From Rotaria socialis (Eukaryota): a stretch of 55,516 bases of DNA. The notes below the pieces were generated by a model that saw only the letters and a program-made list of their open reading frames with translations, ran no database searches and had not been told where the DNA came from. The position numbers were made by a program, and so were the translations under genes. The stretch covers positions 1-55,516 of the forward strand of contig CAJNYD010000552.1 in NCBI GenBank assembly GCA_905331295.1. Direction: 5' to 3'. Numbering within the stretch: position 1 is the first letter of the stretch; each line of letters starts with the position of its first letter. Shown here in pieces: positions 1 to 55,516 of this stretch.

Positions 1-172
1 TCGTATTTCTGCTAATTTTGACTGAAGTCAATATGCTAGCCTATACGTATTTTGTACCAAAATGATTAGCTTACTGAGCTCGACAAATCGTGTCAATTTC
101 AGCTAATCTGAAGAAAGTCGTCTATAGAGTGGTACGCTTTCCATGGTTTCACCCTTTATTTTTTTCAGACTG
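1..172. mobile_element. Right end of a probable Tc1/mariner-like element, truncated by the window start
   Basis: Ends CCCTTTATTTTTTTCAGACTG followed by TA, i.e. reverse complement TA|CAGTCTGAAAAAAAATAAAGGG, a Tc1-like terminus. The partner end is not in the window. Confidence 0.35.
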
Positions 173-590
173 TATACCCTCAGACATTAAATATATCTCA
201 ATTAAGATCCATAACAATACAAATAGTAGTAGCGAACCATTTTTTTATGACAATGGTCTGATTAGTTGATGCTTTATTGACTACTCTTGTGTGTAACCAT
301 GATCGTTACAAAACAATTTACGGTATCTTTCGTGTGCCTTCAGTTTCCATGCAATCATAGCCTCTCGTGTCAAGTGCATTTGGTTGTTTATGGTAAACAC
401 TTGAATGCGATAAGTTCGTATATCAACGCGATAATCTTATTCAAAACTCCGTTGGCTTATAAATTATCCGTCTCTGTTGCGCGCAAACATTTATCCTACG
501 CATGTGAATACATATAAAATACAACAAATCTATCACAAAGTTTATCGCATGTGAGACCACTATATTCTTGACATACACATACAATCTTCT

Positions 591-1045
591 ATGTTGACTC
601 TTTGGCACTCGTTTTCGGTTTGCATCGTCTTTCTGTGTAGGAAATCGAAAAAGAGAAGTTTTTATTTGTTAGTGAATGATATTCTCGCGACTATTGTAGT
701 TCTGGTGCAATCTGCCGATGGACTACGGTGCTATTCTTGCGTTAATTGCAATGATCCATTCGATTCAACCGGGGTTCAAACACCCGTAGGATCAGACAAT
801 GCGTATTGCGTGGTAAGTAAATCATGCATTTCTAACAACCAATTTGCTGAACTCTATTAAAATAGAAAACGAAAGTAGCATCGGTGGTAACCAGAAGCAT
901 CCTACCAATCTGCGTCTCACTCAATGCTAAAGAAAATGGTGTATGGTGTTGCCAGAAAGATCTGTGCAATAGTACCACGAAAACAAAGACAATGAGCTCG
1001 TTCTTTTTCAGCATGATAATGATTTCTGTTATGAAATTTTATTAA
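591..1045 (+). CDS. Ly6/uPAR (three-finger) family, probably GPI-anchored; exons 591-636, 700-812, 866-1045
   Basis: Spliced product: signal peptide MLTLWHSFSVCIVFLFLVQSADG, then LRCYSCVNC...YCVKT...CCQKDLCN (the Ly6 CCxxDxCN motif) and a hydrophobic C-terminal tail. GT-AG introns 637-699 and 813-865 preserve the frame. Confidence 0.85.
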
Positions 1046-1770
1046 ATTTGTATTAATTGTAATGAACATGTTTTTTTTACAAGAAATATTCGATTATCAA
1101 TAAAACTCTATGCATGCTAGATCTATTTTTAGAAAATACTAGAGCAAAGCGAAAGATTATTCTAGAAACTACTTATACATAGAGAGTTTTTCAATGAACG
1201 TGGCTACTTATAAGTGATAGTTTGTACGTCTTTGCATATATATGTTTGCATGTTTTGCTATGTTGACTGATGGTAGATTTAGATATATGTCAGCGTTTGG
1301 TTCGCAATATTCCTGTCCAACAAATATGTAATCACGTGTCACTATTCACGCATACAAATACTGAAACCTGATAACTTCAAGCATAGCAACTTGAGAGTTT
1401 CATATACTTAACTACGCCTGAAACTTTTATCAGTAACTAAGAAAATATCTATTACCGGGTGGGGCAAAAGTTTTGCGATATTTTTTCTCTTGCAAATATT
1501 CTGATACCCAAATAACACACGATTCTAAAGTTCTCATCGGTAGATACAGAATTCAATTCTCTACAAACTCATGTTAACTTTAATTTAAAACAATGAACCA
1601 AAAAATATTTATTGGTTAATGTAGCTATGTGACTCATCCAATAACAATTATTTCCTACTCAATCTTTTATATATCTCCAAGGTTCTTTTCAAATTCTAAG
1701 AATGCATCTAAGAAGCTCGATTTCTTGTAATCGGATTCCGCATCATAAGCATTTTCAGGAATGCCTATAA

Positions 1771-4028
1771 CCCAAGTCACTCCATCCTGCCTCCGGATTC
1801 AGTCGGGATTCGTCGGAACCGGCACCGGATAACAGCAGAATACGGCATGATTCCCACTCAAATCTGCCAGGATCCGGCAGGGATTTCGCTGGAATATTTG
1901 CTCCCGGAAACCCCGTTGGAATTCAAAGGAAAATGATCCGGTCGTTTCCTGTCGGATAATACAACCGAACATTGTCGCAACCGATCCACTCCGACTACCG
2001 GATGCTGCCAGTTTCACCACAAATTTGACCGGATTCGATCCAATTCCGATGACAAGGACCTCATAAAAAATCTCTCATACAAGCGTTCTTCAATCAAAAC
2101 GTGAATCAACTACAGTCTTCAGACACACGCACACCAACCGAAACCATAACGCCTGATCAATAACCACAACATAATCCAAACCTTCACCGCTCAAGCGGGT
2201 CCACAACAAACATTTTTCCCAACAGCAATCACCTTAAAAAAATTCTAACCCGAAACCAACAACATCTGACTCACCAATGCCCACACTTAGAATAATCCAA
2301 AACCAACCTACTACAAATCGTATTCATTCAACACAAAGCCAACCAGTTCACTGCGCCAACTTCTTGCATTTCACTTCTTGAAAACATCGCCCTGACATCA
2401 TTTTGCACCTATCGAAATCATTGAAAATTAATAGAAAATGCATCTGAATGTCAGTCTGGATCATCACCACTAACTTTGTCACCAATTATTATAATTTTAA
2501 ACATCATTGAAGGGTAATAATTGGGCAGATTAATTCATAGAAAATCGCTCCACGCATCATTTTGCGCACATCGAAATCATTGATAATTAATAGAAAATGC
2601 ATATGAATGTAATTCAGGATCTTCACCACTTACGTTTCATCGAGTGATTAATTTCAAAACCTATAAAATGGACCTTGTGTTCAGAAAACAATTTAAAGAA
2701 AATCGCTCCAGGTATCATTTTGCAAAAAAATCAAAAAATTGTAACAGCCGTACAGAATCGTTCGGATAATCCTTCTCGATGGTTTCAGCGTGCCTGTTCC
2801 TCGTGAAAAACGATTCTAAGCATGTTTCATTACGGATGCAACCACACTTTTCGTGGCCGAAAATGCTTCCGCACCTCAACCTGGCCTATCGAAAAACTCA
2901 CTAAGACTTTGAGAATCGTTCAGATAACCATTTTAGATCATTCCACCGTGCCTTTTCCTCGTGAAAAACGATTCTAAGCATCTTTCGTTCGGGATCCAAC
3001 CACACTTACTTTTGAGGAAAGCCAGTCCGCTGCCACCTTTTACCGGTCGAAAAATTCAGGAAGTATTGCAGAATGGTTCTGACTATCATTTTGGACTGTA
3101 GCTAGAGACGTGTTCCCTGGTTAATTCGATTCTGAGTGACATTCGATGCCGAAATATTGTTATAGGACCTAATTCATATTTTGTGTAATCGATATCATAG
3201 TGTCTCCAAGTGGGTTTGTTGGTAATTCGAGAGGGTACTTGCGGTAGCGCCAGACGAAGCAATCACTTTTGTTCGGCGTTTTAAATGATGTCGAATCGTA
3301 TCGACGGGTAACATAGTATGGATATGTAACAAGTTTATCTCGCCCTGGTAATCATAAATGGCTCTGGATTTCGTGTTAGACCAGGAGATGGTCGTCGAAT
3401 CAAGTTATATTGGTAGGAGTTATGATTGACGACTTGAGTGAACATCATTCGGGGCGATAACTTCGCTCAGGATAAATAAATACGTGATCATTTTGCTGAT
3501 TTTTATTGTTTTTTCGTAAAAACTGTATTGGATCGACTATAATTTTCAATTCATGGGAATCACCGTTTGTGTGAGTTGTTAAGTGTCAGTTTGAATGAAT
3601 CGCAAGGTGTTCCTTTAGTATTCGTTAATTACATACTGACGGTTTCGGCCGGATCTGTGTTGTAGTAAGTGGCTTAATCCGGTTAGTAGGACCGTTCCGT
3701 TCTGATATGATCCGATTGGTTCCGGTGATACTGATTAAGCCGGATCTACCATGAAATCGAGCGTCATGCGGCACGGCGGATTCCGGTAAAGTTTCGTTGC
3801 CGGATATTGTCGGATCACGTCGTATACGGCCCAATCGTATCATCTAACCTGATCTTTTCCGGCAATATAAATCTGACCGGTTCTCGAAGAATCCGGCAAC
3901 CAGATTTCATAAGAAAACAAGGAAAAGCATCGGAATTCGCCAGAAATTAACCGACCGAATCCGGTCACCATGTGACATCGGAATTATAACCCGCTCGACA
4001 AGAACCGACTGATCGATAATGACCTGGG
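1771..4028. mobile_element. Nested non-autonomous element with CCC...GGG termini (CMC/EnSpm-like)
   Basis: Ends CCCAAGTCA and TGACCTGGG form a short imperfect TIR, with AA on both flanks (2-bp TSD). Both arms have GC-rich subterminal CCGG/CGGA/TCCG repeats. Confidence 0.7.
2381..3150 (+). repeat. Two diverged ~158-bp tandem repeat sets inside the nested element
   Basis: Anchor (C/T)ATCATTTTGC at 2396, 2555 and 2713; anchor GAAT(C/G)GTTC at 2755, 2913 and 3071. Confidence 0.85.
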
Positions 4029-5025
4029 AAGTGGTTGAGAATAATCTATATGGGTATAAAAAAAAGTCACATGAACGAACATCTACGGCACAAATAGCTT
4101 TTTTCATAGGATTTAAATCTCTTTTAGCTGATCCACTTAAATAAAGTCTTATCTGAGCGTCTCATAACCAAAAAAATCAATTCTCTATTAAATTCTGATA
4201 GAATTAGGTCGATTTAATGATGAGTGCAATTTAAAAAAGCTTTCATTGCGAAAGCATTAGCTTTGAGGATGAAAATGTCACTTTTCAAAAAATTTTCCTA
4301 GTGTCTAATCAGAGGAATGCGTTTTAGAAAACATTATATTGTTTGCAATCGATAGAGCTTTTCGAGTTGTGCCTAGCAGTGATTTATACTTTGAAAATTA
4401 AATATTTCTTAGCAGAAAAAAAAACATGACGAAAAAATGCGTGGGAAATAGATGTAATTTACTGGGCCAAATACATTAACCAATAAATGTTTTTTGGTTC
4501 ATTGTTTTAAATTAAAGTTAACATGAGGTTGTAGAGAATTGAATTTTGTATCTGCTGATGAGAACTTTAGAATCGTGTGTTATTTGCGTATCAGAATATT
4601 TGCAAGAGAAAAAATGTCGCAAAACTTTTGTCCCACCCGGTAGTATGCATGAGTGTGACTCTATGAAAGCCTATATTACACTCGAAGTTAAATTCTCCTT
4701 TATTCAAACTTCATATGTTCATATATAAAAATATTTCGATACTGACTTTGCGTTAAGTATAACTAGAAATTGAATAAGGCGAACTTTATCTCAAATTTAA
4801 CTCGCTTGGGAAACTCAACATCAAAATGTATGACCTCCAGAAATGAAATATTTATTAACTTAATGTGCCGTACTATAACTCATAGATAGTGATAGTTTTT
4901 TAAAACTCTTTGTTCATTTAAGTCTCAAAGATTTTAAAGTGTGAGATTGTGCGACATTTAATGCAAAATAAAAAATTGACATCAGTTGCTCGCCAATCAA
5001 TTTTCAACACCTTACTGACTACGTG

Positions 5026-5456
5026 CCCAAGTAAGCAAAAAATGAAGGAAGACTGCCGCCAAGTCTAGTCTGAAACGTCTTACATACCCGTCTTGTCTAG
5101 TCAGCTTAATGAGGAGTGTCTTACAAACACGTCTGTACTAGTCTGAAATGTCCTTGAGCCCAGTCATATCTAGTCCGTGTTGTCTGTTAACCTAGTCCAG
5201 ACTAGTAAGAAGATTAAAAACAGAGGTTACACGGTGGATTTGAACATCCAGCCCGACAGTGTTCGAGATATGACGGGCATCCTGATGGGAGGCTAGGATA
5301 CTGAAATAGACTGCCGTAAGTATATATAGTCTAAACTTATATATTGACTCCCATCCATGCATAGAAAATGAGAAACAAACCGACATAAACGGTATTGACT
5401 AGTCTAAAGCATCTTTTAGACACCTCATGACTAGTCCGTTTTTAAGAAGTGCTTAT
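5026..5456. mobile_element. CCCA-terminated MITE/TE fragment with CTAGTC/GACTAG subterminal repeats
   Basis: Starts CCCAAGTAAGCA, contains many CTAGTC/GACTAG motifs, and has a degenerate right end (TGCTTATTTT). It begins exactly where the paralogy with 10870-11315 stops. Confidence 0.6.
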
Positions 5457-6049
5457 TTTACTCAATGCTTATCGAATTTTTTCTAGCTAGAAGGACAATT
5501 AGAGTCTGTTGTAATCAATAGTGCATTCGAAAAGATTTAATATATTGCGTGCATCCCTATCTTGATATATTTTATTTTATTTTGCATTAGCATATGCTAA
5601 AAGTTTAAGAGTGTATCAAAACATAAAAAAGTAGGGTTTAGTACTAACAACAAAATTCATCTCGTATCTAGGAGTGCTAATTTATATATATTTTTTTCAA
5701 AATGTGAGATGTACTAAATCTAAAAAAAGTGAGAAGCATCTAAATCTTTTCATATGATACTATTATGTTAGTTTATTTTAAATATCAATTCTAATAATTT
5801 AAAATAAACCAAAAATAATTTAATTATTAGATGAATATGCGGTGATTTAAATTTAAAACTAACCTAAAAAATAATATAAAAAAAATTAGTTTCTTCCCGG
5901 TATAAATTATTTTTATTTTTATACTCAAATTAATGTTTTTAAAACCCAACTAATTAATCGCACTTGCTTATAAATCAAAATATATTTATCGAAAAAATTA
6001 TAAAATCTTCTTAATTTATTTTTATTTAATGTTATCCAAAGTAATTGCG

Positions 6050-6790
6050 TTTCAGTCCCTAGTCAACTCTCCCCTCAACAATCCCCGGGGAGTCACGACA
6101 GGGAGTCCCTGGGGATTATTCAGGGAGTGAGTGTTTAAGTGACTTATGAATGCTTCATATATAGTAGTGCTTTATGGCGCATACGAAATTCTTTCTCTAT
6201 CTAACTATGATTGTTATATTAATATGATTGCATAAATATTTAGTTGAAATTCATAATTTCTTTTTCAATCTTTATTTTCGGTTAAAGAAAACGTCGGTAT
6301 TTCACAATTAAAAACAGTAAAAACAAAATAGTGTATTAACAAACATACAACATAATAGCAATACTTCGACTTATTTCAGAATTTCAATGCTCTGATAGTT
6401 TCGTTTCAAAATTTACTCGTCATATAAGTATTGCTGTTCATCCAATAGCTGTATTGCTCGATCATCTGAATCAGTTGTATCATTACAATCATTTTCATTT
6501 GAATCTGCATCAGTTGCTTTTGGTTTCATCACTTTCAGGTAACGAACATCTTTAATTAATTGAGTTCTCGCTTCTTTTAGTGATGGTCGTAAAGTGCTCA
6601 TCGCTTCATGAACTTTTAGCAAATTTAGTTTCGGGTATTGTTGCATGGGCCTTATTTAGTATCTTTCATAGGGCATCGTGAATTGCTCCAACCCCTTAAA
6701 TGCTTCTCATGTCGTTTGACTAAAATACTTTATCTCTTCATATTCAAATGATTTGTTGCCATTGAATAAACAAGAATGGATCTGAATTGA
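6050..6790 (-). pseudogene. TE-associated ORF relic (possibly a BEN-like accessory protein) next to GGGAG/CCCC subterminal-like repeats
   Basis: The 6413-6646 frame continues upstream through stops (FEYEEIKYFSQTT*EAF...RY*IRPMQQYPKLNLLKVHEAMSTLR) and ends in an acidic tail. GC-rich GGGAGTC/CCCCGGGG motifs lie at 6055-6130. Confidence 0.3.
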
Positions 6791-7529
6791 AATCTAGAAT
6801 GCTCAAATCTCCCTATTTTCAATTAGGTTTTCTGTAGAATAGTTTATTCAGCCGAACTGAACCTCTTTGTGTCAACTAGTCTTTTATGCATTGATTGTAA
6901 AATATTTCATAAGTGAAAGGCAAATATCACAGCTATACATTTCAACTTTTGACATTGTACTCATTAATCATCAGCCGTTTACTGTATACACAGTAAAATT
7001 CATACCATTGATTTATTATACTCAAAATAAAGCTCCATCAAGCTGTTTAACAAATAATAGTGCTCGCAAAAGACTTGAAAAAAAAAGATCACAGACAAAG
7101 CTTGGTCGCAACACGTCGACAAATTACATGAAGCATACACAATGAATTCCAAAAATACATAGAAGCAATCAAATATGTTATTCGAATTACAATGACTATT
7201 TACTTCAACGTCGTTGAGCCTATTCAAGCATTGTTATAAAAAAAGAAAGCCTTTCAGAAGAATAATTGTGTAAGATGAGAACAATAAAAAAAAACCTAAC
7301 AACTGTACTTATCATCGGCTATAACTCATGACCTGCTAGAAACTATTTCGATTGTTCCAGCCGAAAGCATTATCAATTTTTTGAAATAATATCAATGTTG
7401 CACGGGAATTTTTAAAAATACTGATTGATCATCGTATCTCTTTGATATCAACTGCAACAGTTTTGTCATACTACTTTTTTGTCGCCAAAGTAATGAAAAT
7501 TTTATTTTCTCACAAATACCAAATATCAC

Positions 7530-8327
7530 AGAATCTCGAAGTGGTCAATCAGAACGTTCAATGCCATTAAATTTACATCTTTGAACTTGCCTTTCAATAT
7601 TAGGATCATCACGAAAGAATCTATTTGGTATGCATTGCCCATTCGCACATCTATATTCATCATTTTCACAGTCGTTGATTTCAAGTTGCCAACAATTCTC
7701 CTCGTCACGTCAGCCATCAATACAATCAACTTTTCCGTCACAAATTTCACTCCAACCCAGGCATACCATAGTGGTACCAGGATTACAGTGAAGATGAATA
7801 TAACATGTCAATGTTTTCAATTCAGATTTTTGCATAAAAGAATGCTCGACGATTTCATTCAATGATAAATGATAAGATTCGTAGTCATTGAAGCTATATT
7901 GACACATCAGACCGAATTTTGACTCTGTACAATTGTAAAAGAGATGTGTAGCCATTGGTGTGATGTTTGAGATTGTAATATGTTGAATGTAGTATTCTTA
8001 ACGTTCAATCACATCCATCGATGCCGACCAAGTGTAAAGTTCCAAACTAGTTATGCCTTGCTGATAGAACATTTCAAAAGTAAAGATATGATCACGATTA
8101 TTTTTCTGTATATTCAAATTCGATAGCCATTCACTCAAACAATAGAACATAATCTGACGAGTATCATTTTTATTCTTAAGAGGAATATTAACGTATAAGC
8201 AATTGTGTTGTAATGGATGGTTACCATCGGCTTCATCAATCGAATCTGTTAGGTGAAGATTGATTTGAGGTAACTTGGTCACTGTATGTAAGATCATGAA
8301 ATTTGATAATATGCTGATCGACAACAT
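7530..8327 (-). pseudogene. Truncated pseudogene of a secreted/receptor protein with EGF-like and LDL-receptor class A repeats
   Basis: A single frame with in-frame stops: signal-like N-terminus, ...ELYTWSASMDVIER*...FYNCTESKFGLMCQY...CLGWSEICDGKVDCIDG*RDEENCWQLEINDCENDEYRCANGQCIP (LDLa consensus). The sequence then decays. Confidence 0.8.
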
Positions 8328-9713
8328 TGCCAATCTTTCGAATCGATACCAAGGAGTACAATCGCTTAATGCAAAGGCTTCATACTACTGCTACGATGCG
8401 TTTCTCTTCTATATAAATCTTTATATTTATTCAACATTTAACTATCTGAAAAAGGCTTTTCTTCTGTTAACAGACAGAATCGTTATTAAGCAAACTTGTT
8501 TTTTTTTACATCGCCTATATTAGGTTCATATAAATGCATCTAAAACGAGGCGTATAGTAAAGCAGCTCGCATACGACACTCGTCAGAAAATAAATATGGA
8601 ATACTTCACAGCTCTCTTCAACAGAATCGCATCATTCATTATAAAAATTCAGGTGCGAATGTCTTCTGTATTTGTTTTTCTCGTAAAGCCTGCGCACGCG
8701 TTCTATAGGAAGACATCAATCTTTAATTGATGTTATACTTGCTAATTGAAGCATTGAGAAAAGAGACGCAGATATCATAATACACGTATAACAAACATCA
8801 TTCATTTCATTTCTTTTCTCAATGATTAGATTACCATAAGCAAGAATAGATGTTGAACCATAAAAACTATTCACAGTAATTGTGCAAAGAAAAAGTTTAT
8901 CTCTTTCGAGAATGAACCGTCACTTCAGTGAAATTAACAAAATTTTAAGATAGATCAATATCTGTTGTTAATAGATCGAGGTTTGATGAACGCGAATTGC
9001 CACGTCATGTTCTCTAGATTGAAAAGATAGAGTCTAAAAATGTGAATTTATCGGAATCGGTCTGTGTGTAACATACATATCACGTGATTAACATGATACA
9101 AATGACACGCAGTTAAACTGTGGTACAAAGTACTACGTTCCGAGATATGGCGTAAAAGACGAGAATGATAGATGCAGAACGGCTTTGCTGCAATTCAAAG
9201 TCTTTTTGTAGAACGGTTATCTAAAAGCTTTTGTTATTCTTTTAATTTTATCATGGTTTTACTTTCTACCACTTTATTTATATCTAACTCACCACAGTTG
9301 TGTGCTCATTCAGTCTAGGACCAAGTGAATCGATTCTCGATGAGCATTACTTGTAGTTAACTGATATGAAATCCGATCGGAAAATACTCAATTAATATGA
9401 TATTTGTTTGAAAGCAATTTTTATTTTGTCAAACATTTTTATAGCGTATATTTTAGTATCATTTTAACTGATTTTATTCGTAAGTAATGTTTAGTGTTAT
9501 TTCTTTTTTGATAATCAGTATACGTGTATAATATAACTATGCATATATATATATATTTATGTTATTTTAATCAGTTGCTTTTCAGGTTTCAACGATATCT
9601 TCGTCTAAAAACATCCATATGCTTGTTACTAATAATCCGCGAATCACGATAATATTTTCAGATAATTTGATGGCGTAATGTTCTGTCATTCACTATTACA
9701 ATATCAGGAATTA

Positions 9714-9819
9714 TAAAAGAGGGGAAAGCGTGACTTCCGTACTTCCCTTGTACTCCCGTTATACTTCCACGTACTCCCATTGTACTTCGAAGTACGGAAG
9801 TCGCGCTTTTCTCTCCTTG
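9714..9819. mobile_element. Short hairpin MITE (P-like termini, degenerate)
   Basis: GGGGAAAGCGTGACTTCCGTACTTC pairs with GAAGTACGGAAGTCGCGCTTTTCTCTCCTTG. Internal GTACTYCC repeats. TSD degenerate. Confidence 0.65.
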
Positions 9820-10014
9820 AGAAATCTCGACCAGATTTCCAATTAAGACAATGTAAAACATTAATGTGGGTAAATTCTGGGATTCAGAAAAGAAGCATAG
9901 AAAAATACGAAATTGCGAGACAGTTTTCCTGTTAGAAACCTTTGTGGCTCCGAGTTTCACCATATTCTAGAAGTATCTCTCTGCTGGTATCGTGCTATCA
10001 TTATCGATCTGGGC

Positions 10015-10137
10015 CAAGGGGGAAACAGCGGACTTGAAGTACAAAAGTACGTCAAAGTAAACTACTTGAAGTAAGTCGAAGTAGCGTAAAGTAGCTCTAA
10101 GTCACTTCAAGTCCAAAAGTCGGTTGTTTCCCCCTTG
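10015..10137. mobile_element. 123-bp MITE with CAAGG termini and an 8-bp TSD (P-element-like)
   Basis: TIR CAAGGGGGAAACA / TGTTTCCCCCTTG. Flanks ATCTGGGC (10007-14) and ATTTGGGC (10138-45). Internal AAGTA repeats. Confidence 0.85.
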
Positions 10138-10361
10138 ATTTGGGCTCTATTATTAGCAGCAAGTTATCAGGAACGAGAAAGCTCACCGAGTTTTGAGCTT
10201 TTCCAAAGAGAAATCAAAGTTGACATGAGCTCGAAATAGTTTGTGGTGCTTACTTAATTATATTACCGAACAATGTTGATCAAAAATTTATTTTATCGTT
10301 GTTCAAAATATTGAGAGTTCTATCAAAATCGATGATGACTTCGTTACAATGCGGTTTGGTT

Positions 10362-10586
10362 TCCGGGTGGAACTTTTACTTTAAACTTTAACTTTAATAA
10401 AGGTAGTGTAAAAATGAGAAGTAATTTTTAGCTCTTTATGTACGGTTCTATATGGTTTTTACAGTGACTTTAAACTCTGTTTATTAAAGTTAAAGTTTTA
10501 AAGTGTTATACTTTAACTTTTACTCTTAAAGTTTAAAGTAGACTTTAAACTTTAATTTCTAAAGTAAAGTTAAAGTGTCACTCCTA
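10362..10586. mobile_element. hAT-like MITE with a perfect 8-bp TSD
   Basis: GTTTGGTT at 10354-61 and 10587-94. The right end reads TAGGAGTGACACTTTA on the reverse strand. The interior is built of ACTTTA/TAAAGT repeats. Confidence 0.8.
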
Positions 10587-10869
10587 GTTTGGTTCATGTG
10601 AATTTAACCAAATAGTGAATATATATGACTTACAATCGATAGAATATTTTAGATTTTAATATTATAGACACGGCTTACACAGATTTTTTTGTTCAATCAT
10701 TCTTTATCTATATCGATGATATACTTTCTATATTTGTCAGTAATATATTTAACTATTTATTACAAGAACACTATTCAGATAATGTTAAAACAGTACATAC
10801 ACAACACTAGAAGCAGAAAATCAAATATCATAACAATAAGCTGAATTTTCTCCATTGAATTTAATAAAG

Positions 10870-11315
10870 CTTGAGAATTTTACATACATAACTACGGTCG
10901 AAACTCATATCAGTAGCTAAGAAAATACCTCCTACTATGCACGCGTATAGCTTCATGAAAATTCACATTAAAACCAAAGTCAAATGCCCCTGTATTCATA
11001 TTTCATATGTTCCTGTAGACAAACATTTGGGCATAGAGTCTGCGTTAAATATAACTAGAAATTCAATAATGCGAACTTTATCTAATGTTTAATTCGCTTG
11101 AGAAACTCAACATCAAAACGTATGAGCTCCAGAAATTAAACTGTTCTTAATTTAATGCGCCTTATGATAACTGATTGATAATGATAATTTTTTAAATATT
11201 TTGTTCATTGGAATTTCAATGATTTTAAAGAGTAAGATTATACGACATTTATTGCAACAACAAAAATGACAACGGTTGCTCGCCAGCCAATTTTCAAAAA
11301 TTTAACGACTACGTG
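10870..11315 (+). repeat. Non-coding segment duplicated at ~1390-1454 plus 4641-5025 (upstream region of the 11535 gene)
   Basis: Colinear shared blocks, e.g. TGCGTTAA.TATAACTAGAAATT.AATAA.GCGAACTTTATCT, AAACTCAACATCAAAA.GTATGA.CTCCAGAAAT, GTTGCTCGCCA..CAATTTTCAA and GACTACGTG. Confidence 0.9.
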
Positions 11316-11534
11316 AGTTATGTGGTTTTTGTCTTGTCAGAGCCTACGTTGATAGTTTCAAACAGTAAATACGTCATAGATATCTTGCACAACATGACTG
11401 AAATCTCATTGTTTCTGAATCAAATTGATATAAAAGATTCTTGTGTAAATATTCATGTTATCATTTTATCTAACACGTTTATATAAACCAGCGTTTGAGA
11501 AGAATACATTGAAGAAGAGAATTTCACATGTAAG

Positions 11535-12704
11535 ATGTCGAATTATGGCACTGTACCAGTTGGTTTTACCGGTGAACAAAATCCATCAGCTAATACAACT
11601 ATATGGACGGTTCCGTCAGATCCTACTTCGAGTTCAGAGAGAAATTTCCTAGTACCAAATGATGATAAAGGTGCGCCAAATGATAACGCATATCCACCAC
11701 CATCGGCTCCTGATCCAGGTGATTTACCACCAAACTACTATGATATATCAATCGTGCCCAACAATGTTGTTCTACATTATAATGAAGTTACTCCATATAC
11801 TCAACCATCAAATGCAAAAGTTGAACGTAAAAGTGAGGGTGTTATGTCATTTGATCCACTTGTTGATAAGAATCCTGATCAACTATGGCTTTATTTTATG
11901 ACTTATCTTAATGAAAAGCCATCTTTAACTGTCAACATTCATGGTTATCATGTTGAAGTATTGTATAAATCTAAATATAACTATACATTAAAAGAATAAC
12001 TGCATGTTTGTATTATTCGTAGCACTATACTACGTATGAAAGACGTCAAGCCGCTGATGGTAGTTATCATAGCCATGCTGTCCATCATACCCGTAATGTG
12101 ACTGATTTTAATATTAATGTTGATTTAGCACCATATGTAACTCAACAATGGTGGCGTGTTGCTGTTATCCCATCGAAGAAAGCGGCCGCAGCCGGTGAAG
12201 TTGTTTTATTCAGAGAAGCTCTTGAACAATATACACGTTCTGACAAAAGTATTAAAGAGATCACATGCCAAAAACAAGTTGTTGGATGGAATTTTCAAGA
12301 ATTGCAGAATAAAATTAAAGCTTTGATTTATTCAACTGGCTATCGAAATCATATTACTATTGTAAGTTGTATAAAATACGATTTTGATTCATGATGAATC
12401 GTTTTGTTTATTATCTTAGACTTTCCCTATGGGAAATCATCGAATATCGGCTCGTTCACCATCAACACTGAGTCGGTTTTCAAACTCAACATTAGTGCGT
12501 GTTTTATGTGTTGTTTCATGTTTATGTATTATCTTCGGTCCTATCTATCTATGCTTGCGAGCGGCAGGTTCGACACGTGATCAAATCGTAGCGGATTATG
12601 CAATGGCAGCACCCATTGATACTTTTCTTCATTTTAATGCTGGCGTGATTGCTACTGCAGCAATAAGTCGCTCACAACATTCACACATTGCTTATATTGG
12701 TTAA
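11535..12704 (+). CDS. ~348-aa uncharacterised membrane-associated protein resembling a fungal family; exons 11535-11957, 12023-12361, 12420-12704
   Basis: GT-AG introns join three ORFs in frame. Pro-rich N-terminus with PSAP and PPNY; core motifs P..VNIHGYH, VTDFNINVDL, KEI..QKQVVGWNF, IYSTGYRNHITITFP; Cys-rich hydrophobic segment near the C-terminus. Confidence 0.8.
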
Positions 12705-13668
12705 GTTTGCGCTTCTCTAATAAAGACAATCGAAAGTTTTTATTTTTATTCTGACTCTAAAGAATAAAGAAATATTTATATTTTACTACACAATTGTTTT
12801 TATTCTAAAATCGATGTAGTCCTTATCGAATTTACTCATTCATTTGACAAGTAATACTTTTTTTCCGCACGACCTTTTACTTTTGTTGTTTTATTACTCT
12901 ATTCTATCGGAAAACAGATATGCAAAGTTTATTACTCGTTATTATTTTTAATTTAATTGAAACTAATACATTGTTTAGTGACATATCGCTATTTTATAAT
13001 GAAATCTAGACAAACCACATAAGACTTATTTTCGTGATCATTATAGTTTTCAATTTCACCTCGTAATCGTTTTTCGGATAGTGATCCGACGGTTTATCCA
13101 GTTGATTTAATACAAGAAAATCCTTTGAAAAATCTTACGGTGTACTCTGATAATACTTTCAAAAGAGATCTCTGAACGAAAAACACTTGATAATGGCCAT
13201 CCTACAACGAATTCAAATTCGTTCAACTGTTATTTTATCAAGTTGTTTAGTAACAAAATCGTAATTGCTGTTCTTTGTTTTCTTGCTTTTGCTTCTGTTG
13301 CTATGAATCATTTTATTCTTCGTTCTATCATATTTGGCTACACGAGAAAGTCAAAACAAGAACAGAAAATAGCCATAAACATGTTATTGCGCAATACATT
13401 ACACATGTGTGGTTATGATGTGCAAATATCTGACTTGTGCAATAACATCATAAATAACAGTCATTTCGAAATTTTGCAAGCAAACAATTTTATATATTAA
13501 GCATAAGCATAGAGTCAATTCTATGTAATATTAAGCATACTATTTTTTCTACTGTCAGATACAGTTTTATTATTGTTCATCGGTAAATAATCAGATTTTT
13601 TGATTTTTATCTTGAACTACTAGAAGTTATTCTTTCGATTTTATTCTTAGTAATACAAAAGTGTCATT

Positions 13669-16600
13669 ATGGCTGAAAATGATATATCTATAAAACGTGG
13701 TGGTGGTTTTATGGGCGTATTTGGTCCTCGTATTGATAGTATCGCTCGGGAAGTCGCTACTGCTGCTGGTGTTACTATTGTACCATCATCACCATATCAC
13801 ATAACTCTATTAACTAAGGATGAACTACGTCAATTATCAACAGATTCATCCAATAAAATTGATCGTTTAAATGAAAATGCTGCAACAATCGACACAAGAA
13901 ATATATTATCTCTTGGTGTTGGTGGTCATCCAAACGGTGTATGCTGGGTTGTAATCATTTGGAATGCAGGAAATATTTTTCGAAAAAAATATGGTTTGCC
14001 ATGTAAGCAATTTCATATAACATTGAGTGATCATGATGATCATACACCTGATAAAAGTCTTCATTCATTACATACGACATTATCGATTGATACTCTTGAT
14101 TTAAATACTCTTGATCATCTTGTTTTATACTCTAATCTATCTGATCAACATGATCAAGCGTTTATCTATGCACGTGAAATGTGCATCCGGTTTCCTGATT
14201 CGGAAAAAAGTTGGCTACGTTTAGCTGATATTACACGACGAAATGAACAATGTAAATTAGCCATGTTAGCTTATGCACGAACTATGCATCATATTGATGA
14301 ACAAGAAAATGAAAAAATTCACGACTATTGTTATAAAAAGATTTTAAATTGTGCATCGATGTATACGGAATGGGAATGTCTTTTTGGTGAAAATGAATTA
14401 GATCAAATTCCGGAAGAATTAAAAATGAGTTTGTTGACACCATGGACACAAACAATGAGACAGCGATTTGTCAATATCTATTCCGATGAACAACCACAAT
14501 ATCAACAACTCTCACGTGAACATCTTTTTGTACCGTTTATTGATCCACGCCAAAGAAATGGAAATTTAGGTAATTAGATATTTTTGTTCGTTTGAAATGA
14601 AAATGACTTATATCAATAGAAGAATAATAGAATATCATAAGAGAATGAATGATATATTTACGGTTTGGACAACATATAATAGAGAAAGTTACAATTTTAT
14701 AGCGACATCTTTGAGTTAGTCTATTCGATATGAGAAATAAAATCTAATTCTTTGAAAATGTTTAGAACTTTCAATTCTATAAATACCTATACGATGCCCA
14801 TAGTGTTTACTTCAGAGCGAATAATCTGTTGAAAGATTTTTCTCTAAAAGATCATACTAGTTCTAATGTCTATAACTATTGTACTGAAAAATTTTTCTAA
14901 TATAACTAAGTCTTGGACAGATATAACAATAGATTTAAACTATTTCAAAGCATATTAGAATCATTCAGCTAAGCAAAAAGATGTTTATTTTTCTTATTTA
15001 GAAATGTTTTCGTTACCACGATTCTTTCGTTGGATTGTTCCATTTTTTCTATCAGTCATGTCTACTCCTCGACATGAACGTGACATCGATGCTCTTGCGT
15101 CTGCTCATATTGGTATTCGACATATTATTACATTAACCGAAGAGACGCCGTTACCTGAAGAATGGTTTTTTAATAAAACAATTTCACACACACATCTTCC
15201 TGTCGAAAATTATCAACCCCCAACAATTGAACAAGTTGATATATTCTTTAGATTAGTTAATGATCCAACGAAAACACCTTTATTGGTTCATTGCGGCGGT
15301 GGAAAAGGTCGAGCAGGTACCATGATTGCTTGCTATTTAGCTATTTACGGTTTTCAAGCACCATCGGCTCAAGAATGGAGACAACCGTTTATGTCAGCTG
15401 CTGAAGCTGTAGAGAAACTACGACAATTAAGACCTGGCAGTATTGAAACAGACCAACAAGAACGATTCGTTCATACGTATGTTAGTGCTGTATGGAAACG
15501 ACAAGCTGCACTGCCACCATTACCAGATGAACCAGACGGACTTCCACTTGAAATCGAAGGACAATTAGATGGAAATATTGATTTAATAATGCTTTGCGGT
15601 GTACCTGGCTCAGGAAAATCTCATGTAGCTAGAATGATATTAACGCGAGATGAACAGTGGACAATTATTTCTCAAGATGAAACAGGTTCACGTGATACAT
15701 GTGAACGTGAATTAGGTCGACCAGGAAAATATTCTAAAGTCATTCTGGATCGTTGTAATCCAGATCGAGCAGATCGAAAAGAATGGCTTGGAATTGCACA
15801 GTGGGCAAAAAAACCCATTTGTGTTTATTTTGATTATAACCCCGAATTATGTGTATCACGTGCACAACAACGTACCGACCATCCAACACTTACGCCAGGT
15901 CAACGTGTAAGAACAGCGGTACAAAGTATGCATCGACAAATGGAAAGACCAAAACTTAATGAAGGATTTGTTGCCATATGTATTGTACGATCATTTTATG
16001 CAGCCGATGATCTAATCAGACGGTTAGCACCAATCAGAATTCTAAAATTTCTACGGACAGGTCACCTTGTGAATTTAGGTGCTGCAACCGCAGATGATTT
16101 TTTAGTATCATTCAATCAATCAAATCATACACCACATGTTATTATTACGGAAAAAGTGGATGGTGCTAATATGGGTTTTTCATTGTCAGCTGATAGAGAA
16201 TTACTTGTACAAAATCGTTCCCATTATATTACATCAACAGCACACGCACAATTTCGCCCTCTTTATAATTGGATTGAAACACATCGTGAAGGTCTTTATC
16301 ATGTTCTCGATCGTGATAATTCATTTCCCGAACGATATATTCTCTACGGTGAATGGCTTGTAGCAACACATTCAATATCTTATACAAGATTACCCGATCG
16401 ATTTCTTGCATTCGATTTATATGATCGTCAAACACAAACATGGGCCGATCGTGATACACTCGAACGATTACTTGCAGAAACGAAGATATCCTTAGTACAT
16501 ATTATGTATCGAGGACCAAGACCAACTGATGCTGTTTTAAAGGAAATGGTTCAACGTCCATCGCAATTCTACGATGGTCCAGTCGAAGGTATCTATGTTA

Positions 16601-16737
16601 AAGAAGAACAAAACGGACAAGTTATTAATCGTGGAAAGGTCGTACGAAGCGACTTTACAGCTGGAATTACTGACCATTGGGATAAAGCACCGATGCGTAA
16701 GAACGGATTTTTGATTGGTGGTGATGATATCGAATGA
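13669..16737 (+). CDS. ~878-aa multidomain RNA repair protein (2H phosphoesterase, TPR-like, Cys-dependent phosphatase, P-loop polynucleotide kinase-like, ATP-dependent RNA ligase); exons 13669-14569 and 15002-16737
   Basis: Motifs: YHITL and FHITL (2H); HCGGGKGR (CX5R); GVPGSGKS plus ISQD and ILDRCN (kinase); EKVDGAN, QNRS, YGEW, FLAFDLYD, EGIYVK and RGKVVR (nucleotidyltransferase motifs I-V). The phase-1 GT-AG intron 14570-15001 joins the two ORFs in frame. Confidence 0.93.
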
Positions 16738-17105
16738 TCTTTTTCATTTTCATTTTGTTTTACAATAAAATTCGCTCATATTCAAAACTGTCGAGAGACA
16801 ACAAAGGCATGTTTTACTGAACAGCGGAAACAATCTTCGTAGTAAATATAAACGAAAAAAAGAATTTTGAAAATTGTTTATACTGATTTGAATCCCTGAG
16901 CCATCAGTCTATTTTATCGATATAAATTAACGACCATTCATTATTTATTATTCGACCAATACTCTCATGTGAGATCTCATAATATCCACAACAAAATCAC
17001 ACTGATATACAATCATATACATAGACTAAATCAATACTCAAATACAAATCAATCTTATAAGCATATAGAAAAATAACTACAAGCTATTGTTGTTGTTGTT
17101 GTTTT

Positions 17106-18656
17106 TCAATCTATATTTGGTAAATGCTGTACAATGAATGAGCTAACATCCTTCATTTCCTAAAATATATTCTAGCCTAATTTAGAAGATTCAGTTGATA
17201 AATATTTCTTACTCGACCACATGATGAATGTCCCATATCACTATATTCTTTAAATGTATAATGTTTAAAGCCCATTGCTTTAATTCTTTGTTCAGTCATG
17301 CGAGCCCATCTCAATTGAACCAATGGGTCTTGATCGCCTACGTATTATGAAAGAAGAAAAACCTATGAATATTTATCCTTCGCTTGGGATTTACCATGAC
17401 ATTGAATAATTGGTAAATCAGCTTTGATATCACCTGATACAAGTGCCTAATAGTGAATATATATTTTAATATATATTTCATTAAATAAAAAAATACTAAC
17501 TTGAGGAAATGTTGATGATAGAGGAAGCCATGTTGATAAAGCTATAATGCCTCCAAGTGTGTGAGGAGATGTCAGCGCTATAAAAATAAAAGGAACAAAT
17601 AGGACCAAAGAAAATATAGCATAACTATAAAAATTTTACCGGTGTAAAGAGCAACAGCACCACCCCTAATTAAAAAAGTTACATATATAGAAAAAAATAA
17701 TGAAATTAAAACTTACATAGAAAAACCACCGATCATCTGGAATCGAATATAAAAACAAAAAAATAATGAATGAAATTTCTATGAAATTTTCATGCTTACA
17801 ATTCGTTCCGGTAGAATTCCATTTTTAATTTCTTCTTCAATAAGATTGCTTACTTAAAAATAAAATACATATATATATATAGTATTTAGAAATATGATAA
17901 TCAAGATAAAGAGAAAACGACTAACAAAACATGCACGACTTTTCAATGCCATCTTGATCTTCTTTAACGCTTGGATCAAGTCCATAGATATCGAACCCTA
18001 TTGAAATTATTCTATTATATTGAAAATCTTCAGTTTAGGAACTTACAAGTTGTCATCGACATTCCAAGATTTAAAGTTACTTTTTGTGTCGGACTATATA
18101 TAAAAATAAAACATTTATGAAAAAAAATCTATTTTTGTAATTCGTACAGCATAAAAATCTAAAATACGATCGAACTGTTCTCAATAATCTCAATGATAGT
18201 TTTTCGTTCTACTTCTACAATTTTCGTAGCTCTTGTTTTACAAAACAAAAGAAAGTTTAAATGAATAGATTTATCTTACGCTGTCGGGAAAATAAATTTT
18301 GCGTATGGCACAGATTTTGCAATACGATACATATTAAATACATCATGCCAACTCCCGCTAAACAATGATAAAAAGAAAGCAGGTGTGATGTTAAACATAT
18401 AAAATAAATGAAAACTCGCTTTCGCACCCCACATCACCAAGGCCATGTAAGAAAATAATCTAATTAGAAGAAAAATTATAATATTTTCTAGCATAACAAT
18501 TTAACTACTTACAGTAGCTGTATGCTTTACAGTTGAAGAAACAACTAAGGAATTAGTCATTCTCTTTGGGACACTACGTTCATCCTCTGATTGTGATGTT
18601 TCTGATGATTTCAAACAGATATTTAAAGGCCATAACGTCGAACATGAATTTCCCAT
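17106..18656 (-). CDS. Acyl-protein thioesterase / lysophospholipase (APT1/LYPLA-like), copy A, multi-exon, with an N-terminal extension
   Basis: Exons encode KHTAT-IIFLHGLGDVG, AKFIFPTA, FDIYGL, IEEEIKNGI, IGGFSMGGAVAL (nucleophile), GGIIALSTWLPL, CHGDQDPLV (Asp) and MGHSSC (His), ending HLPNID*. Confidence 0.9.
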
Positions 18657-19841
18657 TCAAAATAAGGCAACAACTAAAAACATACGAATCTGTTTGAAAA
18701 AAATGTAGTTTTATATTAGTTAAAAAAAAACAAGAAAAAAATTATTAGAAAAAAAAAAAGTCAACACAAAAGTCCATGATCAATTTATAACTAATCGCTG
18801 CTTTTGGGTAGATGTTGTTCGAGAAAAGCAGCTATATCTTTCATTTCCTACAAAGAAAAAAATATATGAATTAGTGTAATAGCAGAAAAATATAGCGTCT
18901 AGACTCGCTTCATGGCCACATTGTGACTATATCGAGGCATAGTGTTTCTTTTCTTCCTACGAACAATTCTCACAGGATTTTTATGCTTTACCCGTTGGCT
19001 GTTCGTGTCAATTTGCTTAACGTATAAAACACTGTTAGTTTCTTTTAGCATACACAATTGTTTTTAATTACATGCGTAGAGTTAAAAGAATTACTGATAT
19101 ATTTCAAATGGTACAAATTAAAAATAGACCGCTCTCATCAAAAGACTAATAATTATTGCTTTTACGAATGTAATACGTCACGACAATACAGTTTCGCATG
19201 TCGGTTTTGCATAAGTAGTATGGAGTGCTTTTCTTTATCATTAAATTTTCTGTTATATCATATGAAAGATTTTCTCATTCTATCAATTAAGTCAAGAGAA
19301 TTTCAAAGTTCGACTATCGAAACAAAACATCTTTGAATTGCTCATAAGATGTCATAGACGCTCAAATCCAATTAGTAATAAGTATTGCTCTAGTTTAATT
19401 GGTTTAATCGCTGAATGTATTCATTCGAAAGTAAGTACCAAGCTAACGAGACTCGTGTTTAAAGAATAAGACAGAACAACTTGAATATTATCTTCTTCTT
19501 TTGCGTGTTTTGCTCTAAAGACATCGAGGAAAGATAAATCTACCAGACTAATCTTTGATTAAATTTTAATCAGTCTGTACTTGCCTGTTATACTTGATGC
19601 ATCTTATCTCTACAGAGCTATTGAATACTTCTTCCGTCTAGCAAGACTGATATTTTTGTTTTAAGAATATTTTTGTTTTTGATCAGAACGAGTAACAAAT
19701 AGAATGATGTCATTCTTTGGCATGTACTCATCATACAGAAAGCAATCGATAAACAGATTATCAACTAGCTTTGACAATAGTAGTTGAAATTTTATATTTT
19801 TCTCTCTCGTAATTTTAGTTCGATTTTCGAAAATGATAAAT

Positions 19842-20049
19842 GGGTGAAAATATGGAGACCCAGTCACTTTTTGGAAAAGTTTTTTTTTTCGATCTTTTTT
19901 CAGTCGAAATTTCCGGTATGCTGTAGAAAACACTTTTGATGAAAAAAGNCATCAAAAGTGTTTTCTACAGCATACCGGAAATTTCGACTGAAAAAAGATC
20001 GAAAAAAAAAACTTTTCCAAAAAGTGACTGGGTCTCCATATTTTCACCC
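19842..20049. mobile_element. TIR pair of a Sola-like DNA transposon collapsed around an assembly N
   Basis: A ~100-bp perfect inverted repeat starting GGGTGAAAATATGGAGACCC, with AAAT on both flanks (4-bp TSD) and a single n at 19949 between the arms. Confidence 0.75.
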
Positions 20050-20191
20050 AAATACGAATGAATTCATATTTATTATTTTCGATTATGTATAAAAAATCAA
20101 TTGAACTCCATCATACATGTAATCCACTGATTAAAATTATCTCTCTATAATTTGTCATGTAATCAATCAAATTAAGATAATGCTCGATGAA

Positions 20192-21443
20192 TCAGAATTT
20201 CTATTTATGAAACAGAACAAAACGAAGAAACTTCTTACTTCTTCATAATTCGTATGTTCCATTCCATCGTACTCTTTGAAATTGTAGTCTTTAAAACCCA
20301 TTGATTTAAATTTGCCTTCACTTAATCGAGCCCGATCAATATGTATTATTTCATCTTTATTACCTATGTATGACGATAAATAATATTTTTAGATTACTCT
20401 TCCCAATATCAAATATACCATGACAATGAAGAATAGGTAAATCAAGTTTTTTATCTCCATTTACAAGTGCCTATGAAAATAAAAACAAATGATATGTTTG
20501 ACTTTTATTATTACACAATAAAGCTAACTTGAGGAAAAGTACTTGATAGAGGAAGCCATGCTGAAAGAGCTAAAATACCGCCAAATTTATGAGCAGACAC
20601 CAATGCTAGAGGAAAAGCAATGAAAAAGAATTTAAAAAAGGTAAAATAACCAATGGCATACCTGTATGAAGAGCCACAGCACCACCCCTGGTTGTCGTAA
20701 TTACAAAAAATGATGAAGGGAAAGAAAAAAGAATTAGAACTAATGCTTACATTGAAAATCCTCCAATAATCTAAAATGACACGAGAGAAAAAAAAAGAAG
20801 AAGAAAAATGAATGATATTAATCTTTCTTCACTTACTATACGTTCAGATGAAATGCCATTTTTAATTTCTTCTTCAATCATGTTATTTACTAGACACGAA
20901 AAAGCAATGAAAATAAAATCATTATCATCAATCAAAGATTTTACAAAATTCTGATGCTTTTTCGATACTTGCTTGATCTTCTGTAGCATTCGTATCAAAA
21001 CCATAAACATCAAACCCTATTGAAAAAAATTCATTTAAGCAAGCACCGCTCATATCATCACTTACAACTAGTCATAAGTTCGCCATAATTTTTCGATATT
21101 TTCATAATTGAGCTAATAATAAATCGAAATGTTACTTCACCATAAACAAACACTAACATTCATTATTTACGCTGTGGGAAAAATACATTTAACATGTGGT
21201 AAGTTTTTCGTTGTTGCAAACATAAGAAATTCGTCTTGCCAAGTTTTTCTATAAACGATCTCGAAACACTTAAATATATATAATTGAAGTGTCTGTCTCC
21301 TACCCAACGTCACCTAAGCCATGTAAGAAGATAATCTAAATGAAAATAAAAACATATAATCACAGACCGAAAAAAATCCGACGTCAAACATTTACCGTTG
21401 CTGTATGTTTTTCACTTGCAGGAATAATTGTCGGTTCCGTCAT
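20192..21443 (-). CDS. Acyl-protein thioesterase-like, copy B (same intron positions as copy A; last exon apparently truncated)
   Basis: MTEPTIIPASEKHTAT, IIFLHGLGDVG, VKCIFPTA, IGGFSMGGAVAL, GGILALSAWLPL, CHGNKDEII, GMEHTNYEE. The final exon reads KF*FIEHYLNLID. Confidence 0.8.
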
Positions 21444-22685
21444 ATTCGTAAATATCTATTTTCTTTCTTGTTCGGATTATAATGATGTTTTCTAGACATA
21501 TGAAAAGAACATTGATTTTTATTTACCATACCGCCTAATCAAGTTCTCAATCAAAGTCAAAAAAATAGAACAAAGCAATATGCAGCAACGAGAAATGAAA
21601 AATATATTAATCATTGACAATAAATAAAAAGAAATACAAATAATACAAAGAAAACTGTCAATCGATCTTTTCTTAACGAATATAGTTCAAGAACAGAAAT
21701 GATTTCTTTCATCACCTAAAAATAGAAGAAAAGAAAATAGATATGTAATGATAAGAATAGAGAGGAAGAAAAGCATTCAGTCTTGTTTTGTTCACATGCC
21801 ATTGTCTTTTTGACAAAAACAGAAAACTTTTCAGTTCTATTTTCTTAACAAATTGGAAAAAAATTTTCCATTAACAATCTATCAATATACGTATATCTGA
21901 TTTTAAATGCAATATCAATAACCATTTATGTTCAATCAATGTTAAGTATTTCTTCTCATGGACTGTAACAACTGCGGCTGGCTATTCGTGAGAATTAATC
22001 GAAAGCTTGAAATGCTGATTTATGAAGTACAGGATCGTACTTGATTATGCTCGGTTTGTTCTATACGAATAAATTTTTTTAAACTGAAAAAGACTAAATT
22101 TATCAGTCTAATGCTTCGATGAAGTAACTGAATGATAGCACACTTTACTGATTCTTTTTATGATTCTCAATTTAATGGAGTCAGAGTGGTCATCAATAAC
22201 GAGATAAAAACAGGACTTAAGAATAACATGATTATCATGTGTGGATTATTTAAATAAATATTTATGAAACAATTGTTTAGCTATCAACTATGTCATATGT
22301 TATTAATTTATCAATGGTTACTATTTTTCCATATATTATGTATATTTTATTTAACATGATGTATCAATTGAGTGAACCATTTCTATTTATAAATAATAAA
22401 CTCTTAAATTAGTCAAAGCTTTAATTGGAAAAAATTCTATCTGAAAACGATGCTCTTAGATATGCGCGCTTCATTCAATATGATCCATAGAATTGTATTC
22501 TATAAAAATCAATGATTTGCTCACTTAATTGCCACTATAGAACTGATAGTATGGTAGTATTTTTATGACTCTGCCGCAATAATAAACAATATTTTTAGTA
22601 TCAGGTATCGCGAAAAGTAGGACATCCAGTAGGTACATTCAGTTCATTTCTTCTTTTCCTTAGTTACAAAACGAATGATCTCGTT

Positions 22686-22920
22686 GATTCAAGGAAAACA
22701 GACGTGTATAGAGGGGAAGCTATATTGAGAGAGCTTAAAGGCAGATCAGCTTGTAAGAAGATATGTTAGAAAAAAAGCACTGAAGAAATAAAAGAAAATA
22801 TTAAATAATCAATGTCGTGCATCTATGAAGAGCCACTTCGTCATCCATAATTTTCACGCAAAAATGATAAAAAGAAATACTTATAATTAATGCTAACATT
22901 CAACGATCCCAGATAATCTG
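22686..22920 (-). pseudogene. Degenerate third acyl-protein thioesterase relic
   Basis: Diverged matches to copy-B exons: TATGAAGAGCCAC (cf. ~20665), TAATGCTAACATTCAA..CAGATAATCT (cf. 20741-20772) and TAGAGG..AAGCTAT..TGAGAGAGCT (cf. 20547-20571). Reading frames are broken. Confidence 0.6.
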
Positions 22921-23696
22921 AAAGAAAACCTCTCAAAAAATATAAATACTTTAAATCTATCTTTGTCCATTGCAAACTCTAGTCACTTCCTATTACATTA
23001 AATCAGTTTCCATAAAAGAACGAATGATACCATACAATCTTTCTTTTACTCAACTCATACTGTACAATATCTTTCTGCTGTACAATTCTTTTGTGATCCT
23101 ACCAAGTAGCATAACCGAGAACAAATATTTAATCTACATTTTATCAACAAATCTTTCAGTTGTTCTTTATAGACGGCACTAATAATTAATTACGTATATA
23201 TTATAAAATAAATAATCTTTGATTATATAAAAGTTTTTTTAAACATAGTTTATACATCAACTTCTACGAGGTTCACTTGTGTGTTAAACAAAAACCATTA
23301 GTGCTCTATCCTGGTCTATTAAAATAAAAAGCTTATTCTCAAACTAAAATCATTTAGACTCATGTCAAAATATCCAAATAGCCGCAGAACATCAATAATT
23401 GAATCATCAGCATTAGTTTGAATTTTAACAAATAGCGGAATGATAGTACATTGCCTCATATTCATTGTAGTATCTACGAACCTTCTTCATAGTATGAATC
23501 AGGTGACTTGTTTTTCGAAATCGTACGTTTCGTAACAGTTTACCACATGATGATAAATACAAAAGCCGAGCAACAAAAACGGCGCACCAGCTTGAAAGCA
23601 CCTGATTGGCTCATTTTTAAACAAATGGGAATTACTCACGACTAACACTGATAATCAGCTGTAAATGTATATTCACATTTTTATTATTTATTTTCA

Positions 23697-24167
23697 ATGG
23701 ATGCTCTCTGCGAACAAATAGATAAGTTAACCGTTGATTATCTTGAAGAATTTGGTCATTTACTTGCTTGTAAAACATTACTTGATGATACAATTAAACA
23801 AGGCTATTTTAATATTTCGCGTGCACGCATTATAATGGGTGTTAATAATCTTTCACGTTTGCAATATTCTGAAAAAGATCCAATGATAGCATCGACAAAA
23901 ATATCTATGACATCATCACCATTTAATATTGAGAAAAATATGGACAAAGAACATAGTGACGATGCCTTGAAATGGTTTGGTTTGTTAAGTCCATTGACAT
24001 TAAAACAAAGTCAAAAATCTTTTCAACAAACAATTGATTTATCATTAGAAGCTTGTCGACGACAAGAAAATATTTTACAATTAAAAAGCCGAATAGAACA
24101 ATTATTAAAAGAGAAAAAAATATTTTTAACTAAAGAAAATTTTAATGAAAATAAAAAAGATGAATAA
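23697..24167 (+). CDS. CCDC115: V-ATPase assembly factor CCDC115/Vma22 homolog (156 aa, intronless)
   Basis: Motifs IKQGYFNISRARIIMG..LSRLQY and DALKWFGLLSPLTLKQSQKSFQQ, plus a C-terminal coiled coil. Confidence 0.88.
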   Translation: MDALCEQIDKLTVDYLEEFGHLLACKTLLDDTIKQGYFNISRARIIMGVNNLSRLQYSEKDPMIASTKISMTSSPFNIEKNMDKEHSDDALKWFGLLSPLTLKQSQKSFQQTIDLSLEACRRQENILQLKSRIEQLLKEKKIFLTKENFNENKKDE

Positions 24168-24198
24168 ATTTTATTGTAGATTATTTTAATTTAATAAA

Positions 24199-27100
24199 AT
24201 GACTCAACCAAACCGTGTACAGGTCATTCGACAAAATCAAAGTATCAATGAATTTATCTATGAACGAGATAGTACTGCTCAAGATATTTCATATGAACAA
24301 ATTCTATTGAACCAACATGAATATAATAGTGTTGGTTGGAGACGCTTAGAAATAATTCAAACGTTACCTCTAAAAGAAAACTGGCCGATAACGATGGGAA
24401 ATGGTGTTGCAGCGATTTCAAGTGGATTTTTAGGTTAGTCACTCAGATAAAATAGATTTGTATTATTTCCAAGATTGAGTAAATAGTATTTTACACGTGT
24501 ATTTCCATGGGGTCTCTACTAGAATATACACAAGTATCTTCAAATCGCCTGAAACTTTCAGAGCTTGTAATCGACGTTGATATAAGACTTTCTGTGTTGC
24601 CAGTTTCTTTAAATCAACCGAAAGGCACATNNNNNNNNNNNNNNNNNNNNNNNNNNNNNNNNNNNNNNNNNNNNNNNNNNNNNNNNNNNNNNNNNNNNNN
24701 NNNNNNNNNNNNNNNNNNNNNNNNNNNNNNTATGTCTCAGATGACCAGTAGTTTTGGGGTTTTCCAAATGCCTGGCTGTGTAGCTAGTCAAAAGGACTAT
24801 CGAAAGGTAAAAACCCGAACTCGATAGCTATTAATATTAGTGATTTATTAGGAAAATGCTGATGCCTGTATCTATCACATATCTCTTATAGATTCATGAG
24901 GTTGCGTACGATCGTAATCCTGCTAGATGCAAACGCAAATCCATTAAAAAATAACTATTCTTACCCAGTTTTCTAAGCTAAACACGAATCTGAACTCAAT
25001 TCCTGTGATTTCTAAAGATATTATATTATTCTGAGAGTAGAGTCAGCGGTCACCGGATAGGATCGCATACAGTGTGGTCTACGCTAACTTAGCACGCCTG
25101 TATTTTCTCCTTGCAATTTAGTGATAAAAAAAAGTGAATACACCTTTTTACTTTTTGAAGTACACATAACACTCGGATTTAAATCCGAGGTTTTCGCATT
25201 TATTTTTACTAAAGCTGGATAAATTAATTTATCTATAGTGTACAGCAATTATCAGTTTTTAAGACCAACTTCCTAATAACATCATAAGTTCCTTAGAGAA
25301 ATTTGAAAATTGTACAAGTTTTTCGGTTGGGATCGGTTCGACTCGGTTAAATACTAATTCGGTTCGATTCGGCTCGGTTAAAATTTTTAAAAATAAAAAT
25401 CGGTTGTGCTCGGTTCGGTTTAAAAAAATCCTTAACCGATCGCATCTCTGATTGCGATACGACCTTTATGAGTTCGTATCGATCGATATTTCTCTAGTGT
25501 GTTAATACACAGATGTGTAGCTCTTGAAAAGCTCTAACCAACCATGTTAATATTGTCTTGTTGAGCTACACCTATGTGTTATAAAAAGTCTGATTTTCAT
25601 TGAAGGTCGGACTCAATTACAGGCAATATTCATGCACTGACTCTACCGATGCAGGCATTGTAAAAACAAGGGTGGGAGGAATAAATGTACTAGAAACGAT
25701 GCTCCAACAGTGTCTATAGCAGTTTCAGATAGATTCGATCGCATATTTTTGGGGGACCGATTTCAGCTGACAACGAAACCCCTACTTTTATCGTTTCGCA
25801 TTTGGGCAAATCAAAAAAAGTGAATGTTCTAATCTAGTTCAGGTTGTAGAGAATTAGTTTCTCTACAAAACCCGATATCTGGCTTCTCGTGGGAATTCCG
25901 TTTTCCGCCAAGTTTTTTCTTTTCAAGATCGCATACTGAAATTTGCGGGCTGTGATCAATGAGTGACTCAGTGCATGGTAAAAAGATAGAGCAAAATGGA
26001 TCATGTATTAATCAAAACGTAGTTAAGACCATGAGCATCAAAATGATATACAACATGCACGTATCTCTAGAACGTATTTTTGTATCAACAAACAGATTCA
26101 TTTTTAAAAAAATTTTAATTTTCTTAATTTTTTGAAAATTTTCAAGTTTGTCGCCACTAATACTCATGTGCCTTTCGGTTGATTTAAAGAAACTGGCAAC
26201 ACAGAAAGTCTTATATCAACGTCGATTACAAGCTCTGAAAGTTTCAGGCGATTTGAAGATACTTGTGTATATTCTAGTAGAGACCCACAGGTAAAACCTT
26301 TTCTTGTTCAAGTCGAACTAAAGCAGCTAATCATGACATTTAAATGTCAAGAAAAAGAAAAAAAATGTAATCACGCGAAATGGTATCAAAAGAAAAACAA
26401 TAACCAGTGATTCAGGATTCATGTGGGAATTGTCTACTTCTAAAATTTGATCAGCTTAGCTAACTATACATTAGGTGGTTACGAGTAACGCTGTAATATA
26501 ATGCAGCGTCAGTGCCGCATGTCGTGATTGTCGACATATGTATGAGTGCTTCTTGCTTGACGACAGTAATTGTTGAGTTTAATTCATTTTTCTTTTCATG
26601 TATTCATTTACTTTACCATTATCACCGTCCATAGACGATTTTACATTATACATGAATTCTTTTAGTTGTACATTATTGCTTTCTATTTCTGTGACGTGAT
26701 CTCAAGTGAAGTAAATTGCGCAATCGTGTCAACTTTGATTCCCATGCTTGTATATTAGTAATTCGAAAAAGCTAAAATACTTTTAAACGTTGATGTCCCA
26801 TTAAGTATCTCAACAGGTTGCAGAATATCAGTAATAAATAACAAAAAGTTCAAGAGGCATTATCAAACTACATGAAACTAATCAATATTTGTATGTGATA
26901 CATTTGATATACGATTAACTTCTATGCCATATGTTCATGAGAATGTCACTTCAATGAGTTTTCTTGTAATTGATGTACCAGTCGGTACATGCAAATATTT
27001 TTTTGTTCATTGATATATGAAAAATAAAATTATCACTATTATGACTTCGACTGAATCAGGCTTGAGAATCCTTTGTAATTCTCTGTCCGTGATATTTATT

Positions 27101-28594
27101 TACTTGCTGTATCATTATCTACGATGCATCTTCTCTGTTGTTTTTTATAGGTTTCTCGTTATTTCGTTAAACAGTAGTAGTAGTAGTAGTAGTAGTAGTG
27201 TAAGTGACCTTGAACTGAACAAATAAACGGATCAGTGTTACCTGTTATATAGAATAAGACAACTGATGAAAAGTGATTAGCTAATACTTGTTAAGACGTA
27301 TTAATAGTTTAATATGATAAGTATAAAACAGAATTCCTAATAGTTTAATTTGTTATGGTGACTGTTAATCAAAATATATTGAGAATTATTCACTAAACAA
27401 ATAGATCTTTATTTGCTAAATGAAACAGATTTGTTCATTTATTATTGACATTGACTACGTTAGTAGTATCAATTATTTATAAATACGTTAGAATTCCATA
27501 AAATAAATGCTAACCTTAATTTTTTGTTCTATGTATGAAAAGATATCCTTGTATGAAGATTCATCTCAAGTATATTAATATAGGAGAACTTGTTTGTCTT
27601 TTATAATCTTAACATTTCAAATCAAAGTCTAGTTCATTTTTTATTTGTACTTTCAATGTAACATTCGTCAAAGTTTAAGTTTGCATATTGATATACGCAT
27701 ATGTATTACGTCATACACGTAGCAGCTAGAAAAGATAAAGTAAAGTAAAGATTTGATTAGAAAAAAAAAGAAGAGAACGCGATAAGAGAAAGACGAACTG
27801 TATACTATAGGCAAATAACTAAACCGTGTAATTAACGATAGAAATCATAATTTGTTAATCTCCATGTTGATAATATTGATCTAGACGACGAAAAAGAAAA
27901 AATTGTATCAGAAAGACTTAAAACCTACTTTCTCATGCGATCATTTCTTTTATTTATATATCTATTGATTCATTATGAAAGAATATCATCTATGGTATTA
28001 GAAATTATGTTTTGATTTTTGTATCTAGGTGGCATGATAACACGTCGTGTGGCACGTAATTTATTACTTCATTTATCTTCCAGTACGCTTCCAGCAAGCG
28101 GTGCTTGTCTACTTGTTTGTAGTGTGACACATTTAACAAGTTATTATTATTCTGTTCTACGACCAATGCTTTCCAATGATCCAATGTTATGTTCAACATG
28201 TCTAGAAATACGTGCATTTGCTCTCGGAAGTTTTATACCTCTAACATTTGGAACAAGTATAGCAGTTCTAAGTAACTTTTCAACATGTCTAATAAATAAA
28301 ACTATACGTTTACCACAATTTCAAATTCAAGCATATCCTGAGTGGATACGTTTTTTTCGTAAACATGCATTTAAGGGAATGTCTCGTGGACATTTTTTTG
28401 CTTTTCCATTAATAAATGGATTTTTAGCATCAATGATATTTATGGGTCAAAATTATTATTGGAAAAATAATCTTCAATATCGTTTGGCTACGCTTGAAAA
28501 AGAATTATCTTATTCAGAACCTAAAAAACGAAATAAAATATTTGCATCTATTGAAGATTTTTTCATCCGATTGGTTGGTAGAAAAACAAAATAA
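24199..28594 (+). CDS. TMEM126-like membrane protein (~266 aa); exons 24199-24433 and 28029-28594, separated by a TE-filled intron
   Basis: Phase-1 donor GTTAGT at 24434 matches the acceptor at 28027-28, giving ...SSGFLGGMITRR. Several hydrophobic segments plus LCSTCLEIRAFALG and KTIRLP motifs resemble the TMEM126 family. Confidence 0.65.
24510..26286. mobile_element. TIR DNA-transposon ends (GGGTCTCTACTAG...) spanning an N gap, with internal TE debris
   Basis: 24510-24630 is the exact reverse complement of ~26166-26286. No TSD (CATG vs ACAG), and a 100-N gap lies between them, so these may be two copies. A TCGGTT-repeat arm at 25320-25450 ends in the hAT-like CGCATCTCTG. Confidence 0.7.
27173..27199. 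repeat. (AGT)n microsatellite
   Basis: Direct reading of the sequence. Confidence 0.9.
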
Positions 28595-28713
28595 TGAATG
28601 AAAGAGAAATTGAATTGTTTAGTACAATCTCCTTGTTTGCGTATAGATCTTGACGATTTGTTAAAATTTAAACATAAAATCCTCAAAGCGTGTTTATTCG
28701 TTTTCAGATCGAA

Positions 28714-29049
28714 ATGGCAAAAGAAAAGTCAGAAAATGTGCAACAAGCCACAAGTAAACTGACATTATTATTTGTAGCTATTGCTGGGGGCATCGTGGCT
28801 ATATGTCTTCAGCCATTAATAATTTTATTGTGTGCACATCTTGGCATAACGATTGCGCCAATATCATATCAAGAAGTATCTACTAGAACAACTCCCGAAC
28901 AAATACCATTAACAACAACAATCGCCACTACTAACAAACCACAAACGACTACCATAAAAACAATCGTAGTAAAAAATGATCCAACTATTGATGAAGAACC
29001 TATATTATTAAAAAATGAACCGATAACTATAAAATTTCCTGAATCAACA

Positions 29050-29081
<32 letters not shown>

Positions 29082-30696
29082 AACAGCAACAACAAAAAAA
29101 CCGAAATCATCAACGACAAAAACAAGCACAAAAAAAGTTGAGCAATCAGATGAAACATCAAAAACAGCTAAGTTGGAAAAAGAACTTTCACAACCGGATA
29201 TCATCGATGTTACAGGAAGAAATAAAGAAATTCCAGAGGAAGTTAAAAATTTCAAATCAACTAGAATAAGTATGTTTACTTATATACACAGATACTAATA
29301 TTTAATGAGCGATAAATGATATAACTTGTATAACATTTATTTTCTTTTGCTTTGTAAGACATGATAAAAACGAAAAAATTATGGATACCTATTCCGAACT
29401 CTAACGGTGGTCATCGTCGGGTACCGCCTGTTGCTATTCGTGCTGGTAAAGAGCACAAGAGTAGTGTCAAGTAAACTAAACAAAAAAAAAAGATTTAATT
29501 GACGTGTTCATATCCCACGCTGCTATGCTCATGATTATCTTCTGTCGTTGATAGTTTTTGTTTAATTTCAATTTTTTGTTTTGTTTTAGGCATTGGCTAT
29601 TTGAAGAATTTCTTTCACATGATGAATGTGTAAATCTAATAAAAGTTCATAAAGAACATGTGAAAAAAATGAAAGAAATCGATCCAATTATATGTTTTGA
29701 TAGTATTCAAACGTTACGTAAACATCTAAAAGATTTAAAACCGAATACAGAACTTCATGTTACACCGAATGACTTTACTAAAGGTTAAAAAGGAAAATTG
29801 TTTTCGCTGTCATTTTTATTTTCACAAGTTACTTGTTTGTGTAGGCACGACATGTGTAAATGCAACATTTTCATCGACACTTAAACAGTGGGGATTAAAA
29901 TGGTCGTACTCAACAGCATTTTATCTTGGTGAAAGTCCATTTTCAACAACATTATCAAAACGTATCGAAGAAGCAACTGAATTACAATCAAATCACGGTG
30001 GTAAATTTCAAATAACATCAACAGAAAAAGGCGTCGGTAAGTCATCGATTGAAAACGATGTTCGATCGAATGTTCCTTTCCTATTAGGTTACAAAGCTCA
30101 TCACGATTGTACTTTGAATGGACTGAAACAAGATCGTTATGCTACATTTTTATCGTATTTAAATACTGTAAAGAAAGGCGGCGAAACTGAATTTCAAGGT
30201 AAACAAATTATTTTTAATTTAATTTAATTTAAGTAAGAAAATAAAAGTTTGTTTTCTCTTAAAGATTTAGAAATAAAAATTAGTCCAAAAGAAGGTCGTG
30301 CTATTGTATGGAATAATATGAATGCAGATGGAGTCTGTGAAGAAAATAGTATTCACTCAGCGAATATTGTTGAAGATGAAGAAGAAAAATTCGTTATACA
30401 ACGATGGTAAATCTATTTATCAAATATCAATTTATTCCTTTGTTTCTCAATTGAAGGTATTATTATGAAGATTTCTATTCACTTGGTAAACGTCCACCAG
30501 AACCAAATCAACCAGAACGAAGTTCAGGTCAAGCACGTGTCTCATGTGACGAATATGACATGGGAAGTTGTCGTGCTTATGGTAGTGAATAATATTATTC
30601 TTATTAATTGAATCTAATTATATTTAACTTAATTTAGACGAATGGAATTACGATCATTTATTGAAATATCGCAATGTCAACCATAATCTTGTCTAG
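28714..30696 (+). CDS. Type II membrane prolyl 4-hydroxylase-like 2OG-Fe(II) dioxygenase with a Thr-rich stalk (multi-exon)
   Basis: N-terminal TM segment and poly-Thr stalk. Exons give WLFEEFLSHDEC, YKAHHDC (HxD), RYATFLSYLNTVKKGGETEF, ISPKEGRAIVWNN, SIHSA (distal His) and EKFVIQRW. Confidence 0.85.
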
Positions 30697-31688
30697 CAAA
30701 TAATAATTAGCTGTGCTTTTTTTAAATATTTATGATTGCTTTATTGCGATAAGTAAATAAAAGAATATACACATTCATAAATTGAATTATGATAATAAAA
30801 CAAGAAAAAAGAACTCGATTGATTTTCTATTGATCTCGTTGATTATACTGCATTAGTGCATGGCCTGTGAAGTCACAGAAAAGAAAAACACCGGATCGAA
30901 AATAAATACGTGATAGATGCGAGATGGTTTATAAGTATACATATATATATATATATATATATTCTCACTTATGCGTACGGACAGGCTCAATGATTATGTT
31001 GTAAGATCATGTGCATATACAAACAAACCAACTACAAATTGATTGATGTGTTGTAACTATTCTCTTGTTTTCTCCTAATGGTATGAGTCGTATCGTTTCT
31101 CTTTGTCAATTAATATTCTAGTCTGTGAATAATGTAACAATCGGGATCGAAAAACGCCTACTAGCCACGACGACAAATGATATTTACGTTACTTTAACAT
31201 CTGTTACTCAAGACATGAGTGTTGTCACCGTCGTTTTTCTTCTCTTCGTATCGTTCTTTATTAAGAATACGTACAGAATATATCTAAATGCAAAAAAAAA
31301 CGATAATGAGAGAAAGAAAGAAAAAAGAGTTGAGTTTATGAGAAAGAGAGAGAGAGAGAGAGAGAGTCGCATAAGAGACGTAACATTTGTCGTCTCTCTA
31401 TCTTACTCTCTCTTCATCGATGTCGATGAATAAGCCACAAATAGTAGAAAAAAAAAAGAATAACAACAAATCTATTAACTTTTTTCCTATGCTTGTGTTG
31501 TTTGCCTTTCTCTCTCTCTCCTTCTCTGTCTTTTCAACCGAATATCTTCACGTTTATAACTAAATTGAGCGAAGGATAACAAATACCTAAGATTTTTGTG
31601 CTGCTTACATGTGCAACTGCTCATTTTTTTTAATATTTTATTTTCATATCAATACAATAGTGCAAATCGAGCAAAACCACGAACAACA

Positions 31689-32980
31689 ATGAAAAAATCG
31701 CGACTACTTGTTGTAGCCTTGATTGTTGGTATAGTTGCACATGTCGGTAAGTTTATTTGAAAGTTAAACAAATTCTATATCATGACCATGACCTTGCTTG
31801 AGAATGTATATAACACTTATCAATTATCTATCAGCAAAAACTTATCTGATTGCAAGAGAAAATAAACAAAATCATCATTAAATAATTTGATCGAGATTTT
31901 ATTTTATTTTGTCTTCTAGGACAAGCAGATGAACTCAATTTTCAAAAAATATTTTCTAAAGTAGCAACAACTGCTCAGGATCAAAATATTTTATCACAAC
32001 TTGAAGAACGTTTGCCAAAATTCCTTGCTATAAATAGTAAGTAATAACAAAAAAGAAAGGAACAAGAAATTATTCATGTTATATATCATTACGAAACCAT
32101 AAACATGCCATAATAAAAACCAAATAACATAGGAAATATTAAATGATTTTCTTTTCTTTTTCTATTTTTCGTAGTACCTTCAAATGAAAATGTCGACAAG
32201 TTAGTTAATACATGTCATGCATATCGTCTTATGATTTCTTTTTATTGTACAGAGCATTTCCAAAATTTAAAGAAGCACTTCGACTAATTCCTGCAAACAT
32301 TAAATGCGACAGTCTACTTGATGCCACGAGCGCTCGAGATCTATTTCCTGCAATACAACCAATATATCGTTATCTCAAGGTTTGATATATTTGCGTTTTG
32401 TTGTAATCGATCAATCATTATTTTTTTTGCATCGCCAATAATAGCTCTCTATTTTAAGATGTTATTCTCCTTCTATTGAATCGGTTCATTGCACATTATG
32501 TTCCAGGTATCCTTGAGTGTTGAAAAGAAATCATTTGTGCAATCATTCATCGATTTGAAATGCGATGACACATGAGATTTATTATTTTCTTTTCAATTGA
32601 AGTAGTGTTTTCCTGTGAAAAAATATTTCTTTCAAGGATAAACACCGGACTCGCTAGAGCTTATTACAATGGATATTTTCGATTATGAATAGCATTGAAA
32701 AGAAATATTATATTTGTCTTTGACAGATATTATTTATTAATGTAAGAGTATTAATAATCGAGATAAAAAATTAGATGAATTCACAGGAGAATATTAGTTA
32801 TTATTGTCTTACAGATTCAGTGAATAATCGAATTTCTAATTTAGTAGACCTTTCAATGATATACCTATAATCTGTCTTTGTAAAAAACGACGATGGTGAC
32901 CTCTGAAGAACGGCTTAACACTTTACCGTATAGAATTGAGAATGTCAATGTTACATTAATGGTCATGACTATTCATTGAG

Positions 32981-33015
<35 letters not shown>

Positions 33016-36000
33016 GTACAATTTCAAAGTCGAATCGAATACCAAGACAGAACAAACATTTAAGAAAACTATAATCATTTACAAAGTGTGTCTGAGATTA
33101 GCTTGGCTGCTTTTATTGAACAATGAAATTGATAGTTTTTGGGCGAACGAAGATAAAAGAGTAGAATTTCTGCGTGTAGAAAGTTGAAACACAAGCGTAT
33201 CGCTCAAAATGCCTTTAATTATTTTAAGGTAACCAATACACGAGGAGAACAGGGCAAACAGCCTTCAATAATTACAGTCATATAAAAACTATTTTTATGG
33301 CTTATGAATTAATAGGAAATTTTCTCCGTAGGAAATATTTTCATCGGAAAAAGAAACAAAACTATTTACTGTTATTGACACGAGAGCCATGCAATTATGA
33401 ACTTGATAGAAGGCAAGCTCAATACAAATCTGGAATTAATATTTTGATTACTCAAGTTTTACATTTCTATTATTCAGCAAGAGAGAGAGAGAGAGCCTAT
33501 CGGGATTTATTAGATTTATTTAGATTAATCTATTGATATCATATTTAACATTCGAACTTCAACAAGACGAGCAATATTATTCTGATCGTGTCTCTATCAG
33601 GTGTCTAGTCTTAGCATAATACCCTACATTCTACGATAGGACATATACAGTGAAGGACTTTTAATCTGCTGATTAGAAAATAAAAGAAAATTGAAATAGA
33701 ATTAATACATCTGTTCGAACAAAATCTGCTTAAAAAAAAATTTTCAAGAATTTTTCTCTTTGAATAGAAAAAGAAGAAGTAAAGTAACAGTTAACATGTC
33801 TTTTTTCTTGAACTATAGGACACAGTATGGAAATCAATATTGAAATTAATTGATTTACCGCAAGAATTACGTCGAATTCCAGCACAAAATTTAGCTGAAA
33901 CAAATTTAAATAATCTACTATCATATTCTGATGAAGACACGGTTTCAAACGTACTTGAATTGAATTCAAATCGACAGGTAAAAATTTCATACGCAAATGC
34001 ATTCTGTTCTTCTTTCAATATTCTATTGGTTTATTGATTGTAGGATTTTAGTGATGGTCAAAAATCAATCCTCGTTCAAAACTATATCGATAAAATAAAA
34101 ACAAAACTTAATCCAGCTAATTTTCAGCAGTTAATAACACAGAGATTAGGCGCATCATTTCTTCGCTATCTTCCGTTGGATTTTCTTCTTAATAATTCAA
34201 TTTTCAATGACAATGGCGTTATTCGTAATGTGTTTGTATTGTTTCGAAAAGAAAACACAAAGGAACATTGTTTTCATTTCAAATATGACTCTATGTTTAT
34301 TCTAGTGCAACATGGCTCAATTTACTGAGTCCATTACAACGTGATGCTATCTCAAATAAAGTCTATCGATCATTAACAGATACTACAGGTAAAATAGTAC
34401 AAAATACAAATCCATTACGATTAACAACTGATGATCCAAGTGCATTGGACATGGTTGCTCGTATGATGCCGAGTTTATCGACAAGACAAATAATCAATGC
34501 TGTTGGAGATAAAATTGTAAAGTTTTCTTCGTAGATTTACACACCAACTCGGTTTTGTTGTTTTCACAAAGGTTCCATTACTTGACCGATCAAGTGTTCG
34601 AGAAGATCAATCGTGTGCAACTTCTCTTGCGTTACTTAATCGAACATTAGAAACAAAACGCTCCACAAATCGTCATTTTCGACCTAATCCACAGTAAAAA
34701 AAAAGGAACAATAAAGAAATGATTCTTTGAGCGAAACGAACTTTTTTCTAAGGTTGATTCAACGATGGCAAGAATGTTATAGTGGTTGTGATTTAAGTGA
34801 TCTCTTTACGGACCGACAAGATTTGAAAGAATTATTAAAAAATCATCCAAATCCAGAAGTAAATCGAAACTAATTGAATTCAATGAGTTTGTAAAGCGAT
34901 GCTTTTATTTTTATTTTTTTCTAAAGAGTTGCGACCGTTTAGTTAATGAAGTTAAAAAAGAATATGATCTTGAACGTAGTGTTACAGTAAATAAATTACG
35001 CGATGTATCAGGTGATAATTAAACAAGAGAATTTTAATTAGGAAGCTAATTAATACATTTTCGAATTTAGATGCGTTCGGTTCAATTTATAGAACTGATG
35101 AAATAAGTGATTTAAGCGATGAACTTATGGCTGAATTAGGTAGAGATGAAAAAACCCTTGAAAAACTTGGTGCACAAGATTTAACACCCAATGAAGTAAG
35201 CAGTCTTTTTCATTTGGTTCCTGAATCTTACATTTGATTTAGGCACGAACAATTATGAATAAAATTCCACGATCAATACAAAATATTTGGGGTAAAAATA
35301 TGCTTGGTAAATTAGGTAATTTAATACCCGGTATTGATAATACTATACTTAAACAAATATTAACACGTGGACGTGGTGATTTACCACCACTATTCAATAA
35401 TACATCGCCATCATTTATTCGAAAACTTGTACCAAGTAAAATTCGTCTTCTCATTGATCAGGTAAATCGCACAGAAAATGAATATCGATTAGAAAATTTT
35501 CTTCGTTGTCTCCTTGTTTCTTTTTTGTAATTACTTAAGTATGCTACTGAGCCAAATCTTGCAAAATATCGCCAATTATTAGAATCGAATTATGCAAAAA
35601 AATATATTAAATCTGAAACATTAAATCAAATTCTTCATCTAGCACCTGATGTACTTCGTTTAATTCGTTTTACACCCGCTCAGGTAAGATCTTATTGAAG
35701 AGAATAAAACAACGATATATATATATATATATATTTATTTGAAAATTCTTTAGGCTTCAGCTGCTATAGGCAATCGTTTAGGTTTAGATAAGAAATTTGA
35801 TGGAAGTCTTGGTAACTTTGGAATGATAAGTAATTTTATCAATGGGTTAACAAAAAGCGATATTGAAAAAATAAAACCTGAAGAATCACTTCAAGCTGTA
35901 CAACAAGCATTTGGTAGTTCAAAAACTAAAAATATTGATAATCAAATGCAATCAAATACTGTAATTCAGAGACACTTTTGAAAACAAAATAAATAAAATT

Positions 36001-38758
36001 TCATTTTTAGCGTTATGCATTTGGTAATTTATTACGTCGTGGTCTTCAAACAAGCGAAGCAACACAAAAAGCCGACGACTACATCAAAGGACTTTTCCGT
36101 GAAGATAATCTTGTCGACGATCTTAATCCACAATTATTCTCAACGATGACAAATGCTGAACTTGATGCCATTAATCGACTAGGCCATGACGATGCCAATC
36201 GATTTTGGAATGCTGTTGGTACAATTCGCGATCCAGCTTGTTGTTCGTTTGTGGATGAAAATCGATTTCGCTTAGCTGATTATGCTCTAAGATATTATGT
36301 AAATTTTATTTTCATTTCTAGTTGTGTTTTTGCCATTGATTGCTACTACTGTTTTTGTTTAGGGTTCAGCGACTGGTGATATAGATAACTTTAAGTTGTC
36401 TCAATTGGGACCATTTTTGGCGACGAGTTTACGTGCAAGCGATATTCGTCGTGTAACAACAGATGCGCTAATAAATAAAATAAGCTTCTTTAAATCGAAT
36501 TGTTTTCAACCAGCTAAAGCCGAAGGACAAGCGCTTGGTGCTAGACTTAATGATGCACTTGGCGAAGTTGATGATAATCTTAAGGCTTTATATCTTGATC
36601 TTATTGGAGAATTAGCTATTTATCTACCCATGGATATTGCTGCTCCCAAGGTAGGTTTTAAAATGAACATAAAATAAATAGTAATAGATGGTAACTACGT
36701 GATATTTTCTATACGAAAAGAATTGCTCTTTTAAATTTTGAGTTCAGATGGTAGTTTAGCAGAAACGAAGATGTGCGAAATCAAAATCTCTTGAGTTATA
36801 TTCCTATTGTCATGATCTACAAGATCATTTGCTTAAAACCATAGAATTCAGATATCGGCATCAACTCTTTTTCTATGGTCTCTTTCATTGCTATCGAAGC
36901 TAAAATAGTTTTCGTAAATCCCTTCCTCTCGTGAAAACAGCATCTCTATGTTCAACATGAGCCCATAGAAATTCGGCATATTAAAAATTGAGAAAAACTG
37001 CTAAATACTCCTTCATATCATTTTATTCATAATAATTCTAGCGTGTATTATCTCAACGAGCAAATTATCTCTCGAAATCACTTGATAAAATTCAAAATCG
37101 TGATGAAAGATGCAAAGTACCAGATCAAGATGGATTTTTAAGCAAAGCAAAACAAGGCATAAAACGAACATTGGTCAATGCTTTTCTCGATCAACGTTCA
37201 TCATTTTTCAATCTTCGTAAACGCCGTGACGCAAATGAAAGTAAATATAATCGAATTGAATTCTTAAATTAATTTTAAATTTAGAAAATAATAATATAAC
37301 TTGTCAACAATTACGACAAATGGGCTCGTCTATTTCTGCTCTTGCGGCTGATGAAATTTCATCGATTGCTGATGATGTACTCTTCGAATGTATCGATGCA
37401 TTTGGTTCCGTAACTGGTTATAATTCAGATAGAATGAAACAGATTGCTCAAAAATATCTTCAAGTTAGATTTTTCTTTTTTCGAAAAGACCTTTGTGTTT
37501 TTTTAGTATTATTATTATTATCTATTCTAGGCATTAAAAAGTCAAGGTCGGCATATTCAATCGATAGGTCAACCTGAATTATATAAATTGAATTCAGTTT
37601 TAACTGGTTTTACTTCAAGTGAATTGTTACAATTACGAAGTGAACTTTTTCGTAATGGAAATTTCCTTTCATTTATTGGAAATCTCGACGGTTGGACAGG
37701 TGATCAGGTAGGTACTTTTGCTTCTTTCAATCCAATCAAATCTACTTATCATTTTCAAGCTCAAATCTCTAGCACAACTTACTCTCAGTAAGGAACAACG
37801 TTTATCACCACCAATTCTTGAAAATGCTGGTAAAATTTTATGTTCTGTTGATGAACAAGTTCTTCGCCGTGTACCATCAGAAGACGTCAAGTAAACCAAA
37901 TATTTTTTTCCTTTTTCTACAACATATACTCTATTTTTCTATGCTATTTATAGATCTTATCTCAGTATTTTGGCTAATGTTGAATGTCCAACGGAAGCAA
38001 ATATGAACTATTCATCAACAATGTTTGATATGGTTAAAAATGTCTATCAAGGTGATGCTTTTCGACCAGATATTTTTGGTTCATTGGGTACCATTGCTGG
38101 TAAGAATCGAAATTAATTTTGTTTTAATAAAAACAAAAGCTAATTCCCTTCTCTTCAAAGCTGGCTTGAAATCAGCTGATCTCAGTGCCTTATCACCAGA
38201 ATTATTTAATTTTTTTCCACAACAAGCAATGTCCTATTTACCGAAAGATATTTTAAAATCATTTAATCTTGAACAATTACAAAACTTAAATATTGAACAA
38301 ATAAAATCTATTCCGACAAGTATATTTGGTGCATTGAGTGGAAAACAAATGACAATTCTCAATCAAATACTTTATCCATTCAAATCTTCAGGTTAGTTGA
38401 AGTTGTTCTTCTTTAATGTTTTTGTTTTGTTTTATAATTTCATAAATTTTCATCATCAATATAGAAGAAATTGTAAATTTAAGTCAAAAATCAACTAATG
38501 ATGATGTTGATATATTGATCGAGAGTGGTATGAATATATAGAGTATTATGCATGATAAAAAGGGGCCTATAAAAATAGTCATTCTTCTTTTTCTTCCGTT
38601 ATTTATTCCTTGATTCTTTGGAATAAATAGATAATAAAATATCGCTTTTGTTTTTCTTAATTCTAGCTGGATTTATGAAACATACATATTCAACGACAAT
38701 TGTATGGCTATTACCTCTAATTTCAATTATTTTTATTCATCGATTTAATGCAGTCTAA
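31689..38758 (+). CDS. Large secreted/GPI-anchored stereocilin/otoancorin/mesothelin-family protein (many exons; exact boundaries not all resolved)
   Basis: Signal peptide MKKSRLLVVALIVGIVAHVG. Family-typical C-terminal block LGTIAAGLKSADLSALSPELFNFFPQQAMSYLP...FNLEQLQNLNIEQ. Also ITCQQLRQMGSSISALAADEI, and a hydrophobic GPI-signal-like tail IVWLLPLISIIFIHRFNAV*. Confidence 0.72.
32984..33013. repeat. (TC)n microsatellite in an intron
   Basis: Direct reading of the sequence. Confidence 0.9.
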
Positions 38759-40737
38759 ATAATGGAAGAAATTCATCGAAGACAATTATTGCCTAGCAAA
38801 ATTTCTTCTTATTCTATTTTTACGTAGCATAGCTTGTGTGTGTATGTTCAATGCTTAATATATATTCGTGTTCGTGTGTGTGATATTAAGGCTTTTGTTT
38901 TTCGTCTTTGTTAGAACAGTATGTGGCGTCTTTTTTGTTCTGCTATTGACTAAAGAATAATAAATATCATTTTAGCTAGAAAGATTACAACTGAAAAGCA
39001 CATTCATGCATTCGATTCAGATTAGAAACACACGATTGCAAACAATAGCATAAATCAAGGCCAAGGAAAAAATGCCTATTCAGCGTACAGAGAAACAACA
39101 AACGTTGTCGATGAATAAATCAAGTACGAATATTCAACGTATAAGCATGTTTGGTTCTGCAACGTAAAGAAATAAATAAAAAAAACGGAATATATGACAA
39201 GTCAATGTCTGTTTGATGATAAACAAGAAAGTGTAATCTTTGGACTCGGCTAAGTACGAGTTATTCAGAACAATTTTATGGAGATATGAAAATGAATATT
39301 CATCTCTTTTGTTTCGCGATAAAAAAAAAGTAAGTGATAATTGAGACATGACAAACAGAAACTGATACAAACATTCTATCACTCCACACTTGCAATTCTA
39401 GTAGGACGATGATGTATAAGTAGATAACAGGTTTCAAAATAAATAGGACAATATTACAGCAAAAGCATCAGATAATCTAGAAATAGGCATGTTTCATTGG
39501 TGGAAAACATCGATGCTATTAATCTTGATTTAATTTATTCCAGCACGGAATCTGAGTATTTCACATAAATGTAAATGATATAGTTCTCTGTTCGAGTTGA
39601 AATAAACTGCCATATTGACTGACACAGCTGGCTCTTTTTTGTAAGAAATAATTCTTGTAACATGTGTTTCGAAAGACGACGACCAAAATTCTGATTCATT
39701 ATTTTAAAATCTATATCTCTATTTCTTTTTCAAATGGCTGAAATAGTTTTAATAAATATAAATTTTGATTTTATCGCAAATAAAGTGCGATCAAAAGCCT
39801 CTCAATCTTGTGGAAATGAAAAAGATTCAAATTAAGATGAATTAGGATAGTAGCGATTTAGTATGTAATAAAAGCTTCTACGTTTTCAAATTTAAAAGAC
39901 AAATGCGAACAATCAGTAAAGAAAAAAACCTAAGCATCATGGTTGATTTGTTTTTGTACCGATGCTCTTAGCTGATTCTCAAAATGTGGCTGAGTGATTC
40001 GATTGTCGGAAATCTATCATTGTGTAAATAATCGATTTTAATCTCAATGGACTGATAGCTCAAGATGTATAAAAAAAGTATTCAAAATGAAAAAAAGAAA
40101 CTTTTCTAATCACTGGATTTGATTTATCAGAATTTAATAATAACTTCGAACAAAATAATTCGATATTTTCTAGTGACAATTCATACCGATCAAAAGTCTA
40201 CTTTGACTTGGAATTCCTCTAAATTTGTAGGGTCTCAAAAGTCGCTAGTACTGCTTATCATTAAATAGAAGACTTGAGGGTGTTTCATCAAAAGTTAGTT
40301 AGAAAGGACACTATGTTTTCATAGTATAGAAAAAGCTTAGTAATGATCACAGGCATCTTATCATGTAGTAAAAAAGGCATCTATCTGATGGTGAATCGAA
40401 TAAACTTATTTCAAGGGAGATTCAATATTCAAAGACGAACAATGTATATTTATCGATTAGCATGATGCCAGTAGCGTTCGACTGCTATGAATAATTGTAT
40501 AGATGAATTTTTATTATAATGATTATACTATTCTGTATGTCAACGATTAGTAGAGTAGTACTTGTCTTTTATATGGAGCCTTTTCAATGGACGAACTACT
40601 TTCTTTTCATAACATTTGTTCTCATCGAAAGATTTTCACATTCCAGTACCTAAAGGTAGTTTTAAATACTCAATGATTTCTATTGAAATGGGATACGGAT
40701 TAGTAAAAAGAATGAAATTTATGAGACGGCATAAACA

Positions 40738-40772
<35 letters not shown>

Positions 40773-40825
40773 GGATTCAGCACAGAAAAAAAGTCATACT
40801 GCTGATATTTAAGTTGTTTACGACG

Positions 40826-41107
40826 ATGAAGAGGTCCATAATTTTATGTACGATATTCATTACTTTCGCTTTGGTTCTCTACACAGAAGCAATAAATAAT
40901 AAATATGAACGATTATTTCCAATGAAACGTCGTGTAATAGAACAAGATGACTTACACGATGATAGCAGCATTGAAGAGATTGAAAATGTTCGTCGGGTAT
41001 CGTCAGACTGTGAACGCTGTGGTTTACTTCGTCGTCCTTGTTGCTTTCCAAATTTATGTCGACGTACAGCTGGTCAACTAAGCGAATGCTACAAAGTTTC
41101 TGGATAA
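40826..41107 (+). CDS. 93-aa secreted prepropeptide with a C-C-CC-C-C (knottin-like) mature region
   Basis: Signal MKRSIILCTIFITFALVLYTEA; KRR and RR basic sites flanking an acidic propeptide; mature VSSDCERCGLLRRPCCFPNLCRRTAGQLSECYKVSG*. Confidence 0.8.
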   Translation: MKRSIILCTIFITFALVLYTEAINNKYERLFPMKRRVIEQDDLHDDSSIEEIENVRRVSSDCERCGLLRRPCCFPNLCRRTAGQLSECYKVSG

Positions 41108-44100
41108 TTCTGAAAGTCGAAAACAAAACTATTTCATTAATCATACTATCATGAAATTTCTGTTTTGATTATTAATCGGTTTTAAATTAAATTCGATGAA
41201 GATTTTCGAACTCACATCTTCGTATTACAAAATATCAAGAAAAACTAACATACTTCAAAATAGGCATATAATGTATAAATGATATTATTTACTTTATAGT
41301 CTAGTCATCGTTTAACATTAACTCTTGGATCTATAGGATTAGTCTACAGGGCATAGAGCATGAAAGAATCGCTTACTATGCATTCGATGAAGAGTTCTGA
41401 TACTGGTATTAGTGTGAACATAATAGATATAATAAAAGTCGTACCTCATTACGAGCTCAAGATGATGACTAATTGAATATCGTAGCTGAATGATAAAATC
41501 TCACCAGATACGAAACGTCAACAGCAGTAGCAGCAGCAGCAGCAGCTGTGAAGTGGTTAGATTCAAGATATCTTCAGTTATTTTTTTTTATGCATGTCAC
41601 TGATAACATTCAAAAGGTACCATGACGCACTAAACAATTTCGTTGGGAAGGCTTATCCATTACGACTCACATTTCTTTGAAAGTAACTCAACAAATATTA
41701 TAGCATATAACAAAAATATATTTAAATCAACGAAGAAACAGGATGCACTTGTACGCATAAAACATGACAATAGAAGTGTCTAGTTATGATAGAAGTGAAT
41801 CATAGCGTTTTAAAATTAGTACTAGACACATGTGTCTCTTTTTCATTGCTGCATCTGTTAGACTGTGAGAGAATTTTAATTTCGTAACTGCTTATGAGTA
41901 ATGCATTTCTTTTCTTAATTCATTTTTTACGCTGTACTTCTAGAGGAAAACTATTTGAACTGAGTCTTCGGTCAAACTAGCGATATAGAAAGATCATGCG
42001 CTCATATAGATGGCAGTTATTAAGTAAACGAAAGCTTCTATTTACTAGAGAGTACTGCTTCATTGCTTTACAAATAAAGGTATGCTTTGTTTAGTTCTTC
42101 ACTAGTTTTTTTTTTATTTGGATTCTTTATTTTATTTAAGCAATAGAATAAACTTCTTTTAAGGTTTCTTCATCTGTCGATTATATCAAAACATCAGTTT
42201 GGTACTATTATGGCATTTATATAAAAGAATATTCACTAACAAATCCCGAATAGATATTCTATGCGATCCAGCTGTTATATGCACGGAAAAGAGAAGAATT
42301 TCGTCAGAATGCTAAATACCGTAGTCAAATGTAACACAGAAAAAATAATGAAATCTTTCGTGACAACTATCAATAGAAGAGTTTATATTGTAAAACTAAA
42401 AATTCGTAAATCGTATTTTTTTTCTAAGCAGCGAGAATGTATTGATTAAATGAAGATACTATTGACAGTAGTATTAAAACGTGTCTTAGCTGTTTCAATC
42501 AACATTCAATACGTGTGAACTTTAGATAAGCATAATCCTTAAAACGACCTTATATGTCTACCTCTTGTCCCTCGATATGTAAAATAAATCTTACGAAATC
42601 TAGTCATGGGTTTTCAATTTTCTCTACATTTAAATTTATAATTATATCGAAGTTATTCGTATGACGGCCGATCTTATCTTAAATAGCCGATTCAAGTTTG
42701 TATGTAACCCACACTATTATAACGCATTTTTAAATCTTATGATTGAGTGCAGCATTGTTTCTGAAATCAAAGAGTACAAGATCAAATATTTATCTTATAA
42801 ACAAGACAACCCTCGAATTGATTTAAAAATTCCATCGAGCAAAAGAGCGTGGCTTCTGTGTGTTTTTTTTTCGTCTGAAATAATTCATTCTTAGTTATGT
42901 TGTTATCTATTATTTGACTCGATTTCTGTATAAGAATACTTATTCCCTAGGAATGAAAATACTAGAAATTATTTCTAATAAGAATAATTTCATGCTTCTG
43001 CTTGTTGTATATTTTATGATTGCATTTATCTGTAAAGAAAGGTTATTCGAGTGTAATGTTCTCCTTGATAGTGGATAGTTGAGCAAGAACTATAATTTTA
43101 TGTATAGAACAGTAAATAAACATTTTTCTTCTTCGATCGTTTTATCGATCAAATAATCAGCTTTTACGGAGTGATATTTTTATTGCGTATATAGTAGAAC
43201 GAACAAAAGCTTTGAGAGACGTCGTTCATTCGTTAACATGCTGAAATAAAAGAAAAGAAAAGAAAAGAACAACGTAGAACTGATTTAATAACCAGAAGTG
43301 AGATTATAAAGATTTCCTTCAGCGTAAAGATGTAGCTAACTATCAGAAGTTTTACTACATAAACTTCAAAATACGAATCGTACATACGTATAGTAACGAT
43401 TGATTCTATTTTGTTTTCGATACATTGTCGAATACAATTACAAATTACTTATATCGTTAAAATATTGACTGATGTTTTGTTCTATTCAAAGTCAATACTT
43501 ATAGCTTAGAGTATATTGAAATGCCATTAATTCGTCGTAATGATATGCTTGATCAGGCATAATGTTCATTTTTCCATTATGTTTTTTAATTGGCATAAGA
43601 AGCTTCACACATTTCACGCTTTGAAAAATAAATCCGATATTTTTATGCATAACTATCTTGCATATAAATGCGAGAAAAGTGTGTCTTGCTGACGTTTAAT
43701 GTTTCTTATAAACAAAAAAAAGTACAAAATACGAGATTCAGGTATTTATTTAGCAGATATCCGACAGTGAATATATGCTTAAGTTTCAAGTTCTACACAC
43801 CATTATTGAAGTGCTTTATCTTATGTTAGTAAGCAATATCATAAGAAGTTACACTTCTTTTCGAGCAAAGAACGCAAAAGTTTTTTTTATCAAATACAAA
43901 ACTTTAGTTTATCATGTAAAACTGGCGCATTTCGAATTTCAATTTTCACTCATAGAGGTCTTTCTGGATAAGAAAAGCTGATTCTAAACATTCGAATAGA
44001 AAGAAAATCTCTTGATTGAGAAGCCAAGATAATATATTAAAGTCTGATTTTCAATTTTTTCGGAACTACATGTCAAATTTTTTTTTAATTATCTCATTTT

Positions 44101-45924
44101 GCTTTCTATGTTTTGCATTTATATGCGGGTTTGTATATGTTCTCATTCTGCCACTACCGAAAACGGTAGATAGCTGTTCGTTTTTTCTTCTCTTACTCTT
44201 TTTCTTTCATTACATTTTTCAATATTGCTGACTAGCCGACCACTTAAGTGGTGTCACGACCCCCACATTCATTTCTTTTTATTCCGATACGAATACATTT
44301 AAACTTCGACTACCAATCGATTTTTCGTTTTCAATGAATAAACAAAAGTCTACAATATATTCGTAATGTTTCGTATTCGAACAATAATGAGAACAAGCTC
44401 TGGATATCATAGTCATCGTAGTGGAGAACAGGTATTTAGAAAAAAAAATTGTTTTTATCAATATACATCTATCTAAGATAGATCATATTTAATTATTTCT
44501 TTTTTGTTCTCGAATAATATCAATTTTGTTTTTCATTATGCTAAGATAAAATACGGTTATTTATTGCAGCGTAGGAGCACGTGTGTTCTTACTCAAATGT
44601 ACGTAGAAAACAAAAAACAAAGAAATAACAGCACATGATCTTGTTGCGACGTTCGATAGTATGCGCGTGTGTGTATAAAACAAATTCGATTAAGAAGAAC
44701 GAAAACAACATCGTATTTCACACCTGGACCCTTAACCTTCAATTTTCCCCTTTTTTTCTTTGTGCGATAAACATCTATGCATTCCTTTCAAGCATAGTTA
44801 CAAAAGCAGCATCATATGAAAAAGAAAGCAACATCTGCTGCCTAATATGCTTGGATAAAGTCCAAAAAAAAGCAGAAAAAGAATGTTCTCTTTCTGCTTT
44901 ATTTCTGCCTCATTTCTATGGGCGTAGTAATAGTAAATGGATGTATAACACCATATGTTTTATTTCATTCATATTTTTGTTCTATAGTTTTCTTTCTTTC
45001 ATTATCAATAGCATTATTGTAGCTCGCCAATTGAAAATATCCAATATTGTTAACTATTGCTTTTCTTCTACGCTTGATTATATCACTTCATTGTAGTACG
45101 CAACAATATCCAGAAACAGAAGAAAACTACAATTCTACATTCATCCAAATACTTCTTATCTCATCCATGAATGAACATATTCAACGATGATGATGATGAT
45201 GATGATGATGGGAAAAAGAAGTCACTTGCCGCTGTTGCCGGTAGGCAAAAACTACCTGAAAGATGAGAAAATCAAGAATGAGTCGAGTTAGAAAGTGCAT
45301 TGTAATCTTTTTTGATTTTCATGTTCTATTCATTATTGAAGAAAAGGAAAAGAATAAACATTGTAGAAGAATTTTTATGTAATAAAATATCTCGACACTT
45401 CATTAATCATAGAATGTGTGAAAAAAAAATATATTAAATGAATACGTGAAGATACGTACACATGAGACTTTATCAGATGCACGTGGTCCCTAGCTGTGAG
45501 ACAATCATCGTATGTTGTAGACAATATGAAGAGCAACAAAGAGAATGTCGAAGAGCTGCGAACAGCTGAGTGATCTTTTTTTCTCTTTCGTTCTTCACAT
45601 GTACGCCCCCTACGGATGGCTTGAAAATATAATTTACTATTCGATCGTTGTCGTGCGTATGTTTTTCTCTTTTCTTATCTATTCTATTCTTTCATTCTCT
45701 ATCTCTCATACGGTTAATACTATCAACGAAGCTTATTTAGTTTCTGCTACTGTCTTTCGTTATACCGAACGAATAAGTAGGTATTTTTCAGAAACTATTA
45801 AGAGAAAAAAAACAAGGACATTTTTCTTCTTTTTTCTGTCAAAAACAGAAAAGAACGAGAAAAAGAATTTTTTTTTGTTTTCAATGAACACTTTTTCTTA
45901 TCACGATATCATTAATGTTGAACA

Positions 45925-48900
45925 ATGAATCAGGACAAAGACGAAGTGGTTATTGTTGAAGAAGAGGTGAGATTTGAATAAATACATGCCTACCGCAACA
46001 AAGCAATCAAAAAAGATTTAAACGAATCTAAATTAATTAATTTCTACTAATTATATTTTTATTTTCTAGGGTAAAGACAGTGGTGGTGTTGCTAGTGAAA
46101 CAGCAACAAATAGTGGTTCAAATAAACCTCAAGCACAAACCGATGATGATGACGACGACGATGATGAAGATGAACCCGTTTATATTGAATCAAGTCCATG
46201 TTCTCGGTGGCAAAAACGACGCGAAACAGTATAAAGATTAACATCCATATGTCAAATAAAATATTTCATCTTTGTAATATAAGGTCCCCCAACGTGATAT
46301 TCCGGGTATTGATGCATCCTACCTAGCAATGGATACTGAAGAAGGTGTTGAAGTTGTTTGGAATGAAGTTTTATTTTCCGAAAGAAAGATTAGTGACATA
46401 CAGCACGTATGTAAAATTGAGTATATTTGATTTTTCTTAACTTCGATATTAATTCTTTTATTTAGAATAAAGTCAGTGAAGTTTTCAATAAATTAATCGA
46501 TTTGAGCCATATGAATATTGTTAAATTTCATGATTATTGGCAAGACCGGACGAAAAAAGATGATCGTCCACGAGTAATTATTCATCGAAACAAAACCTTA
46601 CATTGTTGACATTCCTTTTATTTAATCATATTTAGGTTGTTTTTATAACTGAATACATGTCAAGTGGATCTCTAAAAACATTTTTACGTAAAACGAAAAA
46701 AACAAAACAAAACCTATCGAAAAATTCTTGGAGACGTTGGTGTATTCAATTATTATCAGCATTAAAGTATGATATGAATTTCAATATTCATTCAAATCTA
46801 TAAAACATAGGATTTTATAGTTATCTACATTCACGTGAAGAACCTATCATTCATGGTAATCTAACTTGCGATACAATTTTCATACAGAATACGGGCCTTC
46901 TAAAGATTGGATCACGTAAGTTGAATTTAATAGAAACTCAATTGTTTTTATGCACAGAAAAATAGATTGTAATAAAAATAGATAATACTTATATCTGTAG
47001 TACATTACCCTCAGTTGAAAACTTTTGCTGATTTGGGAGTCGGTAGGTTCTGATTATTTGATGTTTTTTATTTTGTGCTTTTTTCTTGTCGCTCAGCTGT
47101 TACTAATTTTGAAAAAAAAAGGAAAAAGAACTAAATCACGCATTGTAAATCGCTACGTTTGAAAACAAAACAAAAACCATTAAGATTGTCTATTTGCTTG
47201 TTTAGTTGCTCCTGATGTATTGCATCGACATGTAAAAAGTATAACAGATTCACCAACAAAACATTTACATTTTCAAGCTCCAGAAATCGATGATGGTTAG
47301 TCAACGATATTGAGTTTTTTTTCATTTTGTTTAGTTTTAACTTTAGAATTAAATCAAATCACAACAGCTGTTGATATATATTCACTCGGTATGGTCACAC
47401 TTGAGGTATTTATTTTGATGAATTTCAATCGTTTTACTATCAACACTTGACTTATAAATAACAATAAGTTCTGCTTTTGTTTCAATTGAAAACCTTGTAG
47501 TAAAAAGAAAAAGAAAAAGCATTAACATAAATACTTCAGCTAACGTTTTTCTTTAATCACTTCGCTTGACTGAGTTGCGAAGTAATCAGTGAGTCGATAT
47601 TTAGAGAGAGAGAAAAATAGACGTTGTACAGTGTCAAAATCAAAGTACATTATGCTTAGGAAGAGATTATAAATATTCAATAGAAAAATAAGACATTTAG
47701 ATTGTCAAGAGTTGTATTGCAAATAATGAGCTACAAAAAATAAATAAATAGCCACAATACCTAGTTTAAGATTAATGAAATCATTATGAGTGTTAAAACG
47801 GATAGCGTTGTCAAAAGTAATCAGATAAAAGAGTCGTACGATGTACTTGAAACGAACATGAAGAACGTTTACGCTTAGCGTTTTTGCATGTTGACAAGAA
47901 CGCATTAGGTTGAATGCGTTTCGATAATTTCATCATGATAAAAGGAAATAAGAAAACAAGCGATTTGCCTTGATATTGATAGCTGTCAAGTGCCGCATTT
48001 CGGTCGTCTTGCAAAATACAATCGTTTACAGAAATTGGGTTTGTTGATAGATTGTAAGAGTCAGTTATAATAATTTACTAACTCTTCGAGAATAAAACAA
48101 AACGTATTAGAAAATTCGATATACTTTTACAAATTCTATTCGATTGCCTTATTCGTGCTTCATAGAACCACCGAGATACAAGACTTTACACAGTTTTCAT
48201 TTTTACTTTTTTTGAATTCAGCCAATTTTCTTATAATATCTTGAAGTTTTTCTACAAATAGATTCTCATTTTTACTGAATACTTTTTCCGCATAAAAACG
48301 TTGGAATATTGAAAAATCGAATTTGATTTGTGGCATACTCTTTGAAGGAAAATTCAAATCGTCGAGACAAAACCCAAAAGGAGTTTCAGTCTGACAACTA
48401 TTCCTATCAAAAGGCATAAATAGGATTGAAAATTTAATTGTAGCCTCACGTAGAGCTCGTCGGATTTGATTGCCACCTGGAATAAATTGATGAAATCCTT
48501 CGTCAAGAGTTCCGATGGAATTCTGATAGAGATGGTGAAGTTTGCTTTAAGAGTCAACAGATTAAGCCGAAGCGTACTAGGGACTGGAAATCGGTATTCA
48601 AGCATAAATGCCTTGTTTTATTATTGAAATAATTAATAACATTTAGATGATCAATGTTGATCTTGGTGGAAATGGTGATACACATTCAATAACAGAAGCG
48701 GTGGTGAACGAAGCTATTGAAACTCTTGAAAATCCTGTTCAAAAGGTACCAATATATTTTTCATTGTAAAATTGATTTATAGAATCAAAACAAAAACCGT
48801 TTTCGTCATTTATTCAAGGATCTTATTTTGCAATGTCTCGAAACCGATCCAGCAAAACGACCGACAGCACGAGAATTACTCTTTCATCCAGCTTTATTCG

Positions 48901-51001
48901 AAATTCCAACTTTAAAACTTCTATCTGTTCATTCGTTAGCCGATGATATTCGTAAGAAATCAAAAGATTCTCAGTCTAAAAGTCACTTTTATTTTCAATA
49001 AAATCAAGGCTCAAAACCAGATCGTTCATTTGTCTCACCATTTCATCGACCAATACAAAATGAGGAAATCTTCGCTGAATTAGAACCTGTTCGAGAAGGT
49101 GTCAAAATGGTTATCTATACGTATGTAATTCGATATATAAATTCAATTCCATTTTCAAAACAATACTTTTTGTGTTTTAGTTTCAAAGATTGCCCGTCAT
49201 TTGATTTAGATAAACTTCTTGAAGATGTTCAAAGTGGTTTACATCCTATCACTGCCTATCATATTCTATTTCCAACCCACAGTTCATTGAGTCTAGTAGC
49301 AAAACTTCCTAATAATGAAAAACTTTTAACAGCATCATCGTCAAGTTCATCATTACCTCCATCAACTCTAATAAATAATGACACTGATTTAACAAATTCT
49401 GTGCAATCAATAACTGACTCATTTGTTTCCTATCCAACAAGTACGAATGATTCCAATTTACAGTCCCTAACAAATGGAATGAAATCAAGGACTGGTACAG
49501 TCACATTTGAAAGAACAAGTTCAGCAAACAATGATTCAGAACATCATAATAATGATTCAACATCAACGCTAGTTAATAATAATAATGCTAATAATAATAC
49601 ATCAACGGCATCATTATCAAATAGCGATGAAAAGGAAAATCGACGAATTATTGATATACAGTGTAAACTGAAAACAAAAGACACGCGCTCATCTTTGGTA
49701 ATAATAAAATACCTGTTAGAATTGATTTTGTTTTTAAACTCTCCCTTTATTTCTGATTAGTTACTTATCAGTGTGAAGTTTCAAGATCGATTACAACGAG
49801 ATATGACAGCCGAAGTAGACTCAGATGAATCATCAAATACGATAGCAAAAGAATTGTTGGAACATGGCTTATTTCATGAGGTAATTTTATTTAAATCAAA
49901 TAGAGACCACGATAAACTTTCCGAGAGAACTACGAATTGCAACAACATTTCTCTGCAGAATTGTGAATTTTACTCGTGCGTTTTGTAAAGTCTTGGTTTT
50001 TTTATTGAATATTAGAGCAGATCTTCACGAATTAAAGGAAGAGATATTTTTATGTCTGTCTCTGGTAAACGCTTGTGAAGTTCTAAGGTCCAATGAAAGA
50101 TGAGCATATCGTGTTTGGTATGAAATGAGTCTGATGTAAAGTTTGAGATAACATTTACGAAGAGAACATCAAATTTTCATTGAAATTTAAAAGCAATGTC
50201 ATTGATAATATTGATAAAATATATTTGATTAGTCGGCACGCCAAGGCTGGATACGAATGTAAATAAAACCGTTTAAAAATCAGTATTCAAGATACACATA
50301 CATTCTTTAAGAATACTACGCAAGAGAATCAAAAATATAAAAGACAAACAAAACAAAAGGTAATTTATCTAAATAATTCAATATTCACATTTCTTATGTT
50401 CAGCACATCATAAATCACTGGTACCAGAGAGAAAGATTTAATAGTATGCATTTATTTTTAAAAAATATCATAGAAGACTTGTTGTTATGATAAACAGAAT
50501 TAAGTGCTAGACTAGTTCTCAGCAAGAAAATAGTTACCACAGGAAGCTAAAGGGCAATATCGATCGCGTAAATGATTTAGAATTTGTTTTGGCATGATTG
50601 AGATCGTTTCCAGCTTAGGTCTGAGCAAATTGCTAGTATTATATCCTCAAAATAATGATAGAAATTCTAATGTTAATTATAAATCATCAATAAAAATGTT
50701 TTCTTTTGAAAATACAAAAACATTAGAGTATTTATTGTAAAAAATATTTTAGGCTGATTACGTACGTGTTGAGCAATCAATAAATAAAGCATTAAATGCC
50801 ACATTAACTCCTCAAGATCTAATTATCAATAATCCATCAGCATCATTAACTGATGTAAAAAAAACAACCGTAGCTCCACTACAGACTTTACAAAGTCAAC
50901 TGAGTACATCAACTATGCCGAATGGAACATTGATAGATGGAAATAATACATCCGCATGGACTAATACACTATCACAGCCACTCTCGTTTCTACCGACATA
51001 A
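45925..51001 (+). CDS. NRBP1: Nuclear receptor-binding protein (NRBP/MADM) pseudokinase, multi-exon
   Basis: Acidic tract followed by ESSPCSRWQKRRE, QRDIPGIDASYLAMDTEEGVEVVWNEV, VVFITEYMSSGSLK, IIHGNLTCDTIFIQ..GLLKIGS, TTAVDIYSLGM, RPTARELLFHPALFE and a C-terminal DRLQRDMTAEV block. Confidence 0.95.
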
Positions 51002-51465
51002 GTTGATTTTCGATTTTTATTTCTTTGTATAAATTGTTATTCTGCTGTGTACTCTACATATAATGAATATTTCTCAAAATGTAGACATTGGTGCTTGCGT
51101 TTTTTGTAGACATACGAATATACAGTGTTAACCTCTACGGTTTTCTTCTTTATGTACGCCAAGCGGCTTCTTGTTTCTCTAGTACACATGTGTCTGTACG
51201 AATCGTTTCGTTTTTATAATTTATTGATTCTTATTCTTATTTTGTTTGTTATGCTTCCTTCACGCCAAAATCGGTCTTACTTTCTTTCGGTTTCACTCTT
51301 TCCTTCAAGTCTTTCGGCATCATAGTTTTTTCTTCGGATGATAATAATTATTTTTTTGCAATTCATTTTTTGCTCTTCTTGATACGTCCATGTTGGCATC
51401 TCTATTTATAAAAGTGAAAGTTAGAAGAAGAAATTAAATGAAGTTTTAAAATTATTTTCGAACCT

Positions 51466-51963
51466 TTATTTATTCATTAAGAAGTCTAATGTACAACTAT
51501 TTGATTTGTCAAATTCTACTAACGCTTTACAATGTTCTTCGTGTATGTGAATTTGTGGTCGACAATTTTTAACGAGATTAAATGCTTCAATTAATGACAT
51601 ATTCGTGGAATGCATTAAATAGACAATAGCTATAAATGGTGTTCGACTCATTCCACCACGACAGTGAATTAGTACACGATTCGAATGCTTTTCTCGACGA
51701 GCTTGATCAATAAATTGTAGTGTTAGAGGCAGATTTTTTTCACATTTATTTTTCGATACGCCATCGTTAATGTGAAATACACCATAAGTAAATTCCGATG
51801 GATAGTGACATTTACCAGCTAAATTTACTATATGAGTAATATTTAATGAATGAAGACCTTCTAAATTCTTCGACGTTTGACTACTACCAAGATAAAGAAA
51901 ATTTACAAGAAGTTCCGAATAATCGAAAGATTTTATTGGCAATTTTGATTGGTGGGATGCCAT
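51466..51963 (-). CDS. Atypical dual-specificity phosphatase (165 aa, intronless)
   Basis: Motifs FLYLGS, LNITHIVNL, FHINDG (acid loop), VLIHCRGGMSRT (CX5R) and AFNLVKNCRPQI. Confidence 0.9.
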   Translation of the reverse strand: MASHQSKLPIKSFDYSELLVNFLYLGSSQTSKNLEGLHSLNITHIVNLAGKCHYPSEFTYGVFHINDGVSKNKCEKNLPLTLQFIDQARREKHSNRVLIHCRGGMSRTPFIAIVYLMHSTNMSLIEAFNLVKNCRPQIHIHEEHCKALVEFDKSNSCTLDFLMNK

Positions 51964-53747
51964 TGAGATATAGTTTCAATAAATGAATCTCATTATGTTC
52001 TGTCACTAGCTATGACTAGAATAGTATTGCGCAATAGTTTTGCAAGAAATATAGACGTCATATGACACATCACAGGCAAATGCTTACTATTTATAAAACT
52101 TGTCTAGAATGATTTACAATAAGTAAAAGTCTCGGAATGTAATAATTAATTAATTTGGAAGAATTTTCACAAAAATTTGAACTCAGAAAAAACGTTTAGA
52201 ATTTTTCATTTTCAATGTTCAAAATACAAATTGGATATTCTGTTGTTTAGACATACGATGAAAAAATGTCAATGAATTACACTACTCATTTCGAAGAGTA
52301 AATCACGATATTAAAATTGATATATCTCAGTTATTTGTTACTTCGACAAGATAGATTCAACAATAAAGATCACACACAACATCAGGTGTACATATGCGAA
52401 TTCAATTGAAGAAAACAACTCAACTGAAATGAGAATTGGAAATAAATCAAAGTGATTTTCATTTCGTTACCCATGCCAGATCTATAGAGCATGTATCTTA
52501 GAGAACCGTAGCTACTTGTATGAATAGCTAAAGGTGGTCAAGCTGAACAACTCTTAATAAACATCTCGTACATTCTCGGGGGTTCTGCAAACGGAAAAGC
52601 TTCATCTTTGTAAGAGAAATGTCAGTCTCGGTACATCCCTAGATTTAGGTATCGTTTTTCATCATGATTGATCAATACCTTGTTAATGGCATGTAGGCAA
52701 TTGTATACGTAAAAATATGATCGTCAAAACGAGAAGTGAATATGATCCTGCGTCGATGATTACTTGAAATTCTGTCTTGATGAGAAAGTTGTTGAAGTAA
52801 ACATTCTCTATTGACTATCCTTTGCATCAATTTCAGTTTGTGGTGGACATTACATTTTATTTTCAGGTCTCGTGTTCTTTCAATACAAATGTTTGCATCA
52901 ATCAAATCATTGCTTTCCACATGAATTCAATGCATGATATTTAAACATGTGTACTTAAGATAACTTTTCGTTGAAGAAAAATACTCCTCGTGTAAGTGTG
53001 AAGAAACAACAACCTGTCTGAAACTTCAGATTGCATATAGAAAACTTGTTTGATCAGTAACTGATCTGTATGTTGCAGTTAAAAATTTATATTGTTTAAA
53101 TTTTCTCAAGGATACGAAAAGTAAATTTTCTGAAAGAAAGTTGAGACATGTATATTTCATACTCTTTGGTTTCACCAGCTAATGGTAAATATTTTATTGC
53201 AAAAATCTAGAATCAACAAACACGAGTCGCAGAGTTCAATGTTTTTCTAGAACCGATTTTTTATTCTATTACACTGGTCTTTTTTTCTCAAGAGGACTCA
53301 TCCATAATTCTGTACTATGGTAGCGTTTCCTACATTAAAAATATTAACATCATACTCTTTTCTCAATCACAAACAACTATACAATAATCCTTGTTCATAA
53401 ACATTTTACCCAAGCATTCAATATCATGGTTTCAATCGATTTCCCAAACCTGAATAATTCAAAATTAAACGACTTTAAAGGAATTTAGTAGTATAGTTTT
53501 CGCCCGATTGTAATTTGATCACTAGTCACATGCCTTCAAATTAAAGCAGAACGCATAAAATATGTATAAATATATTCTTTTTAAATTTCCAAGCCGACGT
53601 CTTAGTCATCATATGCTTTCGAATGTCTATTTGAATCGAATTTCATGCAAAATATCAATAAGATAAATGGTTCAAATCCGCTAGACTGATATTTATCTCA
53701 AATAAATATTTACTGATTTATTTGTGCTGCATCATTTTTTTTCTGTA

Positions 53748-54037
53748 CCCACGTCGAACAGTATGGTCCGTATACGGCCATTGACGCTTACTTTACGACT
53801 ATTTTACGGGCGAAATTTTGCCGTAATATCTGGCGCAGTAATACGGACCGTATTATCATGAGAGTACGGAGCACAAACAGCCGTAAGCCATGAAAATTCA
53901 TTCCCGTTTACGGTGCCGTATTACTGCGCCAGGTATTACGGGCAAATACGACCTATTTACTGCCGTAAAGATACCGTTTTGACATCGTTTACCGTCGACA
54001 AACAGACCGTAAACGAATCCATGTTGATCAACCTGGG
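53748..54037. mobile_element. 290-bp MITE with CCCA termini and TA flanks
   Basis: Ends CCCACGTCGAAC and GATCAACCTGGG (imperfect TIR), TA on both sides, dense TACGG/CCGTA repeats. Confidence 0.8.
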
Positions 54038-54039
54038 TA

Positions 54040-55516
54040 CTTCAAATTGTAGATTAGAATGAAACTGTAGCTATTACTTCGAAATTGATCTAGATCTTCT
54101 TTTACAATATCTTCTAAATACTTCAGTAGTTTTTGACGGAAATCTTCGTTTTGAATTTGTTGCTTCAGCTGTGTTGGTGTGAAGTCATGATTGAGCCAAA
54201 TAAGAAGGTGCAAGTGAAGTGAACCTCTGCCTTGGCTCTCTACAGTACCACAGTACTCCTCTGATATGCTTCATAAGTGTATTTATTCTTTGATCGGCAA
54301 TGTTTGAATACGTTCCTTTTGAAATATTTACAAGGGCTGTTGCTATATCTGCAGAACTCAATGATTCTAGAAGTTGTGCAGATTGCTGAAAGTATCGTAT
54401 TAATGTCATTAAATGTGCGTGAAAGCATGCAGTACGGTGTTGTAGAATATTGAAAACAACAAATATGAATGAGCAGTGTTCTTCAAAACGAAGATTTCTA
54501 AACACAATAAGATATCTGAGATGCTCACGAAAATCTATTTGGACCGATCGAGAATCATCTTCAATTGCACCACAACCATATGGGAAAAGCGCAGGAAGGA
54601 TGCCTAATAGTATATTTGGATTAGAATATTCATTCACCGGTCTGTTGCCACGAGGAATCATGTATACAGTATCTTTTTGGATACTTCTTTCAGAAGTCAG
54701 TCCACGTGTTTGCTCTGCGGTTTGGAACTTCATTCGGTCGAATAGATGTTCAGCAACATCATCGGACGAAATATTGGTACCATTAACATCTAAAACAGCA
54801 CTGTAATACAAACCATAGTACTTAAATATATCAATATGATTTTTTTTTAAACTTTACTTCGGAATTAAAGGTACAATTGCTGTATTATTTGATTCAGATA
54901 CATTGATAAAAAATCGGGAATATAACTTGCTCTTTCATTTGCAGCAGTTTCAACGTTGTCGAAGACTTGCATTGTTGCCCACAAACATTATGGTACATCA
55001 TCGTCAGGTAATTTATCGATTATTGATGGATTAATTACTACATTTCGATAGAGTGGGTTGCTTTGTCTGAGCCATTATAATGGGTTCAGTACTTTCTTTT
55101 TTCGAACTGTCAAAAGATTTTTTAGTTCGCTTCTTTCTGGAGTGCGACAGCCGACAAAAATGATTTTTAGTGAACCACATAGACCCTCTAACTCTAATGG
55201 CAATGTAGCAGCAATGTTCACCATATCCTGTGGAAAGGCTATACAGTTGCCTTTAATAGCTGATTGAGCTGTGGCTGCTGAATGAAAAGATGAATGCAAT
55301 TTTACGATGCAACTATTGTGTCTGTATAGAGCAATGAGTCTTTGCTCAGGAATGGTTAGTCCCTGCAGTTCATTTGGCATATCTCCCATTCATATTTTGT
55401 TGGCCACTGAAAACTTCGGTATTTTTTCCTTTGTCAATGCAGACCAGCACTCCATGCAAATGTCACAATGTATAAAATAACGTTTCTTCTTATCAAGACT
55501 ACGATGTAGTCCTCGT
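54040..55516 (-). mobile_element. Decayed Helitron Rep-helicase fragment (runs off the window)
   Basis: HUH motif GTVESQGRGSLHLHLLIW (~54196-54249). Helitron-typical LFPYGCG and RFEEHCSFIFVVFNILQ blocks; upstream region ANKIWMGDMPNELQGLTIPEQRLIA...KGNCIAFPQD-like. In-frame stops, a frameshift and an internal deletion. Confidence 0.88.

Follow-up and report, generated by a model that had tools for sequence, protein, structure and literature searches.

A Swiss Army Knife-type protein with predicted RNA end-healing and sealing domains in the bdelloid rotifer Rotaria socialis

Does an animal genome encode, in a single chain, the activities predicted to heal and seal cut RNA, and if so, how was this gene acquired and what might it do? 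The question is raised by a locus in a 55,516-nucleotide stretch of Rotaria socialis DNA (the window), where a first-pass annotation recognised one spliced five-module open reading frame of about 878 amino acids and proposed a horizontally acquired RNA repair system. The protein belongs to the Pfam 'Swiss Army Knife' (SAK) family, in which a 2H phosphoesterase (2H-SAK), a phosphatase (PTP-SAK), a P-loop kinase and an RNA ligase are joined in one chain. SAK RNA repair proteins were reportedly described by Burroughs and Aravind in 2016. The rotifer protein is a new member of this known and apparently uncharacterised family; its architecture is not novel, and it is the host, an animal, that is unusual. 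No assayed SAK family member was found in the literature searched, and the chemistry is therefore argued by analogy only. The reading we favour, with a probability of roughly 0.65, is that of a SAK protein likely transferred horizontally from a non-animal eukaryote into a bdelloid ancestor, and predicted to mend cut RNA alone as a low-level standing guard.

Gene structure and integration in the rotifer genome

The two coding exons (Table 1) join into an open frame of 878 aa (2637 nt, with a single terminal stop), and the predicted protein is identical to P0001, a database entry labelled Rotaria socialis, except for S760 in place of P. The intron between them starts with GT, ends in a pyrimidine tract and AG, and is skipped in seven of the eight sequencing runs compared, from five studies (X1, X2, X3, X4, X6, X7 and X8); the remaining run, X5, has no coverage of this junction, and X8, alone recorded as RNA, has 28 letters on its shorter junction side. 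The skipped junction, which answers a check that the first-pass annotation had itself proposed, confirms splicing and, together with the frame, the Pfam domains and the motifs, bears out the single five-module frame. The description of the gene as intron-bearing is correct in that the intron is spliced, but the intron is specific to the lineage, as it is missing from the orthologue on L001, a second bdelloid contig.

Table 1. Features of the locus, with positions in the window
Feature	Positions	Strand	Basis
5'-UTR exon	13499..13582	+	RNA-type contigs X1, X2; 13499 is the furthest contig end, not necessarily the transcript start
5'-UTR intron, 68 nt, GT..AG	13583..13650	+	spliced out in X1, X2, X3, X7; ends verified
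First coding exon part, aa 1-300, 2H domain and helical region	13669..14569	+	frame and translation
2H phosphoesterase, PF22547 2H-SAK, aa 14-125, H44 and H116, predicted cyclic phosphodiesterase	13708..14043	+	Pfam, conservation
TPR-like helices, aa ~146-270, putative scaffold or substrate/partner binding	14104..14478	+	AlphaFold, profile search, Foldseek
Phase-1 intron, 432 nt, GT..AG	14570..15001	+	transcripts; not present in L001 orthologue
Last coding exon, aa 301-878 and stop	15002..16737	+	frame and translation
CX5R phosphatase, PF22784 PTP-SAK, aa 306-457, predicted RNA 2'/3'-phosphatase	15016..15471	+	Pfam, conservation, structure matches
P-loop polynucleotide-type kinase, aa 494-642, K506, D526, lid R587 and R591, predicted RNA 5'-OH kinase	15580..16026	+	structure/profile matches
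Minor exitron, 56 nt, GT..AG	16023..16078	+	skipped in X1 and X2; translation
ATP-dependent RNA ligase nucleotidyltransferase core, PF09414, K685 (motif I), E751, F771, E829, K846	16039..16710	+	Pfam, motifs, Foldseek
3' UTR (approximate)	16738..16805	+	contig ends: X1 at 16788, X4 at 16805 (furthest)

Two features were absent from the earlier annotation, the 5'-UTR intron and the exitron. Removal of the exitron shifts the frame and the protein stops at 646 aa, upstream of the ligase; contigs of X3 and X6 restart at 16078, and X7 passes through the region unspliced. In L001 the exitron acceptor is retained and the donor is displaced by one base, so that the frameshift is not conserved. A 651-aa protein, P0121, was considered as a plain ligase-less paralogue; this was not established, and a full 879-aa member, P0286, shares its cluster.

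The presence of a fungal-type protein inside an animal assembly could reflect contamination, a chimeric assembly or vertical descent from early animals. The neighbouring gene order is the same in L001, GC3 is 0.19 compared with 0.13-0.22 in six neighbour genes, and spliced transcripts come from five studies. These observations speak against the chimeric or contaminant contig for which the first-pass annotation wanted a check. Furthermore, family members are found in eight named bdelloid species of three genera, and the bdelloid group is monophyletic and nested among non-animals, which leaves contamination, chimerism and vertical descent extremely improbable. The dN/dS ratio against L001 is 0.18 overall and 0.07-0.37 per domain, for one pair with dS near saturation. 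An intronless 884-aa relative, P0014, from repeated 97-139 kb metagenome contigs, was considered as viral or bacterial and rejected, L001 being a syntenic contig of bdelloid type, with no viral match. The gene is a genuine rotifer gene, stably integrated.

Predicted catalytic domains and a helical region

The HMM domain scan that had been suggested for this protein returned four Pfam domains above the 27-bit cut-off, in SAK family order: PF22547 2H-SAK (77.7 bits), PF22784 PTP-SAK (209 bits, whole profile covered), AAA_33 (PF13671, 50.8 bits) and PF09414 RNA_ligase at 679-847 (120 bits). The AlphaFold model of the single chain has a pLDDT of 89 and a pTM of 0.79. The same five-part order was found in 143 of 269 proteins examined, and conservation was assessed in an alignment of 100 of these 143. 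By their sequence, four modules are predicted to be catalytic, and the fifth would serve as a scaffold.

In the 2H domain both HxT motifs are intact (H44-x-T46 and H116-x-T118), with H44 kept in 92 and H116 in 98 of the 100 aligned sequences. It is the least conserved catalytic part, some relatives being without one His or Thr, and Foldseek gave weak matches only (E. coli LigT and Arabidopsis CPDase, E ~0.1), none of them significant; the Pfam match and the motifs support the predicted 2H assignment. The module that follows had been called a TPR-like linker. AlphaFold places helical hairpins at aa about 145-231, and a consensus TPR profile matches the region (E 5e-5), but the TPR identity is weakly supported, since TPR proteins rank first in Foldseek at E 0.03 or worse.

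The phosphatase carries the loop HCGGGKGR, with C398 and R404 invariant in all 100 sequences, and resembles the atypical dual-specificity phosphatases of the DUSP23/VHZ type in its HCx5R loop and DSP fold (target TM 0.85 to structures 2img/4erc). It differs from them at the general-acid Asp of the IPD-type loop, where it has Asn370 (aligned to the Asp of 25xa). The absence of disabling mutations, claimed earlier, is therefore correct for the catalytic motifs and must be qualified at this residue, although Asn is found there in 98/100 relatives. The corresponding Asp-to-Asn change in Tk-PTP lowers activity about tenfold, which counts against phosphatase function. E449, invariant in 100/100 rows, lies in the loop that matches DUSP23 Glu134 and Tk-PTP Glu132, second acid residues in published work; it is likely their equivalent and would replace Asp as the acid.

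The nearest solved phosphatases (DUSP23 and archaeal PTPs) are protein phosphatases, none of those found being known to act on RNA, and the literature describes 2H domains that process ADP-ribose cyclic phosphate. Together with the 6 of 59 rows of a distant homologue set that are without the HCx5R motif, this would fit modules outside any common pathway, the CX5R domain acting on protein or small-molecule phosphates, the 2H domain on free cyclic nucleotides, and only kinase and ligase on RNA. We hold this improbable: the four domains stay linked in fungi, plants, protists and viruses alike, even where their order is shuffled, and in bdelloids no domain is under stronger constraint than the phosphatase (dN/dS 0.07, the one pair with L001).

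The kinase has a GxPGSGKS motif, and K506, D526, R587 and R591 are invariant in 100/100 sequences. Among solved structures it is closest to the Mucorales tRNA-splicing RNA kinases 9D8A/9DRZ (E 2e-18; 5e-28 by profile), RNA 5'-OH kinases that were shown to function in tRNA splicing and phosphorylate DNA too. By our own residue mapping, D526, R587 and R591 align with Asp36, Arg99 and Arg103 of the Mucorales kinase RazKIN; the alignment to 9D8A ends before its guanine-binding Ser146. The domain also resembles mammalian DNA PNKP, and matches TIGR04075 and the Clostridium Pnkp kinase weakly.

In the ligase core, K685, E751, E829 and K846 are invariant in 100/100 sequences. Foldseek matched it to Naegleria Rnl5 (NgrRnl; about 234 columns of 340 aa aligned, target TM 0.44), Trypanosoma REL1 (1xdn) and archaeal Rnl3, and a Pfam match at E 0.001 was found neither for PF09511 (the Rnl1-like ligase) nor for HAD. 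The chain ends 32 aa past the motif V K846, without a C-terminal domain; this tail has 7-40 aa (median 30) in 100/100 rows. The kinase directly precedes the core, which has no Rnl5 signature N-domain; an Rnl2 C-domain is likewise absent. Removal of the Rnl2 C-domain or of the Rnl5 N-domain cripples overall sealing, and with both missing another part of the chain must therefore substitute. The structurally matched ligases seal 3'-OH/5'-P ends, and the bare Rnl2/Rnl5-type core implies, as far as its sequence can tell, scarless sealing of such ends. A phosphatase next to a 2H domain would likewise serve no purpose unless the ligase acts on an unblocked 3'-OH.

Alternatively, the protein might combine PNKP-like healing with a nick ligase and mend nicks in DNA or in RNA/DNA hybrids. 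The resemblance of the kinase to PNKP and the action of its Mucorales relative on DNA fit this idea, as do the annotation 'ATP dependent DNA ligase' that fungal relatives carry in public records and the tolerance of Rnl2/Rnl5 ligases for DNA on the 5'-P side. It is nevertheless very unlikely, given that PF09414 and phage RNA ligase families are the only ones matched by the ligase, that the short tail leaves no space for an OB domain, that for NgrRnl the 3'-OH strand must be RNA, and that A. vaga already has four PNKP copies. Moreover, cyclic-phosphate ends are RNA-specific, and the 2H domain points to such ends.

Distribution and origin of the family

SAK proteins were seen in fungi, seed-free plants (moss, fern and liverwort records), a few viruses and bdelloids. 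The first-pass annotation had placed such fusions mainly in fungi and other microbial eukaryotes; the family assignment and the fungi stand, and the plant records and viruses have to be added. No named non-bdelloid animal appeared among the best 120 of 693 matches, the best 120 of 475, 108 of 108 rows and 30 clusters. Matches in the ESM Atlas belonged to this family as well and added nothing further.

In the tree, the bdelloid rows and P0021 form a 100/100 clade nested in an otherwise fungal 99/95 clade, and an AU test gave p 0.036 against those fungi grouping without bdelloids and P0021, for a group chosen after the tree was seen. A separate tree, made by a quick method with an untrimmed Penicillium row, is used for the position of P0021 only. 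P0021 was dropped as a bdelloid sequence, its GARP/FYMINK ratio being 1.50 compared with 0.82-1.07 in nine bdelloid-type full-length rows. The rotifer protein is 51% identical over 868 columns to P0026 of Jaapia argillacea; a direct Agaricomycete donor is unsupported, because in each of the five domains P0021 is nearer than even the best of 91 others. A prokaryotic origin was rejected, as 34 pattern matches in GTDB genomes included 0 relatives (two patterns, low sensitivity). Viral contigs yielded 174 relatives, of which 80 were kept; these were mostly ligase only, and the nearest full forms were distant, on long branches.

A published supplementary table marks the A. vaga orthologue, FUN_006463, as HGT, with Guillardia theta as top hit (E 0.0) followed by Jaapia (2e-228). 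By this entry a cryptophyte stands closest among the named non-animal relatives, followed by fungi, and the cryptophyte top hit makes the gene a candidate for serial eukaryote-to-eukaryote transfer. NCBI locus number 009105 showed no match to the FUN ids, and the searched part of the Nowell 2024 supplement files held no PF09414 or DUSP23 label. RtcB had 0 hits in the covered portion of A. vaga Table S2, an uninformative count. The nested tree position, the HGT-marked orthologue and the stable integration uphold the proposed horizontal acquisition, likely by the bdelloid ancestor from a non-animal eukaryote; with the status of the A. vaga orthologue already in print, this is less new than had been implied.

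Proposed mechanism, role and significance

According to the mechanism we favour, the 2H domain would open a 2',3'-cyclic phosphate, and the CX5R domain would strip whichever phosphate, 2' or 3', is then left, forming a phospho-enzyme at Cys398 with Glu449 as probable acid/base. The kinase would add a phosphate to the 5'-OH, with Asp526 as base, and the ligase, adenylylated on Lys685, would then join 3'-OH to 5'-P in a plain 3'-5' bond. This would leave no 2'-phosphate scar, and a Tpt1 step would therefore be unnecessary.

The earlier comparison with the Trl1 and T4 Pnkp/Rnl strategies holds insofar as a heal-and-seal enzyme is most likely, but the parts differ. Trl1 of fungi and plants, with its split Mucorales and Branchiostoma versions, shares the predicted single-chain heal-and-seal logic, a 2H domain and a kinase homologous to that of Mucorales, whose P-loop, catalytic Asp and lid arginines are all present here. 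However, its order is ligase-kinase-2H (CPD), whereas the rotifer order is 2H-phosphatase-kinase-ligase with the CX5R phosphatase as an extra, and its PF09511 ligase is 2'-phosphate-dependent and has its own C-terminal domain; a preference for GTP is a further trait of Trl1. T4 Pnkp with Rnl1/Rnl2 and bacterial Pnkp share the logic by which phosphates are removed completely, the 5' end is phosphorylated and 3'-OH/5'-P ends are sealed; they employ HAD (DxDxT) or metallophosphoesterase domains, in contrast to the 2H and CX5R domains of the rotifer protein, which is a single chain without Hen1. The ligase core finds its best structural matches in Rnl5 (Naegleria NgrRnl, Deinococcus DraRnl) and Rnl2 (T4 Rnl2, Trypanosoma REL1). 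As in Rnl5, the core is C-terminal and without appendage, but healing domains stand in front in place of the Rnl5 N-domain; with Rnl2 it shares the nucleotidyltransferase core and not the C-domain. Other SAK proteins have the same domains in the same order, and the rotifer copy is set apart by its animal host, its own bdelloid clade, its lineage-specific intron and a minor ligase-less splice form.

As its likely role we propose that the protein stands guard at a low level against breaks of the nuclease type, made by ribotoxins, stress RNases or spontaneous cleavage, and the gene would not be one dedicated to radiation or desiccation. A rival reading, closer to the emphasis of the first-pass annotation, is specialisation and induction for such damage, like that of the bdelloid foreign DNA ligase E. 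It would agree with the over-expression, after irradiation of A. vaga, of genes for RNA repair and of two RNA ligases of foreign origin, and with the citation for radiation resistance of the nick-sealing ligase of Deinococcus, which belongs to the structurally matched Rnl5 family, both in the radiation paper (PMC10809525). However, the two RNA ligases that this paper names as radiation-induced are FUN_027119 and FUN_021735 and not FUN_006463 (assuming the same id series; another allele or ohnolog id is possible), the latter being absent from the paper's main text. Published desiccation responses are not enriched in RNA-ligase terms, and in a published table expression of the A. vaga orthologue does not change significantly in spaceflight (FDR 0.54). 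A role peculiar to desiccation or radiation is thus unsupported so far, and we regard it as unlikely.

Repair of ribotoxin damage, also raised by the first-pass annotation, is kept here as a likely role and is not a new idea, having been published for horizontally acquired bdelloid RNA ligases. These ligases and the foreign DNA ligase E (PMC11258130, PMC10809525, PMC10665377) are nucleic-acid repair enzymes gained by horizontal transfer in the same animals, like the present one. The seven focal A. ricciae RNA ligases have T4 Rnl1, trypanosome REL2 or baculovirus PNK/ligase as top hits, and none is described with the four-enzyme architecture. Cyclic-phosphate/5'-OH ends are beyond the reach of ligases acting alone, and the SAK protein would therefore supply the healing steps that the ribotoxin-defence hypothesis needs.

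A bolder account, which we consider doubtful, would make bdelloids unique among animals in having a scarless RNA repairase in one chain that performs all four reactions with a CX5R RNA phosphatase using Glu as its only acid and a bare ligase core. The gene would have passed from fungus to cryptophyte alga, a food of rotifers, and on to the rotifer, and would be kept in all bdelloid lineages, where the enzyme might reseal ribotoxin-cut rRNA or tRNA and be tuned by the exitron to a healing-only form.

The significance of the gene is bounded by the thousands of foreign genes in bdelloids and by an architecture that was already known. Nonetheless, an 878-aa, well-folding product of a nearly intronless gene offers a convenient first assay target for the SAK family, and A. 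vaga FUN_006463 provides a named gene traceable in infection, desiccation and radiation data. If the protein is active as predicted, the CX5R domain would be an RNA-end phosphatase and the bare ligase core would seal without a 2'-phosphate. Were this true, SAK proteins would represent a third eukaryotic heal-and-seal design next to Trl1 and RtcB.

Structure, transcripts and setting of the gene

At the locus, two long open frames span 13654-14577 and 14959-16737, and removal of a GT..AG intron at 14570-15001 yields 878 amino acids with one terminal stop. The predicted protein equals P0001, a database copy with the source label Rotaria socialis, save for S760P, a T16378C variant in RNA-type contigs; serine at position 760 also occurs in 7 of the 91 non-bdelloid-type rows of our 100-row alignment (the query, seven bdelloid-type rows, the relative P0021 and these 91, mostly named Agaricomycetes). 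The intron was spliced out in seven of eight sequencing runs, in assembled contigs which are for the most part only presumed to be RNA, and which indicate splicing and give no measure of level. The single spliced ORF of about 878 aa claimed by the first-pass annotation is thus borne out, both by the single-stop frame and by contigs from five studies that join the exons across 14570-15001. Public gene calls break the gene into P0271 and P0274 (302 and 577 aa), and according to the contigs these pieces are a single transcript.

A minor exitron, with a skipping-contig depth of 4 against 7.7 in X1 and 5.4 against 15.2 in X2, shifts the frame when removed, exactly at the kinase/ligase border, so that the predicted protein is cut to 646 aa and lacks the ligase. 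Judging from the sequence, this form would be either a healing-only product or a target of NMD. Contig restarts at 16078 in runs X3 and X6 are a hint of it; it was not seen in X7, and for its donor in L001, a metagenome contig with a second bdelloid-type locus, the frame is not conserved. The distant bdelloid-type record P0121 ends at aa 651, at the same border, and its cluster holds both a separate 188-aa C-terminal piece, P0285, whose contig is as long as that of P0121, and a full 879-aa member; P0121 and P0285 could reflect a second instance of ligase-dropping splicing, or an error.

Near relatives (78-85% over the last exon) were found in four species of Rotaria, three of Adineta, and Didymodactylos. 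The L001 orthologue is 75% identical and intronless, and it is flanked by the neighbours found in the window, in unchanged order (the upstream gene, the tandem Abhydrolase_2 genes, Vma22/CCDC115 and a 2OG-Fe(II) oxygenase). The dN/dS ratio is 0.18 over the full length and stays under 0.4 in every domain, and GC3 is 0.19, compared with 0.13-0.22 in six adjacent coding stretches. The bdelloid relatives, this synteny, the dN/dS and the neighbour-like GC3 rule out contamination for practical purposes. In L001 the upstream gene and the repair gene are separated by a cytochrome P450 gene (7959-9655) without match in the window, and the Abhydrolase_2 tandem (~12800-17300) apparently has three copies.

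Features of the window and of two viral contigs
Feature	Location	Strand	Remark
5'-UTR intron	window 13583-13650	+	
Minor GT..AG exitron, 56 nt	window 16023-16078	+	skipped in X1, X2
Tandem multi-exon Abhydrolase_2 (phospholipase/carboxylesterase) genes	window ~17160-21300	minus	two copies
Stand-alone dual-specificity phosphatase (PF00782)	window 51466-51975	minus	by sequence rank unrelated to the fused one
Helitron-like fragments (PF14214 weak, DUF6570)	window 54185-55389	minus	window end
2H-phosphatase-kinase-ligase fusion, distant	L004 2446-4743		IMG/VR viral contig, labelled GVMAG
2H-phosphatase-kinase-ligase fusion, distant	L008 5001-7373		IMG/VR viral contig

Relatives and origin

A search of 50% clusters returned 516 proteins at E 1e-30. 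Among the matches listed, the named relatives outside bdelloids belong to Basidiomycota, chytrids, a blastoclad, some Ascomycota, a moss, two ferns and a liverwort, and no other animal is named; 'Siphonaria sp. JEL0065' we take to be a cultured chytrid rather than the limpet. Searches with two patterns found no prokaryotic relatives, and a few viral contigs carry distant full forms. The statement that such fusions are known mainly from fungi and other microbial eukaryotes has to be widened to moss, fern and liverwort records and viral contigs. The moss, fern and liverwort proteins (P0128, P0144, P0324, P0361) have the same fusion and fall in separate parts of the tree, which suggests repeated transfer into seed-free plants or, for some, fungal contamination. 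Three further proteins (P0216, P0224, P0418) show a shuffled order with two ligase domains (2H-ligase-ligase-phosphatase-kinase).

In trees of 48 chosen rows, and of 30 after removal of 18 (viral, redundant and most of those without a species name), the bdelloid rows and P0021 form one clade (100/100) inside a fungal clade (99/95), with no resolved sister. An AU test rejected the same fungi as a clade without the bdelloid rows and P0021 (p 0.036), the group having been picked after inspection of the tree. The Adineta vaga orthologue FUN_006463 (PF00102 and PF09414) is already marked as HGT in Table S2 of PMC12220480, and this, with the nested position, supports the horizontal acquisition proposed at first pass. 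The same source gives Guillardia theta as its best non-bdelloid match (E 0.0, against 2e-228 for Jaapia), the second hit in Table S2 being P0026, from Jaapia argillacea. P0021 is sister to all bdelloid rows, and in each of the five domains it lies nearer to them than any fungus does; it scores 1153 bits where Jaapia reaches 823. Its composition is that of a GC-richer genome, and it is plausibly of Guillardia (cryptophyte) kind. P0021 and P0245 are both GC-rich relatives, sister to bdelloids. These observations suggest a cryptophyte-rotifer link within the fungal clade: the gene may have passed from a fungus to a cryptophyte and on to bdelloids, or an unsampled donor may have supplied both.

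Domains and predicted chemistry

Four Pfam domains score above cut-offs (2H-SAK, PTP-SAK, AAA_33 and RNA_ligase PF09414), in agreement with the 2H, CX5R phosphatase, kinase and ligase modules first described. The AlphaFold model built on the 100-row alignment has a pLDDT of 89 and a pTM of 0.79, and Foldseek matched its phosphatase part to DUSP23, its kinase part to Mucorales RNA kinases and mammalian PNKP, and its ligase part to Naegleria Rnl5, trypanosome REL1 and archaeal Rnl3. As for the proposed helical TPR-like linker, TPR proteins ranked first in a structure search for which aa 1-300 were modelled on their own (pLDDT 91), and two 2H enzymes came up at E ~0.1, but nothing matched at E 0.001. 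Ten catalytic residues, spread over the phosphatase, kinase and ligase domains, do not vary in the alignment, and the 2H histidines are retained in 92 and 98 of the 100 rows.

At the position of the DUSP23-type general-acid Asp the phosphatase aligns Asn370 (codon 15208-15210), and Asn is present in 98 of 100 rows; in Tk-PTP an Asp-to-Asn change makes the enzyme about tenfold less active (PMC5965843). Downstream, Glu449 (codon 15445-15447) is invariant. Since DUSP23 Glu134 and Tk-PTP Glu132 act as a second acid/base (PMC5965843, PMC4409338), Glu449 likely takes this role in place of the usual Asp, and the CX5R domain is possibly a Glu-only acid/base phosphatase family-wide. Kinase residues align with Asp36, Arg99 and Arg103 in the tRNA-splicing kinase of Mucorales, an enzyme that accepts both RNA and DNA, with a preference for GTP (PMC11571804). 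The ligase ends about 30 aa past motif V in all rows and, unlike Rnl2 and Rnl5 ligases as described in PMC4408790, lacks both the C-domain of Rnl2 and the N-domain of Rnl5; nor does it belong to the Trl1 type, which depends on a 2'-phosphate. Given that the same chain holds a phosphatase, the simplest reading is that the 3'-end phosphate would be stripped completely and the ligase would join 3'-OH to 5'-P without a scar. We give this heal-and-seal mechanism a probability of about 0.65.

Animal context and biological role

ATP-dependent RNA ligation is present in animals: human C12orf29 is a 5'-3' RNA ligase (PMC9931718, PMC11494293), and Branchiostoma has healing and sealing enzymes (PMC10680797). 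There the two functions are split between separate enzymes, whereas the unusual feature of the bdelloid protein is its single chain. Our literature search, mainly of open-access papers, found no paper on the bdelloid fusion and no assay of any family member. The SAK family was reportedly founded by Burroughs and Aravind in 2016, in a paper that may list rotifer members. The first-pass observation of a five-module RNA repair enzyme is confirmed and its interpretation partly supported; the gene is a real, old and conserved horizontal acquisition, belonging to a known, apparently uncharacterised RNA repair family.

According to PMC11258130 and its preprint, foreign bdelloid RNA ligases, PF09414 included, are induced by a fungal pathogen and not enriched in desiccation, and ribotoxin defence has already been proposed for them; in the supplement the seven focal A. 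ricciae ligases have top hits different from those of the repair gene. The radiation-induced RNA ligases named for A. vaga in the main text of PMC10809525 are two, neither being FUN_006463, and this gene shows modest expression with no change in spaceflight (PMC12220480). The repair gene was not found in the accessible text of PMC6264785 or in searches of the supplement of PMC10665377. A role standing guard against nuclease-type breaks would fit best.
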